Shown here: piece by piece, positions 1 to 64,000 of the stretch
Layout of the letters: each line of letters opens with the position of its first letter
How positions within the stretch are numbered: the stretch's first letter is position 1
Assembly: GCA_037131775.1 (NCBI GenBank)
Contig: JBAXQK010000002.1
Span: 87,493 to 151,492, forward strand
Length of the DNA: 64,000 bases
Source of the DNA: Candidatus Uhrbacteria bacterium
GTDB lineage: Bacteria; Patescibacteriota; Patescibacteriia; UBA9934; GWF2-40-263
Direction: 5' to 3'
Notes under the pieces: model-generated
Told to the model about the DNA's origin: nothing
What the model saw: the letters and a program-made list of their open reading frames with translations, nothing else
The model's database searches: none
Position numbers and translations under genes: made by a program

Positions 1-9
1 AAGTCCATA

Positions 10-333
10 TTATTCGATCTGTTCCGATCCGCCCTTCGAGCGAATCACGCGCACCTTCTGCTTCGCGCCATCCTTCTCGATGAAGGAGAACCCGATGCGT
101 CCGGCCTTTCCGCTCTTCGCGGAAATGATTTGGAGGTTCGACACGTGGATCGGCGAAGGAAACTTGATCGCCTGGCCCTGGGCCTCCCCGCGCCTCTTGA
201 GGTGCTTCGTGAGCATGTTGACGTTCTCAACGACCACGCGCATCAGCTTCGGGAAAACCTGAAGAACCTTGCCTTCCTTACCCTTGTCCTTGCCCGCCAT
301 GACGCGGACGTTGTCGCCTGTTTTAATCTTCAT
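10..333 (-). CDS. rplX: 50S ribosomal protein L24
   Basis: [24 protein letters not shown] matches the L24 KOW motif; ATG at 331-333 (revcomp); position after rplN in the spc operon; ORF track N-terminal extension ignored. Confidence 0.9.
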
Positions 334-334
334 A

Positions 335-706
<372 letters not shown>

Positions 707-707
707 A

Positions 708-971
708 TTAGGCGTTCTTCTTTACCAGCCTCCACCGCTTATCGCGGGAGATGGGACGACACTCGACGAACGCGACCACGTCGCCTTCCTTCGCTTCGTT
801 CTTCTCGTCGTGCACCTTGTACGTCTGGCTGCGCACGTACCGCTTGTGGTACTTGGAGTGCGTCACCGTGCGGTCGACTCGAACCACGATGGTCTTGTCC
901 ATCTTGTCGGAAACGACGACGCCGGTAAAAGCGCGGACGACTTTTTCAGTTTTGGCGGTGTTGGTTGGCAT
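708..971 (-). CDS. rpsQ: 30S ribosomal protein S17
   Basis: 87 aa, [31 protein letters not shown] is an S17 signature; operon context. Confidence 0.93.
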
Positions 972-975
972 ACAT

Positions 976-1164
976 TTACTTCTTTTCGCTGAGCACCATG
1001 TTCAGGCGCGCGATAATTCGTTTGACGTCGCGGAGGACGCGAACCTGCTTCAGCTGGTGGGAGGCGGTCTTGAAACGCATGTCACACCTCTGTGCCGTGG
1101 CTTCCGCCAACGAGCGCTTGAGCGCCTCCACGGTCTGTGACCGCATGGTTTTCACGTCGTCCAT
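976..1164 (-). CDS. rpmC: 50S ribosomal protein L29
   Basis: 62 aa helical protein between rplP and rpsQ; LKQVRVLRDVKRIIARLN is L29-like. Confidence 0.88.
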   Translation of the reverse strand: MDDVKTMRSQTVEALKRSLAEATAQRCDMRFKTASHQLKQVRVLRDVKRIIARLNMVLSEKK

Positions 1165-1173
1165 AGATGGATA

Positions 1174-1590
1174 TTAGGTTTCGCGGTAGAGAACCTTGGT
1201 CTTGCACGGAAGCTTGTAGGAGGCAAGGTCCATGGCTTCCTTCGCGAGCTCGCGAGATACGCCGTCGATCTCGAACATCACCGTTCCTGGGCGCACGACG
1301 GCCACATAGTGGTCAACGGCTCCCTTACCCTTTCCCATAGGCATTTCGGCACCCTTGATGGTGACCGGCTTGTCCGGGAAGATACGGATCCAGATCTTGC
1401 CGCCGCGCTTGATGGCGCGCGTCATGGCGCGACGGGCCGCCTCAATCTGGCGGGAAGTCACCCATGCCTCGGTCATGGCCTTCAGGCCGCACGATCCGAA
1501 CGCGAGCGTCGTCTTGCGGGTCGCAATGCGCTTGCCTCGTCCGCGGCCTTTGTGCCACTTGCGGTGCTTAACTTTTTTTGGCATCAACAT
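1174..1590 (-). CDS. rplP: 50S ribosomal protein L16
   Basis: [20 protein letters not shown]...[28 protein letters not shown] matches the L16 consensus; internal start chosen over the 10-aa ORF-track extension. Confidence 0.95.
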
Positions 1591-1600
1591 AGGGATTTTT

Positions 1601-2263
1601 TTACGCCTTCTCGACGACAACCGGCTTGTCGAACACTTCGCCGCGGTTAATCCAGATCTTCACGCCGATCGCACCGTAGATGGTGCGGGCCGGCAGCGAG
1701 GCGAAGTCGATGTCCGCGCGCAGGTTGTGCAGCGGGATCTTTCCGTTCGCAAGGGTTTCCGTTCGGGCGATTTCTGCTCCGTTCAGGCGTCCGGACAGGG
1801 TGATCTTCACCCCTTCCGCACCGCCCTTCATGACGCGCTCGATCGCCATCTTCATGATGCGGCGGAACGGCATGCGCTTCTCGATGTCGCCGATGATCTG
1901 GAGGGCGGTGATGCGCGACGAAAGCGCCGGCTTCGCCACCTCCTTGACATTGACGTTCACCGTCGTGCGACGACCGGCGAAAAAGTTCTTCTTGATCTTC
2001 TTTTTCAGCTCCTCGATTCCGGCTCCGGCCCGTCCGATCACCACGCCCGGCTTTGCGGCCAGCACGTTGATGGTGACGATCTGGCGGGAGCGGTCGATGT
2101 CCACGCGGTCAACCTGGGCCTCGCGCAACTCCTTCATCAGGAACTCGCGAACCATGACGTCCTCGCGCAGAAACGCTGGAAAATCCTTGTCGGCGAACCA
2201 GTGACCCTGCCAATCCTTGTTGATGGCCAGGCGGAACGCTATCGGATGTGTTTTTTTGCCCAT
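1601..2263 (-). CDS. rpsC: 30S ribosomal protein S3
   Basis: [16 protein letters not shown] domain and S3 C-terminal motifs; 220 aa. Confidence 0.95.
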
Positions 2264-2264
2264 A

Positions 2265-2678
2265 CTAGTTCGCCTTCGCCGGTTTAACCTTCTTTGCCTT
2301 GGCCTCCTTCTTCTGGGCGGCGGCGGCCTTCTTCGCCGCCTTCGGGGCCATCACGTCGAGAACGATCGTGATATGGCTCGTGCGCTTGCGAATCGGGGCG
2401 GAGCGTCCGAAGGCCTTCGGCGTCCAGCGATGGATCACCGGTCCCCCGTCGGCCATGATCGTCTTCACGAAGAGGGTCTCGGGGGCGATCTGGAAGTTGT
2501 GATCCGCATTCGCCACGGCCGAGTTCAGAAGCTTCAGAACCGGCAGGGCCGCGTCCTTCTTCAGGAAGCGCAGCTGCGTCGCGGCGCGAGCGACGTCCAT
2601 CCCGCGGATAACGTCAATCACCAGCCGCACTTTCCGCGGGGACATGCGAATATTTTTTGCGTAGGCCTTCACTTCCAT
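2265..2678 (-). CDS. rplV: 50S ribosomal protein L22 with Lys/Ala-rich C-terminal tail
   Basis: MEVKAYAKNIRMSPRKVRLVIDVIRG; C-terminal KAAKKAAAAQKKEAKAKKVKPAKAN extension. Confidence 0.95.
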   Translation of the reverse strand: MEVKAYAKNIRMSPRKVRLVIDVIRGMDVARAATQLRFLKKDAALPVLKLLNSAVANADHNFQIAPETLFVKTIMADGGPVIHRWTPKAFGRSAPIRKRTSHITIVLDVMAPKAAKKAAAAQKKEAKAKKVKPAKAN

Positions 2679-2687
2679 ATGGGATGA

Positions 2688-3011
2688 TTATTTCTTCTTG
2701 GGAGCGGCGGCGGCAGGCTTGGCAGCCGGAGCGGCGCCCGGGCTCGTTGCGGCGACCTGACCTCCATGACGGACGAACTTGCGCGTCGGAGAAAATTCCC
2801 CGAGCTTGTGTCCGACCATGTTTTCGACCACGCGCACCGGAATGAAGTCCTTGCCGTTGTGCACCGCGATGGTGAACCCGACCATCTCCGGGGTAATCGA
2901 ACAGGACCGAGCCCAGGTCTTGATGACAGTCTTGTCACCGGCCTTCAGGTTCAGAACTTTCTTTTGGGTTTTTTCGTCCACGAATGGACCTTTCTTGGAA
3001 CTGCGAGACAT
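2688..3011 (-). CDS. rpsS: 30S ribosomal protein S19 with Ala/Lys-rich C-terminal tail
   Basis: [12 protein letters not shown]...HNGKDFIPV is the S19 consensus. Confidence 0.95.
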
Positions 3012-3017
3012 AAGGTT

Positions 3018-3863
3018 TTATGCTCCCACGAACCGGCCTTTCGGACGTCGCTGGATGATGAGCTTGTCGGAGGCCTGCTTGTGGCGCGTCTTCACGCCGA
3101 GTGCCGGCTTGCCGGACGGGGTCTTCGGGTTCTTCAAACCGATCGAGTTGCGACCCTCTCCACCGCCGTGCGGGTGGTCGACCGGGTTCATCGCCTTTCC
3201 GCGAACGGTCGGGCGGAAGCCGCGGTGTCGGGTGCGTCCCGCCTTGCCCCAACGAATGAGGCGGCGATCCTGGTTGGAGACACGGCCGACAGTGGCCATG
3301 CACTCCTTCGGGACCTGGCGGATCTCGCCGGACGGAAGCTTGATGGTGGCAAACGATCCTTCCACGGCCATGAGCTGAGCACCGAGACCCGCGCCGCGCA
3401 CGAGCTGTCCGCCCTTGCCCGGAAGAATCTCGACGTCGTAGACGTTCATGCCGACCGGGATGTTCTCGAGGCAGAAGCGGCTGCCGTCCTGCACGTCGCC
3501 CTTCTTCTTGGAGTTGACGATCACCGTGCCGACCTTCATGCCGATCGCGGCGACCATATAGCGCTTCTCGCCGTCCGCGTACTGCAGGAGGGCGAGGCGT
3601 CCTCCGCGTCCCGGGTCGTATTCGATCGCGATGACCTTGGCCGGGATGTCCAGCTTGTCATGCTTGAAGTCGACCACGCGGATGCGACGCTTGGCGCCGC
3701 CGCCGCGATGGCGAACCGTGATCTTTCCGTTGGAGCGACCCGCCTGCTGCTTCTTGGCGATGGTCAGCCTCCGCTCCGGCTCCGTCTTCGTGATATCCTC
3801 GAAGGTATCCACGGAAGAAAGCCGACGGGCGTTGGTGGTTGGATTGTATTTTTTGACCGGCAT
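3018..3863 (-). CDS. rplB: 50S ribosomal protein L2
   Basis: 281 aa; RHRGGGAKRRIRVVDF and MNPVDHPHGGGEGR motifs. Confidence 0.97.
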   Translation of the reverse strand: MPVKKYNPTTNARRLSSVDTFEDITKTEPERRLTIAKKQQAGRSNGKITVRHRGGGAKRRIRVVDFKHDKLDIPAKVIAIEYDPGRGGRLALLQYADGEKRYMVAAIGMKVGTVIVNSKKKGDVQDGSRFCLENIPVGMNVYDVEILPGKGGQLVRGAGLGAQLMAVEGSFATIKLPSGEIRQVPKECMATVGRVSNQDRRLIRWGKAGRTRHRGFRPTVRGKAMNPVDHPHGGGEGRNSIGLKNPKTPSGKPALGVKTRHKQASDKLIIQRRPKGRFVGA

Positions 3864-3869
3864 AGGATT

Positions 3870-4301
3870 TTAGACCCCTTCGTAAATGTCGATCGTCTTG
3901 CCTTTCGGAAGCGTCACGATCGCCTTCTTCCAGGATGCGCGCTGCCCGTTCGACCGGCCGAACCGAACCACCTTGCCCCGCATGTTCTGGATGTTCACCG
4001 ATTCCGGCAGAATGCCGTACATCGCGCGAATCGCGGATTTGACCTGCACGCGGTTCGACTTCGTGGCGACGACGAACGTGTACTGCCCTCCGTGGGCGAC
4101 GATCGCGGCCTTCTCGGTCACGAGCGGGCGGAGAACGACGCCGGAAAGGTCGGACGGAATGACCTTGGCGGTCTTCTTCGCGGCCGGCTTCTTTTTGGCG
4201 CCGTCCGTTTCCGCCGTCTCCTTCACGACCTTCGTGTCTTCCACGATGTCACCCTTGAGCTCCTGCTCCTTCTTCGATTTAAACTTTTCAAGAATTCCCA
4301 T
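3870..4301 (-). CDS. rplW: 50S ribosomal protein L23 with long N-terminal Lys-rich extension
   Basis: C-terminal core VVLRPLVTEKA...YTFVV...KVNI is L23; start taken at MGILEKF (ATG near 4299-4301). Confidence 0.88.
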   Translation of the reverse strand: MGILEKFKSKKEQELKGDIVEDTKVVKETAETDGAKKKPAAKKTAKVIPSDLSGVVLRPLVTEKAAIVAHGGQYTFVVATKSNRVQVKSAIRAMYGILPESVNIQNMRGKVVRFGRSNGQRASWKKAIVTLPKGKTIDIYEGV

Positions 4302-4302
4302 A

Positions 4303-4938
4303 TTACGAGCGCTTAAACGTCTTCGTGATGGCGTCGATCGCTTCCTTGGAAGCCACGACGAAATCGTTTGCAAGCAAGTCGCCGATGTTCAGCGAGAGCG
4401 CGGAAAGCGTGGTTACGCGCTGCAGGTTGCGCGCCGCGCGGACGGCTCCGACGTTCGACGGCTCGAGGATCACGAGGGTCTTCTTTCCCGCGGAAGGAAG
4501 GTTCTTCATGACGCGAACGAGCGTCTTCGTTTTGTTTTCCGGAAGCACCATCGAATCGATGGCAACAAACTTCTCGCTCACAAGCTTGTCCGTAAGCACC
4601 ATGGCGAGCGCCTTGCGACGCGCGACGCGGTTGAGCTTCAGGGAAAAATTACGCTCGTTGCGAGGTCCGAAGGTAATTCCACCGCCAACCCAGATCGGGG
4701 AGCGGCGCGATCCGTGACGGGCGCGACCGGTTCCCTTCTGCTTCCACGGCTTCTTTCCAGTACCCGCGACCTCGGAACGATCCTTGGTGTGCGCGAGAAC
4801 CTGGCGGCCGTTGGCCATCTGGATCACGAATGCCTCGTGAATGAGGGCCGGGTTCGGCTTGACCTCGAACAACGACGCGTCGAGCTCAAGCTCGCCGACC
4901 GTCTTTCCTTCCTGGTTGAGCAGCGTTACTTTTGCCAT
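4303..4938 (-). CDS. rplD: 50S ribosomal protein L4
   Basis: MAKVTLLNQEGKTVGELELD...GTGRARHGSRRSPIWVGGG is the L4 signature. Confidence 0.95.
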   Translation of the reverse strand: MAKVTLLNQEGKTVGELELDASLFEVKPNPALIHEAFVIQMANGRQVLAHTKDRSEVAGTGKKPWKQKGTGRARHGSRRSPIWVGGGITFGPRNERNFSLKLNRVARRKALAMVLTDKLVSEKFVAIDSMVLPENKTKTLVRVMKNLPSAGKKTLVILEPSNVGAVRAARNLQRVTTLSALSLNIGDLLANDFVVASKEAIDAITKTFKRS

Positions 4939-5558
4939 ACGAGCTTGCCTTCGCGGGCCACGACGAGGATTAAGCCTCCGCGCGCGCCGGGAATGGCGCC
5001 AGAGATCGCGAGAATGTTATTGACGGGGTCGACCGAGATGATTTCCAGGTTCATGACCGTCGCGCGCTGATCACCCATGTGACCTGCCATGCGCTGTCCC
5101 TTGGAAACCGGACCTTGGCGCTGCGAGGCGATGGAGCCAGGCATACGCATCTGGTCTTTCTGGCCGTGGGTGGCCGGACCTCCGGAAAAGTGATGGCGCT
5201 TCATGACGCCGGCGAATCCGTGACCCTTGGAAGTACCCGTCACGTCGACGTGCATTCCCGGGGCGAACGCGGTCACGTCGACCACGTTGCCGCGCGTCAG
5301 GTCCGTCGAATCGACGCGGAACTCGCGCAGCGTTCCCATCAGGGAAAGATCCTTGACGTGTCCCGCTTCCGGCTTATTGAGGACGCGCTTGACGTCCGTT
5401 CCAAGCTGGACCGCGACATATCCGTCCTTTTCCGCGTCGCGAATCTGCGCGACGATGTTCGGTTCGCACTTGACGAGCGTTACCGGAACGACCGTTCCAT
5501 CCTCCCGAAACTGCTGAGACATCTCGATTTTTCGTCCAATGATGAATGGCATAGACAT
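4926..5558 (-). CDS. rplC: 50S ribosomal protein L3
   Basis: GRKIEMSQQFREDGTVVPVTLV...GTSKGHGFAGVMKRHHFSGGPATHG is the L3 signature. Confidence 0.95.
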   Translation of the reverse strand: MSMPFIIGRKIEMSQQFREDGTVVPVTLVKCEPNIVAQIRDAEKDGYVAVQLGTDVKRVLNKPEAGHVKDLSLMGTLREFRVDSTDLTRGNVVDVTAFAPGMHVDVTGTSKGHGFAGVMKRHHFSGGPATHGQKDQMRMPGSIASQRQGPVSKGQRMAGHMGDQRATVMNLEIISVDPVNNILAISGAIPGARGGLILVVAREGKLVWQK

Positions 5559-5838
5559 TGGTCCCGACGGGACGTGCTAACAACTGACTCGACCGGCCAA
5601 CTGGCCAGGATAACGAAAAGTCAGAAGTTGGTAGTAAAACGTCGCGGAATCCTTCTAACGGTGGTTTACTAACAGCTTCTGACCTGTTCACTCTTAGAAC
5701 AGTTTTTGTGGAGAATTCTTAATGAATGGGTTGGTTTCCTTCTTGCGACGTTGGAAGCTCCAGGAGGTTTTCCCCCTCCCGGCCTTGCGGCCGAGAGGGG
5801 GATCTTTCTTCTGTGTTCCTCAATCTGCGGGGATTGTA
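5559..5838 (-). other. Unusually long (280 nt) non-coding spacer between rpsJ and rplC inside the S10 operon; candidate structured leader/regulatory RNA
   Basis: No ORF of 60 aa or more; contains hairpins, e.g. CCCCCTCCCGGCCTTGCGGCCGAGAGGGGG at about 5779-5808; rpsJ-rplC gaps are normally a few tens of nt. Confidence 0.3.
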
Positions 5839-6219
5839 CTAGGTCTTGATCTCCACGTCAACCCCGGCGGGTAGGTTGAGCGACATCAGGGCGTCGATGG
5901 TCTTTTCCGTCGGGTCCGTGATGTCGATGAGGCGCTTGTGGACGCGCATCTCATACTGCTCGCGCGAGTCCTTGTGGACGAACGTGGAGCGGTTCACCGT
6001 GTACTTGCGCTTCTCGGTCGGCAACGGGATCGGACCGTGGATCTTCGCCCCAGAGCGCTCGGCGGCCTTGATGATGGTCATCGTGGCCTGGTCGATGAGC
6101 TTGTGGTCGTAGGCGCGAACGCGGATGCGGATGCGCTGTCCGTCCGCCGTCTTTTCCGTCTTTGCTGCCGCTGGTTTGGTTGCGTTTGCCACAGTGGTAA
6201 GGAAAGAACAAGCACTCAA
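5839..6219 (-). CDS. rpsJ: 30S ribosomal protein S10
   Basis: [18 protein letters not shown]...[11 protein letters not shown] is the S10 consensus; track start is TTG 3 nt after the tuf stop, real start uncertain (possibly GTG at 6190-6192). Confidence 0.9.
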
Positions 6220-6222
6220 TAA

Positions 6223-7416
<1,194 letters not shown>

Positions 7417-7597
7417 AGCGATTTTTTGAGCTTGGCCGCCCAATGCGACCTTGCCCGGCCGGCTCAATGTGTCACGACGCGTGCCACTGAACCAGGCGGG
7501 CAAAAAATGCTCTTGTTAGGGTTGTTTTTTAATTAACGGCGAAATTGTAACAGAGGGAAAGGGATAATGCAAGGTCTGAACCACCTGTCAATCCAAC

Positions 7598-8149
7598 CTA
7601 CTCGATCGGCTCCAAATAGAACTGTTCTTCGCCAAAATCCTCGTCTTTTTGATCTTCTTTCTTCGGCTCGGCCTCTGCGGCCGACTTTTCCGGTTCCGCC
7701 GTCGCCATCCCCTTCCCCTGTTGATAATTCTCAAACTGTCGCTCCAAGTCCGTCTTTTCAACGTCCGACATCTTCGAAATGTCCCACGTCTCCGATTCCG
7801 ACCCCGCCGGACTCATCGCCTCCCAGATATCGGACGGCGGCGGTGCCTGTCTAGTTTCCCCTCCTTTTTGGAAGGAGGGGTCAGGGGTAGTCGTCGCGAC
7901 GGCAACGCTCGGCGGCCCGACCCTTCCCTCTTCCTCTTCCGGCTCGCAATCATTCCACCATTCTTCGCCGAAGCCAGCTTCAGACGGCAAGCCAGACGAT
8001 TTTTCAACGATTTCCTTAGGAACGACTAGATTTTCGTACTGTTCCAGTCCCATCACCACGTATACGTCGTCCCCGTTCGTGTCCGTCACGACCATCCGAT
8101 CGCCCGTTTTCCGTACCAAATTCAGGATGCGTCGAAGTTGTTTGTCCAT
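7598..8149 (-). CDS. Hypothetical acidic protein (Glu/Asp-rich)
   Basis: 183-aa ORF directly upstream of tuf; low-complexity acidic C-terminal half; no recognisable domain. Confidence 0.45.
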   Translation of the reverse strand: MDKQLRRILNLVRKTGDRMVVTDTNGDDVYVVMGLEQYENLVVPKEIVEKSSGLPSEAGFGEEWWNDCEPEEEEGRVGPPSVAVATTTPDPSFQKGGETRQAPPPSDIWEAMSPAGSESETWDISKMSDVEKTDLERQFENYQQGKGMATAEPEKSAAEAEPKKEDQKDEDFGEEQFYLEPIE

Positions 8150-8222
8150 ATCGGTAGGAAGATTAACAGGATTGATCGCATTTTAACGTAGAGGGACGTG
8201 AAGTCAAATCATACAGCTTGGA

Positions 8223-8251
8223 TTGACAAACTGGCTAAAATTTGTTTAAAT
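8223..8251 (+). promoter_or_regulatory. Sigma70-like promoter candidate (TTGACA-17-TTAAAT) for the Mqo-like gene
   Basis: TTGACA at 8223-8228, 17-nt spacer, TTAAAT at 8246-8251; GGAGA RBS before the ATG at 8298. Confidence 0.35.
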
Positions 8252-8297
8252 TCGCCCCTCGACGCGATAAAATCGTCGCGGTCGAAACAATCTCTCA

Positions 8298-9677
8298 TTG
8301 GAGACAGTCATGCGGATTGATTACGAGGTCGGAGTCCTCGGCGCCGGAGTCACGGGAATCGCGACGGTTCTCGCACTCATCCTGTACACGAACGTCCGGA
8401 GCATCGTGGTGTTCGAGCGTCGCCGGGGACCCGCCCAGGTGAACTCAAGCCGGGTGAACAACAGCCAGACCCTGCACATGGGACGCGCCGAGTCGAACTA
8501 CACCGAGGCGCAGGCAGTCGCGGTCAGCGAGGACGCGCAGCTGGTCGCCGGCTTCGTCGAGCGGTTCGCTCCCGAGGCGGGACAGCCGATGTCCACGCAC
8601 ATGATCGCGGTGGGCAGCGCGGAGGTCGCCGAGTTTCGGAAGCGCCACACGATGCTGTCGCCGCACTTCCCGGACCTGCGTCTGCTCGAGCGAAGCGACC
8701 TTGCGCGGATGGCTCCCAAGCTCATCGAGGGCCGCGATCCGAGCGAGCCGATCGTCTCGCTCTTCTCCGAGGCGGGCTATGCCGTGGATTTCCAGACGCT
8801 CGGCGAGGCAATGCTCGCGAGAGCCGTGTTGGAAGCGAAGCGGATGGGAAAGACGCTCGACCTGCACTTCGACACGCAGGTGGATACCGTCAGGCAGGAG
8901 AAGGACGGGTTCGTGATCGTCGCGAACGGCAGCGAGTACCTGGTGAGGACGCTCGAGATCGCCGCCGGAAACGGGTCGCTGCTGATTGCTCACCAGCTTG
9001 GGTACGGCCGCGAGTTCGCAATGCTCCCCGTCGCGGGAAGCTACTTCGTCACGAAGACGCTCCTCGACGCAAAGGTGTACGGGTTCCAAGACCCGTCGAT
9101 CCCGCTCGCGAAGGCGCACTCCGACCCCGACGTGAACGACCGCGGCGTCATGCGCTTCGGCCCAACGGCCAGGCCGATGCCGCTCCTCGAGCGCGATTCC
9201 TGGTCGACTCTCTGGGAGTTCGTCCGCGTCGGCACCCTGAGTCCGCGCGGCCTCTGGGGGCTTGCCCGCGTTCTCCTGAACCTCCACCTCCTGATGTTCG
9301 GCGCGAAGAACGTCCTGTACGAGCTGCCATACGTCGGCAAGTGGTTCTTCGCCCGCATGGAGGCCCGCAAGATCTTCCCGACGATCCGCGCGCGCGACCT
9401 CGCGCTCGCCAAGGGCGCCGGCGGAATCCGCGGCCAGCTCATCGACCTGCGCACCGGTGCGCTCATGAAGGCCGAGCGGATCCTCCCGCCGGACGAAGTG
9501 CACGCCAACTGCATCCCCTCGCCGTCCCCGGGCGCCTCGAAGTGCCTCGGCAACGCGATCGTGAGCGTCCGTAACCACATGGTCTGGCAAGGTCCCGGCT
9601 ACCAGTTCGACGAGGCCCGCATGCGCGCAGACCTCCGCCGCACCAACTACGGCCCGCGCAAGACCGCCGCGTCCTAG
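8298..9677 (+). CDS. FAD-dependent oxidoreductase, malate:quinone oxidoreductase (Mqo)-like
   Basis: N-terminal GVLGAGVTG Rossmann motif; segments SSRVNNSQTLHMGRAESNYT and MLPVAGSYFV resemble E. coli Mqo ([31 protein letters not shown]). Confidence 0.6.
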   Translation: METVMRIDYEVGVLGAGVTGIATVLALILYTNVRSIVVFERRRGPAQVNSSRVNNSQTLHMGRAESNYTEAQAVAVSEDAQLVAGFVERFAPEAGQPMSTHMIAVGSAEVAEFRKRHTMLSPHFPDLRLLERSDLARMAPKLIEGRDPSEPIVSLFSEAGYAVDFQTLGEAMLARAVLEAKRMGKTLDLHFDTQVDTVRQEKDGFVIVANGSEYLVRTLEIAAGNGSLLIAHQLGYGREFAMLPVAGSYFVTKTLLDAKVYGFQDPSIPLAKAHSDPDVNDRGVMRFGPTARPMPLLERDSWSTLWEFVRVGTLSPRGLWGLARVLLNLHLLMFGAKNVLYELPYVGKWFFARMEARKIFPTIRARDLALAKGAGGIRGQLIDLRTGALMKAERILPPDEVHANCIPSPSPGASKCLGNAIVSVRNHMVWQGPGYQFDEARMRADLRRTNYGPRKTAAS

Positions 9678-9725
9678 AGCCATCTGGCTCTTTTTTCTTT
9701 GAACAAAAAAACCGCGGCCTTTCGG

Positions 9726-10202
9726 TCACGGAGAGCGCGGGGACAGACGGATGGCGGTTGCGACTTTTTCGCCATAGAGAACCTGGTCCTGCCGTTCGCG
9801 GAGATCGCGTTCTTGCGCCAGATGACGCTGATAGTCGTCTGGCAAACCGGTCATCAGGATCGCATCCCGACGCGCGTTCAGGCGATCCCCTTCCGCAAGC
9901 AGGCGCCGTCCCTCGTCCGACAGGAACGCCAGCCATGCGGCCATCGGCGCGGAGGCGGTATTGCGGACGTACTGGAATCCGAGAACGGCGATCGTCACGG
10001 CGCCGACGAACGGAATCGCGAGAAACGCCAGTGCCCACGTTCCCATCGCGATCCACACGACCGCATAGAGGACAAGTGCCGCGACGTTCGCGACGTCGAG
10101 CGCGACCCGCAGGCGCGACGGATACGCGACCATCGGGTATGGAATCTCCCGCGCGCACCGCGGCCGCCTGTGGCCGGGAGGGTCGCAGAACGCCTGGGTC
10201 AT
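9726..10202 (-). CDS. Hypothetical membrane protein (paralog 1 of a tandem pair)
   Basis: 158 aa, hydrophobic helices; N-terminus MTQAFCDPPGHRRP resembles the upstream paralog (LQDPPGHVRP). Confidence 0.5.
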   Translation of the reverse strand: MTQAFCDPPGHRRPRCAREIPYPMVAYPSRLRVALDVANVAALVLYAVVWIAMGTWALAFLAIPFVGAVTIAVLGFQYVRNTASAPMAAWLAFLSDEGRRLLAEGDRLNARRDAILMTGLPDDYQRHLAQERDLRERQDQVLYGEKVATAIRLSPRSP

Positions 10203-10774
10203 GGCGATGCCGCGAGCGACGCGTCGTGTGCGACGACCTCGCCGGCAAGGTGTTTGCCCTGGCGGCTGAGGAGATCCTCCTCGTCGAACAACGTCTTGTT
10301 CCAGGCTGCCAACAGGCTGGCCTCCAGCTCCAGGATCTGCTGCGGGTCCAGGGCAATCGCGAGCCTTCGAAACGCCGCGAGGCTGCGCTCCCCGTTCTCG
10401 ATCTCCCTTCGTCGCTCCGAGATCCTTACCCCCTCCCGCAGCAGGGCCCAGCCGACGGGCGTGCGGGACAGCAGGAGGATTTCCTTCGGCATCCAGATGA
10501 GGTCGCCGTTCCCGCCAAGAGTTGCCGACGGGCTCACGATTACCGCGTACAGCATCACGTTCCCGATCGTCGCCCAGAAGACAATCTCGACGACGCTGTC
10601 AAACGTCACGGAACCGGTCGCACGGTACTCCGAGCGTCCGATTGTGAGCACCATGATCGTCATGGCGGCGCACGCGATCTTCGCGGCGGTCAGACGGGCC
10701 TTGTACCAGGTCAGGCGTCGGCCGCACGCATACGGCCGAACGTGTCCTGGCGGGTCTTGCAGGGGAATCGACAT
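10199..10774 (-). CDS. Hypothetical membrane protein (paralog 2); ATGA overlap with downstream paralog
   Basis: 191 aa, TM helices, shared DPPGHxRP N-terminal motif; stop overlaps the start of 9726..10202. Confidence 0.5.
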   Translation of the reverse strand: MSIPLQDPPGHVRPYACGRRLTWYKARLTAAKIACAAMTIMVLTIGRSEYRATGSVTFDSVVEIVFWATIGNVMLYAVIVSPSATLGGNGDLIWMPKEILLLSRTPVGWALLREGVRISERRREIENGERSLAAFRRLAIALDPQQILELEASLLAAWNKTLFDEEDLLSRQGKHLAGEVVAHDASLAASP

Positions 10775-10857
10775 TGAGAACCTCCGCCGAGACCCTACCC
10801 GACATTGACGATCGCGTCCAGATCTGGTTCACTTCGGCTCGCCATACGAGGGCAATC

Positions 10858-11793
10858 ATGGATCTATCTTCCGCGACACCGCCTCCCACACCTCTTCGCA
10901 TTTCCGAAACCACCCGCGTCATACCATCGACAAGCCCCGTCACGAGCGTCGCGTTCGGACCTCGCGGTAACGTCGCGATGCTCACGGGATCGCGACTGAA
11001 GGAGTACGATGCCGATCGAACGGAAACGAGGATCGTCACGAACGACCTCGGAAACCGGACGTTCGGCTACGATGCCGGTACCGGGTCCCTCCGACTCGAT
11101 CCTCCCAAGGAGGGGCGGGCCGAGGCCGTCGTCGTCACGGACTCGGACGCGCGACGCCGGCTCTCCGCCGTCGGACTGCCGTTCGCGCGAATCCAGCAGG
11201 ATACGATCCGCCTCGGCAAGGACGGGCCGGAATACGTCGCGTGGACCGACTCCAGGACGGGCCCGCTCACCGGCACCGTGTTCTCCGGGCCCGTGCGCGT
11301 CATCCCGAGCGAGGTCGTCGTGCTCGCGGAATCCGACGTCGACGCGCGCGTGATCATGGAGGGAAGTGGCATTCACACGATCCTCCGGACTCCCGACGGC
11401 AGAACCGTGGTCCGGTGCGGGTCAGAGCCGTCCGAATTCCACATTCCTCCGGCCCCGGACCTTTCCACGTGGACGTCGGTCATCCGCACCCGACGGCACG
11501 CCCTCGTATCGGGAATCTACGGTCACATCACGGACCTCCGCCATCCCTGCCGCATCGCCGAGTCTCCCTGGAAGATCATCGGCGACCCGCACCGCCTTCC
11601 CGGAGGCGCGGCGACCGAGGCGCACAACGGCTCCCGGCGCACGCTCATCTGGCTCCACGAGGACGGCTTCGACTGCCTCCCCGCCACGAGCCCGCTCAAG
11701 AGCCTCGTCCGCACCGGCCCGCGCGAGCTCACCGGCTGGCACATGCGCGGCCTCCAGCTCGTCATCCGAACGTACGCGCTCCCCCGCGACTGA
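10858..11793 (+). CDS. Hypothetical protein
   Basis: ORF 10774..11793; composition includes W/Y/H/I unlike the overlapping Arg-rich antisense ORFs; start set at MDLSSATPPP, uncertain. Confidence 0.4.
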   Translation: MDLSSATPPPTPLRISETTRVIPSTSPVTSVAFGPRGNVAMLTGSRLKEYDADRTETRIVTNDLGNRTFGYDAGTGSLRLDPPKEGRAEAVVVTDSDARRRLSAVGLPFARIQQDTIRLGKDGPEYVAWTDSRTGPLTGTVFSGPVRVIPSEVVVLAESDVDARVIMEGSGIHTILRTPDGRTVVRCGSEPSEFHIPPAPDLSTWTSVIRTRRHALVSGIYGHITDLRHPCRIAESPWKIIGDPHRLPGGAATEAHNGSRRTLIWLHEDGFDCLPATSPLKSLVRTGPRELTGWHMRGLQLVIRTYALPRD

Positions 11794-11831
11794 TCTGGTC
11801 GCGGGATTTTTATTGACACCGGATTTCCTTC

Positions 11832-12485
11832 ATGGTTTCCTATCGCTCCGGAGTCCATGCAATGCCCATCTACGACGACCCAAAGGAACCATTCAAAGCC
11901 GCCGCTTCCATCGCCGATCGCATCGACGCGGAAGGGGCGATCTCCCTCGCCGTCATCGACGTGCACCGTGCGCTCGACCTGTACTGGTCGGCGGCAAACC
12001 TGCCGTTCGCCCTCCAGCCGGAAACAACCGGTCGCGGCCACGTGCGGCAGCAGGTCGAGATCTCTCCGCTCTCGTACCTGTCCGGCGAGCACCCGATCGC
12101 CACGCTCGCGCGACGCGTCGTCGCCGACCTTTCCCGCGCGTTCGACTCGCTCGAACGGACGCCCTTTGCCACGCCGTTCGCACCGAACGACATCGTGCTC
12201 CAGCGCTACCAGCCCGGATCGATCGGCATCACGCCGCACCACGACGGAACCAGCCGCGTGAACCTCGTCTGCGTCCTCATGCTCTGGGGCGACGGCGAGT
12301 TCGCCCTCTGCGACGACCGCGCCGGAACGAATCCCCGCCCGATCTTCGCCCCGCCCGGTCACCTCATCCTCATGAAGGCCCCCGGCTTTCGAGGGGCCGA
12401 CCTCGGACCCTTCCACCTCATCTCCCGCATCTCCCGAGGCCGACTGATCCTTGGAATCCGCGAGAGACGCTTCCTGCCGCGTTAA
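11832..12485 (+). CDS. 2OG-Fe(II) oxygenase superfamily-like protein
   Basis: Putative HxD...H facial triad: ITPHHDG (about res 146-149) and PPGHLILM about 47 aa later. Confidence 0.45.
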   Translation: MVSYRSGVHAMPIYDDPKEPFKAAASIADRIDAEGAISLAVIDVHRALDLYWSAANLPFALQPETTGRGHVRQQVEISPLSYLSGEHPIATLARRVVADLSRAFDSLERTPFATPFAPNDIVLQRYQPGSIGITPHHDGTSRVNLVCVLMLWGDGEFALCDDRAGTNPRPIFAPPGHLILMKAPGFRGADLGPFHLISRISRGRLILGIRERRFLPR

Positions 12486-12515
12486 ACACGCGGTTTTTTG
12501 TTATACTGTCCCCGT

Positions 12516-13685
12516 ATGCCCAAACATCTCGCCGACTACGGCTCCGCGCCCGTCGACTTCGTCCGCGGAAACGGGTCCTACGTGTACGACAAGAACGGAA
12601 AGAAGTTCCTCGATTTCCAGACCGGCTGGTGCGTGGGCACCGTCGGATGGAAGAACAAGGAGATGGCCGAGGCGATCTCGGCCCAGGCGCGCGAGGGGTT
12701 CCATGAGCCGCCGTGGTTTCGCGTCGAGCGGCACGAGACGTTCGCGTCGCGCCTCGTCAAGCTCGCGCCGGGAAAGCTCAACCGCGTGTTTCGCGCGTGC
12801 TCAGGGTCCGAGGCGGTCGAGTTCGCCATCAAGGCCGCGCGCGCCGCGACGAAGAAACAGACGGTTGTGACGATCGAAGGCGTGTACCACGGCCACACGT
12901 ACGGTGCGGGATCGGTCGGAAACGCGTTCGGCGGAGTGCTGGAACCGTGCGACGGATTCGCGAAGGTACCGATGCCGAAGAATCAAAAGCAGGAAATCGA
13001 GACGCTCCGCGAGATCGAGGCGCTGTTCGCGCAGGGCGACGTCGCGGCATTCCTGTCCGAGCCGGTATGGACGAACGCCGGATGCTTCATCCCCTCGCCT
13101 GCCTTCTACCCCGCCGTCCAAACGCTTTGCCGCAACTACGGCGTCCTCCTTGCCATGGACGAAGTGGCCACCTGCATGGGCCGGTGCGGCAAAATGTTCG
13201 GATCGGAACTCTGGGGAATCGAGCCCGACATCGTCACGCTCGGCAAATCGTTCACGGGAGGGTACGCGACCATGGCCGCGACGCTGGTCACGGAATCCGT
13301 CTTCAAGAATGCCCGCGGCATCCCGTCGCATCCCACGTTCGGCTGGATGTTCCAGGACCTGGCCGCGGTCGAGAAGAACGTCGAGATCATCATCCGGGAC
13401 CGCCTCGACGAGAACGCGGCGGGCGTCGGCGCCTACCTGCTCGACCTTCTCAAGCCGCTCGAGTCGCTCAAAAAGGTCAAGGAAGTTCGCGGCATCGGCA
13501 TGGTCCTCGCCATCGAGTTCCACCTCCCCGTCGCCGTCCTCGTCGCCGCGAAATGCTACCGCGCCGGCCTGGTCGTCGAGTTCACCGATTCCAAGACCCT
13601 GTTCCTGAGCCCAATGCTCAACCTGAAAAAGTCCGACGCGCGCAAGGGAGCCGAGATCATCCGTGCCGCGTGCGGCCTGAAATAA
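12516..13685 (+). CDS. Class III pyridoxal-phosphate-dependent aminotransferase
   Basis: DEVATCMGRCGKMFG (DEVqTGfGRtG motif), TLGKSFTGG (PLP lysine), GSEAVEFAIKAAR; start at MPKHLADYG. Confidence 0.85.
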   Translation: MPKHLADYGSAPVDFVRGNGSYVYDKNGKKFLDFQTGWCVGTVGWKNKEMAEAISAQAREGFHEPPWFRVERHETFASRLVKLAPGKLNRVFRACSGSEAVEFAIKAARAATKKQTVVTIEGVYHGHTYGAGSVGNAFGGVLEPCDGFAKVPMPKNQKQEIETLREIEALFAQGDVAAFLSEPVWTNAGCFIPSPAFYPAVQTLCRNYGVLLAMDEVATCMGRCGKMFGSELWGIEPDIVTLGKSFTGGYATMAATLVTESVFKNARGIPSHPTFGWMFQDLAAVEKNVEIIIRDRLDENAAGVGAYLLDLLKPLESLKKVKEVRGIGMVLAIEFHLPVAVLVAAKCYRAGLVVEFTDSKTLFLSPMLNLKKSDARKGAEIIRAACGLK

Positions 13686-13689
13686 TCCT

Positions 13690-14511
13690 ATGATCGACGA
13701 ATCCTCCCTTCCCGCCATCGATCGACTGTCCATGAACGACCGCGAAATTCTCTCCCGGCCTGAGATTCGCGGCGTCCTCTCCGGAATAAAGCCGGCCGCC
13801 TTCGAGGACTGGCACGGGACAATCCAGAATCTCCAGGGAATCCGCGACTATCTGTCGTCCATTGCAATCGACGCGCTTGTGACGCCACACATCATTATGA
13901 ACCGCGAAACCGTCGCGAAGCGAATCGCGGACGAGCCCGAGCTCGCGCGGCTTGCCGGCTGGCAGGACGGCGATTCGGTCGACCGGCTCGCGGAAAAATT
14001 CGAAGCGCTCGGTACCGCGAGCGAAAACGACGTCCTGCGCGGATTCCTTGTCGGATTTCCCGCGTCGGCCATCCTTGGATTTCAACGAAAGGAGGTCCTG
14101 GAGAAACAGGGCGTTCAGACGAGCCCGACCGAGTTCTTCAATCCGAAGTTTTCCGATCGCAATCCAAGCGCCGCCATCGACGAGGAAGGTCGCGCGCGGC
14201 TGGCAGCGTTGGCGGCAGAGTACGCCAACCTGCCGAGACTGAAATGGGAACGCGGCCCGGACCGTCCCACGGCCGAGGCGGTCGATGCGCTTCTCGACAG
14301 CCACCGCCAGGACATCTCGGATCTCTACCAACGCCTCTGGAACCTGTCGACATCGGACGCGGATGCGCTGGCATGGAGGAAAACCGTCGCGATCAAGGAT
14401 AGAAACGGTGGAAACCTGTATGAGTTCTCAGCCTTTGGAAAGGACGGCGACAAAGCCCCGGACGTGCTTGCCCTGCAGGAAAAGGCTCGAAACGCCAAGA
14501 GTCCAATTTAG
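13690..14511 (+). CDS. Hypothetical protein
   Basis: 273-aa ORF starting 5 nt after the aminotransferase stop (operonic); chosen over antisense ORF 13657..14331. Confidence 0.45.
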   Translation: MIDESSLPAIDRLSMNDREILSRPEIRGVLSGIKPAAFEDWHGTIQNLQGIRDYLSSIAIDALVTPHIIMNRETVAKRIADEPELARLAGWQDGDSVDRLAEKFEALGTASENDVLRGFLVGFPASAILGFQRKEVLEKQGVQTSPTEFFNPKFSDRNPSAAIDEEGRARLAALAAEYANLPRLKWERGPDRPTAEAVDALLDSHRQDISDLYQRLWNLSTSDADALAWRKTVAIKDRNGGNLYEFSAFGKDGDKAPDVLALQEKARNAKSPI

Positions 14512-14552
14512 CTGATCTTAGCTAAAAAACTGTCAATCAACCCCCAAAACGC

Positions 14553-14581
14553 TTGACGGAATCCCGGAAGTCTGATAGTAT
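14553..14581 (+). promoter_or_regulatory. Sigma70-like promoter candidate (TTGACG-17-TAGTAT) with no downstream ORF
   Basis: TTGACG 14553-14558, 17-nt spacer, TAGTAT 14576-14581. Confidence 0.3.
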
Positions 14582-14587
14582 CTCTTC

Positions 14588-14771
14588 TTGTGAGGCCAGA
14601 CAGCTAGCACTGGCAAGGATTCAAAGGTATCCCAAAAGGAACATTGTCACAGGAAAGTAGAAAGATAACACGCAGGAACTAGTAACACTGTTTACAGCCT
14701 GAACTGGTCTTCTCAACTTCTGAATCAAAAAGAAATCGCCTCTCCGCTTGTCGGGGAGGCGATTTTGTTGG
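14588..14771 (+). ncRNA. Candidate small non-coding RNA (about 180 nt) bounded by a promoter and an intrinsic terminator
   Basis: AT-richer 230-nt gap between convergent genes; promoter at 14553-14581; hairpin ATCGCCTC-TCCGCTTGTCGG-GGAGGCGAT plus TTTGTTGG at 14735-14771; no ORF; family not recognised. Confidence 0.25.
14733..14771. terminator. Bidirectional rho-independent terminator
   Basis: 9-bp stem AATCGCCTC/GAGGCGATT flanked by A-run and T-run; also serves minus gene 14814..15572. Confidence 0.5.
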
Positions 14772-14813
14772 TCGCGGGGAAAAAAGAAAATCCAGGCCGT
14801 CTGGGCCTGGAAG

Positions 14814-15572
14814 CTACGGGGTCGCGGCAAGGAGCGCGCGCTCGACGAATCGCCTGGCGAGATCCGGGTCGATGCGATCGTGGCGGCGGATGTGGCGGGA
14901 CGCGACGAGCGACAGCGGGTCGAAGTCGCGGACGACCCGCGTGAATCCGGCGTCGAACCGTTCCGCGGAAAGTCCGCCGGCGAGTCCGTACGGGACCATC
15001 ACGCCCGCCTGACGGAGAAATCGAAGCACCAGCACGGCGCGGGCGTTGTCGATCGGAGCCCCGCACCCGGCGGCGAGGTCGAACATCACGGAGTCCACGA
15101 CGTCGATCCGCACGTACTCCGCGACGCGTTTCGCCACGCGCATCGGATCTTCGCTCAGGTCCATAAAGCACTCCTCCGACACCCACAGCACGAGACGAAC
15201 GTTCGGCCACTGGCGACGGAACTGCACGAGCGTGTCCCGCTTCGGCCAGACGGCGTGAAGGATGAGGACCGAGACGTTCGGGCACACGCACATCAGGTCG
15301 TAGAGCTGCTCCGCGAGCGACTGTTCCCACGACGGCGTGAAGTGTACCGCGATATCTGCCTTGTGACCGCCGGGCGTACACAGCTCCGCGAGCGTATCAC
15401 GCGCCGGGAGGAACGGACGGCTTGCCGCGCCATGCAGCGTCCACCAGTCCGCGTACGTCCCAAGCAGCAGGCGGTGCGATCGTTCCGCGAAGATCGGCGC
15501 GAGCTCCGACAGCCGCGCGAGCTCGTCCGGGCACTGCAGGCCCATCAGTCCAACGAATGAGGAAGAATTCAT
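14814..15572 (-). CDS. Phosphoribosylanthranilate isomerase (TrpF)-like TIM-barrel protein
   Basis: C-terminal pattern IDVVDSVMFD..AAGCGAPID..PYGLAGGLSAERF resembles TrpF D..LLDS..GGtG..fdW..LAGGL.peNV; weak, no N-terminal KICG. Confidence 0.35.
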   Translation of the reverse strand: MNSSSFVGLMGLQCPDELARLSELAPIFAERSHRLLLGTYADWWTLHGAASRPFLPARDTLAELCTPGGHKADIAVHFTPSWEQSLAEQLYDLMCVCPNVSVLILHAVWPKRDTLVQFRRQWPNVRLVLWVSEECFMDLSEDPMRVAKRVAEYVRIDVVDSVMFDLAAGCGAPIDNARAVLVLRFLRQAGVMVPYGLAGGLSAERFDAGFTRVVRDFDPLSLVASRHIRRHDRIDPDLARRFVERALLAATP

Positions 15573-15640
15573 GCAATCTCCGGCTGGCGTACCCTACGGG
15601 TTCCGGAGCAATCTGTCAATCCCATGACAGCCGCGAGGTA

Positions 15641-16654
15641 TCAGCCGACAATCGCTTCCATCTTCCCCATCTTCTTTTGAAGATCGCGATAGAGCGCCAG
15701 CTGCCCCCTCGCCCGCGCCAGATTGTGCGCGCGGCGCGACGGATAGCGCGCGTCGTCCCAGCCGAAATAGCTGTCCTCGAAATAGTCCGCGAGAAAGCGC
15801 GAGGCGAGCTCGAGCGTGATCGTCGCGACGGACTTCGGGACGAGCTTGCGCTCGCGGGCGGAGATGAATCCGTCGGCAGCCTTGGCATACCCGTTCCATC
15901 CCGCCTTGAAGATGTCGAGCCGGAACGTATTCTTCGCGTCGTCCTCCTGCATGCCACACCACGACCGGAACATGTCGCCGGTCTCGACGAGCAACGGTCG
16001 TCGATTGCACGTGTCGAGGTCGACGACGCCGGAGGCGCGACCCTTGTCGTCGAAGAGGAGGTTCGAGATCTTCGGGTCACCGTGGATCGCGCGCAACGGA
16101 AGCGACGCGGGGAGCAGGACCTTGTGCATCTCGTTCGCGACGAACGCCACGTCCTCGGCCACGTCGTCGAGCAGCGGGTTCTTCCAATTCTTCTTGACGA
16201 CCTTCACGAACGTCGCGAAGATCTTTTCCGTCTCGTGCAAAATCTTCTTCGACTTAAAGTCGTACTTCAGTCCCGCCATCGTCTTGTGCAGCCGCCCGAA
16301 CATCGCCCCGGCCTCGCGTGCCATCTTCGCGTCACGAACGGCGGTGAACGTCGCGCCCGGCAGGAACGTCTGCACGCGCCAAACCCTTCCCTCCGCGTCC
16401 TTGGCGAGGACCTGCAGCTTCTTCGTGACGACGGTCTTCGGCGCCGGGAATCCCTTGTCGTTCAGGAACGTCGTGACGACGAAGAAGTCCTTCCCAATCG
16501 CAGCCGAAGCCAGCACCGGGTGCAGGCGCTGGGCAATGAAGGTTCCGTTCTTGGCCGAAATCTGATATGTTTGGTGAATCAAACCGATGGAAATCGGCTT
16601 AACAGACTTGATCGCCCCGAAATCATACGCGTCGACAATGTCTTGTGGAATCAT
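15641..16654 (-). CDS. Aminoglycoside/homoserine-kinase-type phosphotransferase (APH family)
   Basis: IHGDPKISNLLFD (HGD catalytic loop) and VVDLD (DxD) motifs; 337 aa. Confidence 0.8.
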   Translation of the reverse strand: MIPQDIVDAYDFGAIKSVKPISIGLIHQTYQISAKNGTFIAQRLHPVLASAAIGKDFFVVTTFLNDKGFPAPKTVVTKKLQVLAKDAEGRVWRVQTFLPGATFTAVRDAKMAREAGAMFGRLHKTMAGLKYDFKSKKILHETEKIFATFVKVVKKNWKNPLLDDVAEDVAFVANEMHKVLLPASLPLRAIHGDPKISNLLFDDKGRASGVVDLDTCNRRPLLVETGDMFRSWCGMQEDDAKNTFRLDIFKAGWNGYAKAADGFISARERKLVPKSVATITLELASRFLADYFEDSYFGWDDARYPSRRAHNLARARGQLALYRDLQKKMGKMEAIVG

Positions 16655-16667
16655 ATCCGGGTAGTTC

Positions 16668-17252
16668 GTGACTTTCGTAATATTATTCGTACTTCGTGAC
16701 CCTGTGGATTATATCACCCCCGCGCTCTCTGTCACTCTCCTCGTGCTGCTCGCCGTTTCCGCCGTCGGCCTCTGGTACGTCATCCAGCTCATGCTTCCTC
16801 TCATCCACTACGGAGGCCCGTACGTGGTCTCCCGCTCGGAACACGTCGACGCGATGATTCGCCTGGCGAAGCTGACGCCCGCCGACCGCATCACCGACCT
16901 CGGCTCCGGCGACGGCCGCATCGTCATCGCCGCAGCCTCGGAGGGAGTCGCTGACGCCCTCGGAATCGAGATCAATGGCGCGCTCGTGAAGGCGTCCGAG
17001 TTTTCCTCCCACCGCCTCGGCCTCAAGAACGCCCGCTTCGTCCGCGAGTCCTTCTGGAAATCAAACATCTCGGACCGCACGGTCGTATTCCTCTACCAGG
17101 TCCCATACGCGATGCGAAAGCTCGAGACAAAACTCCAGGAAGAACTCCCGCCCGGCGCGCGCGTGATCTCGAACGACTTCAAGTTTGTAAACTGGAAACC
17201 CATCGAGGAGCACGGGAGAATCCGCATCTACGTAAAAAGCGAGGTCGCCTGA
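16668..17252 (+). CDS. Class I SAM-dependent methyltransferase with N-terminal TM helix
   Basis: ITDLGSGDGRIVIAAA (motif I, GxGxG); GTG start at 16668 uncertain, downstream in-frame GTGs possible. Confidence 0.6.
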   Translation: MTFVILFVLRDPVDYITPALSVTLLVLLAVSAVGLWYVIQLMLPLIHYGGPYVVSRSEHVDAMIRLAKLTPADRITDLGSGDGRIVIAAASEGVADALGIEINGALVKASEFSSHRLGLKNARFVRESFWKSNISDRTVVFLYQVPYAMRKLETKLQEELPPGARVISNDFKFVNWKPIEEHGRIRIYVKSEVA

Positions 17253-17264
17253 CCCCGCTTTTTT

Positions 17265-18428
17265 CTATTCCTTAGTAACCGGCATCTTCGAGATCTCCTT
17301 CATCTCGGCCCGCAGCTGATCGGCGAGACCCGCGAGTCGCGCTGGGTCGGCGTAGGCGGCCGCTTCCCGTGCGATCCGAGACGACGCGACGAACTCAGGC
17401 CGATCGTCGGGACGCAGGATTCGCTCGGCGTCCTTCCGACAGTCCGACAACATCTCGTCGAGTTCGCCATGGGCGTTTCCCCAGTGGGGCGGACCAGGCC
17501 AGAAGTCCGCGGCGGTCGCGAGCTCTTCCGCGAGCACGTCGATCTCGGCGACCTTGGCGTACAGCTCGACGGACGACGGTCCCTTCGTCCCCCGCTTGAA
17601 CGACGGGAACGCGCGCTTCGCCGCCTCAATGGCCGTCACAACGCGAGACATCAGGTCGACGGGAACGGGCTCGGTCGCGCAGAGAATCTGCATGTGCGCC
17701 AGAACGCCCTCCAGGTCGCCGACGAGGTCCCTTCCGTTTCCAATGGCCGCAAGCGCGCGGTCAATTTCTTTTTTCATGGTGACACCCCGCGCCTTGGCGC
17801 CGAGCGCGTCACGCAGCCGCGTCAACAGCATCTCATGAACCGGATCAATCCGATGTTCCAACGCCGAATGACTCACGATGGTCTCGCTTAGTTCCAAAAC
17901 GTCCGTCGATCCTGGAATTTCCGACCATGGAAACCGGTCTTCCGGCATGTCCTCGGCGTCAGAGACGAAGGTCGTCATGACACGCGCCGACGGAAACGCC
18001 TCCTGAAATACCCGCGTTGCCGTTTCCAGCGTTTTGCCCGTCGCAGACAGATCGTCGACGATCATCACGTCCTTGTCCGCAAACTGGCTGCCGAACAGCC
18101 TTCGCAGCTCCGCGACCGCGTCCGGAGAAACAGAACGCGGGGCATCGATCGCCAGCCTCCCTCCTTCCGGCTTCCCCACGTTCATAAACCGAATCTGCGG
18201 ACGGTTCAGCATCCCATGATTTTTCTTCCACACCTCGCGGACCAACCACGAGATCGGCCGTGCGCTCTTGTCGAGAAACACGAGCGCGTGCGTCCCGTTG
18301 TGGTATGCCGCCTCGACGATCGCCTCCGTCCGGTCGCGCAGCAGCCGACGAACATGCGAATCGCGCACGATCCGAAACTCGACGGACTTCGCGGTTTCTT
18401 GCTCGACGGACGGACGATTCTCGTTCAT
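17265..18428 (-). CDS. Phosphoribosyltransferase-domain protein with unknown C-terminal domain
   Basis: VMIVDDLSATGKTLE is the type I PRTase PRPP-binding motif; start at MNENRPS. Confidence 0.6.
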   Translation of the reverse strand: MNENRPSVEQETAKSVEFRIVRDSHVRRLLRDRTEAIVEAAYHNGTHALVFLDKSARPISWLVREVWKKNHGMLNRPQIRFMNVGKPEGGRLAIDAPRSVSPDAVAELRRLFGSQFADKDVMIVDDLSATGKTLETATRVFQEAFPSARVMTTFVSDAEDMPEDRFPWSEIPGSTDVLELSETIVSHSALEHRIDPVHEMLLTRLRDALGAKARGVTMKKEIDRALAAIGNGRDLVGDLEGVLAHMQILCATEPVPVDLMSRVVTAIEAAKRAFPSFKRGTKGPSSVELYAKVAEIDVLAEELATAADFWPGPPHWGNAHGELDEMLSDCRKDAERILRPDDRPEFVASSRIAREAAAYADPARLAGLADQLRAEMKEISKMPVTKE

Positions 18429-18586
18429 ACGGAGACAGTTTAGCAAAAGAGACAAGATCCAAGAAGAGCAGGAGACAAGGAATGTTCAGGGATCAAAGAA
18501 AAGAGTCCAAGGATTTGACCCCTGGACCTTAATCTTATAATCTCCCTGTTTCTTGTCTTCTTGAATCTTGTCTCTTTCTTCTCTTG

Positions 18587-20686
18587 TTATGTCACGCGGC
18601 GGTTCATTCCGGAGCGCTTCTCGATGATTTCCTTCGAGACGTTGCTCGGGACCTCCTCGTAGTGGTCGAACTGCATCGAGTAGGACCCGCGGCCCTGCGA
18701 GATGGAGCGGAGCTGGGTCGCGTAGCCGAACAGTTCGGCGAGCGGGACGAAGGCGGTGATGACCTTGACGCCGGAGCGCTCGGTCATCTCCTGGATCTGT
18801 CCGCGCTTGGAGTTCAGGTCGCCCACGATGGTTCCCATGTACTCCTCCGGCATGACGACTTCCACGCTCATCATCGGCTCGAGCAGGATCAGGCCGGCCT
18901 TGCGGGCCGCGTCCTGGAACGCCATGGAACCGGCGATCTTGAACGCCGCCTCGTTGGAGTCCACGTCGTGGAACGATCCGTCGGTCAGCGTCACCTTCAC
19001 GTCGAGCACCGGGTAGCCCGCGAGCACGCCGCGGTCGGCGGCCTCGTGCGCTCCCTTGTCGATCGCGTTCCAGAACTCGCGCGGCACCGAGCCGCCCTTG
19101 ATCTCCTCGGAGAACTCGTAGCCCTTGTTGGCCTCGTTCTTCTCGAGGCGGATGCAGGCGTGGCCGTATTGTCCGCGCCCTCCCGTCTGCTTGATGTACT
19201 TTCCTTCTCCCTCGGACATGTCGGCCTTGATCGTCTCGCGGTACGACACCTGCGGGGCGCCCACGTTGGCCTCCACCTTGTACTCGCGCTTCATGCGGTC
19301 GACGATGATGTCGAGGTGCAGCTCGCCCATGCCGGAGATGATGACCTGGTTGGTCTCGTCGTCGGTGCGGACGCGGAAGGTCGGATCCTCTTCGGCAAGT
19401 CGCTGAAGGGCCGTTCCCATCTTTTCCTGGTCGACCTTCGTCTTCGGCTCGATGGCGATGGAGATGACCGGCTCCGGGAACACGATGGCCTCGAGGATCA
19501 CCGGGTTGTTCTCGTCGCAGAGCGTGTGTCCCGTGAACGTGGACTTGAGACCCACGGCCGCGGCAATTTCTCCGGCGAACACCTCGTCGATTTCCTCGCG
19601 CTTGTTGGCGTGAAGGCGGACGATGCGGCTGATGCGCTCGCGCTCGCCGTTGAGCGGGTTGAGCACGTACGATCCGGCCTTCACCGAGCCCGAGTACACG
19701 CGGAAGAAGGCGAGCTTGCCCACGAACGGGTCGGCCGCGATCTTGAACGCGAGGGCGGAGAACGGGGCGGAGTCCGAGGTCGGTCGCTCGACGCGCTCCT
19801 CCAGGTTGTCCGGGTTATGGGCGACGACGGACGGAATGTCCAGCGGGCTTGGGAGGTAGTCGACGATGGCGTCGAGCATGAACTGCACGCCCTTGTTCTT
19901 GAGCGCGGATCCGCACAGCACCGGGATGATCTCCACCTTGATGGTGGCCTTGCGCAGCGCGACCTTGAGCTCTTCGATTCCCGGCTCCTCGCCGGCGAGG
20001 TACTTGGTCATGAGCGCGTCGTCGGTGGCGCAAATCGCTTCGATGAGACGGCCGTGGTAGTCGGCGGAGATCGCCTTCATGTCCTCCGGAATCTCCAGCT
20101 CGTCGATCACCTTGCCCTGGTCGTCGCGGTAGTAGAACGCCTTCATCTTGAGAAGGTCGACGACGCCGACGAAATCAGCCTCGGTTCCGATCGGAAGCTG
20201 GAGCGGGTACGCTTTCTTGGTGAGACGGTCGGCGATCGACTTCAGGTCCTTGTAGAAGTCGGCGCCCGTTCGGTCGAGCTTGTTGATGAAGCAGAGGCGC
20301 GGCACGTTGTAGTCGTCCGCATAGCGCCAGTTGGTCTCGGACTGCGGTTCCACGCCGGCGACGCCGTCGAAGATGACGCACGCGCCGTCGAGCACGCGAA
20401 GGGAGCGCTTCACCTCAACGGTGAAGTCGATGTGTCCCGGGGTGTCGATCAGGTTCATGCAGTGGTCCTTCCAGAAGCAGGTGGTGGCGGCGGCGGTAAT
20501 GGTGATGCCGCGCTCGCGCTCCTGTTCCATCCAGTCCATGACAGCCTCTCCCTCGTGCACCTCGCCAATCTTGTGCGAGCGGCCGGTGTAGAAAAGCACG
20601 CGCTCGGAAACCGTGGTCTTTCCGGCGTCGATGTGCGCGATGATTCCGAAGTTGCGCGTTTTTTCAAGTGGGTATTGTCGGGGCAT
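18587..20686 (-). CDS. fusA: Elongation factor G
   Basis: 699 aa; AHIDAGKTT, full EF-G domains. Confidence 0.97.
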
Positions 20687-20710
20687 AAGGCGTTGTGAGG
20701 GTGGTAAAAA

Positions 20711-20755
20711 TGGTAAAATTGGTTAATTGGTTATGACCAACTTAACCAATTTTAC
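20711..20755. repeat. AT-rich near-perfect palindrome in the rpsG-fusA intercistronic region
   Basis: GGTAAAATTGGTTAA (20711-20725) and revcomp TTAACCAATTTTACC (20741-20755) around the palindromic loop TTGGTTATGACCAA; about 75 percent AT in a high-GC genome. Confidence 0.6.
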
Positions 20756-20768
20756 CAATTTACCTATA

Positions 20769-21236
20769 TTATCTCGCAAAGTGAGCAAACGCGCGGTTGG
20801 CTTCGGCCATGCGCTGGACGTCGGCCTTCTTCTTCACGGCGTCGCCCTCGTTCTTGGACGCGGCGATGAGCTCGTCAGCAAGCTTCTGCGCCATCGGGCG
20901 GCCCTTCTTGGCGCGCGTGGCAATGAGGATCCAGCGGGCGGCCAGCATGAAGCGGCGCTCTCCGCGAACCGGCATCGGAACCTGGTAGTTGGCTCCTCCC
21001 ACGCGCTTGGACTTGACCTCGAGCGTCGGCATGACGTTCTTGAGCGCGTTCTCGAAGGTTTCCACCGGGCTCGACGAGGTCTTCTTCTCCATGATGTCGA
21101 AGCAGTCGTAGATCACGCGCATCGCGGTGCTCTTCTTGCCGTCGTGCATGATGAGGTTGGTGAAGCGTGCCACGTTCTCATTGTTGAACTTCGGGTCCGG
21201 GGTAATCTGACGGCGTACAGCTTGCTTTCCGCGCAT
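20769..21236 (-). CDS. rpsG: 30S ribosomal protein S7
   Basis: MRGKQAVRRQITPDPKFNNENVARFTNLIMHDGKKSTA is the S7 consensus. Confidence 0.95.
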   Translation of the reverse strand: MRGKQAVRRQITPDPKFNNENVARFTNLIMHDGKKSTAMRVIYDCFDIMEKKTSSSPVETFENALKNVMPTLEVKSKRVGGANYQVPMPVRGERRFMLAARWILIATRAKKGRPMAQKLADELIAASKNEGDAVKKKADVQRMAEANRAFAHFAR

Positions 21237-21335
21237 ATCTTTAGTTGATAGGTCCCCGACCGGTGACTTCCTCCCTGCGTGGGGAGTACTCCGTCGGGGC
21301 TTTATTAGTTACAAATTACTCACGACTGCCACAAA

Positions 21336-21788
21336 CTACTTTTTCTTGCCAGCGCCCTTCGCGACCGCTCCGGCCTTCGGCTTCTTCTGGCCGTAGAGCG
21401 AGCGTCCCTTGCGACGGTCAGCGACACCCTGGGTGTCGTAGACTCCGCGAACGATGTGGTAACGAACGCCAGGAAGATCCTTCACGCGTCCGCCGCGGAT
21501 GAGCACGATGGAGTGCTCCTGCAGGTTGTGCCCTTCTCCCGGGATGTAGGCCGTGACCTCCGTGCCGTTGGAAAGGCGCACGCGCGCGATCTTGCGGATG
21601 GCGGAGTTCGGCTTCTTCGGCGTCATGGTCGTGACCTTCACGCACACGCCGCGCTTGAAGGCGGATCCCTTCGAAAGCATGGTGCGCTTGCGGTGCAACG
21701 AGTCGAGCGCGTACTGCAGCGCCGGGGACTTGGACTTAACGTTCTCGGTGGAGCGACCCTTGCGGATCAGCTGGTTCATCGTTGGCAT
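21336..21788 (-). CDS. rpsL: 30S ribosomal protein S12 with Lys-rich C-terminal extension
   Basis: [12 protein letters not shown]...PKKPNSA, 150 aa. Confidence 0.95.
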
Positions 21789-21904
21789 AACGGATGTGAT
21801 ACATTAAGAAGCCGGGCGTTAAGGCCGATTGGGTCAGGTGACCTTCGGCTGGGCCCATAAAATATGGCCGTAAAGTATCATGGGGGGTTAAATGCGTCAA
21901 CAGG

Positions 21905-22026
21905 TTGCGAATAACGAATTTGTTACTAAATTGCATATGACACGAATGGCAGCGAACGTCACGAATTCGCAACGTTCGCAACAATTGGTATCATATGCAA
22001 TTTAGTAACAAATTCGTTATTCGCAA
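21905..22026. repeat. 122-bp element with perfect 36-bp terminal inverted repeats and nested inner palindromes, upstream of rpsL
   Basis: Left arm TTGCGAATAACGAATTTGTTACTAAATTGCATATGA (21905-21940) equals revcomp of right arm (21991-22026); 50-nt spacer contains GCGAACGT...CGAATTCG...ACGTTCGC; T-run follows on plus strand. Confidence 0.65.
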
Positions 22027-22044
22027 ATCCCGCCTTTTTTCTCG

Positions 22045-22725
22045 TTATCCCGCGAAAATCGCATTGAAGAACCCCGCGCAAGAATCCCCCAGCAGAACGT
22101 CACACGTCGCGAACGCGGGGCGGCTGACGAAGAAGAACACGTCGAGGTGGGTCACGAGCGACAGCAGGATCAGGACCATCAGGAGCTGCGGACCTCGGAC
22201 AAGGACGATCTGGCGGAGGTTTGCATAGCGCGGGGCGTCGAACAGGGCCAGGAACAGCTTCGATCCGTCGAGCGGCGGGACGGGGACGAAGTTGAAGAAC
22301 ATCAGGAAGAGGTTGAGGATGATCAGGAGAAAGAGGAAGACGATCAGGAGATTGAGCGACGTGACGATCTGACTGCCCACGAAGAACCGGATTGCCAGGG
22401 CCGCGACGGTCGCGACGATGAGATTTGAAAACGGGCCGGCGAGCGCGATCAGGACGGAATCCCACTTTGGGTTCTTGAGGTTGTACGGGTTGAACGGCAC
22501 CGGCTTGGCCCAGCCGAACCCGAACAGCAGCATCGGAACAAACCCGAACAGGTCGAGGTGTGCCAGCGGATTCAGCGTCAGCCGCCCTTCCCGCTCGGCC
22601 GTGAGGTCGCCACGCAGCTTGGCCATGAGCGCGTGCGAGAACTCGTGGATGGTGAGCGACGTCAGGATCGCCGCAAGCCAGGCGAGCGCGGTCATGGGGC
22701 TGGCGGAAAGGAGGGATAGGAACAT
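22045..22725 (-). CDS. Site-2 protease family (peptidase M50) membrane metalloprotease
   Basis: HEFSHALMA (HExxH) and NLLPVPPLDG motifs, multiple TM helices. Confidence 0.8.
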   Translation of the reverse strand: MFLSLLSASPMTALAWLAAILTSLTIHEFSHALMAKLRGDLTAEREGRLTLNPLAHLDLFGFVPMLLFGFGWAKPVPFNPYNLKNPKWDSVLIALAGPFSNLIVATVAALAIRFFVGSQIVTSLNLLIVFLFLLIILNLFLMFFNFVPVPPLDGSKLFLALFDAPRYANLRQIVLVRGPQLLMVLILLSLVTHLDVFFFVSRPAFATCDVLLGDSCAGFFNAIFAG

Positions 22726-22788
22726 ACGGGAGGATTATAGCACAAAGAAAAAGGCCGCCGACAGGAGTCGGCAGCCAAGGGTGTCCCG

Positions 22789-24381
22789 TTAGGGAGCAGA
22801 GCGGACGAGACGCGGGGTGCCGGGGCTGACCCAGCCGTAGTCGCGCTCGATGTCTTCGTCCGACGCAAGCCAGACACGGTCAGTTTCCACGCGGGGATCC
22901 TCGACCTCCCAGTCGTCCGGCCAGCCCTGGAGCTCGACGCCCGCGCTGCGCGTGCTTGCCTCGATGTCGCTGAGCTCGCGGATACATGTGCTCACCGAGG
23001 AGTCCCAGCGGGTCGCGGCCATCCGCGTCAGCGTCGCGCGAGGCACGCTGACATGCGTCATCGAGTCCGGGGCGCATGCGTGCATGAACCACCGCTTGAA
23101 CTCGACGAGCTTCTCGCGCAGCTCGATGCGCTTTGCCACGACGGCGTTATGCCGGGCGATGGCATCAGCGCTCCAACCGAGCATCCCGATGTTGCCGCCG
23201 AACCCAAGGATCCGGAGATCCCCGGCCGCCTCGGGGTCGCCGTTGGCGGCGTGGTGCTTCTTGGAGAAGTTGTTCTGCACCTCCAGCGGCGCCATGAACT
23301 TCAGGAGGAGCACGACGGTCGGGATGATCATCCCGAGGACCCAAAGGGACATGGCCACGATCGCGTTGACCGGGTCGCTCGCGATGAGCTTCTTGAGCGT
23401 CCGGTACTGGTCCATGACGCCGCGGCTGCGAACCCAGTCGCCCGGGTAGGCCGCCGCAAGCTCGGTCTGCGACAGGGCGCGGATCGCGGCGATCCTCTCG
23501 TCGCGCTCCGCGACAACCGCGTCGCCCGCGGCCTGCCCGCCGGAAACCGCGTCGCCCTGCTGCGTCGCTGCCGCCGCGTCAAACTCGGAGAGCTCGACCT
23601 TGGCCGCCGCGTCGTAGTCCTTCAGCTCCTTCCGAATTGCCGTCGCTTGCGCGGTGAGCGTTCCGGTGGTCATGCCCGCGCCAGGAGGGCCCATGTACCG
23701 GCCCGCCGACTCACGAACGGCGTCCAGCATGACGGCGGATAGCCGCTTGGTGATGTCGGCTCGGTTCGCCTTCTGCGTGGCGACCAGCGTGGCGCGGTTG
23801 GCCGCGCTCGTGGCCTTCACCTCGTCGGGACGCCCGCCGAGCTCGGCCTTCTTGTCCGCAAGCCGCGCGGCATAGTCGGCCTCGATCGCGTCGATCGCCG
23901 TCTGACGGATCCCGTCCGCGTCCTCCTTCTCCTCCTTGGTGATCTGCTGGTCGATCGAGTCGTGGAAGAACAGCAGGTCGAACACGGTGGACGTGAACCC
24001 GCTCATGACGAACATCAGCAGAACGCGTGCCGCGATGAGACCGGCGACCCGCTTGAGTCCCTCCGTCGTGTCCTGCGCGCCGATGGTCACCTCGAGCACG
24101 AGAATGGCGAACGCCATCGCGAACCCGAACAGGATGCTGACCGACGACCCGCTGAGCGCGATTCCGAAGACCGCGGTCCACAGGAACCAGTCCATGAAGA
24201 ACTGGACGACGATCATCTGCGCGTACATGCCGAGGTACCGCTTGACGCGCGGCGACATACGGTCGATGCCATACGCATCGAATCCCATCTTCGTGATCAA
24301 GAACAATGTCATTCTGACTCCTGGAAAATCCCGTCCCACCCCGCCACCATGGCAGAATGAAACAAGCCGGAATGCTATCAC
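22789..24381 (-). CDS. Hypothetical membrane protein with N-terminal TM helices and Ala-rich coiled-coil (DUF4407-like)
   Basis: 530 aa; TM block then a long Ala/Asp/Glu-rich helical region; start may be internal (MTLFLITKMG). Confidence 0.45.
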   Translation of the reverse strand: MIAFRLVSFCHGGGVGRDFPGVRMTLFLITKMGFDAYGIDRMSPRVKRYLGMYAQMIVVQFFMDWFLWTAVFGIALSGSSVSILFGFAMAFAILVLEVTIGAQDTTEGLKRVAGLIAARVLLMFVMSGFTSTVFDLLFFHDSIDQQITKEEKEDADGIRQTAIDAIEADYAARLADKKAELGGRPDEVKATSAANRATLVATQKANRADITKRLSAVMLDAVRESAGRYMGPPGAGMTTGTLTAQATAIRKELKDYDAAAKVELSEFDAAAATQQGDAVSGGQAAGDAVVAERDERIAAIRALSQTELAAAYPGDWVRSRGVMDQYRTLKKLIASDPVNAIVAMSLWVLGMIIPTVVLLLKFMAPLEVQNNFSKKHHAANGDPEAAGDLRILGFGGNIGMLGWSADAIARHNAVVAKRIELREKLVEFKRWFMHACAPDSMTHVSVPRATLTRMAATRWDSSVSTCIRELSDIEASTRSAGVELQGWPDDWEVEDPRVETDRVWLASDEDIERDYGWVSPGTPRLVRSAP

Positions 24382-24416
24382 ATTCCGGCCGCTTTGTCAA
24401 GCGTTCTATGCTCAAC

Positions 24417-25721
24417 CTAGCTAATTTTACGCTCAATCATAGCTCCGACGCCCCTCAGTTTCTCCACCAGCCGCTCATATCCCCTGTCGAGATGATGAAT
24501 CCCGGTGAGGACGGACGTTCCTTCCGCGACCAGCGCTGCGATCGCCAGCGCCAGTCCCGCGCGGATGTCCGGGACCTCCAAATCCGTCGCCTTCAACGTC
24601 GTCGCGCCGTTCACAACCGCGCTGTGGCGATAGTTCTGCTCCTTGAACCGGCACGGTGATTCTCCCAGGCAGTTGCTGAACAACGTCACGTCCGCGCCCA
24701 TCTTCTTGAGCGCTTCGGTGTAGCCGAGACGTCCTTCCATGACCGTCTCGTGGACGACGCTCGTTCCCTCCGCCTGGGTCAGTGCCACGAGGAACGGCTG
24801 CTGCCAGTCGGTCATGAAGCCCGGGTGCGTTCCGGTCTCGAGCTCGATCCCGCGCAGACCGCCCTTTCCCGAGAACCAGATCCCGTCGTCCTGCACGCGG
24901 TAGTCGCCGCCGATCTTTCGGACCGCATTCAGGAAGGTAATGAGATGCTCGTGCTCGGCGCCCTTCACGAAGATTTCGCCGCGCGTTCCGAGTGCCATCG
25001 CCGCGTAGCTGGCGGCCTCGATACGGTCGGGCATCACGGTGGCCTCGCAGCCATGGAGCTTCTCGACGCCGATGATCTCGACGTTGCGGCCCGAGTTGAT
25101 CTGGATCACCGCGCCCATCTTCTGCAGCATCATGATGAGTCCCTTGATCTCCGGCTCCCCCGCCGCATTGCGGATCACGGTTCGACCGTCGGCAAGAACC
25201 GCTGCAAGAAGCGCCGTCTCGGTCGCCATCACGGATGGATATGGAAACTCGATGAGCGCGCCGTGCAATCGTCCGTTCACCGTCGCATGGTATCCGTCGG
25301 CGGTCGCTTCGACGTTCGCGCCCATCTTCTGCAGCGCATCGACATGGAAGTTCACCGGCCTCTGCCCGATCTTGTCTCCTCCGACCAATGGGACGAACGC
25401 CTCGCCCGCGCGGTGAAGCAACGGCGCGATCGCAAGGACGGAAATGCGATTCTTCTCCGAGAGCGCGCGCACCGACGCGGTCGACACGACCGGCGTCTTC
25501 AGGCGCAGCACATGGTCGCCCTCCCACGCCGTCGTCGCGCCGACGGTCGTGACGATCTCCTCGGTAATCCCCGTCTCGCGCTGTCGCGGGACATTTTTTA
25601 AAATGACCTCCTCGTCGGTAAGCATCGACGCGATGATCATCTTGGACGCGCCGTTCTTCGCGCCGGAAACCTCGATCGAACCCGAAAGCGGGCGCCCGCC
25701 GGTGATGTGAAGTGATTCCAT
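24417..25721 (-). CDS. murA: UDP-N-acetylglucosamine 1-carboxyvinyltransferase
   Basis: MESLHITGGRPLSGSIEVSGAKNGASKMI..., ATG at 25719-25721 (revcomp); 434 aa; upstream 365-aa ORF-track extension rejected. Confidence 0.95.
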   Translation of the reverse strand: MESLHITGGRPLSGSIEVSGAKNGASKMIIASMLTDEEVILKNVPRQRETGITEEIVTTVGATTAWEGDHVLRLKTPVVSTASVRALSEKNRISVLAIAPLLHRAGEAFVPLVGGDKIGQRPVNFHVDALQKMGANVEATADGYHATVNGRLHGALIEFPYPSVMATETALLAAVLADGRTVIRNAAGEPEIKGLIMMLQKMGAVIQINSGRNVEIIGVEKLHGCEATVMPDRIEAASYAAMALGTRGEIFVKGAEHEHLITFLNAVRKIGGDYRVQDDGIWFSGKGGLRGIELETGTHPGFMTDWQQPFLVALTQAEGTSVVHETVMEGRLGYTEALKKMGADVTLFSNCLGESPCRFKEQNYRHSAVVNGATTLKATDLEVPDIRAGLALAIAALVAEGTSVLTGIHHLDRGYERLVEKLRGVGAMIERKIS

Positions 25722-25796
25722 AGTGGGAAGTAGGATAGCGCGTCGAATGGATTGACGCAACCGCAAAAATGCGCTAGGGTTCGTGCAGGAGGCGAC

Positions 25797-26690
25797 ATGA
25801 GGAAGCCATGGAAAAAGCGGCTGCTCGTTCGAGCCTCCGCGTTCGTTCGCAAATGGAAGCAGTTGTTCCGTGAGACGGCGGAGATTCTCCGGCCTGTGGA
25901 CACGTTTGTCCTCGTGGTAACGCACGTCCTGTTCGTCTTCGCAGAGGACGGGCTCGCCCTGGCCGGATTCGCGACGTTCGGAAAGTTTCCCGCGGTCATC
26001 CAGCCGCGCGGCACCGCGCGCGCGACGATCGTCCTCGCACCGGGACTTCAGCAGACGCCGTTCTCCGCCTACCCGTTCGGATGGTTCCTCGCGAAGGCGT
26101 TCCGGTTCCGCGTCCTGCTCGTGCAAACGCCGCGGCAGGGCAACTACGAGACGTTTGAAGAGACGATGGAACGCAACGCGTGGATCCGCGACGGGGTCGG
26201 CGAAGGCCCGGTGATTGGCATCGGGTTCTCCAAGGGTGGCCAGGACCTGGCGTGGATCTTCTCCGCGCTGCTCTACGACGACCCGACGCTCGTCCGCCGC
26301 CTTGCCCTCGTGATGATGTGCACGCCGCTGCGAGGATCGAGGATGGCGAAGGTCGTCCATACCCGCGGCGCCCAGGCGTTGCTCCCGGACGCGCCCGAGA
26401 TCCAGCAGACGCTCCGCCTCGTGGAGGGGTTCGCCGAGCTTGGCATCCCGCTCAAGTTCTACTGCGCCGTGTGGGACCGCATCGTCCGCCGCTCCGACTC
26501 GCGCATCGCGAACGGACAGCGCTATCGCCCGCCGACGTTCCTCGAGCGCCTCCGCGGAATCCGGCGCGCTCAACCCTGGTACTGGTCCCAGACCCTCTGG
26601 TTCCAGTTCGGCCACACCGCCATCTACAACTGGATCGCCTGGATCCAAGTCGGCCGCTACGTTGCCAACGACCTCGTCCCGCGTTTGTAA
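25797..26690 (+). CDS. Alpha/beta hydrolase fold protein
   Basis: GIGFSKGGQD nucleophile elbow (GxSxG); start at MRKPWKKR. Confidence 0.55.
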   Translation: MRKPWKKRLLVRASAFVRKWKQLFRETAEILRPVDTFVLVVTHVLFVFAEDGLALAGFATFGKFPAVIQPRGTARATIVLAPGLQQTPFSAYPFGWFLAKAFRFRVLLVQTPRQGNYETFEETMERNAWIRDGVGEGPVIGIGFSKGGQDLAWIFSALLYDDPTLVRRLALVMMCTPLRGSRMAKVVHTRGAQALLPDAPEIQQTLRLVEGFAELGIPLKFYCAVWDRIVRRSDSRIANGQRYRPPTFLERLRGIRRAQPWYWSQTLWFQFGHTAIYNWIAWIQVGRYVANDLVPRL

Positions 26691-26819
26691 GACGCGGGAA
26701 TTTTTATTACACTCGAACGGATATGGAACGTCGCGGAGACAACCCAAACGACGATAAAAAAGAACGCCTGCGACGCCGGCGGCTGGAGGAGGCTGCCTCG
26801 GCGCAGGTCGTCGCAAACA

Positions 26820-26846
26820 AAGAACAGGAGCGTGCGCTCCTGTTCG
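26820..26846. terminator. Bidirectional hairpin terminator between convergent genes
   Basis: GAACAGGAGCG-TGCG-CGCTCCTGTTC, perfect 11-bp stem. Confidence 0.4.
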
Positions 26847-26849
26847 GCC

Positions 26850-27104
26850 TCATCCAGAAAACCCTTCCTCCCGAAGCCGCTCCGCCTTCCGCCCCTCCCC
26901 GCGATTATATCCTCCCGTTTTTCCGTCGGAACGGATGACCCGATGGCACGGAATCGTCGGATCGAAGTTCCTGCTCAATATCGTCCCCACCGCCCGGCAC
27001 GCCCCGGGCCTCCCCGCCGCGATCGCCACCTGCTTGTAGGTAAGCGTCTTGCCGCGGGGAATTTGTTTTACGATCGCGTAGACGTGTGAGGCGAAAGGGG
27101 TCAT
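26850..27104 (-). CDS. MGMT/ATL-family methylated-DNA-protein-cysteine methyltransferase DNA-binding domain protein
   Basis: PCHRVI active-site/recognition motif, about 85 aa; N-terminal extension in the ORF track is read-through of REP repeats. Confidence 0.65.
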   Translation of the reverse strand: MTPFASHVYAIVKQIPRGKTLTYKQVAIAAGRPGACRAVGTILSRNFDPTIPCHRVIRSDGKTGGYNRGEGRKAERLREEGFSG

Positions 27105-27111
27105 AGATATT

Positions 27112-27259
27112 CCCAGGGACTTTAGTCCCGTCCTCCGAGTCGCGACGTTCCCACGATCGGGACTAAAGTCCCTGGGAATACGAGACGCCACTAAAGTGGC
27201 TGGGAAAACGATTTCATAGGGACTTTAGTCCCGTGCGCTTCCCAGGGACTTTAGTCCCG
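27112..27259. repeat. REP array (5 copies/variants of CCCAGGGACTTTAGTCCCG) 3' of the RAYT gene
   Basis: Copies at 27112-27130 (+), 27158-27176 (-), 27188-27204 (variant), 27218-27233 (+), 27241-27259 (+); GGGAC/GTCCC arms form a hairpin. Confidence 0.8.
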
Positions 27260-27791
27260 CCGTGATCCGCGTCGGCAATGACTCAAAGAATTCCTTTTCT
27301 CCCAGCGACATCACTGACGAGATAACATCATCCGCATACTCCTTCCCCTCTCGTACGATCACATAGCGATACGACGAAAATGGCCAGTCGAATAATTCCT
27401 GAAGATCCGTCACGTCGCCATGCTTCAAAGGATTGCCAATGACATATCCACGAACGCGATCGAGCAACGATTCCTTCATCGGAACGAATACGTGATATTC
27501 ACCCCAAACCGGCGACGCGATGTCCACCTGCCGTTTGACCTGAAACGAAACGCCGCCGTTAATCCACTGCAACATCGTAGGGATTACGTCGCTCTTCCCA
27601 AAGCTTCCAAGAAAATGATAGTGGTCCTCCATGATTCCATAGTCGGGACACTCGACGCCGAATTTGACGAACGCTTCCTCGAGGCGAACGCGAAGAAGTT
27701 CGCGGAGGGCGAGATCCTTGAAGATCGGTCGGTGACGATCCGTCGGGACGGTGATGAAGTACCAGGAATCGAGGAGGAAGAAACGAGACAT
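27225..27791 (-). CDS. REP-associated tyrosine transposase (RAYT, IS200/IS605 Y1 family)
   Basis: YFITVPTDRHRP, HuH motif EDHYHFLG, C-terminal YVIGNPLKHGDVTDLQELFDWPFSSYRY (compare E. coli RAYT YIYINPVKHGWVKQVSDWPFSTFH); both gene ends overlap REP copies. Confidence 0.8.
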   Translation of the reverse strand: MSRFFLLDSWYFITVPTDRHRPIFKDLALRELLRVRLEEAFVKFGVECPDYGIMEDHYHFLGSFGKSDVIPTMLQWINGGVSFQVKRQVDIASPVWGEYHVFVPMKESLLDRVRGYVIGNPLKHGDVTDLQELFDWPFSSYRYVIVREGKEYADDVISSVMSLGEKEFFESLPTRITAGLKSLGSARD

Positions 27792-27908
27792 ACTCGACGG
27801 GACTAAAGTCCCTGGGAATTCTTGACGCCACTGAAGTGACTGGGAATTACGTTTACGCTCTGACAGGATTCACAGGGACTTTAGTCCCGTCGGGTTTCCC
27901 AGGGACTT
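27790..27908. repeat. REP array (4 copies) 5' of the RAYT gene, in direct orientation relative to the 3' array
   Basis: 27790-27808 (-), 27820-27836 (variant), 27865-27881 (+), 27890-27908 (+); unit order mirrors 27158-27259. Confidence 0.8.
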
Positions 27909-28243
27909 TAGTCCCGTTCGCTTGGAAGAAGAAACCGCGTCAGTTTCCACGCACACACCCTGCAGCTCGACACCGTCCGATACGCGATCTCCGACGCCCA
28001 TGCGAACGGCGGAACGCGGCGATACCACCAAAGCAATCGCCCGGGCGTCGACGTGGCCAGCAACCGAAATACCCCCTCCGCCCCGCGGCTCACCGTGCCG
28101 TCCGTCGCGACGAACTCGGACGACGGCCTCTTCTCCGCGAACGGGACGTACTCGACCGCCTCCCGCGTCGTCCTCTTCCACCGCTGCACCCATAGACGAC
28201 AAAACCGGCACGTCCCGTCGTAATAAAATCGAGGTCTCTCCAT
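27908..28243 (-). CDS. DCC-family thiol-disulfide oxidoreductase (DUF393)
   Basis: YYDGTCRFCRLWVQRW (YDGxCxxC motif), 111 aa. Confidence 0.7.
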   Translation of the reverse strand: MERPRFYYDGTCRFCRLWVQRWKRTTREAVEYVPFAEKRPSSEFVATDGTVSRGAEGVFRLLATSTPGRLLWWYRRVPPFAWASEIAYRTVSSCRVCAWKLTRFLLPSERD

Positions 28244-28289
28244 AGTTCGACAAACTCACTACCCGTACGTCTGCTATACTACCCCCGAT

Positions 28290-29528
28290 ATGAAACATCT
28301 CAAAGCATTCGTCCCGCTCCTCCTGGCGGTGTTCACCGACCTCATCGGCTTCGGTATCGCGCTTCCCGTCCTTCCGGGACTGTTCCTGAGCGCAAACGGA
28401 ATTCTGCCGATTGGCACGCCGTACGCGACGCGGACGATCATCCTCGGGTTCATCCTCGGCCTCTTCCCCCTCATCCAAATCTTCTCCGCCCCGGTCCTCG
28501 GCGCGCTCGCCGACCGGCACGGCCGCAAGCCGATCCTCCTGCTTTCGTTCGTCGGGACGCTCGTCGGATACCTGATGTTCGCCGCCGGAATCGTCACGCA
28601 GCAGCTGTGGCTCCTCGTTCTTGGTCGCGCCATCGACGGCGCCACGGGCGGAAACATCTCGGTCGCCTCCGCGGCCATCGCGGACCTGTCGACGGAGAAG
28701 ACGCGTGCGAAAAACTTCGGTCTCATCGGAATGGCGTTCGGGCTCGGATTCGTGATCGGGCCGTTCCTGGGTGGAAAGCTGTCCGATCCGGCGATCGTCT
28801 CCTGGTTCTCGTACGCCACGCCGTTCTGGTTCGCCGCGATCCTTTCCGTCGCGAACATCGCGCTGCTCGCGCTTTTCTTCTCGGAGACGCTCAAAACGAA
28901 GAGACCTACTCCGGTGACGATCATGACGGGAATCCGGAACATCCGCCTCGCGTTCACGATGCCCCGCGTCCGCCTGCTGTTTCTCGTCCAGTTCCTGCTG
29001 ACGCTGGGGTTCACCAGCTACACCTCCTACATGCAGGTGTACCTCATCGACCGGTTTCATATTTCCCAGAGCCAGATCGGCGACGTATTCGGGTTTATCG
29101 GCATCTGCATCGCCATCTCGCAGGGACTCGTCGCCCGCCCCGTCGCCGACCGCTTCTCTTCCGCCGCCGTCCTTCGAATCGCCCCCGTCGGCCTCGCCGC
29201 GACGCTCGCGCTCGTGCTCGTCCCGTCAGAGCTCAAGACGCTCTTCTTCGTCTTCCCGTTCATGGCGATCTTCCAGGGACTCGTCTCCACGAACGTCATG
29301 GCGCTCATCTCCGGGAGCGCCGACAAGGAATCGCAAGGCGAGATCCTCGGCCTCAACCAGTCCGTCGCCTCGTTCGCCCAGTTCCTCCCCGGCCTGTTCG
29401 GCGGCGCCATCGCGGCGATACACCCCGCTGGTCCGACGCTCGCCGGGGCGATCCTGACGCTTGTGGCATGGGTGGTGTTCGTCGTCGGATATCGAGAAAA
29501 GGACGCCGGGAAATTCCATGAGGCGTAA
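28290..29528 (+). CDS. MFS transporter (drug:H+ antiporter-like)
   Basis: 12 predicted TM helices; GALADRHGRKPIL (MFS motif A); antisense ORF 27870..29060 rejected. Confidence 0.85.
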   Translation: MKHLKAFVPLLLAVFTDLIGFGIALPVLPGLFLSANGILPIGTPYATRTIILGFILGLFPLIQIFSAPVLGALADRHGRKPILLLSFVGTLVGYLMFAAGIVTQQLWLLVLGRAIDGATGGNISVASAAIADLSTEKTRAKNFGLIGMAFGLGFVIGPFLGGKLSDPAIVSWFSYATPFWFAAILSVANIALLALFFSETLKTKRPTPVTIMTGIRNIRLAFTMPRVRLLFLVQFLLTLGFTSYTSYMQVYLIDRFHISQSQIGDVFGFIGICIAISQGLVARPVADRFSSAAVLRIAPVGLAATLALVLVPSELKTLFFVFPFMAIFQGLVSTNVMALISGSADKESQGEILGLNQSVASFAQFLPGLFGGAIAAIHPAGPTLAGAILTLVAWVVFVVGYREKDAGKFHEA

Positions 29529-29536
29529 AAAAATTC

Positions 29537-30400
29537 TCACCCGGAGTGGGGTGAGCGAGACAGCTTGTCCGCGAGATCCTTGTCCATGCGGTCGAACGTC
29601 CGTTCGAGAAATTCGTCCGGATCCGACGGGTGCTGGTACAGGTCGATCGTGATGTCGAGCCTGTGGTCGCACAGCTCCAGCATGGAGTAGACGGTCTTTC
29701 CGCCCGGTGGCGTCGGCCAGAGAACGGTAACGATGGCCACGCCGTGGCTGGGAAGAGCGTCGCACATCTCGCGGAACGTTCCCTTTCCGACCAGCTCTCC
29801 GACACACTTGCGCGTTGCGCCTTCCTTCGGGCCGGTAAACCGCTCGCCCTCGGGGAAGATTCCGACGCTGACCGCGTCCTCGCGCGCGAGACGGTAGTAC
29901 TCCTCGAGAACGGGACGGTTGAACTTGCGACGATCCTCACTTGAAAGGTCCGGCATGTCCTTCCGACGCGCGACAATTGCATATCCGTTCCCGCGGAACA
30001 GTTTTCCGAGGAACGGGATTTTCACGATTGCCCATTTCACGACCCACCGGATACTCATCTGCCCGATCATCTTGGTGGCGACGGGATAGTTCACCGCATC
30101 CATCGCATGACGATGGTTTCCCGCGACGATGAACGCTTCTGGACGATCCAGACCGCGGATGTTCGTCCGAACGTGCGCCTCGATGGTGAGTCCGATGAAA
30201 AGCCGGGCCAGGTAGTACAGCGACGCGCCCGCTTCCGCGAGATGGCTGGCGTTCCTGCGCCGGCGCTCCGCCATGTCGACCCGCGTCACGGCCATCCATC
30301 CGCGCTTGGCCATTCCAGCGGGGTAGAAGACGAACAGAAGCGCAAGCCCCCACGCGGTGAGCCCGACTCCAAGGCGAACCCGATTGACGTATTTTTTCAT
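29537..30400 (-). CDS. plsC: 1-acyl-sn-glycerol-3-phosphate acyltransferase family (PlsC-like)
   Basis: AGNHRHAMD (HxxxxD) and FPEGER motifs, N-terminal TM. Confidence 0.75.
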   Translation of the reverse strand: MKKYVNRVRLGVGLTAWGLALLFVFYPAGMAKRGWMAVTRVDMAERRRRNASHLAEAGASLYYLARLFIGLTIEAHVRTNIRGLDRPEAFIVAGNHRHAMDAVNYPVATKMIGQMSIRWVVKWAIVKIPFLGKLFRGNGYAIVARRKDMPDLSSEDRRKFNRPVLEEYYRLAREDAVSVGIFPEGERFTGPKEGATRKCVGELVGKGTFREMCDALPSHGVAIVTVLWPTPPGGKTVYSMLELCDHRLDITIDLYQHPSDPDEFLERTFDRMDKDLADKLSRSPHSG

Positions 30401-30439
30401 TTCCGAATGTCCTCCGGAAAACCACCCTACTCCGCGGAA

Positions 30440-30500
30440 CCGATTCGCACAAGGGACACCCCCAAAACGAAAAATCCCCCGTCCGATTGTTCGGACGAGG
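30440..30500 (-). terminator. Rho-independent terminator (minus strand)
   Basis: CCCCCGTCCG...CGGACGGGGG stem followed by ATTTTTCGTTTT on the minus strand. Confidence 0.4.
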
Positions 30501-30505
30501 CACGG

Positions 30506-30739
30506 TTACCGGGAAACCGGACGGGGGCAGAGCCAAGACGAGGCGATCGTTGCCACGAGCAGGAGCTCGGAGGCGATCAGCACGGCGACGGCGAGGCTGG
30601 GATCTCCCGAGTAGAGGAGACCGGCGGCCAACGGGACGCGAGCAAGAAGGATGGTGAGCGCGATGCGGGACGGAATGCGGATGGTCGCGGACATGCAAAT
30701 GCTCCTGAGCCGTTTTGGCCGACCGGCATTGTACGCCAT
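30506..30739 (-). CDS. Small hypothetical membrane protein
   Basis: 77 aa, two hydrophobic helices; lies between the lipoprotein gene and the terminator. Confidence 0.25.
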   Translation of the reverse strand: MAYNAGRPKRLRSICMSATIRIPSRIALTILLARVPLAAGLLYSGDPSLAVAVLIASELLLVATIASSWLCPRPVSR

Positions 30740-30827
30740 TCCGCGGGATTGTCAATGGGGGCGTCGAATTGAACAAAAAGCGCCCGCCCGGAGACACGGT
30801 CTCCGGGCGGGCGCTTCGACGTTCCGC

Positions 30828-31397
30828 CTATTTTCCATCCGGTCCCGAGGCCGCGTACCGGACGGGGACGTCCAGCTCGTCGGCGCGGGATGGGTCGCCG
30901 GACGGGTTCGAGCGCATCAGGACGATGGTGCCCGATCCCGGCATGATCGCGACGTAGTCGAGATCCAGGGTAAACGGGACGAATTCGGTCGTCATCCACT
31001 CGCCTTCCGTCTTCGCGGTTCCCGTGCCGAGCGTCTTGCCGTTGGCATCCACGAGCTTCACGAGGAACGATGCGCCGAAAAACCAGCTGCCGCGCGCCTC
31101 GCCGGCGATGGAGATCGGGCTCGACACGTCCGCGTTCGGCTTCGGGCTGGTGACGCGGATGAGATCGCGTTTCGCGATGGCGTTGCCCGTGTTCGTCGGC
31201 GCGAGCGCGTCCGCGTTCGGAGCCGCGACGGCCGGGTCGGACGGATCGGCCGTCGCGTCCGTCGGAGCAACCGTGGTCGATACGGGAGCCGGGGCGGGCT
31301 TCACGGACGGACGTGGCGAGACGTTCGCCGACGAGGAGCAGCCGAAGCCGGACAGGACGACGGCGAGCAGGATGGCGGCGAGATTGAGCGTGCGCAT
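30828..31397 (-). CDS. Lipoprotein with C-terminal Gmad2/Ig-like domain
   Basis: Signal peptide plus lipobox LSGFGC; Pro/Ala-rich linker. Confidence 0.6.
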   Translation of the reverse strand: MRTLNLAAILLAVVLSGFGCSSSANVSPRPSVKPAPAPVSTTVAPTDATADPSDPAVAAPNADALAPTNTGNAIAKRDLIRVTSPKPNADVSSPISIAGEARGSWFFGASFLVKLVDANGKTLGTGTAKTEGEWMTTEFVPFTLDLDYVAIMPGSGTIVLMRSNPSGDPSRADELDVPVRYAASGPDGK

Positions 31398-31465
31398 ACG
31401 GGGATGATTCGCGGATTAGCTGACGATCATTGCATCATCCTCCCAATCGCTTATTTGCGCAAGTG

Positions 31466-32047
31466 TTAATTTATTTCGAACGGATTCTCCATGTCGAACA
31501 CGACCACCGGCGAGTGGTTGTTAAAGTGATCCTCATCGAATCCGTATTTCCGCGCGTACAGCGTGTCCGTCGAGCAAAACAGCGCCGTCACGTAGTCGAA
31601 CCCGAGCTTTTCGGACGCCGCGCGCACCGTCGCCTCGTCGCGGCCCTCGACCTCGACGAACGGCTCGAGAAACGGCCACTCGTCGATGGTCACGTCGGTC
31701 CCGTCGAGCCGCCACAGCTCGCGCCGCGTCTCCTGGTGCGCCTTGCGGTCGGCCCCGGCCAGTGACAGCAGCTCGACCGCCGCGCCGAAGTCGTCCACGG
31801 TCAGGCAGATCTCCTTCTGGTCCTCGATCGCCGAGCCGCTCACGACCTTCAAACTCATCGTCACCTTGTCGCCCTCGTCCCGCACCCGAAGCCACGCGCC
31901 CGGAATCTCGTGTCCCTTCGGCAGGTTGAACACCGCGCGCCGCTGCGTGAACTCGGGACGGACGAGCGTCGCGCCGGCGGCACGAAGTTTTGCGCGAACC
32001 GCGTCCTTGTCGACGTTTTCAAACGTTGCCTCGTATTCGATGTTCAT
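31466..32047 (-). CDS. CYTH-domain protein (class IV adenylate cyclase / triphosphatase-like)
   Basis: MNIEYEATFENVD... has the N-terminal ExExK pattern; 193 aa; ATG at 32045-32047 (revcomp); upstream ORF-track extension rejected. Confidence 0.7.
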   Translation of the reverse strand: MNIEYEATFENVDKDAVRAKLRAAGATLVRPEFTQRRAVFNLPKGHEIPGAWLRVRDEGDKVTMSLKVVSGSAIEDQKEICLTVDDFGAAVELLSLAGADRKAHQETRRELWRLDGTDVTIDEWPFLEPFVEVEGRDEATVRAASEKLGFDYVTALFCSTDTLYARKYGFDEDHFNNHSPVVVFDMENPFEIN

Positions 32048-32130
32048 AGAAATATGCGTTTCGTCCCCATGATGCGACAGAATGCACCGGACGGCAAGGA
32101 AATAAAAAACCGGCACGAATGCCGGAGAGA

Positions 32131-32802
32131 CTAGCGGACCGTGCCGGTCAGCATGACGTAACAGCGGGGCGGGTCGAAGCGACCTTCCCAGTCGGTCTGG
32201 TTCGCAAGGCCGAGGCGAACCAGGCTCGCCGGGCACACGGAGCCGGATGGCATGGTGCTGCCTCGAATCTTCGCGAGGAAGATCTCCGATTTGACCTTGC
32301 AGACCAGCCTTCCCTCTCCTGGAACGAGAACCTCCGCGTACTCGTCGTCCCCGACCGTCAGCTTCTCGCAGGGAACGTACCCGACGGAACGCGGATGCGA
32401 GACGAATCCGTACGCGAATGCCTTGTCGTTGTCCTGACGGAAGACGTTCGGGAACAGGAGTTGGACGGTCTCGAACGTGAACGCGGCGGTGTACCGGCGA
32501 ATCGTCGGTTCGTTCGCCATTCCAAGGAACCTGATCGAGGCCAGGTCGACCAGGCGATCCTCCGGGTGCGTGATGCGTGGGTTGGAACGGACGGGTTCCG
32601 GCATCCGGATGATCCGGCCGGGCCTCCAGAGATTTCGGACCGACTCGCCTGCGACCCCGAAGAGACTCGGGTGCAGGTGCGTTCCCACCGATGAGAGCAC
32701 GCGTACCTGTTCCCAGGATCCGCCGCGCTCGATTGCCGCGCACCCGCAGAATGCTCCGCCCGACATCTCCGTCCTTGAAAGCACGACGGCGGTCACGCTC
32801 AT
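32131..32802 (-). CDS. Hypothetical protein
   Basis: 223 aa from MSVTAVVL; balanced composition; ATGA overlap with the upstream DUF488 gene. Confidence 0.4.
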   Translation of the reverse strand: MSVTAVVLSRTEMSGGAFCGCAAIERGGSWEQVRVLSSVGTHLHPSLFGVAGESVRNLWRPGRIIRMPEPVRSNPRITHPEDRLVDLASIRFLGMANEPTIRRYTAAFTFETVQLLFPNVFRQDNDKAFAYGFVSHPRSVGYVPCEKLTVGDDEYAEVLVPGEGRLVCKVKSEIFLAKIRGSTMPSGSVCPASLVRLGLANQTDWEGRFDPPRCYVMLTGTVR

Positions 32803-33485
32803 GACGCCCTCCGGCCCGGCATGCGGGACGCGGGAATGTCCGCGCTCGGGATGGGCTCGAGGAGGTAGCGCCGCGGACTCTTGAGCGACGGCGCGATCCC
32901 CCCGACATTCTCGGGACTGAGGTGCGCGACCATGACTCCGTCCACGTGCTTCGCGATCATCCCGAGCAGCACGCGCCGATGGCAGTCCTCGTCGTGCTGG
33001 CACGCGCAGAGGAACGCGATGCGCTCGTGCGGGCCGTATAGGAGCTCGCGCAGGGGCGATCCTTCTCGCAGCACCTTCCGATCGGTCGAGAGAAGTCTCG
33101 CATACCCCTTCAGGAACGCCGTCCAGGCGACGGCGCGCTCCTCGCGGGCAGCCGATTTTCCGTCCGCGACCTTGTGATACGCCGCGCGGAGGTCGGCCGT
33201 CGGAGCAAGCTCCGCGATGTGCGCATAGCCGACGTCGTGCCGTTCGCAGGCGTAGGCGATGTCGTCGCCATGCGCGAACCGCGCGTCTCGATACGTCGTG
33301 GTCTGCCGCGTGTCCACGAGCATCGTGACGCGCTCCGCCTCAAGCGTCCCGAAGAAGTGCCGCGCGCTCATCCCGCAGCTGATCCCGCACACCGTGGTGA
33401 GCGAGGACGGCCGCGGGAGTCGCACCCGGGCCGAGTCGGTCGTTGGGACGGGCGTCCCGAATGCAATTCCAAGCTGTTCCGGCAT
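32799..33485 (-). CDS. DUF488-family protein
   Basis: LVDTRQTTTYRDARF and AFLCACQHDEDCHRRVL match the DUF488 pattern L.DVR..P.S...F and LLCaC....CHR; start uncertain. Confidence 0.55.
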   Translation of the reverse strand: MPEQLGIAFGTPVPTTDSARVRLPRPSSLTTVCGISCGMSARHFFGTLEAERVTMLVDTRQTTTYRDARFAHGDDIAYACERHDVGYAHIAELAPTADLRAAYHKVADGKSAAREERAVAWTAFLKGYARLLSTDRKVLREGSPLRELLYGPHERIAFLCACQHDEDCHRRVLLGMIAKHVDGVMVAHLSPENVGGIAPSLKSPRRYLLEPIPSADIPASRMPGRRAS

Positions 33486-33571
33486 GAGAGCCCTCCGTTG
33501 CTGGGCACGCGAACGGTAGCCGAAAACGGCCGCCCCGTCAACGGGAGCGGCCGGTCCTCCTCGAAATGCGA

Positions 33572-33889
33572 TTACCGCTCCACCGGATACCCCGCCGCCG
33601 CCCATGCCGTCACGCCGCCCTCGACGCTCGACGCGTCCGGCAGGCCGATCTCGCTCAGCCGCGCGCAGACCCGCCCGCTGCGCCCGCCGGTCAGGCAGTG
33701 GACGTACACGTGGTCGTACGCGCGCAGCGCCTCCTCGTAAATCGCCAGGCCGCCGATTGGTCGGTTGATGGCCGACGGAATGTGCCCTTCGGCGTATTCG
33801 TCCGGCGATCGGACGTCGATCAGGATGCTCTTCCCCGGCGCCGGATTCTCAAGGCGTTCCTTCAGTTCCTGGACGGTAATGGTTTTCAT
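33572..33889 (-). CDS. Rhodanese-domain sulfurtransferase
   Basis: 105 aa, active-site loop [11 protein letters not shown]. Confidence 0.8.
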
Positions 33890-34551
33890 ACGGTTGAGAT
33901 GAATTGTTCTTTCTCCTCCCTCGACAGCCTCTTCAGCGAAACCTCAAGCTTCCTTGCGGTCGTCCCGTCCTTCGTTTTCTTCGACCACACGATTTCGACG
34001 GGTCCGCGTCCCCGCGTATACTTCGCCCCCGTCCCGCCGTTGTGCGCCGCGAGGCGACGGTCAAGATCCGTCGTGATCCCCGTGTACAATGTCCCGTCGA
34101 CGCATCGAAGGACATACACGAACCATGGGCGCGGCGACGCCGTCGACGCAAGGTGCGCGCGGATCTTTTCCAGCCACTTCTCCCGCGTCCGCTTTCGCAT
34201 CAGCTCGCCCTCCCAGACTTTCAAGACGCTCCACCCTGCCTTTCTCAGCGCCGCCCGCGACGCCCGGTCACGCTTCATATTCCGCTCGATCTTCGCGCGC
34301 CACCAGTCGTTCAGCTTCGGCAGTCGCGTCGCCGCGTTCCGACCGTGCCAAAAGTCGCCGTCGAGAAAGATCGCCACCTTCCGCGATGGAATCGCCACGT
34401 CGGGACAACCGACGACCCGATCGTAATGCCGCTGAAAATAAATCTTCTCCTTCCGCAAAAACGAAAACACCACGCGCTCGACCGTGGTGTTCTTCGAGCG
34501 GATCTTTGACATGACGTCGCTGCGCTTTTCCTTGGAGAAGATGTCGGGCAT
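33886..34551 (-). CDS. Fusion protein: very-short-patch-repair endonuclease (Vsr) domain plus GIY-YIG (YhbQ/UPF0213-like) nuclease domain
   Basis: N-terminus [11 protein letters not shown]...GCPDVAI...[11 protein letters not shown]...RDR...[12 protein letters not shown] parallels E. coli Vsr; C-terminus [47 protein letters not shown] matches YhbQ (LYTGITTD). Confidence 0.75.
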
Positions 34552-34560
34552 GAGTCACGA

Positions 34561-35028
34561 TTACTCCGAGATGTCGACGATCTCCGGGTTCTCAATCCTC
34601 AGATAGTCCGCGTACGGCATCGACACGGAATCCGTGAGCGAGCCCGCGTTAAAGTGGATCGTCTCGTTTTCCGCGAGACGCGCGTCGCAGTAGGTCTTGA
34701 GCCCGATCACGGAGCCGAGCGGCGGGACGCTTCCGCGGACGCAGCCGGTGACCGTTTCCGGGTCCTGCGCGAACGATACGGCCTCGCCGACGATCGCCTT
34801 TGCCTTCTTGGCGTCGAACCGCAGATCCGCCGGGATCACGAACAACCAGTGCGTCCCCGTTTTCTTTCCGTGGATCACAAGAGCCTTCGCCCCCGCGTGC
34901 ATGCTCACGCCCCGCACGCGCGACGCGTCCTCGCTCGTGACGGTCGGCTCATGGTGCTCGGTGGTGTACTTGGCTTCGTTCGTATTTAGCAGTTCGATGA
35001 TTTTTTCATAGACGGTCATACCGACCAC
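34561..35028 (-). CDS. YbaK/ProX-type aminoacyl-tRNA deacylase domain protein
   Basis: 155 aa; HAGAKALVIHGKK...GSVPPLG pattern typical of the YbaK/EbsC editing domain. Confidence 0.7.
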   Translation of the reverse strand: MVGMTVYEKIIELLNTNEAKYTTEHHEPTVTSEDASRVRGVSMHAGAKALVIHGKKTGTHWLFVIPADLRFDAKKAKAIVGEAVSFAQDPETVTGCVRGSVPPLGSVIGLKTYCDARLAENETIHFNAGSLTDSVSMPYADYLRIENPEIVDISE

Positions 35029-36072
35029 TTATACCACAACCTCCTCCCACGAGAAACCGGGCTTCCCGAAATGCCCATATGACGCGGTTCCCTGGAACAC
35101 CGGCTCGCGGAGGCGGAGTCGTTCGATGATCGCCGCCGGACGAAAATCGTAGACGCGGGCTAGAGCGGAGATATCGCGGCCGTTCTCATCGCGAGCCGAG
35201 ACCATGAGTGGCTCGGCGCGGCCGATGGCGTATGCGACGGAGACGAGGCACTCGTTGGCGTCGCCGCGCGCGACGATGTTCTTGGCGACGAACCGCGACA
35301 TGTACGCGGCCGAGCGGTCGACCTTCGTCGCGTCCTTTCCGGAGAACGCGCCGCCGCCGTGCGGGATGAACCCGCCGTACGTGTCTACCATAATCTTGCG
35401 CCCGGTCAGCCCCGTGTCCGCGTCGAACCCGCCGCGCACGAACGAGCCGGTAGGGTTCACGAGGATCTCGACGTCGCTTCGCAGGCCGAGCGGACGGACG
35501 AGACGGTCGACGATCGTCCGTCGAATCTCGTCCTGACCCACGTCCGCCGCGTGCTGCGTGCTCACGAGCACGGTTCGCACCTCGCCGTTCTCGACGGTCA
35601 CCTGCCCCTTCCCGTCCGGACGCAGCCAGAGCACACCGCCGTCGCGTCGCAACGCCTCGAGTCCGCGCGTTAACGCATGCGCCGCCACCACCCCGCGCTG
35701 CAAAAACTCCGGCGTCTCGTTGGTCGCGTACCCGTACATGATCCCCTGGTCGCCCGCGCCGCCCGTGTCCACGCCCATCGCGATGTCCGGCGACTGCGAC
35801 ACGACGCTCACGATCACGCGCGCCGGCTCGTCGTACCCGATCGCCCTGATCGTCGCCCGCGCGATCGCCTCGTAGTCGACGACCGCGGCGGTCGTCACTT
35901 CCCCGCCGACGACGAACAGCCCCGCCGCGCCGAAGCACTCGACGGCCACGCGGCTCCTCGGATCCTGCCGAAGGCACGCGTCCAGCACCGCGTCGCTCAC
36001 CTGGTCGCACACCTTGTCGGGATGACCGCTCGTGACGGACTCGACGGAATAGAGATTCGGAATGTGGCTCAT
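35029..36072 (-). CDS. metK: S-adenosylmethionine synthetase
   Basis: ESVTSGHPDKVCDQVSDAVLD, GGGAFSGKDATKVDRSAAY motifs; 347 aa. Confidence 0.9.
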   Translation of the reverse strand: MSHIPNLYSVESVTSGHPDKVCDQVSDAVLDACLRQDPRSRVAVECFGAAGLFVVGGEVTTAAVVDYEAIARATIRAIGYDEPARVIVSVVSQSPDIAMGVDTGGAGDQGIMYGYATNETPEFLQRGVVAAHALTRGLEALRRDGGVLWLRPDGKGQVTVENGEVRTVLVSTQHAADVGQDEIRRTIVDRLVRPLGLRSDVEILVNPTGSFVRGGFDADTGLTGRKIMVDTYGGFIPHGGGAFSGKDATKVDRSAAYMSRFVAKNIVARGDANECLVSVAYAIGRAEPLMVSARDENGRDISALARVYDFRPAAIIERLRLREPVFQGTASYGHFGKPGFSWEEVVV

Positions 36073-36289
36073 AACGAAAACGCGCTCCCAAAAAGGGAGC
36101 GAATAAAATAAATTATCTTTCCCCGACGCGGGCGAGAATTGGCACCGGTTTCGACGACGCGTCGAATGGTTGCCGGCAGGTCACAGGGCTCGTTCCCTCG
36201 CTGCGCTCTGGATAGGATCGATTGTACGCACGCGCATGATACCACGCCCGTTGACAATTCGTCCACGAGGCGATACTCTCCCGGCGCAC

Positions 36290-36763
36290 ATGGGATTCAG
36301 CATGAACGTCCTACTCATCGTCTCCGCCCTCGACCTGACCAATCTTTTCGGCGAAAGCTCTTCGCTTCGAAGCGAAGGCGTCCTGGATGCCGTTCGCGGC
36401 CTTGCCACCGCGGTCAACGACTCGGACGGGATCCTGATCGCCGTCGAGAACCAGAACGTCATCCAAGCCATCACTCCGCACCTTCTTCCCTCGCGACTGC
36501 GCATCATCCAGCGCGGTGCCGAGCCGGTACTCGCGAACGTTTCCGTCGCGGTGCTGATCGGAGGCGGAACGGAGGAGATCGTCCTCGCCCGTCGCATCCG
36601 AAACGCGCGCATCCGTGTCATCCCCGTCGCGTCCACCGGCCTCGCCCCGATCGACCTGCTCGTCGAGATGGAGACGAACGACGAGATCAGCAAACCGAAT
36701 GTGGTCGAGCTCCTCTCGAACACCGACTACCCCGCGCTTTTCAAGCGACTCCTGTCGTCGTAA
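36290..36763 (+). CDS. Hypothetical Rossmann-like protein (weak LOG/SLOG-like GGGTEE motif)
   Basis: SVAVLIGGGTEEIVLA resembles the LOG PGGxGTxxE motif; start uncertain (ATG 36290 or 36302; track ORF from 36170). Confidence 0.3.
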   Translation: MGFSMNVLLIVSALDLTNLFGESSSLRSEGVLDAVRGLATAVNDSDGILIAVENQNVIQAITPHLLPSRLRIIQRGAEPVLANVSVAVLIGGGTEEIVLARRIRNARIRVIPVASTGLAPIDLLVEMETNDEISKPNVVELLSNTDYPALFKRLLSS

Positions 36764-36826
36764 CCCGACGGCTTTTTTTCTTTTCCGCGCGCGGACATTC
36801 CTGAGACATGGGATAATCGAATTCAT

Positions 36827-36855
36827 TTGACGTGGGGGGGCAAGGCCACATGATA
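36827..36855 (+). promoter_or_regulatory. Promoter candidate TTGACG-17-ATGATA with a G7 tract in the spacer
   Basis: TTGACG 36827-36832; G7 at 36834-36840; putative -10 at 36850-36855; AAGGAGG RBS at 36871-36877. Confidence 0.3.
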
Positions 36856-36882
36856 ACCTCCACCAGCCTTAAGGAGGCTTCC

Positions 36883-37179
36883 GTGAAAAAATCAGTCGTG
36901 TTCTTCGTTTTCTTCTTCGCCACGTTCTTCGGAATCGGCCAGCACGCCCTGGCTTCGGGGGTGTGTCAGATTCAGGTGTCGTGCCGCCACCTCGTCGCCT
37001 GCGTCCACCCCGTCACGACGACGACGACGATCGTCGCGTGCCAGCACTACGTGACGACGCAGTACGGCACAACGGTCGCGCACCCTTCTGGTGACATCGT
37101 CACGCACACGGTACCCATGCATCCCGGCGGAGATTTTCTCCACTCCTACGACCTGGAAAACGTCGACTGCGGGTACTAG
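36883..37179 (+). CDS. Small secreted cysteine-rich protein
   Basis: GTG start 5 nt after AAGGAGG; signal peptide VKKSVVFFVFFFATFFGIGQHALA; mature about 73 aa with 6 Cys and a TTTT run. Confidence 0.5.
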   Translation: MKKSVVFFVFFFATFFGIGQHALASGVCQIQVSCRHLVACVHPVTTTTTIVACQHYVTTQYGTTVAHPSGDIVTHTVPMHPGGDFLHSYDLENVDCGY

Positions 37180-37296
37180 TCTGTCCCGCGAGACAGATGA
37201 TAGGGCCACCGGCTTCACCAAGACCCTGCGTCGACGTCCCGTTCTCCAAGCGTCTCCTGTCGTCCTGAACCGGACGGCTTTTTTCTTTTCCGTCGA

Positions 37297-37325
37297 TTGA
37301 CATTTTCTCAAATATCCTGTATATT
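37297..37325 (+). promoter_or_regulatory. Strong sigma70-like promoter TTGACA-17-TATATT for the NADAR gene
   Basis: TTGACA 37297-37302, TATATT 37320-37325, AAAGGAG RBS then GTG at 37367. Confidence 0.5.
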
Positions 37326-37366
37326 GCTCGGTCTCCCGCACTATCGCGGTAGCAAAGGAGTTCAAG

Positions 37367-37831
37367 GTGGAACAGAGAAACATCGGCGGAAGACGCCCGG
37401 AAGGCCAGCCGGAAGACCTGCTCAGCAACTTCCCGGCGCTCGCGTTCGTCCTCGACGGCATGGAGCTGGCATCGACCGAGGGGTTCATCCAGGGGATCAA
37501 GTTCCCGGAAGGCGACCCTCGACGCGAACAGGCGTTCCGCATGTCGGGCGGAAAGGCAAAGCGGATGGCCCGCGGCGCGGAAGGACGATTCGTGTGGTGG
37601 CAGGGCAAGGAGATCGCCTACGGGTCCTCCGAGCATCACGCCCTTATCGAACGCGCCATCCGCGCGAAGTTCGAGCAGCAGCCGGCAGCGATGCAGACGC
37701 TGCTCGAGACCGAGGGGATGGAACTGATCCACGACCTCGGCACCCCGGAATCGGCGACCACGTCGCTGCCGGCCCGCGTCTTCTGCGCGATCCTCACGAG
37801 GATTCGCCAGGAGCGCCTCGCCCGTCCGTAA
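37367..37831 (+). CDS. NADAR (DUF1768/YbiA-like) domain protein
   Basis: LLSNFPALAFVLDGMELASTEGFIQGIKF and WQGKEIAYGSSEHHALIERAIRAKFEQQP...LLETEGMELIHDLG fit the NADAR consensus. Confidence 0.7.
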   Translation: MEQRNIGGRRPEGQPEDLLSNFPALAFVLDGMELASTEGFIQGIKFPEGDPRREQAFRMSGGKAKRMARGAEGRFVWWQGKEIAYGSSEHHALIERAIRAKFEQQPAAMQTLLETEGMELIHDLGTPESATTSLPARVFCAILTRIRQERLARP

Positions 37832-37867
37832 CGCAAGTTACGGACGGGCTTTTTCTTACCGAATGAG

Positions 37868-37896
37868 TTGACACGAAGACGAAATCATGGTAGATT
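37868..37896 (+). promoter_or_regulatory. Promoter candidate TTGACA-17-TAGATT for the pilin gene
   Basis: TTGACA 37868-37873, TAGATT 37891-37896. Confidence 0.35.
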
Positions 37897-37923
37897 CACG
37901 ATCCTCTAACAAAGAGAGGATCA

Positions 37924-38298
37924 ATGAAGAACGCTCGTTTCAACGGCCGCAACGGCTTCTCGCTCGTCGAACTCATGATCGTGGTCGCGATCGTCGGGAT
38001 CCTCGCCGCGATCGTCATCGGCGGATTCTGCCTCTGGGCTTGGAGCAAGGCCTCCGTGGACGTCATCGGCTCGAACCGCGCCTACGACGCGGTCGGCGCC
38101 GCGCAGTACTCCAACCCGGAGCTCGTGATGACCTACGACGACGAGTCCGCCCACTGCCGCGCCGCAGACGACGTGGTCGCCTACCAAATGCGGGCCACGG
38201 ACAAGAGCGGCGCGCGGCAGGATCTCACGGTCTGCTGCGGCTCGGCCCTGTCGACGAAGCCCTGCTCGATCACGCTCGATCCGACACGGGCGGAGTGA
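37924..38298 (+). CDS. Type IV pilin / pseudopilin (prepilin N-terminal methylation domain)
   Basis: Leader MKNARFNGRNG then FSLVELMIVVAIVGILAAI; 4 Cys in the C-terminal domain. Confidence 0.8.
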   Translation: MKNARFNGRNGFSLVELMIVVAIVGILAAIVIGGFCLWAWSKASVDVIGSNRAYDAVGAAQYSNPELVMTYDDESAHCRAADDVVAYQMRATDKSGARQDLTVCCGSALSTKPCSITLDPTRAE

Positions 38299-38507
38299 TG
38301 AAGATCACCGCCGGCACGCTGACCGTCGTCTGCGCCAAAGACGGGTGCGGACACAAAAACGTCCTCCACGACGTGAAGGACGCGAAGACCGTCGTCTGCG
38401 AGAAGTGCCATGGCACGATCGCGCTTCCCGCGAGCCCCGTCGGCGTCATCACCGCCGGCAACGTGACGATCATCTCGGGCAACGTCAAGGACTTCTCGTT
38501 CGACTAG
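38298..38507 (+). CDS. Small zinc-ribbon protein translationally coupled to the pilin (TGATG overlap)
   Basis: MKITAGTLTVVCAKDGCGHKNV...VVCEKCHGTI; 69 aa; two Cys pairs; start ATG overlaps the pilin stop by 1 nt. Confidence 0.4.
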   Translation: MKITAGTLTVVCAKDGCGHKNVLHDVKDAKTVVCEKCHGTIALPASPVGVITAGNVTIISGNVKDFSFD

Positions 38508-38511
38508 CCCG

Positions 38512-38545
38512 CTCCCAGCCTTCTTGGCTGGATTTTTCTTTTACG
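38512..38545. terminator. Rho-independent terminator
   Basis: CCAGCC-TTCTT-GGCTGG followed by ATTTTTCTTTT. Confidence 0.4.
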
Positions 38546-38876
38546 CCGCGTTCCGCTCCGCCAGATACGCCCTTCCTTTCGCAAGCGCCTTCTTTTCCAG
38601 CGCGACCTCGAGATCGATTTTTAACATCGACGCGAGATGCAGCACGGTTACCGCCACGTCCGCGATCTCAGCCGCGAGGTTCGCCTGCGCCGTCTCCGGA
38701 TCCACGCGCTTCTCCGCGCGGCACAGGTTCCGGCTCACGGTCAGCGCTTCCGCGAACTCGCCGGTTTCTTCCATGAGCTTGAGAACGAGGAGATCGACGC
38801 TCAGCGGGATGCCATGCTTTTTCGAATAACGTTCCGCGTTGGCATCGACGAGGCGTTGGATTTCGGAGAGGTCCAT
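38541..38876 (-). CDS. MazG-like nucleotide pyrophosphohydrolase
   Basis: LMEETGEFAEAL (EExGE motif), 111 aa all-helical. Confidence 0.6.
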   Translation of the reverse strand: MDLSEIQRLVDANAERYSKKHGIPLSVDLLVLKLMEETGEFAEALTVSRNLCRAEKRVDPETAQANLAAEIADVAVTVLHLASMLKIDLEVALEKKALAKGRAYLAERNAA

Positions 38877-38882
38877 ACGTGA

Positions 38883-39152
38883 TTATTCTTTTTTCGGCGG
38901 CGGGCACGCGTCGCCGATTTTATGGAAGCGATAACAGAACGGACAGCGGGCAAACTTCGTCATGTAACGGCGGAAAAGGATGAACGCAAGGACGAGAACG
39001 CTCGCGACAGGGACGAACGCGATGAGCGTGTCCGAAGCGGAATGGGACGTCTTGTCGATTCCCTGAAAGATCCTGACGGCGACAAAAAGAAGGTTGAGGC
39101 CGACGAGCCAGGAGATCGCGTTCGTCGTGTCGAATTGTTTTTTCGGTTCCAT
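38883..39152 (-). CDS. Small membrane protein with C-terminal Cys cluster
   Basis: 89 aa, two TM helices, CPFCYRFHKIGDAC. Confidence 0.35.
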   Translation of the reverse strand: MEPKKQFDTTNAISWLVGLNLLFVAVRIFQGIDKTSHSASDTLIAFVPVASVLVLAFILFRRYMTKFARCPFCYRFHKIGDACPPPKKE

Positions 39153-39163
39153 AGGGGCGAGAC

Positions 39164-39859
39164 CTATGCTCGCGTCGCCATAAACGTCGCGACGATGGCG
39201 GCGGTTTCGGCGCGGAGGATTCTTGGGCCGAGGTTGGCGGGGGTGAAGGTGGCGGCGCGCATGAGGTCGAGCTCGGCGGGGTCCCAGCCGCCCTCGGGGC
39301 CGATGAAGAGGCCCGTCGAGCCCGACGGGACTAAAGTCCCTGTGAAGTCAGGCGAGCCGGGCTCGAAGAGAAAGTTCGTCGCGTTCGATTTCGCGTGGAC
39401 GATGGCGAGTCTCAGCGACATAGGCTCGACAATCTCGGGAACGACGCCGCGGCCGCTTTGCTCGCAGGCTTCCGTCGCGATCTTTTGAAGGCGGTCGAGC
39501 TTCACGCCGAGCTTGATCGTGCGCGACGAGATGACGGGGATGATCGCGGCGACTCCGCACTCGACGGCCTTCTGGACGACGAGTTCGAAGTTCTCGCGCT
39601 TGAGCACGGCGCAGTAGAGCGTGACTTTGGTTGCGCTCTCGGTGTCGACGGCGCGACGGTCGATGATCTTCGCGACGATCGTCTTGTCGTCGGACACAAC
39701 CTGCACGGTCGCCTCCATCCCCTTCCCATCGCAGACAATGAACGGGTCTCCCGCCTCCATCCGAAACACGTTCCGAATCTGGTTCGTCGCCTCCCGATCG
39801 GAGATGACGAGTTCGTCGGCGGAGAGGTCGAGGTCGAGAATGAATCGGTGGAGGCGCAT
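39164..39859 (-). CDS. rsmE: 16S rRNA (uracil1498-N3)-methyltransferase RsmE, with an in-frame REP insertion
   Basis: MRLHRFILDL..., IGPEGGW motif; a 26-nt REP (TTCACAGGGACTTTAGTCCCGTCGGG, identical to 27862-27887) encodes DFTGTLVPSG between LFEPGS and IGPEGG. Confidence 0.8.
   Translation of the reverse strand: MRLHRFILDLDLSADELVISDREATNQIRNVFRMEAGDPFIVCDGKGMEATVQVVSDDKTIVAKIIDRRAVDTESATKVTLYCAVLKRENFELVVQKAVECGVAAIIPVISSRTIKLGVKLDRLQKIATEACEQSGRGVVPEIVEPMSLRLAIVHAKSNATNFLFEPGSPDFTGTLVPSGSTGLFIGPEGGWDPAELDLMRAATFTPANLGPRILRAETAAIVATFMATRA
39326..39342. repeat. REP copy embedded in rsmE coding sequence
   Basis: GGGACTAAAGTCCCTG on plus strand; same family as the RAYT-flanking REPs. Confidence 0.7.
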
Positions 39860-39937
39860 AGTGTATGGATGGTAGCGCAGAAAAGAAAAACGCGCGAATG
39901 GTCGCGCGCAGAGGCCGGAGAATCCGGCAGAGGACGG

Positions 39938-40237
39938 CTACAGGCACTCCCGACGGCCGGTCCCGAACGACGACGCGCCTGCGGCCGATCGACCCGCCAG
40001 GAGCGCGGCGAGAAGCGGCGAAGCCTCGTCTTCGCTCAGGCGAAGCGGCAGGGTTTCGACGGACCCCATGAACGGGTCGTGAACCCACCGCTCCACAAGC
40101 AGCGACACGAAGCCGACGGTCGGCCGCCAGTCCACCCCCACGAGCGTCTCGCCGGGCGGAACGAGGTCCAGGGCGACGGAACGGACGCGCGGATCGAGAT
40201 CGGCGAGCGGAATCCAGGACGGGAGTCGAGCGGACAT
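39938..40237 (-). CDS. Hypothetical protein
   Basis: About 100 aa from MSARLPSWIPLADLD; weak. Confidence 0.3.
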   Translation of the reverse strand: MSARLPSWIPLADLDPRVRSVALDLVPPGETLVGVDWRPTVGFVSLLVERWVHDPFMGSVETLPLRLSEDEASPLLAALLAGRSAAGASSFGTGRRECL

Positions 40238-40274
40238 GTGTTCTCCGGAGGATGATGGCGTGAAAGCGCTGACC

Positions 40275-40306
40275 AAAAAACCGCCCACGCGGGCGGCTTC
40301 CTGTTT
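40275..40306. terminator. Bidirectional hairpin terminator
   Basis: AAAAAA-CCGCCC-ACGC-GGGCGG-CTTCCTGTTT. Confidence 0.4.
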
Positions 40307-40525
40307 GGATCGTTACGCGCAACGATTACCCACCAAGAACCGCCCGGCCTTGAATAAGGCCGAGAAGGCTGATGATGGAAATAGATACGCGAACGGATGT
40401 CATAGCTTTGATATCAGATTATCGCGGGACGAATTTGATGTCAAACGACCAAACAAAGAGCGCGCCCGCGGGGACGACATGGCGCAAACGCGCTCGATGT
40501 CGCCCGCGCGTGACGCGCAGACTCT

Positions 40526-40791
40526 TCAGACGGAGATCGTGTTGCCTCGTGGCCCGTGCATCATCAGCATGACCATGGCACCGTCCTTTCGAACGAGGCC
40601 TCCGAGGGCCTGAACGATGGAGCGGGCGGTACGACCGGTATCATCGGACGGCACATGGGATGTGATGGCCGCACCGTACGGACAGCCAAGCTCGCTCTTG
40701 ATCCGCCGAACGATCTCCTCGTCGTCCGACGACGTGCGAACGATACCTCGTACAGCAGCCTTGATTTCCTCGTCAGATTTCGCACTCCACA
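40526..40791 (-). CDS. Small hypothetical protein adjacent to tRNA-Pro
   Basis: 88 aa from MWSAKSDEEIKAAV; followed by a roughly 200-nt untranslated tail up to the terminator at 40275-40306. Confidence 0.35.
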
Positions 40792-40894
40792 TGAAGACTC
40801 CTGAAGTTGTGAGTGGGAAAAATATATCACAGAATTGACGAAATGTCAATGGATTCAGGCGGATTTCGAAAAAAATACTAACAAAAACGACCGT

Positions 40895-40910
40895 CAAAGA
40901 CGGTCATTTT
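40895..40910 (-). terminator. Hairpin plus T-run immediately 3' of tRNA-Pro
   Basis: GACCGTC-TTT-GACGGTC followed by GTTTTTGTTAGTATTTTTTT on the minus strand. Confidence 0.4.
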
Positions 40911-40986
40911 TGGTCGAGCCAGCGGGACTTGAACCCACGGCCTCTTGCCCCCCAGGCAAGCGCGCTACCAACTGCGCCATGGCTCG
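40911..40986 (-). tRNA. tRNA-Pro (anticodon GGG), CCA-encoded
   Basis: Revcomp reads CGAGCCA-TG-GCGC-AGTTGGTA-GCGC-G-CTTGC-CTGGGGG-GCAAG-AGGCC-GTGGG-TTCAAGT-CCCGC-TGGCTCG-A-CCA; 7-bp acceptor, T-loop TTCAAGT, anticodon loop C-T-GGG-G-G. Confidence 0.85.
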
Positions 40987-41018
40987 GTATGGCCCGTAGT
41001 GTAGGCGATCCGCCGGGT

Positions 41019-41729
41019 TTAGGCAAACAGGTCGAGAAACTTGGCGATCAGCGTGCTCGCTTCCGGCGACGGTCGGAGCGCGGCCTTCATTCCCGCGACG
41101 ATCTCCGGGGTCAGCTTGTACTCGGTTGCGTAATAGTCGACGCGGTACAGAACGCCATCCTGGTCGAGCTCGGGATGGAACGTGAGCGCGTATACCGGTG
41201 CATCCGGAAACCTCCATGCCTGGTGGATACTGCGTTCCGACGAGGCGAGGTGGACGGCGTCGGACGGGAGAACCGTCAGATGGTCCTTGTGTCCCAGCTG
41301 CGCGTCGAAGCTCGGCGGGAGGTCGCGAAACAATTCATCGTCGCTCCCCTCCTCGGTCCTCGACACAAGGAACGTCCCGACCTCCGCGCGCGACTCGTCC
41401 TTTTCGACGCGGCCGCCGAACGCGTGCGTGAGAATCTGAGCGCCGAAGCAGATGCCGAGCGTCGGGACATTTCGATGGCGAGCCTCGTCGAGGACGGGCT
41501 TGAGCGCGGCGAGAATTTCCGGGATGTCGCCGCGCGAGATGAGGTAGTCGCCGGATCCGCCGAGGATGATCGCATCCGCTCCGTCGAGAAGGTCGACGGT
41601 CAGCGGCGCGGTCGTTGCGTTTACCGGGACGAAGTCGAACGCGGGACGGTTGGAAAAACGAACGACGAGATCGAACTCGTGGGCGGCCATGATCGGGTCA
41701 GGGCGAAACTGGAGAAGGAGGATGCGCAT
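41019..41729 (-). CDS. Class I glutamine amidotransferase-like protein
   Basis: VPTLGICFGAQILTHAFGG (Cys nucleophile in GxCxGxQ), His/Glu near the C-terminus. Confidence 0.7.
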   Translation of the reverse strand: MRILLLQFRPDPIMAAHEFDLVVRFSNRPAFDFVPVNATTAPLTVDLLDGADAIILGGSGDYLISRGDIPEILAALKPVLDEARHRNVPTLGICFGAQILTHAFGGRVEKDESRAEVGTFLVSRTEEGSDDELFRDLPPSFDAQLGHKDHLTVLPSDAVHLASSERSIHQAWRFPDAPVYALTFHPELDQDGVLYRVDYYATEYKLTPEIVAGMKAALRPSPEASTLIAKFLDLFA

Positions 41730-41773
41730 ATCGATGGTAGGATACAGGAATTTGAAGTCTTTTGATAACCGTT

Positions 41774-41819
41774 CACGACGACCACCCCTGACCCCTCCTC
41801 CCTATGAGGAGGGGGAAAC
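41774..41819 (+). repeat. Hairpin repeat family 2, copy 1
   Basis: CACGACGACCACCCCTGACCCCTCCTCCCTATGAGGAGGGGGAAAC; stem CCCCTCCTC/GAGGAGGGG, loop CCTAT. Confidence 0.8.
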
Positions 41820-41867
41820 TTAGGAAGAAAAGAGACCCAGGACGCGGCGCGAGGCCGGGTCGGAGGG

Positions 41868-42326
41868 TCAGAGGGCGATGCCGGGCGAGCCGACGGACGC
41901 GCAGATGGTGGCGAGGTCGACCGAGCACGTTTCAAAGAGCGCGGCGGTGGATCGCGCGAGCCTGTTGCCGGCGACGTGTCGGCGAAGGATCTCGGTGCGA
42001 ACCTGCCGGATCGTGAGCGAGCCTTCGAGAAAGTTCGCCTGGAGATCGGCCGGCATGTGGCGCGCCTCGTCGACGATCGCCGAGACGTAATCGGGCGGCG
42101 ACCGGTGCGGGCTTGCCGACGGACGGACGCCCGTGAGCGTCACGCGGCCGTCGAGCAGCAGGCGGAGGGAATTTTCTGACAGCTGGGAAAGAACGCGTGT
42201 GAGCTCGTCCAAGGGGACTCCGGGGAGAAAGAAAGCGAGCCGTCGCGGGTTGCGACGGCTCGTTGGTGGGCGGGGATGTGAGGGGTTCACGATCACGGCA
42301 CAACGGGCGTCGCAGGCAACTTCCAA
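41868..42326 (-). CDS. Hypothetical protein
   Basis: 152-aa ORF, no domain recognised. Confidence 0.3.
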   Translation of the reverse strand: MEVACDARCAVIVNPSHPRPPTSRRNPRRLAFFLPGVPLDELTRVLSQLSENSLRLLLDGRVTLTGVRPSASPHRSPPDYVSAIVDEARHMPADLQANFLEGSLTIRQVRTEILRRHVAGNRLARSTAALFETCSVDLATICASVGSPGIAL

Positions 42327-42524
42327 TCAAACGAAACGTACGCACAAATCATGTGGCACGTGACGGAGAGATTGTTTGCTGCGACGTTTGTCATACTGTA
42401 TCTAAGGTATCGTCGATGGGAGATCGTGTCAAACGCGAGTTATCCCCATTTCGACTTCACTCAGTGTCTGCGACATCACGAAAAGAAAAAGATCCTGAGC
42501 GAGGCTCGGGACCGAGTCGAAGGG

Positions 42525-43673
42525 TCAGTGCTTGCTGCCGTTTCCGTTACGCTTCTGGCGCTCGTGGAACCATCCGAGGTTTTCGCGCTGGCGTTCGTAG
42601 AGAAGCTGCTGCAGCGACGCGTCCTGCCAGGACTGTTCCGGAAGATAGATCTTTCCGGGAAAGAGCAGCGGGAGCATGTTCTTCATTCCCTGCCGCATCT
42701 TGTAGATGGTGTGGTTCTCCTCGTCATGTGCATACTTCGCGGAGTAGAACACTCCGAACGTCACGATCTGGAACTCGTACCAGCGGTTGTGCCAGAACAC
42801 CGCGAGTTGCTTCTGCTTGTACTTTGGCGAGCTGAGCGAGTTCGTCGGATCCGCTGCCGTCCCGGTTTCCTTCGTCAGGTTGTCGCTGTCCGGATATACT
42901 TCCGCGCCGAACGCGATGAGGTTCCACACAAGCTCCTCCGCAAGTGCGTTTACCGCATCGATGCTCTCGACGACGAACTTGAATCCGCACCGATCCTTCA
43001 CGAGCATCGGGTCGTGCCCCTCCTTCGGGGCGATCTGTTGCTGCAGGAGCTTCATGACCGTTCGGAACCGGTTCTTCGCCCTGGTTCCGGTTCGGAGAGT
43101 TACTCCTTCGCGAGTCATGCGCACGCGGCTGTTGTGTTTGCGTTCCAAAAGCTTGCCGAACGTACCAGGCACGTCGTACGAGACCGCCTTCACGCGATAC
43201 ATGTCTTCCGGGTCGTGGTACGTGTAGATGAACCGCTTGCGCGAGCCGTCGATGAGTACCGAGCGCTGGAGCAACTGCCTCATGGCATCGACGTCTTCTT
43301 CCACGTCGACCATCGGGTCGATGCGCTCAAGCTCGTAGCTCATCGCCGCGAGATCGAGCACGCACAGCGCCTCAAACCGTTGTTGCACGTTCTGCTCATC
43401 ATCTCCGTGCACGTCGGCAAGGGCGAGAAGCTTGAGCGGATGCGATACGGCATACACCTCGTCCGCCATCTCCAGCTCGTCGAAGATAGGCAAGGCAAGC
43501 TCCTCCGCGAGGTCGAGCCGACCGTCGCGAACGCCGCGGGCCCGGCTCGCAAGCTTTCGGATCTTATTCGGCTCGATCGCCCTCAGGTAGCTGCGCCGCG
43601 TACGGATCGCCTTGGGATCGCGCTCCCCGGTCCAGTCCTTGTGCCACGAAAGAACCATTTTCAGCCGTTCCAA
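42525..43673 (-). CDS. RelA/SpoT-domain (alarmone synthetase-like nucleotidyltransferase) protein with unknown N-terminal domain
   Basis: RAKNRFRTVMKLLQQQ (RxKxxxSxxxK-like), DRCGFKFVV (DxxGxRxx), YKQKQLAVFWHNRWYEFQIVTFGVFYSAKYAH (compare GYqSlH...EvQIRT..mh.wAe..H); Arg/Leu-rich antisense ORF 42351..44039 rejected. Confidence 0.5.
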   Translation of the reverse strand: MERLKMVLSWHKDWTGERDPKAIRTRRSYLRAIEPNKIRKLASRARGVRDGRLDLAEELALPIFDELEMADEVYAVSHPLKLLALADVHGDDEQNVQQRFEALCVLDLAAMSYELERIDPMVDVEEDVDAMRQLLQRSVLIDGSRKRFIYTYHDPEDMYRVKAVSYDVPGTFGKLLERKHNSRVRMTREGVTLRTGTRAKNRFRTVMKLLQQQIAPKEGHDPMLVKDRCGFKFVVESIDAVNALAEELVWNLIAFGAEVYPDSDNLTKETGTAADPTNSLSSPKYKQKQLAVFWHNRWYEFQIVTFGVFYSAKYAHDEENHTIYKMRQGMKNMLPLLFPGKIYLPEQSWQDASLQQLLYERQRENLGWFHERQKRNGNGSKH

Positions 43674-43700
43674 TCTTCCCCCTTGGTTGGAATCTCCACC

Positions 43701-43967
43701 CTACGACCCCGACAGCGCGGCGTCAATCTCGGCCTCGGTGAGGTACCGGCGGACCTTGTCGATCTGCTCCGAACATTTCGGTTCGACGCGGACGGCCAGG
43801 CGCAGATCCTTCTTCTTCAGATTGAACCGTGCGCGCTCGCAGAACTGGACGATCCAGATCCGCGCCGCGGCCTTCTTGGCCTCGATTTGCTCATCCGTCG
43901 CATACGGCATGCGTTGGATTTCCTCGACGGTCGGATCTGGGAACGGCGGCCCCGTGTGTTCGCGCAT
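43701..43967 (-). CDS. Small hypothetical protein immediately upstream of the RelA/SpoT-like gene
   Basis: About 88 aa from MREHTGPPFPD; 28-nt gap to the downstream gene. Confidence 0.35.
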   Translation of the reverse strand: MREHTGPPFPDPTVEEIQRMPYATDEQIEAKKAAARIWIVQFCERARFNLKKKDLRLAVRVEPKCSEQIDKVRRYLTEAEIDAALSGS

Positions 43968-44076
43968 GATTTCCTCCAAACGAAAAGGGGTCAGTGGGTT
44001 CAAGGGGATCGAAGGAGTCGAGGGAAATATTTCCCTTGATCCCTCTGACACCCTCGATCCCCCCGACCCCTTTTAA

Positions 44077-44544
44077 CTAGACCCCTTCGCCAAACTGGTA
44101 GCGGTCCGTGATCTTCTCGTAGGCGAACAGCTCGTCGTCCTGGAAGAAGCGCTTTACCTCGGTCGCGGCCGCTTCCGGCGAGTCGGAGGCGTGGATGAGG
44201 TTGCTCGGGACATTCATGGAGAGGTCAGCGCGGATCGTTCCGGCGTCGGCGTTCCGCGGGTTGGTGGAGCCGACGATCTTGCGCACGGACTCGACGCTGT
44301 CGAGGCCCTCGAGCACGAGGCCGACCACCGGGGTCTGCATCATGAACTGCTTGAGGGAGGCGAAGAACGGCTTGTCGGCCAGGTGCGCGTAGTGCTCGGT
44401 GAGCATCTCGTCCGTGAGGCGGATCAGCTTGAGGCCGACGATCTTGAGCCCCTTCAGCTCGAAGCGGCGGATCACTTCGCCGAGGAGGTCGCGCTGCAGG
44501 GCGTCCGGCTTCAGGAGAACGAGCGTCTTTTGGATTTCGGCCAT
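44077..44544 (-). CDS. ndk: Nucleoside diphosphate kinase
   Basis: MAEIQKTLVLLKPDALQR..., NLIHASDS active-site His motif. Confidence 0.95.
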   Translation of the reverse strand: MAEIQKTLVLLKPDALQRDLLGEVIRRFELKGLKIVGLKLIRLTDEMLTEHYAHLADKPFFASLKQFMMQTPVVGLVLEGLDSVESVRKIVGSTNPRNADAGTIRADLSMNVPSNLIHASDSPEAAATEVKRFFQDDELFAYEKITDRYQFGEGV

Positions 44545-44561
44545 ATCGATATGATTATAAA

Positions 44562-44640
44562 TTAGGCGTAAGGCTGAAAGGCAAAAGGCTTAAGGGAAAC
44601 CCTTACGCCTTTTGCCTTAACGCCTTAAGCCTATAGCCTT
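44562..44640. repeat. xxxAAGG/CCTTxxx module palindrome (family 3), copy 1
   Basis: ATTAGGCGTAAGGCTGAAAGGCAAAAGGCTTAAGG then complementary CCTTACGCC TTTTGCCTT...CCTTAAGCC; first 35 nt identical to 60002-60036. Confidence 0.65.
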
Positions 44641-44644
44641 TTCA

Positions 44645-45601
44645 TCAAAACGGCAAGGGAGAGGGCTCGACCGTCGGTTCCCCGCCCGTAGAGGTCAGGA
44701 GGATGTCGCCGTCGAGGTCGGTGCGCTCGACGCGAATGTGGCGGTCGTCGAGGCGTTGGAGCGTCGCAGGATGCGGGTGGCCGTAGCTGTTATCGATGCC
44801 GTCGGAGATAATCGCGAACTCCGGGGTGACCGCGTCGAGGAACTCGGTCGACGACGAGGTGCGGCTCCCGTGGTGTCCGACCTTGAGGACGTCGACGTCG
44901 CCGACCTCGGGAAGGATGTCGTGCTCGACGTCGGCCGGCGCGTCGCCGGTGAGAAGGAGGGTCGTGTCGTGGTACGTGACGAGCATCACGACGGACGCCT
45001 CGTTCGGATCCTTCGGGTAGGTTCCGTCGATCGGCTTCGTCGGAGCGAGCACTTCGAGCGTCACGTCGCCGTACGCGAAGTGATCGCCCGCGACGAGATG
45101 CTTCGTCGGCGCATGCTCGGCGACGGTATCGGCTTCGAACGCGTCCATCTCCCCCGTGTGTGAAAGCGCACCACCGTCGTACACCGTGGCGACATCATAG
45201 CGCTCGAGGACGGAGACGAGGCCGGCGACATGGTCTTTGTGCGGATGCGTGAGCACGATCGCGTCGATGGACCGGTCCCACGGCTGCATCACCTGCCCAA
45301 GCTTCGAAAGCACTTCCTGCGACGGGCCGCCGTCGACGAGGATCTGATGGTGGTCGGGAGTCTCGATAAAGATGGAGTCGCCCTGGCCGACGTCGAAGAA
45401 CCAGACGCGAAGCTCGCCCGAAGAGACGAACGGCGCTGCGGGAACGGACGATACGACGGGCACCGGAACGTGCGACTCGCGGACGAAGAGGATCGTCGCA
45501 ATGACGAGCATCACGGTTGCGACGAGGAGATGCTCGACCTTGGAGCGGTGGCGAGAGAGGAGGAGGCGCGGGGTAGATTGACGTGATGTGCGGAGGGTCA
45601 T
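44645..45601 (-). CDS. ComEC/Rec2 C-terminal metallo-beta-lactamase domain protein (separate gene)
   Basis: HPHKDHVAGL (HxHxDH), VLKVGHHGSRTSSS; N-terminal TM; start possibly internal (MLVIATILFV). Confidence 0.8.
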   Translation of the reverse strand: MTLRTSRQSTPRLLLSRHRSKVEHLLVATVMLVIATILFVRESHVPVPVVSSVPAAPFVSSGELRVWFFDVGQGDSIFIETPDHHQILVDGGPSQEVLSKLGQVMQPWDRSIDAIVLTHPHKDHVAGLVSVLERYDVATVYDGGALSHTGEMDAFEADTVAEHAPTKHLVAGDHFAYGDVTLEVLAPTKPIDGTYPKDPNEASVVMLVTYHDTTLLLTGDAPADVEHDILPEVGDVDVLKVGHHGSRTSSSTEFLDAVTPEFAIISDGIDNSYGHPHPATLQRLDDRHIRVERTDLDGDILLTSTGGEPTVEPSPLPF

Positions 45602-46089
45602 ACAGCAGAGATCTCCGTTTCCCCATCATTTTCCTTACACGTTCCCCCTCCTGATAGGCAGGAGGGGTCAGGGGTGGTCGACGAGATTTTCGTGATGGTC
45701 ATCGCGCCGTCTTGGATCTTTTTAACGATCCTCGCTGGCAATCCAACTTCGATTTTCCTCAAGACCTTCTCCATATCCCCATACACGTCCCCGTTCGCGA
45801 CTCGCACGACGACGATCCCCTTCGACTCGACATACTTCGTCCGCGCAATGTCACTCTCCCGTTCGCCTTCCTCAAAATGACTCTGGCCATCGACCTCGAC
45901 GACGAGGCGAGCTTCAGGGCAATAAAAGTCGACAACGTACGGACCGATTCCGTGTTGACGGCGGAATTTTAAACCATGGAATTTTCGGCCCATGAGAAAT
46001 GACCATAATATTCCCTCGGCCGGCGATGCCTCGTTGCGGAGGGTTTGTCGGAGTGCTTTTTGGGTGGTGAGGTTGTAGAGAAGTTGCAT
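45598..46089 (-). CDS. DUF559 endonuclease-domain protein (Vsr/restriction-endonuclease-like fold)
   Basis: LRQTLRNEASPAEGILWSFL...FRRQHGIGPYVVDFYCPEARLVVEVDGQSH...GIVVVRVANGDV is the DUF559 consensus; C-terminal 45 aa read through repeat copy 2. Confidence 0.7.
   Translation of the reverse strand: MQLLYNLTTQKALRQTLRNEASPAEGILWSFLMGRKFHGLKFRRQHGIGPYVVDFYCPEARLVVEVDGQSHFEEGERESDIARTKYVESKGIVVVRVANGDVYGDMEKVLRKIEVGLPARIVKKIQDGAMTITKISSTTPDPSCLSGGGTCKENDGETEISAV
45641..45683 (-). repeat. Hairpin repeat family 2, copy 2 (inverted; variant stem CTG/CAG)
   Basis: GTTCCCCCTCCTGATAGGCAGGAGGGGTCAGGGGTGGTCGACG. Confidence 0.8.
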
Positions 46090-46104
46090 AGAAAAACGCA
46101 TAGG

Positions 46105-46196
46105 GCGCGACGACCGCCCCTTATCCCCTCCTGCCTATCAGGAGGGGGAACGTGGTTGAAAAATCGTTTCCCCTCCTGATAGGCAGGAGGGGAAAC
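46105..46196. repeat. Hairpin repeat family 2, copies 3 (forward, 46105-46152) and 4 (inverted, truncated, 46166-46196) as a tail-to-tail pair
   Basis: GCGCGACGACCGCCCCTTATCCCCTCCTGCCTATCAGGAGGGGGAACG ... CGTTTCCCCTCCTGATAGGCAGGAGGGGAAAC. Confidence 0.8.
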
Positions 46197-46225
46197 TTGA
46201 AAAGGGAGACGAATTACGACTGCCA

Positions 46226-47635
46226 TCATACCGCCCCGAACCACCTGACCACGTGCAAGATCACCGACGACACCGCGATTGCCGGGACGGCGACGATCGT
46301 TCCGACTGAGGGGACGAGGAACCCGGCCGCGAGGGCGATTCCCGTCATGGCCATGAGCATAGGGACAAGCGGGAGGACGATGAGGTTGACCACGGGCGAC
46401 AGGAGCGACACCGAGCCGAAGTGCCAGAGCATGATGGGGAGCGTCGCGACGATCGCGGCCATGCTTCCCGCGAAGGACTTGCGGAGCTCGAATGCCTCGG
46501 GGATGAATTTGCAACGTTCCTCGATCCTCGACGACCAGCCGAGCATCGCGGCAGTCGCGACGAACGACAATTGGAATCCAACGTCGTCGAGAAGCAACAG
46601 CGGGTTCCACATGAGCATCGCAGCAAGCGCGAGGAGCGTTACGTTGAGGATCGACGGCTTGCGTCGAATCAAAAACCCGACGAGCGTCATCGCGCCCATG
46701 ATGCCGGCGCGAACGACGGCGGCCGAGGCGCCGGCGACGATGACGTAGGAGACGAGGAGCGCGGCGGTAAGGTACGCGCCCTTGCGGCGACCGAGGACGG
46801 TGTGGGTGATGAAACCGAGGAAGACCATCGAGAACAGCGAGACGTTGAACCCGGACGCGGCGAGGATGTGCGAGGTTCCCGTCGCGGAGAAATCGTCCTG
46901 GAGGTCCTTTGAGAGCGTCGAGCTTCCGCCAAAAATGAGTCCCGCGAGGAACGACGCATGCGGCTCGGGGACGATCATGCGGAGGCGGCCGATCACGACG
47001 CGCTTCACCGTCAACAACGTCGCGACGATCCCGCCGCTCGACGGTTTTACGTCGACGAACTTCGGAGAAAAACACAGCGCGAGCACGCCCTGGCTGCGGA
47101 GATACTTGTCGTACGCGAACGTGCCGATCTGCGTCGGAACCTGAGGCCTGCACTCGAACGTGAGCGTGTCGCCGTACGCGATGGGCGGGAACGCGTCGAG
47201 CCAGACTTGGAGTTTTCCGTCGACCGAGGCGTCGGCGACCGAAAGACCGTCGAGAATGACGCGCTGTCCCGTGCCCGTCTCAACGACCTCGGACGAGACC
47301 GTCCCAGCGATCCGCGACGACCGGTCGGCCGCGTCCGCGATAGTCGGGACGTTCGAAGGGACGAGTGCTTGGCCGTAGCGCCAGGCGCCGAGGAGGAAGA
47401 GGGCGAGGCACAGGGAAACAAGAAGGCGCGACGACCACCCCTGACCCCTCCTCCCTATGAGGATGGGGAACGTGACGACGAATACTGCGATTAGCAGCGC
47501 GCGGTCGAACCCGAGAAACAACGGCCCGACCAATATTCCAAACGAAAAACAGACCATCGCCGCCGCGAATGACTTCGACGGCGAGCGGACGATCTTAGAG
47601 AGCAGGGACATACGCAGGAAAGAGACAGGATACAA
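46226..47635 (-). CDS. ComEC/Rec2 competence membrane channel domain protein (DUF4131 plus Competence domain)
   Basis: 469 aa polytopic membrane protein typical of ComEC N-terminal/central regions; contains repeat copy 5 in-frame (FPILIGRRGQGWSS). Confidence 0.75.
   Translation of the reverse strand: MYPVSFLRMSLLSKIVRSPSKSFAAAMVCFSFGILVGPLFLGFDRALLIAVFVVTFPILIGRRGQGWSSRLLVSLCLALFLLGAWRYGQALVPSNVPTIADAADRSSRIAGTVSSEVVETGTGQRVILDGLSVADASVDGKLQVWLDAFPPIAYGDTLTFECRPQVPTQIGTFAYDKYLRSQGVLALCFSPKFVDVKPSSGGIVATLLTVKRVVIGRLRMIVPEPHASFLAGLIFGGSSTLSKDLQDDFSATGTSHILAASGFNVSLFSMVFLGFITHTVLGRRKGAYLTAALLVSYVIVAGASAAVVRAGIMGAMTLVGFLIRRKPSILNVTLLALAAMLMWNPLLLLDDVGFQLSFVATAAMLGWSSRIEERCKFIPEAFELRKSFAGSMAAIVATLPIMLWHFGSVSLLSPVVNLIVLPLVPMLMAMTGIALAAGFLVPSVGTIVAVPAIAVSSVILHVVRWFGAV
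47426..47472 (+). repeat. Hairpin repeat family 2, copy 5, inside the ComEC-membrane ORF
   Basis: GCGCGACGACCACCCCTGACCCCTCCTCCCTATGAGGATGGGGAACG (one stem mismatch). Confidence 0.8.
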
Positions 47636-47742
47636 GATTCAAGAGACAAGGAAATTTCAAGAAGCAGACTGTAAAAATTTAAATTTTGACCTTGGCACTT
47701 GATTTCTCTTTGCGTCTTGCCCATCTTGATTCTTGCCTCTTT

Positions 47743-49056
47743 CTATCGAATCCCAACCCCCCGATAAACAAACCCCATCCCCTTCAACCCCAACTCCGCC
47801 AGCAGGTTCCTCCCGTCGAACACATTCGGCTCGGCCATGCGCTCGCGGACGGCCTCGAACGAGACGTCAAGAAACTCGGGCCACTCGGTGAGGACGAGGA
47901 GCGCGTCCGCGCCAGTCGTCGCGTCCACCGCGGTCGGGGCGAACTGGACCTGCTCGGGCAACATGCGCTGGGCGAGCTCCATTCCCTGCGGATCGTACGC
48001 GACGATCTCGGCGCCGAGGCCGACGAGGCGCTGGACGATGTCGATCGCGGACGATCCGCGCACGTCGTCGGTCCCGCCCTTGAACGCAAGGCCCCACACC
48101 GCGAGGCGGCGCCCGCGAACTCCGTGCATCTGCTCGACGATGCGCGTGACGAATCGCTCGCGCTGCGCGTTGTTCACCTCGATCACCGCGGACAATAGCT
48201 TGAACTCATACCCGGTCGTGCCGGCCATCTGGTGGAGCGCGGACACGTCCTTCGGAAAGCACGATCCGCCGTAGCCGATTCCGGCCTGGAGGAAGTGCGG
48301 CCCGATCCGGCGGTCGAGCCCAACGGCGCGCGCGACCTCGCGAACGTCGGCGCCGGTGCGCTCGGCGATGTTGGCGATCTCATTGATGAAGGAAACCTTT
48401 GTCGCGAGCAGCGCGTTGGCCGCGTACTTGGTGAGCTCGGCGGATTCGAGCGAGAGGAGAACGCGCGGCGCCGTGATCCCGTCGTGCAATCGGTCGAGCG
48501 TCTGCTGGGCCACGGCGTCATCGGCTCCGATCACGATGCGGTCGGGCTCCATGAAATCCCTGAGCGCGAACCCCGGTCGCAAAAACTCCGGCAAGGACAC
48601 GACGTTGACGATCGTCGTCAGTGCCTCTCGTCCCGCCGCGCCCATCGCGCGACGAATCCGATCAAGCACCGCGCGGTTCGTCCCGACCGGCACGCTCGAC
48701 TTCACGACGACCAGCGCCTCGTGGTCGAGCAGCGACCCGATCGAGTCCGCCGCCGCCTCGACGTACGACAAGTCCGCGAACCCGTCCTTCCCCGCCGGCG
48801 TCCCCACCGCGATCATAATGATCTCGGCCCCGCCGATAACGGATTTCAAATCCGTCGTAAACACGATCCTCCCCGCCTCCTGCATCTCGCGCAAAAGCTC
48901 CGGCATGCCGGGCTCGTAGAAGGGAGTCTCGCCCAAGTCGAGGCGACCGACCTTTGCGGCATCCGTGTCGACGCAGGCGACGCGGTGGCCGAGTTTCGCG
49001 AATCCGAGGCCCGTAACGAGGCCAACGTAGCCGGTGCCGATCATGACTAGGTTCAT
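47743..49056 (-). CDS. ugd: UDP-glucose 6-dehydrogenase (nucleotide-sugar dehydrogenase family)
   Basis: MNLVMIGTGYVGLVTG..., GYGGSCFPKD catalytic Cys motif. Confidence 0.9.
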   Translation of the reverse strand: MNLVMIGTGYVGLVTGLGFAKLGHRVACVDTDAAKVGRLDLGETPFYEPGMPELLREMQEAGRIVFTTDLKSVIGGAEIIMIAVGTPAGKDGFADLSYVEAAADSIGSLLDHEALVVVKSSVPVGTNRAVLDRIRRAMGAAGREALTTIVNVVSLPEFLRPGFALRDFMEPDRIVIGADDAVAQQTLDRLHDGITAPRVLLSLESAELTKYAANALLATKVSFINEIANIAERTGADVREVARAVGLDRRIGPHFLQAGIGYGGSCFPKDVSALHQMAGTTGYEFKLLSAVIEVNNAQRERFVTRIVEQMHGVRGRRLAVWGLAFKGGTDDVRGSSAIDIVQRLVGLGAEIVAYDPQGMELAQRMLPEQVQFAPTAVDATTGADALLVLTEWPEFLDVSFEAVRERMAEPNVFDGRNLLAELGLKGMGFVYRGVGIR

Positions 49057-49235
49057 ACAGTTCGACTGCGCTCAGTGTGGATAGTGTGGGAAGGGTAACA
49101 AAAGGCTTGGAAAACTACAAACTGACGTAGTTTTTTATGTGGTTTGCCACCACACCGCCATTCCGAAAGGGCGGGGCGACCGCATGGTGTTGCGCAATTG
49201 TTTTTGGCTGATGCAGCTCCTTTTCCTTTCCCTCA

Positions 49236-49282
49236 CGTTTCCCCTCCTGATAGGCAGGAGGGGTCAGGGGTGGTCGTCGCGC
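49236..49282 (-). repeat. Hairpin repeat family 2, copy 6 (inverted)
   Basis: CGTTTCCCCTCCTGATAGGCAGGAGGGGTCAGGGGTGGTCGTCGCGC. Confidence 0.8.
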
Positions 49283-49575
49283 CGTAAAATCAAGAAGACT
49301 TCCATCCGGTCGCCGCCCTGCCGGAGCGACCCAGCCAGGACGTAAAAATCTGACGGCGGCGTCAGCCGGGCGAGGATTGTCTGAGCGTACGAGCCCGCAG
49401 GCGAGAAGCGAGTTCCGCAGCGAGTCAGATTTTTGCGCCCTGGCGTAGGAGCGGATGGCCGGGCGGAAGCGGCTTTCTTTGGTTACTTTCTTTTCCGCCC
49501 AAAAGAAAGTAACGCCCGTGGCGGCGAGCCACAAAAGGAAAAGCGGGGCATCAGCCCCGCAATGGAAACAGACAC

Positions 49576-49788
49576 CTATGCCTGTTCCAGCTCCAACAAC
49601 CCATCAATTGCACTAACGGCCCGTTGCGCGACATGTGCCTGGTTCACGCGGTACGTGGCGAGCGCGGTACCGAGTTCCATCACCGCCGCGTCGTCCATCT
49701 CTGGCAGACTCGCGAGGAGAGCTTTCTTTTGTTCCGGTTCCAGATCGACCTCCTCGATGAGAACCTTCAGCGCATCGCGTGGGCTCAT
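49576..49788 (-). CDS. Small hypothetical acidic protein
   Basis: 70 aa; ATGA overlap with the upstream 192-aa gene. Confidence 0.4.
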   Translation of the reverse strand: MSPRDALKVLIEEVDLEPEQKKALLASLPEMDDAAVMELGTALATYRVNQAHVAQRAVSAIDGLLELEQA

Positions 49789-50363
49789 ACGGTTCCCCCG
49801 TCAGCGGAGAATACGTCGATGGCGTTCTGCACCTTCGGCTCAATGACCGCCTGCGCGGCCGCGATCTCGCGGATCCGCTTGTAGGCGGCCCAGACGCGAG
49901 GGATGTCTTTGTTCATCTGCATGACGCCCTCGATTGTGCGCATGGGAAGGAATCCGCCAGAGCAGAGCTCGAGGATCTGGAAAAAGACCGAGGTACGCAA
50001 CTTCACGTGCGGCGTAAGATCGAACGCCTGGATCGCCGAAGTTTTTCCGTCCTTGTCTTTTTTGGCGGGCCCGTGAAACCACTTTGCCAGCTTGTCCAAC
50101 TTTGCCACCCCCTTCAGCACCGTCGCGGAAAAAGTGAACGGAAGCCCGAGGGACATGGACAGGTCGCCGCACGCGAGCGCGGCGTTGAGCGACGTGCGAA
50201 TGGCCGCCTTCGTTCCCTCCGCGACGGTCGGATCGTTCAGATATGGCTCCATCTCCTCGACAAGCCTTTCGTATTTCGTGCGAAACTGATCGTACGCCAA
50301 TATTGAGTCCCGAAGACTCATGTCCACGGACTCCATCATCGTCCTCTCTCCGCGTCCTTCCAT
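49785..50363 (-). CDS. Hypothetical protein co-transcribed downstream of leuS
   Basis: 192 aa; start 2 nt from the leuS stop. Confidence 0.45.
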   Translation of the reverse strand: MEGRGERTMMESVDMSLRDSILAYDQFRTKYERLVEEMEPYLNDPTVAEGTKAAIRTSLNAALACGDLSMSLGLPFTFSATVLKGVAKLDKLAKWFHGPAKKDKDGKTSAIQAFDLTPHVKLRTSVFFQILELCSGGFLPMRTIEGVMQMNKDIPRVWAAYKRIREIAAAQAVIEPKVQNAIDVFSADGGTV

Positions 50364-50364
50364 A

Positions 50365-52818
50365 TTATTTTACGACAATGTTGATCAACCTCCCCGGCAC
50401 GTAAATCACCTTGACGATCTCCACCCCTTCCAAAAACTTCGCAACATTCTCCGTCGCCACCGCGCGATCCTGGACGTCCTTCTCGTTCGACGACGGATCC
50501 ATCTGGATCGTCCCGCGCAGCTTGCCGTTCACCTGCACCGCGATCGCGACGAGATCGTCGACGAGCATCGCCTCGTCGAATGTCGGCCACGCCTCGTCGA
50601 ACACGCTCGACGCATTTCCAAGGTCGTGCCAGATCTCCTCGCCAAGATGCGGCGCGAAGGTCGCGAGCAGTTTGACGAACGACCCGTACGCGTCGCGCGG
50701 GATCGTCTCGGCGGTCTGCAGCGCGTTCGCGCAGATCATCATCGCGGAGATCGCCGTGTTGAACTTCATCGCATCGATGTCCTCCGAGACTTTTTTGATC
50801 GTCTTGTGAACCGCGCGCATCGCGTCGGAGTTGTCACCGTCGACGACCCTCTCCCGCATCATCCAAACCTTGTCGAGGAACCGTCGCACGCCGACGATGC
50901 CGCTCGTGTCCCACGGCTTCGCGTCCTCGAGCGGACCCATGAACATCTCGTAAAGGCGGAGCGCGTCGGCTCCGTACTGTTCGACGACTTCGTCCGGATT
51001 CACGACATTTCCTCGTGATTTCGACATCTTTTCGCCGTCCGGGCCGAGGATCAGGCCTTGGTTGCGAAGCTTGAGGAACGGCTCCTCGAAGTCGAGATAG
51101 CCGAGATCGTGCAGCGCGTAGGCAAAAAATCGCGAGTACAAAAGATGCATCACCGCGTGCTCGGCGCCGCCGACGTAGAGGTCGACCGGGCACCATTGCC
51201 TCAATGCCTCGGGCTCGGCGAAGACTTCCGCGTTCATCGAGTCGACGTAGCGCAAGTAGTACCACGACGAGTCGACGAACGTGTCCATCGTGTCGGACTC
51301 GCGACGCGCGGGACCGGAGCACTTCGGACAGACGACGTCATGGAACGTCACGGAGTCGACGAGCGGGGACTTCCCCGTCGGCTTGAAGTCGACGTCGCGC
51401 GGCAACAGCACCGGCAGCGCGGACGGCTCCACCGGCTGAACCCCGCACGTCTCGCACCACGCCATCGGGATCGGCGCGCCCCAGTAGCGCTGTCGAGAAA
51501 CGAGCCAGTCGCGCAGATGATAGTTCGTCACGCGCTTTCCCTTTCCGGCCGACTCGACCGCGGTCGCGATCGCATTCTTTCCTTCCGTGGAGGTCAGTCC
51601 GTCGAATGCCCCCGAGTTTACGAGGATCCCCGCGTCGCAATACGCCGCGGACGCGAAGTCGTGCTCCGTCGTCCCCGCCGGCGTCGCGATTACCTGGTGA
51701 ACCGGCAACGAATACTTGTACGCAAACAGATAGTCGCGATCGTCGTGCGCCGGCACCCCCATCACCGCGCCCGTCCCGTAGTTCACAAGCACGTAGTCCG
51801 AAATCCAAATCGGCACCTCCTCGCCCGTGAGCGGATGCTTGGCGTACGTTCCCGTGAACACGCCGGCCTTGTCCTTTTCCAGCTGCGTGCGCTCAAGCTC
51901 GGACTTCTTGCGCGCCTGGTCGCGGTAGGCGACCACGGCCTCGCGGTTCTCGACGGTCGTCAGCGCGTCTACGAGCGGATGCTCCGGCGCGAGGACGATG
52001 TAGGAAACGCCGAACAGCGTGTCGATGCGCGTCGTGAACACCGGAATCGAAAACTCCGCCTCGTGCACGCGCTCGGCCCCCGGCTCGCCGATCATCTCGC
52101 CCTTCAGTCCGCGGAACTCGACCTCGACGCCTTCGCTCCGACCGATCCAATTCTTCTGCATCGTCTTGATGCGCTCGGGCCAGTCGACCGTTTCGATCCC
52201 GGCGAGGAGACGGTCCGCATATTTCGTGATGCGGAAAAACCATTGCTCCAAGTCCTTCTGCACGACGACGGTCGAGCAACGATCGCATTTGCCATCGACC
52301 ACCTGCTCGTTCGCGAGGACGGTCACGCACCCGTCGCACCAGTTCACCGGAGCCTTCGCGCGATACGCCAGATCGTTCTTGTAAAACAGCAGGAACATCC
52401 ACTGCGTCCACTTGTAGTACGCCGGGTCCGCGGTTGACAATTCGCGCGACCAGTCGAACGAAAGCCCGAGCGACTTCATCTGGCGCCGGAAGTTCCCGAT
52501 CGCCTTGTCCGTCGTCTCCGCCGGATGCACGCCCGTCTTGATCGCATAGTTCTCCGCCGGCAGCCCGAACGCGTCGAATCCGATCGGAAACAGCACGTCG
52601 TGCCCCTCCATGCGCTTCTTCCGCGCGACAATGTCCATCGCGGTGTACGACTCGACGTGCCCGACGTGCAGCCCGGAGCCGGACGGATACGGAAACATGG
52701 TGAGCAGGTACAGCGGATCCCTGCCATCCGACGATTTTCCCGTCGTCTTCCCCGCCCCCGTCTTTTCCCATTCCCCCTGCCACTTCGGCTCGATCTCAAG
52801 ATGGTTGTAACTTGGCAT
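50365..52818 (-). CDS. leuS: Leucyl-tRNA synthetase
   Basis: MPSYNHLEIEPKWQ..., HIGH (YPSGSGLHVGH) and KMSKS motifs; about 817 aa. Confidence 0.97.
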   Translation of the reverse strand: MPSYNHLEIEPKWQGEWEKTGAGKTTGKSSDGRDPLYLLTMFPYPSGSGLHVGHVESYTAMDIVARKKRMEGHDVLFPIGFDAFGLPAENYAIKTGVHPAETTDKAIGNFRRQMKSLGLSFDWSRELSTADPAYYKWTQWMFLLFYKNDLAYRAKAPVNWCDGCVTVLANEQVVDGKCDRCSTVVVQKDLEQWFFRITKYADRLLAGIETVDWPERIKTMQKNWIGRSEGVEVEFRGLKGEMIGEPGAERVHEAEFSIPVFTTRIDTLFGVSYIVLAPEHPLVDALTTVENREAVVAYRDQARKKSELERTQLEKDKAGVFTGTYAKHPLTGEEVPIWISDYVLVNYGTGAVMGVPAHDDRDYLFAYKYSLPVHQVIATPAGTTEHDFASAAYCDAGILVNSGAFDGLTSTEGKNAIATAVESAGKGKRVTNYHLRDWLVSRQRYWGAPIPMAWCETCGVQPVEPSALPVLLPRDVDFKPTGKSPLVDSVTFHDVVCPKCSGPARRESDTMDTFVDSSWYYLRYVDSMNAEVFAEPEALRQWCPVDLYVGGAEHAVMHLLYSRFFAYALHDLGYLDFEEPFLKLRNQGLILGPDGEKMSKSRGNVVNPDEVVEQYGADALRLYEMFMGPLEDAKPWDTSGIVGVRRFLDKVWMMRERVVDGDNSDAMRAVHKTIKKVSEDIDAMKFNTAISAMMICANALQTAETIPRDAYGSFVKLLATFAPHLGEEIWHDLGNASSVFDEAWPTFDEAMLVDDLVAIAVQVNGKLRGTIQMDPSSNEKDVQDRAVATENVAKFLEGVEIVKVIYVPGRLINIVVK

Positions 52819-52902
52819 AGTGGCAAGATCGTAACACGGACGCGGAAACAAAAAAAGACGGTCGAAACCGTGCTATACTGTCCGTAATTCACTCATCATC
52901 CT

Positions 52903-55620
52903 ATGGACAAGAAGGGCAAGCCACCTGAGGGCGCAATGGAGGAGACGACGGCGGTCGACGACGCGCGACGACCACCCCTGACCCCTCCTCCCTATGAGGA
53001 GGGGAAACGTAGGGTATCGAGGAAGACCGTCGAGAGTGCCGCGGCGATTACGGCGGCGGCGATGGGGATTGCGCATGCGGTGATTGAGGTTCCGAAGGAG
53101 GGACCGACGGCGGACGAGTCGTCCGAGGCGAAGGGCGAAGATGCCGAACATCCGGAATGGAAATACAACGCGGTCGGCGAAATCGTGCGCGAGACCGTCT
53201 TTCACGACGAGAACTCGACGGGCGGCGTGCAAGACCAGTACGTCAGCCTGTTCAAGACGGTCTTTTCGTCGCCGAAGGGAACGTGCGTCTATTACGACAC
53301 GCTGGGCAACGTCCTGCTGGTCGACAAGATGCCGGACGTCCTGGCGCAACTGGCCGAGTCAATCGAGAAGGGCGCCGGCACGAAAAAAGAGCTGGACGCG
53401 ATGACGAAGACCTGGAAAGACAAGGTCCAGGCATGGCACAACGCGAACCGAAAGAAAATCTCGGCCGTGACCGTGACGCCCTCCGACTACGACGACAAGT
53501 GGGCATATCCGTTCGTCGCGAGCCCCGTGCTCAAGAACATGCCCGCCGAATCGGAAGCGACCTCCCTGATCGAGGGGATTCGTGAACGGCTCGTGGAAAA
53601 GACGAAGAGTCCGGAGAATGGCCCGTCTTACTTCGACGGCGCGGAGCGTTCGATCTACGACGGCATCTCCGAGATTGCGAAAGCGTACGACATTCCGCTT
53701 GCCATCGCGCTTGGCATCGCCGCGAACGAAAGCACGTTCAACCGGACGGCCCACTCGGATGCCGGCGCGAACGGAATCTATCAGGTTACGGAAAAAGGGT
53801 TCGGCGACGCCAAGGCGTACATCGCCAAGCATCCCGAGCTCGGGGCGGCCGTCCGATCGGGATCCATCGGGTCGTACGAGGACTCCTGGAAGGACCGCTT
53901 CGTCAGCGCCGAGCTGTGCTGCGCGTACTATCTGCTCATCCAGGGGCGCATGCGCAAGAAGCTCGACGCGCTCGAGACGCGCCTGCTCACGCTCGACCCG
54001 ACCTTTCCCGTGGGAACGTTCCTCGACATCGCCACGATCAATTCCTACAACGCCGGCGACGGGCGCATGCGTGACTGCATCGACCGGTTCCTGTCCCTTT
54101 CCGACGACGAGATCGTTGCACACATCGGCGATCCGGAATACGGCGCGGACGTCTGGCTCGGCGTGGTCGGCCTCTCGTACGGGCTCACGGACGACGGAAA
54201 ATTTTCGAACGTGGGAAAGGACAGCTTCCTGTATCCGCAAAAAATCCTCGCCATGGGATCGCTCATCATGGACGCGCAGAACGCGATGTCCGCGGTCGAC
54301 CGCGACCGGGAGGACGAGGGCGTCGACGCAGGCGACTTCGTTCCCGACTCGGCGACGCGCCGCGGTTTCTGGAGGAACCTGTCCGTCGCCACCGGCATTG
54401 CGGGCGTCCTTGGCGGAATATTTTCCGGCAACGGCGCGGTCCGCGACATTCGCTCGGAACCTCTGAACACAAGCGTGAGCAGACGGAATTTGCTGAAAGG
54501 GACGGCAAAGGCCACGGCCGCGGTCATCGGAGTCACCTCCCCCGTCATTCGCGCCGGGGCGGACTGGCTCGATTCGCGCCCTGTGACGGAGACTCCGCCT
54601 GAAGTGCCTCCCGTGTCCCCGGAACAGCCGTACGCTCCCGTCGAGCTTGAGCCACTGAAGGACGTGGAAGCGGCCGCGACCGTCTCGCTGGACGCGGTGT
54701 ACGAGACGCTTTTGGAACGAGCCGCGCAGAAGAAAACGGGATGGACCCCCGAGGAATCCAAGCGAAACAACAACCTCTTTCCCGTTCCAGAAAATCGCAG
54801 GATGCTCAAAGAGCGATTCATCGCCATGTTTGGAAAGGACCTGGTAAAGAAATTCAAGGCATCCGAAGGCGACACGTTCGAAAGCCGCGCGCATCTGTAC
54901 GACGAGGCTCGCGCCCAGCAGGTCGCCTACATCGAACGGCAGGTTTCCACGGGAAGCTTCGTTCGTCTTGCGGAAGACGACCCGACGAAGCCGTACTTCT
55001 GCGAACAGGTCGACTCGCTCTCGGGTATCAAGAACAACCCGGACGGACTCTTTCTCCGCAAGGAATTTATTCCGGTGATCGGAACGCTGATTGAACTCGT
55101 CAATTACCAGATCGACAAGTTCAATGCCAACAATCTGTACTACGGCATCCATGGGGACAGTTTCCCGACCCTTCCGTACATCTCCGCCTTGAAAATCAGC
55201 GGAGCCCTCCGATCGACGCTTACCACGAAGGGACAGTTCGCGTCTGGAAAAGGAAAGGACACGACTCCCGGGATGACTCCGCATTGGCTTGGAAGCGCAA
55301 TGGACATCTCTTCGTTCGCGACCGTGCCGCACAAGGACAAGAAGTCGGGAAAGATGGTGGGTCCGATGGGACACATGGCCCGGCTGGATGGCGACCTACT
55401 GGCAAAGAAAGGCGGACGGGTCATCGTTCGTCGCGGAGAAAAGCTAAACAACGGCGGCGACGGGGCAACGACCCGCGACATACTCACGCACATGATCGGC
55501 CGCGCGCTTTTCGCGATGCGCGACCCGCTGATGGAACTGTACGGGATTGAGATTCAGCCAAAGTGGGAGAATCCTGCCAAGAACTGGCACGTCGCGCTGG
55601 AGGCAAAGGATGCGAAGTAA
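52903..55620 (+). CDS. Large multidomain cell-wall hydrolase: lytic transglycosylase (SLT) domain plus C-terminal M15 (VanY-like) peptidase domain
   Basis: AANESTFNRTAHSDAGANGIYQV is the SLT catalytic motif; C-terminal HWLGSAMDIS (HxxGxAxD) and NWHVALE (WH); one internal TM; true start may lie downstream of the repeat. Confidence 0.65.
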   Translation: MDKKGKPPEGAMEETTAVDDARRPPLTPPPYEEGKRRVSRKTVESAAAITAAAMGIAHAVIEVPKEGPTADESSEAKGEDAEHPEWKYNAVGEIVRETVFHDENSTGGVQDQYVSLFKTVFSSPKGTCVYYDTLGNVLLVDKMPDVLAQLAESIEKGAGTKKELDAMTKTWKDKVQAWHNANRKKISAVTVTPSDYDDKWAYPFVASPVLKNMPAESEATSLIEGIRERLVEKTKSPENGPSYFDGAERSIYDGISEIAKAYDIPLAIALGIAANESTFNRTAHSDAGANGIYQVTEKGFGDAKAYIAKHPELGAAVRSGSIGSYEDSWKDRFVSAELCCAYYLLIQGRMRKKLDALETRLLTLDPTFPVGTFLDIATINSYNAGDGRMRDCIDRFLSLSDDEIVAHIGDPEYGADVWLGVVGLSYGLTDDGKFSNVGKDSFLYPQKILAMGSLIMDAQNAMSAVDRDREDEGVDAGDFVPDSATRRGFWRNLSVATGIAGVLGGIFSGNGAVRDIRSEPLNTSVSRRNLLKGTAKATAAVIGVTSPVIRAGADWLDSRPVTETPPEVPPVSPEQPYAPVELEPLKDVEAAATVSLDAVYETLLERAAQKKTGWTPEESKRNNNLFPVPENRRMLKERFIAMFGKDLVKKFKASEGDTFESRAHLYDEARAQQVAYIERQVSTGSFVRLAEDDPTKPYFCEQVDSLSGIKNNPDGLFLRKEFIPVIGTLIELVNYQIDKFNANNLYYGIHGDSFPTLPYISALKISGALRSTLTTKGQFASGKGKDTTPGMTPHWLGSAMDISSFATVPHKDKKSGKMVGPMGHMARLDGDLLAKKGGRVIVRRGEKLNNGGDGATTRDILTHMIGRALFAMRDPLMELYGIEIQPKWENPAKNWHVALEAKDAK
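52963..53009 (+). repeat. Hairpin repeat family 2, copy 7 (in the 5' part of the large hydrolase ORF)
   Basis: GCGCGACGACCACCCCTGACCCCTCCTCCCTATGAGGAGGGGAAACG. Confidence 0.8.
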
Positions 55621-55622
55621 CG

Positions 55623-55658
55623 AAAATACGGCTGACGCGATCGCGTCAGCCGTATTTT
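55623..55658. terminator. Perfect 18-bp-stem palindrome between convergent genes (bidirectional terminator)
   Basis: AAAATACGGCTGACGCGA/TCGCGTCAGCCGTATTTT. Confidence 0.6.
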
Positions 55659-55662
55659 CGAC

Positions 55663-57285
55663 TCAGTATCCAATCAGCATTTCCACCCGCTCCTTCCCAA
55701 GCGCCCAGATGAACGTCGACAACCTCGGCCCGGTATCCTTCCCGATCAGCAGCTGGTACAGCGCCTTGAAAAAATCGCGCTGCGCCGCCTTGAGTTCCTT
55801 GTCCGCCAGGCCGTCGACCTTCGGGATCGCGTACAGCTTTTCCTCGAGCGTCTCAATCGTGAGCGTCTCGAAGTCCGACGCGCGAACGAACTCGGCGAAC
55901 GCGGAGACGAATCCCTTTGCCCGCTCGTCCATCGTCGCCGCGTACTCGGCGTTCGGCGCGTCGCGTACCACGATCATCTCTCCCGGGTTGTATTCCTCGA
56001 GCCAAGCCTTCGCCTTTCCGATGCGCTCGACGACGGATTCGGCGTCGAACCCGAGGCTCATCTTCTCGACCATCGCGAGGATCTTTTCCATGTCCCACTG
56101 CATAATCTGCCCAAGCGACACGGCCTGGCGGAACGGGATCGGATTCTTGGTCGCGTCGACGGCTTTCATTGCGCGGTCGTACTCGTCGTACTGGCGGATC
56201 ACCTCGCTGTCGAACGCCAGGTCGAACGGCTGGTGCGGATTCTTGCGCGTGTACAGCCACTTGAGCAGGTCCGGCGCGTATATGCGCAGCAGCTGGCCCG
56301 GCGTGATGGCGTCGCCCTTCGACCCCGACATCTTGCCGTCCATCCCGCGAATCCCGATGAACTGGTACCCCACGAACACCGGCGGCTCCACGCCGAATAC
56401 CTCGCGGGCGATGACGCTCGACGTGTCATAGCTCCCGCCCGGCGACGCATGGTCGTGTCCGCCCGGCTCGAAGACGACCCCCTCCTCGCCCCACCGCATC
56501 GGCCAGTCGACCTTCCATGACAGCTTCGCGACGTGGTCCTTGCGCAGGTCTACCGTCTCCGTCTGGTGCGTGTCGAGGCACTCGTACGTGATCGTCGAGT
56601 CACCGTCGTACGAGGTCACGCGCGTATTGTCGCGACCGGTAAATCGAGAATACACCGAGATCGGATAGTACGACGCCGCGTACTCGTTCTCGTCGATGCT
56701 CTTCGCGGCCTTTCCTTTGTCCGACATCGACACGAGCAGGATCCGCGCGATCTTCTCGCGCGAGCGCAGCGCCTTCACGATCATCTCGTCGTACCGTCCC
56801 GACGCGTACTCGGCAGACTGGTAGCGATATTCCAGCTCGATCCCCATCTCCCGCATCGATTCCTCGAACGCCACCTCGAGCGACCGCGCGTACGACGATT
56901 CCCTTCCGGCAGGATCCGGCACCGCGGTCAGCGGCATCCCGATATATTTCGAAAACGACGGGTCCACGTTCGACGGAATCTTGCGCAGCCGGTCGAAGTC
57001 ATCCCACGAGAACAGCAGCCGCGTCTTCTTCCCGCGCCGTTGAAGTTCCCGCAAAAAGACAAGCGACGTCATCACGTCCCGAAAGTTTCCGAAATGGACG
57101 GTTCCGGACGGGCTGATTCCCGCTGCGCAGGTGTAGACGTCCTCGCTCGGGAACACCTTGAGGATCTTGTCGACCACTTCCCCGACCCACTCGGCCTGGG
57201 ACATCGTATCGACGCGGTTGCCAGGCTCGGCGGCGACGGGACGCTCGGGTTGCGGAGGAAGGTCGTGAGGATGCTTCGGATCCAT
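55663..57285 (-). CDS. lysS: Class I lysyl-tRNA synthetase (archaeal-type LysK)
   Basis: GISPSGTVHFGN (HIGH-region variant), GKMSGSKGD (KMSKS); 540 aa. Confidence 0.85.
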   Translation of the reverse strand: MDPKHPHDLPPQPERPVAAEPGNRVDTMSQAEWVGEVVDKILKVFPSEDVYTCAAGISPSGTVHFGNFRDVMTSLVFLRELQRRGKKTRLLFSWDDFDRLRKIPSNVDPSFSKYIGMPLTAVPDPAGRESSYARSLEVAFEESMREMGIELEYRYQSAEYASGRYDEMIVKALRSREKIARILLVSMSDKGKAAKSIDENEYAASYYPISVYSRFTGRDNTRVTSYDGDSTITYECLDTHQTETVDLRKDHVAKLSWKVDWPMRWGEEGVVFEPGGHDHASPGGSYDTSSVIAREVFGVEPPVFVGYQFIGIRGMDGKMSGSKGDAITPGQLLRIYAPDLLKWLYTRKNPHQPFDLAFDSEVIRQYDEYDRAMKAVDATKNPIPFRQAVSLGQIMQWDMEKILAMVEKMSLGFDAESVVERIGKAKAWLEEYNPGEMIVVRDAPNAEYAATMDERAKGFVSAFAEFVRASDFETLTIETLEEKLYAIPKVDGLADKELKAAQRDFFKALYQLLIGKDTGPRLSTFIWALGKERVEMLIGY

Positions 57286-57369
57286 AATGGCGGGTCAGGG
57301 ATTGTTAGGCCGTTTCGACGAATGGGGAAAGTGTACATGCCCGGGCGCCGTCCGGCAACGAAAAACCGC

Positions 57370-57415
57370 GCCGAAGGCCAGCGAGGCTTTCGGCGCGGCA
57401 GAAGCTGTCGCGCGC
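57370..57415 (-). terminator. Rho-independent terminator (minus strand)
   Basis: CCGCGCCGAAAG...CTTCGGCGCGG stem followed by TTTTTCGTTG on the minus strand. Confidence 0.4.
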
Positions 57416-57419
57416 TCGG

Positions 57420-57698
57420 TCAGTTGGAGGCGAGGAGGTTGAGCTCCGTCGCGACCGCGGGATCGAGGTTGTAGTTGGTGTCGTAGGCGCCGTCGTCGGT
57501 AAGGACGAGGAAGAAGCCGGACACCGGCGCCTTCAGCACGCGGGGGTGCTCGCCCTTGATCTCGGACCACCCGTGCGCCGTACGCAAGGTGTGGCTCTGG
57601 AGACCCCAGGCCTGGACGTTCTCCCAGGCGGTGTCAACCATCAGACCGGCAAAGGCGGCAAAGACGCAGAGGACAAACAGGTTCGAAAGGACACGCAT
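57420..57698 (-). CDS. Small secreted hypothetical protein
   Basis: Signal peptide MRVLSNLFVLCVFAAFAGLMV; about 92 aa; ORF track extends to 57764. Confidence 0.4.
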   Translation of the reverse strand: MRVLSNLFVLCVFAAFAGLMVDTAWENVQAWGLQSHTLRTAHGWSEIKGEHPRVLKAPVSGFFLVLTDDGAYDTNYNLDPAVATELNLLASN

Positions 57699-57828
57699 GG
57701 TGGCCTCCTTTGGATAGGGGGGATCAACAAGATTCTGTGGTTCAGCGGAGGGGTAGGATATCATAAAAATGGGGTTTTGTCAATGGATTCGCCTATTTCC
57801 GAATAAAAAGAACGCCTATGAGTAGGCG

Positions 57829-58515
57829 TCAGGTTGCTTGCGTCCTGAGATCCGCGACCACGGCCGCGCAGTGGGTGAGCTTGGATTGGTCGCAGGCGGC
57901 GAGGAGCTTGTGGAGCGCGGAGTGCGGATCGTCGTCCCCCGACGAGATCGATTGGATCGCGACCTGTCCCTCGGGACCGGTGAGCGCGGACCAGACGCGG
58001 GTCGTGGCAATGAGCAGGAACGCGGCGCTCGGGTCGCGCCTCGTCACCGCGATGTCGGCTTCGCAGGTCGTCGACGACGAGAGCCCCCTGCCGATCGCGT
58101 GGCTGCGACGAAGCTCGCTTCGCTCGGCCCCGCGGATCAGATCGTCGCACCGCCCGTCGCCGACGATCGACGCCCGCGAGTTGCCGACGTGCGCCGCAAC
58201 GACCAGTTCGTTGGTGACGTGAGCAAGCGCGAGCGTCATCCCTCCCGGCCCGATGTGCCGAATCCGTCCGTCCAGATCGAGCAGGGTTTTTCGAATGGCC
58301 TCGTGCGGTTCCATGGCGGAATATCCGTGGAATCGCAGAAGGTACGGAAGTTCGCTCTCCACCTCCTCCGCAATCTTCGTCCGGACCGTCCCGTGTCCCT
58401 CGCACACGACGACCAGCCCGCCGTCGCACCAGTCCTCGGACACAAGGATCCGATGCCCCGTATCCGCCCCGTCCTCGGAAAAGAACGCCGCCCATCCGGG
58501 CCCGTCAAAATTCAT
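57829..58515 (-). CDS. PP2C-family Ser/Thr protein phosphatase
   Basis: FFSEDGADTGHRILVSED...VVCEGHGT, AAHVGNSRASIVGDG (vGDSRayl). Confidence 0.7.
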   Translation of the reverse strand: MNFDGPGWAAFFSEDGADTGHRILVSEDWCDGGLVVVCEGHGTVRTKIAEEVESELPYLLRFHGYSAMEPHEAIRKTLLDLDGRIRHIGPGGMTLALAHVTNELVVAAHVGNSRASIVGDGRCDDLIRGAERSELRRSHAIGRGLSSSTTCEADIAVTRRDPSAAFLLIATTRVWSALTGPEGQVAIQSISSGDDDPHSALHKLLAACDQSKLTHCAAVVADLRTQAT

Positions 58516-58561
58516 TGGTTTCTCCGCGTGGAACCGGATGGTACCAGAATGGGGAGAGGCG

Positions 58562-58918
58562 TCAACGGAACAGGAATGGCGGACGGACGATCAAAAGAAA
58601 AAGCCTCCCGATTGGGAGGCATAAGGTCAGGCGGCCAGGACCGACTCGAGTGCGCGGAGGGTGGTCCTTCGTTCCCGTCACGACCTGCTTGTCTCCGACC
58701 CGCTCCTTGGTCTCTTCGACCCAGCCTTTCCGGAGCGAGACGATCTGGAACGCGCCCCGAACACGGAGCGGAGGACAGGCCACGTACCCGGACCCGTCGT
58801 TGAATGCCGCGACGGCCTGCTCCCGCGTGAGGTGCGGGCACAGCTTGGCCATGTCGTCCTCCGTGGGGTTGACGATGGGAAGAAGGCCGAGAATCTGACG
58901 ATAGGCTGAAACGTCCAT
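58562..58918 (-). CDS. Hypothetical protein
   Basis: 118-aa ORF; N-terminal 80 aa look protein-like, tail low complexity. Confidence 0.3.
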   Translation of the reverse strand: MDVSAYRQILGLLPIVNPTEDDMAKLCPHLTREQAVAAFNDGSGYVACPPLRVRGAFQIVSLRKGWVEETKERVGDKQVVTGTKDHPPRTRVGPGRLTLCLPIGRLFLLIVRPPFLFR

Positions 58919-59015
58919 TGAGGACTCCGTTGTTGATTGTTGTGAGATGACGAAGAGGGCCCGCCCAGATATCTCTGGATCTGACGGAAAAGAATGATAT
59001 CACAAAAATGGCTCT

Positions 59016-59040
59016 TTGTCAATGCAAAAACCGCCTTTTT
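59016..59040. terminator. Bidirectional hairpin terminator
   Basis: AAAAACCGCC-TTTTT-GGCGGTTTTT. Confidence 0.5.
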
Positions 59041-59066
59041 GGCGGTTTTTGAAGGATATTTCGATT

Positions 59067-59990
59067 CTATTCCTTGCTCGCAAGCCACCGCTCCGCGTCG
59101 ATCGCGGCCATGCAGCCCGTTCCGGCGGCGGTAATTGCCTGGCGGTAGTAGTGGTCCGCGACGTCGCCGGCGGCGAAGACGCCCTCGACGTTCGTGCGCG
59201 TCGACCCGGGCTGCGTCACGAGGTAGCCGCCCTTGTCCATGTCGAGCTTGCCGACGAACAGCTCGGTGTTCGGCTTGTGCCCAATGGCGACGAACACGCC
59301 TTCCGTGGCGAAGTCCGTCATCTCATTCGTCTGATTGTTGAAAAGTTTCACTCCGGTGACGCGCGTACCGTCGCCGACGATCTCCTTGACCTCCGAGTTC
59401 CAGACAAAGGAGATCTTCGGGTTTGCCTTTGCGCGCTCCTGCATGATCTTCGACGCCTTCAGGACGTCCTTTCGCACGATCACCGTCACCGTCTCCGCAA
59501 ACCTCGTCAGGAAGTTCGTCTCCTCCATCGCGCTGTCGCCGCCGCCGACGACGATGATCTTCTTGTTCTTAAAGAAGAACCCGTCGCACGTGGCGCACGC
59601 CGAGACGCCGCGGCCGCCGTATTCCTTTTCTCCCGGCACGCCGATCCACATGGCGGTCGCTCCCGTCGAAACGATCACCGCATCGGACGAATAGGTCGAC
59701 GTCGACGTGATCACGACGAACGGGCGCACGGAAAAGTCCACGGCCGTCACGTTCTCGGCCAGGATCCGCGTGCCGAACCGCTCGCTCTGCTTCTTGAACA
59801 GCTCCATCATTTCCGGGCCCATAAGCCCGCCCGGGAATCCCGGAAAGTTCTCTACCTCTGTCGTCATCATCAGCTGCCCGCCCGGGGTCGAACCTTCGAA
59901 CATCAAAGGCTTCAGCTCCGCGCGTGCGGCATAGATCGCGGCCGTGTGACCGGCCGGGCCGGAACCGATGATAATGAGCTTTTCTTGCAT
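59067..59990 (-). CDS. trxB: Thioredoxin reductase
   Basis: MQEKLIIIGSGPAGHTAA..., CATCDG redox motif, 307 aa. Confidence 0.95.
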   Translation of the reverse strand: MQEKLIIIGSGPAGHTAAIYAARAELKPLMFEGSTPGGQLMMTTEVENFPGFPGGLMGPEMMELFKKQSERFGTRILAENVTAVDFSVRPFVVITSTSTYSSDAVIVSTGATAMWIGVPGEKEYGGRGVSACATCDGFFFKNKKIIVVGGGDSAMEETNFLTRFAETVTVIVRKDVLKASKIMQERAKANPKISFVWNSEVKEIVGDGTRVTGVKLFNNQTNEMTDFATEGVFVAIGHKPNTELFVGKLDMDKGGYLVTQPGSTRTNVEGVFAAGDVADHYYRQAITAAGTGCMAAIDAERWLASKE

Positions 59991-60001
59991 ACACTCGAAC
60001 G

Positions 60002-60080
60002 ATTAGGCGTAAGGCTGAAAGGCAAAAGGCTTAAGGCGATAAGGCAATACCCTTATGCCTTAAGCCTTTCAGCCTTACGC
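60002..60080. repeat. xxxAAGG/CCTTxxx module palindrome (family 3), copy 2
   Basis: ATTAGGCGTAAGGCTGAAAGGCAAAAGGCTTAAGGCGATAAGGCAATACCCTTATGCCTTAAGCCTTTCAGCCTTACGCCT; long imperfect hairpin between trxB start and trxA stop. Confidence 0.65.
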
Positions 60081-60092
60081 CTCACGGCACGC

Positions 60093-60404
60093 TTATGCGT
60101 GCTTCTCGATCTTGGCGCGAAGCGCCTCCTTCGTCATCGATCCCGAAAATTGGTCGACCACCTGGCCGCCCTTGAAGATCAGGAACGTGGGGATCGACAG
60201 GATGTTGTAGCGCTGGGCGATGTCGGAGTGGTCGTCGACGTTCACCTTGGCGAACACGACTTCCGTCATCTCGGCCGCGAGCTCTTCCATGACCGGGGCC
60301 ATCAGCTTGCACGGACCGCACCACGGGGCCCAAAAATCCACGAGCACGAGGTCCGAGGAGGCAAGGACGGAGGCGTCGAAGTTCGATGATGTGAGTTCTA
60401 ACAT
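60093..60404 (-). CDS. trxA: Thioredoxin
   Basis: MLELTSSNFDASV...DFWAPWCGPCKLMAP; ORF-track N-terminal extension is read-through of a tandem repeat. Confidence 0.9.
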   Translation of the reverse strand: MLELTSSNFDASVLASSDLVLVDFWAPWCGPCKLMAPVMEELAAEMTEVVFAKVNVDDHSDIAQRYNILSIPTFLIFKGGQVVDQFSGSMTKEALRAKIEKHA

Positions 60405-60500
60405 AGTGGTTGAGTGATGAAGTGATTGAGTGATTGAGTGATGGAGGATTAAGCCGCAAAGCCACTCCACGACTTCACCACTCCATCACTCCGTCACTTC
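60405..60500. repeat. Tandem heptamer (GAGTGAT/T)n followed by its imperfect inverted complement (CACTCCA...)
   Basis: GTTGAGTGATGAAGTGATTGAGTGATTGAGTGATGGAGG ... CCACTCCACGACTTCACCACTCCATCACTCCGTCACTTC between infB stop and trxA start. Confidence 0.5.
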
Positions 60501-60501
60501 T

Positions 60502-62541
60502 TTACCGCAGATCAATTCCTTCGATGTTGAGAATGCGCGTCTTGGATTCCTCGTAGTACGTTTCCAGGATGTCGCCGACTTCGATCTTGGCCTTGCCCTG
60601 ATACTCGATGCCGCACTCGGAGCCGCCGTTCACTTCCTTCACGGACTGCTTGCCGTACTGCAACTTCACGATCTCCCCCTCGCCGATGACTTCCGGCTCG
60701 CCGGTGACCGGGGACATGCGCATCGCGCGCAGCTTGCATCCGACGCGAATCTTCTCGCCCAGGATCTTGCCGCCGATGACGCCGCCCTTGTCGAGCTTCT
60801 TGAACACCGCGAGCACCTCGATCTTTCCGGTCTCGGTGATGATCTGCTCGTTCGGAAGCATCTTCTGCAGGCGCGCGAGGATGTCCTCGAACAGCTTATA
60901 GATGACCTCGAACTGGAGGATCTCCACGTTCTTATCGCGGCCGTGCGAGGCGGCGCTGGCGGTCGGCTTCACGTCAAAGGCATACACGATGGAGTGCGTC
61001 GCCTCGGCCTTGTCCACGTCCACGTCGGTGATGTTTCCGAGACCCTTCGCGACCACTTCGACGCCGACCAGGTCGTGCTTCACCTTCTCAAGCATGCCGA
61101 GCACCGCCTCGAGCGAACCGAGCACGTCGGCGCGCAGGATGATGTTGAGCAATTTTTTGCCTTCCTTGTTCTCCGGCTTGGAAATCGTCGAGACGGTGGA
61201 TTCCACGGCCGACGTCACCGGCTTGCGCATGCGCGCCAGGGCCTTCTCGTCCTCCGGAACCTCGATCACGTCTCCCACCGCCGGGGCGACTTTAAATCCA
61301 AGAATCTTCACCGGCATGCTGGGCGCCGCGTCCTTCACGATCTCGCCCTGCCAGTTCTTCATCATGCGCACGCGGCCGAACAGCGCGCCGCGAATGCCGA
61401 TGGTATCGCCCATGCGAAGCGTTCCGGCCTGGATGAGCGCCGTCGCGACCGGGCCTTCGCCCTTGTCGATGTGCGACTCGATGATCGTTCCGGCCGCGCG
61501 GCGGTCCGGGTTTGCCACGATCTTGGCCTGTTCCATCTCGTTGACGAGAAGCAGCGCGTCCAAGAGCTCGTCCATCCCCTGCCCCGTCTTCGCGGACACC
61601 GGGATGATCATCGTCTTTCCACCCCACTCTTCCGGCAACAGGTTGAGCTCGGCGAGCTGTCCCTTCACGCGCTCCGGATTGGCATCGGGCTTGTCGATCT
61701 TGTTGAGCGCGACGACGTACGGAAGACCGGCGGCCTTGATGATGTCCACGGCCTCCTTGGTCTGCGGCTGCACGCCGTCGTCGGCGGCGACCACGAGAAT
61801 GGCGATGTCGGCGACCTTGGCTCCGCGCGAACGCATGACGGTAAACGCCTCGTGTCCAGGAGTGTCGATAAACGTAATCAGCTTCTCCTTGCGGACGACC
61901 TGGTACGCGCCGATGTGCTGCGTGATTCCTCCGGCCTCGGATTCCATCACGTTGGTGGTGCGGATCGAGTCGAGGATCTTCGTCTTTCCATGGTCGACGT
62001 GGCCCATCACCACGATGACCGGCGGACGTGCCTTCAGGTTCTCCTGCTTCTCGCCGGCGAACAGCGCCGTCAAACGCGACGCGCCCTCGTCATCCTTCGC
62101 GTCGTCGGCAGGCTTTCCAACCTGCGGCTCGGCCTTCACGCCGAGGTCGCCGGACACGATCGCGGCCGTTTCAAAATCGATGCGTTCGTTCAACGAGGCC
62201 AAGATGCCGTTCTTCATCAGTTCGCGCATCACCTTCGCCATCGGGATGTCGATGAGCGCCGCGAAGTCGCGCACGGTCATGACCGCCGGAAGCATGACGG
62301 TCCGAATGACCGCCGGAGCATCCCCAGCCTTCTGAGCCGCCCCGCGGTTCAATTGCTCGTCGCGAATCGCCCCCATTCGCTCACGTCGCTTCATTTCGGC
62401 CCATGCCGCAACAATGCGATTCGCGTCGCGATCGTTCACCTTCACGGAGTTGCGCCCATATCCCAAGCCCAACGTGGGAAGTTTCTCGCGCAGCTCATCG
62501 GTAGGAACCTTCAGTTTACGGGCGATTTCTGTAATGTTCAT
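60502..62541 (-). CDS. infB: Translation initiation factor IF-2
   Basis: 679 aa; G-domain [17 protein letters not shown]...DTPGH; C-terminal IF-2 domains. Confidence 0.97.
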   Translation of the reverse strand: MNITEIARKLKVPTDELREKLPTLGLGYGRNSVKVNDRDANRIVAAWAEMKRRERMGAIRDEQLNRGAAQKAGDAPAVIRTVMLPAVMTVRDFAALIDIPMAKVMRELMKNGILASLNERIDFETAAIVSGDLGVKAEPQVGKPADDAKDDEGASRLTALFAGEKQENLKARPPVIVVMGHVDHGKTKILDSIRTTNVMESEAGGITQHIGAYQVVRKEKLITFIDTPGHEAFTVMRSRGAKVADIAILVVAADDGVQPQTKEAVDIIKAAGLPYVVALNKIDKPDANPERVKGQLAELNLLPEEWGGKTMIIPVSAKTGQGMDELLDALLLVNEMEQAKIVANPDRRAAGTIIESHIDKGEGPVATALIQAGTLRMGDTIGIRGALFGRVRMMKNWQGEIVKDAAPSMPVKILGFKVAPAVGDVIEVPEDEKALARMRKPVTSAVESTVSTISKPENKEGKKLLNIILRADVLGSLEAVLGMLEKVKHDLVGVEVVAKGLGNITDVDVDKAEATHSIVYAFDVKPTASAASHGRDKNVEILQFEVIYKLFEDILARLQKMLPNEQIITETGKIEVLAVFKKLDKGGVIGGKILGEKIRVGCKLRAMRMSPVTGEPEVIGEGEIVKLQYGKQSVKEVNGGSECGIEYQGKAKIEVGDILETYYEESKTRILNIEGIDLR

Positions 62542-63557
62542 GCAGGGGGAGTATATCGGGATCGGGGGTTGGAGTCAATGGATTCGGAGACGCGGCGTGC
62601 CAGCCTTTGCCCGTTGCCATGTGCCAGGAGTCCTTGGTACGACGCAATGGCCAACTCTCCCGCGCCACCATTGATCGCGGCGAACATGCGCGCCTCCGTC
62701 GAATGTCGAAGAACTCGATGGTCCGGAAAGTGGACCCAACCTAGGAAATCAACGCCGGATGCGAACGTCCGGATCTCGACCTTGTCGGGATGGAGTTCAA
62801 GTTGGAGCTCGCGCGACAGGAAGTCGCGGATGCAGTCCAGGGCGACGACAAGGTAATCGCGATCGTGGAACAGTAATGCGAAGTCGTCGGCGTAACGAAC
62901 ATAGTGACGCACGCTCAAGCGACACTTCACGTACTGGTCGAGCGCATCCATATAGACGTTCGCAAACAACTGCGACGTCAGGTTGCCGAGCGGCAGCCCC
63001 TTGCCCGACTGGACATGAAAACTCCGCACGATCGTTTCCAGGAGCGCGACGGTGCGCGTGTCGGCGATCCGCCCGCCGACGATTCGCAAGAGGACGTCGT
63101 GATCGATGGACGCGAAGAACTTCCGAATGTCGCATTTCAAGACCCAAGCGGTTCTACGATGGTTGCGCGAAATTTGTCCCGCAAACATCCGAAACCGATC
63201 CATCGCCGCGTGCGTTCCCTTCTCGTCGCGGCAGGAAAACGAGTCCGAGATGAACGTCCGGTCGAAAGCGGGGTATAATTGCCGGTGGATGGCACGGTGC
63301 AGAACACGGTCCGCGACGGTCGCCTTGTGAATCTGCCTCGGCTTCGGGTCGGAGATGGCGAACGCACGGTACGGCCCGTGGCGGTACGTCCCGTTTGCCA
63401 GCCGTCGGTGAAGCTGAATCAGATTTCCCATCAGACCAAACGCAAACGCTTGCGTATCTTCCCTCCCGCGCTTCCCGATGACGAATTCTTCCCATGCGCC
63501 TAACAAATTCTCGAGCGAGATAATTTCCTCATAGCTATGCAAGTCCAACGTTCCCAT
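62538..63557 (-). CDS. Diversity-generating retroelement (DGR)-type reverse transcriptase
   Basis: RT motifs: RAFAISDPKPRQIHKATVADRVLHRA (1-2), GKGLPLGNLTSQLFANVYMD (motif 4 with the DGR-specific LGxxxSQ, compare Brt LPIGNLTSQ), YVRYADDFALL (YxDD); about 339 aa, no maturase/En domain; stop overlaps infB start (ATGA). Confidence 0.85.
   Translation of the reverse strand: MGTLDLHSYEEIISLENLLGAWEEFVIGKRGREDTQAFAFGLMGNLIQLHRRLANGTYRHGPYRAFAISDPKPRQIHKATVADRVLHRAIHRQLYPAFDRTFISDSFSCRDEKGTHAAMDRFRMFAGQISRNHRRTAWVLKCDIRKFFASIDHDVLLRIVGGRIADTRTVALLETIVRSFHVQSGKGLPLGNLTSQLFANVYMDALDQYVKCRLSVRHYVRYADDFALLFHDRDYLVVALDCIRDFLSRELQLELHPDKVEIRTFASGVDFLGWVHFPDHRVLRHSTEARMFAAINGGAGELAIASYQGLLAHGNGQRLARRVSESIDSNPRSRYTPPA
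62550..62578 (-). promoter_or_regulatory. Promoter candidate for infB embedded in the RT 3' end (TTGACT-17-TATACT, near-leaderless)
   Basis: Minus-strand GAATCCATTGACT...TATACT about 8 nt before the infB ATG; shares a GAATCCATTGACA-17-TATnnT motif with sites at about 15610, 25740, 40850, 57780 and 59010. Confidence 0.35.
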
Positions 63558-63972
63558 GCCAAAGATGCTACCCCCCCCCCGCAATTTCTTGCCAGTGCTC
63601 CAAAAGCTGAAGTCGGCCTACCTCGCCTGGTTTGACGACTACGCCAGGCTCCCAAAGGTCCACAGGTATTCCATCGGCACGCGCGTCGACAATCTGCTCG
63701 TGGAATGCATCGAGTCGGTAAGCGAGGCTGCGTTCACTCCGGGGATGGACAAGGCTCCGTGCATCCGCCTTGCCGCGCGAAAGCTCGACACGGTAAAGCT
63801 ATTCCTCATGATCCTGTGGGAAGCGCATTCGATCGACCAGGGCCGATACATTGAGCTTTCCGTTCGGTTCGACGAAATCGGCCAGAACCTCGGCGGGTGG
63901 CTCGGCAGCGTTCTCAAGCCGAAGCCGGAGCCGAAACAAAACTCCCCGGAGCCGGTGTCCGAGGAGAAATGA
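63556..63972 (+). CDS. Avd-like accessory variability determinant (four-helix-bundle protein), divergent from the RT
   Basis: LPKVHRYSIGTRVDNLLVECIES...RKLDTVKLFLMILWEAHSI...FDEIGQNLGGWLG parallels Bordetella phage Avd (IPRKHGVAREMFL...LAMLRFWLRF...AEVGRILGSWI); start ATG shares a CATG with the RT start. Confidence 0.7.
   Translation: MPKMLPPPRNFLPVLQKLKSAYLAWFDDYARLPKVHRYSIGTRVDNLLVECIESVSEAAFTPGMDKAPCIRLAARKLDTVKLFLMILWEAHSIDQGRYIELSVRFDEIGQNLGGWLGSVLKPKPEPKQNSPEPVSEEK
63571..63580. repeat. C10 homopolymeric tract inside the 5' end of the Avd-like ORF, upstream of the RT start
   Basis: cta-cccccccccc-gc read directly; encodes PPPR at residues 6-9. Confidence 0.9.
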
Positions 63973-64000
63973 AGAGGGTTGCGGCGGGCGCGGAAACGGG

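Follow-up and report, generated by a model that had tools for sequence, protein, structure and literature searches.

At one end of the DNA analysed here, a 64,000-nt stretch of a Ca. Uhrbacteria genome (the window), lies a chromosomal DGR of the layout TR-(avd)-RT. Its avd and RT genes stand head to head and overlap at their starts, and the overlap contains an uninterrupted run of ten C residues. The question raised by this locus is whether the run acts as a slipped-strand on/off switch of mutagenic retrohoming, as proposed in an earlier note on the same sequence, or whether it has another role or none.

The DGR and the repeat in its gene overlap

CPR bacteria, which are largely uncultured, are a DGR-rich group. 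In the present DGR, the TR and the VR, of 166 nt each, are found just past the end of the window (L002 10409-10574 and L002 10904-11069, respectively), the first 28 nt of the TR (minus strand) occupying positions 63973-64000 and the remainder extending beyond the window end up to L002 10574; a search for a TR/VR pair inside the 64-kb window found none. The TR sense strand is the RT strand. Eleven of the 13 TR/VR mismatches fall at A residues of the TR sense strand, changed to C, G or T, and the other two lie at the 3' end, beyond the part that is mutagenised. Judging from these 11 A-specific mismatches, the DGR is active now or was so recently. The VR forms the last ~55 codons, at the 3' end, of a 227-aa ORF (L002 10902-11585, minus strand), whose product gave no match in Pfam and NCBIfam searches. 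Three features of a DGR are thus present at the locus: an A-specific TR/VR pair, an Avd protein and a target gene whose 3' end holds the VR.

The 339-aa reverse transcriptase is encoded on the minus strand (62538-63557) from ATG 63557, the start also picked by the gene caller, and it matches Pfam RVT_1 (E 3e-22). Against NCBIfam, it showed sub-threshold similarity only, to group II intron RTs, and the DGR-specific RT models gave no match. The protein harbors the motifs LGNLTSQ (GNLTSQ in its core) and YADD, which we take to be of the DGR type, and it is assigned to that type by its context, i.e., the adjoining TR/VR pair and avd. In one MAG the RT is annotated with 297 aa, vs. 339 aa in two other records. 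On this contig avd is inverted between TR and RT, which corresponds to the architecture B3, TR-(avd)-RT, a layout defined by Wu et al. (2018; PMC5758913) that accounts for ~90% of their CPR DGR set according to the main text of that article. A divergent avd is also present in 141 related loci, which are all those with upstream DNA available and a detectable avd.

The tract, a simple-sequence repeat that is hypervariable among relatives, is exactly ten C long when the sequence is read directly (63571-63580; G10 on the RT strand), as first reported. Read from ATG 63556 (ATG CCA AAG ATG CTA CCC CCC CCC CGC), it lies within avd codons 6-9, as the earlier note had it, occupying codons 6-8 in full and codon 9 in its first base. 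The CATG shared at the Avd/RT junction is likewise where it had been reported; located at 63555-63558, it contains the overlapping start codons of avd (ATG 63556-63558, plus strand) and RT (ATG 63557-63555, minus strand), and it is kept in the relative L003 and is not a family-wide feature. Relative to the RT ATG, the tract covers positions -14 to -23, which slightly corrects an initial estimate of about 15-25 nt. It is the sole homopolymer of at least 8 nt in the 64 kb, the others being of 7 nt or less, and the next G/C run is of 7. Its length by itself is not decisive, because a first-order Markov model yields a G/C run of at least 10 in 12.5% of simulated windows.

At C10, the avd ORF (63556-63972, plus strand) encodes 138 aa from ATG 63556, or 135 aa from ATG 63565. 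The Avd core begins immediately 3' of the tract, at residue 12 (the L of LPVLQ, TTG 63589), and Avd residues 12-116 align with positions 1-103 of the NCBIfam profile DivGenRetAVD, so that the whole profile is covered (E 7.6e-13; 48.7 bits, below the cut-off of 80). Pfam bAvd gives 29.8 bits with the Avd of the window (cut-off 40) and is matched by all 16 of the 16 Avd homologues tested (best E 6.6e-15). A profile search with the Avd alignment against solved structures returned no relevant match by sequence.

Conservation and length of the tract in relatives

The close relatives of the window locus were recovered by cluster look-up; a metagenome scan with the RT as query returned no close relative. 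The comparison of related genomes that the earlier note had suggested has revealed that the tract is common to nearly all of them and that its length is not uniform. A simple repeat is present at the homologous spot in 139 of the 141 related loci with a divergent avd. The tract-bearing loci span 37-67% GC, almost all relatives at 53-64% RT identity have the tract, and L003, at 85% RT identity, has C7 at the same position. Only five G/C runs of at least 8 nt occur in the 698 kb that flank the related loci, which corresponds to a >1000-fold enrichment of the tract over its flanks. Among 122 distinct junctions, the modal tract length is C9/C10 and the range C6-C14 (C6, 1; C7, 6; C8, 10; C9, 31; C10, 44; C11, 10; C12, 11; C13, 1; C14, 2). 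At least five junctions harbor a dinucleotide repeat instead of poly-C, (TC)n, (GA)n or (AC)n/(CA)n. In L094 and L135, the two loci without a tract, an in-frame ATG is located 4-5 codons ahead of LPVVE.

Near-identical genomes differ in tract length, a variation that is seen between samples and in which homopolymer miscalls could add to some of the +/-1 differences. The window's species has C8, C9 and C10 across five samples (C9 in three, C8 in one and C10 in one); the contigs with C9 (L163, L164 and L165) and C8 (L166) are 97.4-99.6% identical to the window, and the tract is the only gap. Similarly, L013 has C12 and L089/L108 have C11 in 3580 nt with 0 mismatches, and within each of the pairs L011/L088, L069/L162 and L021/L107 the only differences are at the tract or beside it. 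In at least six cases, a contig ends within the repeat or a few dozen bases away from it. The locus thus displays two of the traits of a contingency locus, a repeat within the controlled ORF or promoter and a length that is polymorphic among near-identical genomes.

Reading phase and the proposed switch

Upstream of the tract lies an avd start codon that is conserved in the family, ATG 63537-63539, which is antisense to His7 of the RT (CAT 63539-63537) and opens an ORF at 63537-63635 (plus strand). This conserved RT histidine is encoded by CAT in 84 of 84 loci, vs. 664 CAT and 605 CAC (52% CAT) for the other His codons of the same RTs (Fisher 5e-23; this p-value, like the one given below, overstates independence, the loci being phylogenetically related). 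The frame that leads from the conserved ATG to the tract is open in 83 of the 84 loci and has a stop in one, and the other two frames up to the tract are closed in ~80% of them. Where the RT codons are overlapped, 0/76 and 1/26 would give antisense stops, vs. 16-19% elsewhere in the RT. As far as such sequence patterns can tell, the tract is coding in avd. In ~40% of the relatives, the RT ORF itself crosses the tract. Over the first 18 avd codons, the antisense frame is kept open in class B loci (7.1 vs. 25.1% stop-generating codons; p 8e-10, with the same reservation), and class A loci showed no such effect.

The phase in which the tract is found appears to be random. Of the 122 loci, 38 (~1/3) possess an ATG that shares the frame of the Avd core, and the geometric phase is uniform in class A (21/27/23) as well as in class B (13/17/21). 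In class B, the "on" phase at first seemed to be depleted (3/34), but this was lost under an assumption-free phase count (13/51). The agreement between the RT-side and avd-side ATG frames in class B was discounted as evidence, because both are codon-aligned antisense His codons and agree by geometry. Selection for a poly-proline peptide was also rejected, since the codons are pure CCC even at 37% GC, no phase is preferred and dinucleotide repeats can take the place of poly-C.

For the window lineage, ORF modelling predicts two translatable phases and one dead phase. At C6, C9 and C12, ATG 63537 would be in frame with the Avd core, and the predicted C9 product is the recorded protein P0004 (144 aa). 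At C7, C10 and C13, the in-frame starts would be ATG 63556 and 63565, and ATG 63537 leads, at C10, into a frame of 32 codons that ends at TGA 63633-63635. At C8, C11 and C14, Avd would be off because no in-frame start is left. The claim that a +/-1 slip frameshifts Avd thus holds for the startless lengths C8, C11 and C14 but not for C9, which is rescued by ATG 63537. ATG 63565, which the earlier note had put forward as a start that might keep the frame, rescues nothing, as it is in the same frame as ATG 63556 and upstream of the tract. No Shine-Dalgarno sequence was found at ATG 63556 or 63565. In-frame TTG 63589 and GTG 63595 codons are present just 3' of the tract; a start there remains a candidate in the window lineage because gene callers chose these codons in the C8/C9 contigs, and a TTG/GTG-type start 3' of the tract is missing from many relatives, among them L004, L008 and L017. 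The candidate Avd N-termini are MQVQRSHAKDATPP..., MPKMLPPP... or MLPPP..., and M-PVLQ.... At C10 the window would be "on" only if the lineage-specific ATG 63556 or 63565 is used, the family-conserved start being out of frame. Within one species, avd has been called with 125, 127, 135 and 144 aa.

The C10 tract probably switches the phase of avd by slipped-strand mispairing, and that of the RT in many relatives, because it is present in nearly every related CPR element and varies between near-identical genomes. On the avd strand, it separates the start codons from the Avd four-helix core; slipped-strand mispairing at replication would alter its length by at least one base, and the length would decide whether the core can be read from one of the start codons. 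Since the model DGR depends on Avd for cDNA synthesis, tract length would gate mutagenic retrohoming in a stochastic and heritable manner. On the RT strand, changes in length would probably alter the geometry of the RT promoter too, since a -10-like box, 7 nt from the RT ATG, adjoins the G tract, and in the ~40% of relatives whose RT ORF crosses the tract one slip would shift both genes. Directly observed are the conservation of the tract, its length polymorphism between near-identical genomes, the conserved ATG, the open frame to the tract and the random phase. Tract length might also switch within populations, with effects on Avd and RT protein levels and on DGR activity. The on/off control of Avd and RT suggested at the outset is therefore supported, as a uniform length and tract-free relatives, the pattern that would speak against it, are the opposite of what was found. 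The wider proposition, that nearly all CPR DGRs of the TR-(avd)-RT layout are phase-variable, with a slip toggling Avd and often the RT and with the element off in most cells and on in a minority, appears to us to be evenly poised. About 2/3 of the assembled genomes would be avd-off, a high share given that the element shows signs of being active.

The RT strand has promoter-like features next to the tract. The -10-like hexamer TAGCAT (63565-63570, minus strand) adjoins the G tract 7 nt ahead of the RT ATG, in a leaderless-type layout. An xAnnnT hexamer abuts the tract in 29 of the 66 class A loci, vs. a control rate of 9% at other offsets, and in 22 of these 29, including the window, the first in-frame ATG/GTG follows it after exactly 7 nt, which gives the layout G(n)-TAnnnT-N7-ATG. 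The tract had been assigned to the RT 5' UTR; it is indeed upstream of the RT start, but by its position it would rather resemble a promoter spacer, because it abuts TAGCAT 7 nt before the ATG. A weak, speculative -35-like element, CTGGCA (63590-63595, minus strand), would be separated from TAGCAT by 19 nt at G10, 18 nt at G9 and 17 nt at G8. A scan for the sigma-70 consensus over 63300-63800 found no full promoter, and tract length showed no negative correlation with flank length across loci, i.e., no compensation; for these two reasons the RT-promoter part of the proposal is weak. A function of the G tract as the Shine-Dalgarno sequence of the RT was ruled out by its spacing, which is variable with a mode of 13 nt.

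Other explanations of the tract have to be weighed against a switch. The frame might be recoded, either by RNA polymerase slippage or by tRNA-Pro +1 slippage at CCC-C in a poly-proline stall, which would make the tract a constitutive attenuator of Avd; DNA tract length would then matter little, all three frames of the C run being read as CCC (Pro). CCC-C sequences are known +1 frameshift sites from work on tRNA-Pro, m1G37 and EF-P, a uniform phase such as that of the 122 junctions would be predicted if the frame did not matter, the ORF that begins at the conserved ATG reaches the tract uninterrupted in every phase, and out-of-frame loci still have intact elements. We nevertheless regard recoding as unlikely, given that the (TC)n, (GA)n and (CA)n repeats of at least five junctions share replication slippage with poly-C but neither poly-Pro coding nor CCC-C slipperiness, that length polymorphism is seen directly at the DNA level, and that transcriptional slippage is best documented for A/T runs. 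Recoding and a heritable switch could coexist. It is less probable still that the tract mainly tunes the promoter of a leaderless RT mRNA and that Avd starts 3' of it, at TTG 63589 or GTG 63595, with its frame untouched. The layout shared by the 22 loci, the 17/18/19-nt spacers that CTGGCA would give at G8/G9/G10 and the starts taken by gene callers in the C8/C9 contigs are consistent with such tuning; however, the -10 box abuts only ~1/5 of the junctions while the tract is present at almost all, neither length compensation nor a consensus promoter was detected, and in many relatives no start codon is available 3' of the tract. Nor would such tuning explain the invariant antisense ATG and the frame that is specifically open to the tract.

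A fixed cis element, such as a stop or pause site for the TR transcript or a binding site for protein or RNA, whose variability is a side effect, would account for the strictly conserved position of the tract. The TR is transcribed in the RT direction, and the inverted avd lies between TR and RT, so a TR transcript running far enough would meet the G tract just before the RT. This explanation is very improbable, as unrelated dinucleotide repeats substitute for the tract, L094 and L135 have lost it with an in-frame fusion, and no relevant Rfam match was found; moreover, the tract is ~400 nt from the TR, far over the ~140-nt spacer RNA of the model DGR (bioRxiv 10.1101/2023.10.23.563531). Least credible of all is that the run has no role and is either a mutational oddity, neutral in effect, or an error of sequencing or assembly. 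Such homopolymers are error-prone in sequencing, several contigs break there, and the Markov model does produce runs of this length, but chance or error hardly accounts for a repeat at 139 of 141 homologous loci, from many studies and assemblers and over the whole GC range, with its enrichment over the flanks and the clear constraint on the adjoining ORF structure. The assembly artefact considered in the earlier note is contradicted by the position of the tract inside a 90.5-kb contig and by its recurrence in >130 independent assemblies. A slipped-strand switch thus remains the preferred explanation.

Comparison with known systems

The arrangement resembles B3 as presented in the main text of Wu et al. 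(2018; PMC5758913), with target-VR, TR, inverted avd and RT, the same host group and A-specific differences. That main text describes no homopolymer, avd/RT start overlap or phase variation; the words "promoter," "divergent" and "antisense" are absent from it, and both mentions of "poly" are unrelated to the tract. In the full-text literature on DGRs and phase variation that was covered, the tract is not described, Paul et al. (2017; Nat Microbiol) and one 2026 preprint being outside this coverage. The DGR of the Bordetella phage BPP-1 (avd-TR-brt) also comprises an RT, Avd and a TR/VR pair; unlike in BPP-1, avd is inverted here between TR and RT. The Avd of BPP-1 is a four-helix-bundle protein that is required together with the RT, all parts of that DGR are on one strand, and a spacer RNA lies between TR and brt. 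We know of no repeat tract at its avd.

The regulation of DGR activity is, to our knowledge, largely unknown. If avd and RT were gated by a repeat, this would account for a risky mutator being mostly silent yet available. Such a gate, if true, would represent a second-order evolvability switch, so far undescribed for any DGR. The switch predicts that VR heterogeneity should follow tract phase. Independently of any switch, it is unusual for two genes to be arranged in a dual-coding overlap that has an invariant antisense start codon. In practical terms, annotation pipelines mis-call the avd genes of such DGRs, and the tract would need to be fixed in frame for CPR DGRs to serve as protein-diversification tools.

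The closest parallels are found among intragenic homopolymer contingency loci, such as the poly-G surface-structure genes of Campylobacter jejuni and the poly-G/C tracts of pilC and lgt in Neisseria. Common to these loci and to the DGR tract are a pure G/C run of ~7-14 nt near the 5' end of an ORF, with a mode of 9-10, lengths that differ between near-identical genomes, and frames that appear to be random. In contrast with those loci, the gated gene here codes for an accessory factor of targeted hypermutation rather than for a surface or modification function, the host belongs to the CPR, and the tract is placed where two head-to-head genes overlap. On the RT side, the repeat directly upstream of a -10-like box, where +/-1 nt would alter the -35/-10 spacing, is reminiscent of promoter-spacer switches such as the poly-C tracts of fim2/fim3 in Bordetella pertussis and the poly-G/C tracts of porA/opc in Neisseria meningitidis, and its location between divergent genes is shared with the TA repeats of hifA/hifB in Haemophilus influenzae. 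Unlike in those switches, the promoter is here a putative one, with neither spacing compensation nor a consensus -35, and the tract is also coding on the opposite strand. Finally, phasevarions, which depend on phase-variable DNA methyltransferase genes, similarly illustrate how a slippage switch in one gene can have wide downstream consequences. Their outcome is a methylome-driven change in expression, whereas that of the DGR switch would be the hypermutation of one target protein, one diversity generator thus controlling another.

A DGR and its surroundings

The locus is a diversity-generating retroelement (DGR) with the order target-VR, TR, inverted avd and RT, as established by a template/variable repeat (TR/VR) pair with A-biased mismatches followed by inverted avd and reverse transcriptase (RT) genes in that order. 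The RT ORF (62538-63557, minus strand) matches Pfam RVT_1 (E 3e-22). The plus-strand ORF is Avd, covering the whole NCBIfam DivGenRetAVD profile (E 7.6e-13) with a score below the curated cut-off; the protein is also below the cut-off for Pfam bAvd, which 16 of 16 homologues match (best E 6.6e-15). The window is a segment of a 90.5-kb ENA contig that continues as L002 (window coordinate = L002 coordinate + 53564). The 166-nt TR, whose sense is that of the RT strand, starts directly after the avd stop and runs into this continuation, the window ending 28 nt inside it, and the VR forms the 3' end of a 227-aa gene farther along L002. Eleven of the 13 TR/VR mismatches fall at TR sense-strand adenines. 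Among genomes, the closest is Ca. Uhrbacteria.

A 105-aa gene-finder ORF (L002 10350-10667, minus strand, window 63914 onward) corresponds to the translated TR and is unlikely to be a real gene. In an NCBI MAG of the window's species, the RT is annotated as 297 aa (P0008), with a start 42 residues late. Beside the DGR target gene lie MazE-like antitoxin, PIN-domain and DUF433 genes (L002 11777-12733, past the window end), at the position of which the related contig L166 has a Fic-domain gene.

On the minus strand, the stop codon of the RT gene shares an ATGA with the start codon of infB (TGA 62540-62538, ATG 62541-62539); it is unusual for a DGR to lie immediately 5' of an essential translation-factor gene and to overlap it. 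The RT 3' end contains a good promoter-like element (TTGACT-N17-TATACT, 62578-62550, minus strand), and 8 nt separate it from the infB ATG, suggesting that the infB mRNA is nearly leaderless. A 40-nt repeat family (57746-57785, 58985-59024, 62541-62580, 40812-40851 and L002 11705-11744; D6 in the window, D3 in L002) reads TTGACA-N17-TATnnT on the minus strand and looks like a strong promoter type shared by several genes, one copy preceding the DGR target gene. The palindromic element CCCCTCCT-loop-AGGAGGGG, with conserved flanks and about eight copies (families D1 and D2; 41776-41829, 46109-46162, 47429-47482, 52966-53019, 7851-7896, 45638-45683, 46163-46208 and 49234-49279), could represent intergenic hairpin or terminator-like repeats. 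Short tandem-like hairpin repeats, GGGACTAAAGTCCC and GCCACTAAAGTGGC, each followed by TGGGAA (families D4 and D7), are found at 27158-27206, 27770-27849 and 39302-39349.

A variable repeat at the avd/RT junction

At the junction, the plus strand reads ...CCCATGCCAAAGATGCTA-C10-GCAATTTCTTGCCAGTG..., the C run spanning 63571-63580. The earlier note had placed exactly ten C's in codons 6-9 of the Avd ORF and a shared CATG at the junction, and both are borne out by the sequence: from ATG 63556, the run occupies codons 6-8 and the first base of codon 9, and CATG 63555-63558 holds both this ATG and, on the other strand, the RT ATG (63557). The Avd profile match begins at residue 12, immediately past the tract. 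C10 is the sole homopolymer of at least 8 nt in the 64-kb window, where the next G/C run is of 7; as a Markov model predicts a comparable run in 12.5% of windows, length alone proves little, and the argument is carried by comparative data.

With the RT as query, genome and metagenome contigs yielded 160 loci of 53-85% identity, 141 of which have a detectable divergent avd head to head with the RT. A simple repeat occupies the same site, immediately 5' of the conserved Avd 'LLPVLQ' helix, in 139 of these 141, counts that are non-independent given the shared ancestry of the loci. Among 122 distinct junctions, it is C6 in 1, C7 in 6, C8 in 10, C9 in 31, C10 in 44, C11 in 10, C12 in 11, C13 in 1 and C14 in 2, a dinucleotide repeat, (TC)n, (GA)n or (AC)n/(CA)n, in 5, and scored as G8 in 1. 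The GC contents of the loci range from 37 to 67%, and 698 kb of their flanks contain only five G/C runs of at least 8. That the run is pure C even in AT-rich genomes and can be swapped with other simple repeats points to selection for repetitiveness, rather than for prolines or a specific motif.

The junction of L027 (CAZSKX010000001.1) is duplicated, with C13 and C14 tracts 85 nt apart and duplicated flanks (GGATACCCATACGG...TTATCG), and has no ATG-open path in any of the frames. In L012, G18 and C8 runs separated by 140 nt lie about 4.2 kb from the junction, on the same CPR contig, and may mark another repeat-controlled locus.

The most direct evidence for hypervariability comes from the window's own species. 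Clustered at 90%, its Avd falls in a group of proteins of 135, 127, 125, 144 and 127 aa; their contigs align with the window at 97.4-99.6% identity, the tract being the sole gap: C9 in three (JGI 3300050249, SRA ERR2681674 and SRA SRR35932259) and C8 in one (JGI 3300050250). The earlier note, which proposed a slipped-strand switch, had named uniform length and tract-less relatives as contrary outcomes; these near-identical C8 and C9 contigs, against C10 in the window, are the opposite. A more distant relative, L003 (85% RT identity), has C7. Similarly, pairwise alignments of independent, otherwise near-identical assemblies differ only at the tract: C12 in L013 vs C11 in L089/L108 (0 mismatches over the remaining 3580 nt), A-C10 in L011 vs C12 in L088 (4 over 3963 nt), 3 nt at the tract between L069 and L162 (2 over 2809 nt), and 3 nt beside it between L021/L097 and L107 (0-1 mismatches). 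At least six contigs (L086, L100, L109, L122, L126 and L143) break off inside the repeat or a few dozen bases away.

Reading frames across the tract

Reading frames were anchored by tblastn, and the His-motif tests covered 84 of the 122 junctions. The N-terminal RT His codon (motif xH[S/T]Y) is CAT in 84 of 84 loci with the motif, vs 664 CAT to 605 CAC for other His codons of the same genes (Fisher 5e-23), so that the antisense ATG on the avd strand is invariant. It lies 15-55 nt from the tract (mode 37), and a stop intervenes in its frame in 1 of 84 loci, compared with 41/49 and 41/49 for the other two frames in class A and 34/35 and 21/35 in class B (classes defined below). RT codons with an antisense stop (TTA, CTA, TCA) account for 0/76 and 1/26 in the overlap vs 16-19% elsewhere in the RT. 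L094 and L135, the only two related loci devoid of any repeat, have an ATG in frame 4-5 codons ahead of 'LPVVE' and look like 'locked-on' derivatives. The invariant ATG, its open frame and these tract-less loci together show, on sequence grounds, that avd translation would start upstream of the tract.

Nevertheless, only 38 of 122 junctions have an ATG that is in frame with the Avd core and whose frame stays open into the tract, and the assumption-free phase between avd and RT is uniform (21/27/23 in class A, 13/17/21 in class B). About two thirds of the sampled genomes are out of frame, though their flanks evolved as if the in-frame state were used, a pattern characteristic of either a contingency locus or frame-independent decoding. 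ORF modelling for the window's lineage gives in-frame ATGs 63556 and 63565 at C7/C10/C13 (products of 138 and 135 aa at C10), the conserved ATG 63537, antisense of RT His7, at C6/C9/C12 (at C9 a 144-aa product that matches database protein P0004 exactly), and no in-frame start at C8/C11/C14, with avd off; of the three phases, two would be translatable and one dead in this lineage. The ORF that opens at ATG 63537 is out of frame at C10 and ends at TGA 63633-63635. No Shine-Dalgarno sequence was found at the lineage-specific ATGs used at C10 (63556, 63565), and in the C8 and C9 contigs gene callers chose TTG/GTG immediately past the tract.

On the RT side, the 71 class A junctions, including the window's, have an in-frame ATG/GTG past the tract and ahead of the conserved RT N-terminus. 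Of 66 poly-C class A members, 29 have an xAnnnT hexamer directly adjoining the tract, vs 9% at control offsets, and in 22 of the 29 it lies exactly 7 nt from the start codon (G10-TAGCAT-CTTTGGC-ATG on the window's RT strand). The hexamer looks like the -10 box of a leaderless RT mRNA, which would put the tract in the promoter spacer; since a consensus scan found no promoter at the junction and flank length does not compensate for tract length across loci, this role is proposed by analogy only. The 51 class B junctions have no start codon on the RT side of the tract. Their first 18 avd codons are poor in antisense-stop codons (7.1% vs 25.1% in the remaining avd, p 8e-10), an avoidance not seen in the first avd codons of class A (18.6% vs 15.8%), and the codon-aligned antisense frame is closed in 13/51 loci vs about 31/51 for other frames. 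The class B RT ORF evidently starts on the far side of the tract, which it would read as glycines, so that a single slip would shift both genes.

A candidate slippage gate and its rivals

We consider it moderately probable, from these sequence comparisons, that the tract is a replication-slippage gate. Slippage would alter repeat length and impose a stochastic, heritable gate on Avd, in relatives also on the RT, and possibly on RT transcription in the window's lineage; mutagenic retrohoming would be gated in turn. The chief alternative is decoding that does not depend on frame, with either RNA polymerase slipping or tRNA-Pro slipping by +1 on CCC-C. This would account for the uniform phase without most elements being off, but explains neither the dinucleotide-repeat variants nor the DNA length polymorphism. 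Such decoding and a slippage switch may also coexist. It is less likely that the tract acts purely in the RT promoter, is a fixed cis element or is an artefact.

DGRs and phase variation through repeats are separately well established. Full-text literature searches, not extending to Paul et al. 2017, turned up no account of a repeat tract in a DGR, of avd and RT overlapping head to head or of DGR phase variation, and the main text of the CPR DGR survey of Wu et al. 2018 (PMC5758913) describes no such tract, overlap or phase variation. The layout of the window's DGR is itself already published, corresponding to architecture B3 of that survey, which was reported for about 90% of CPR DGRs (Wu et al. 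2018, PMC5758913).
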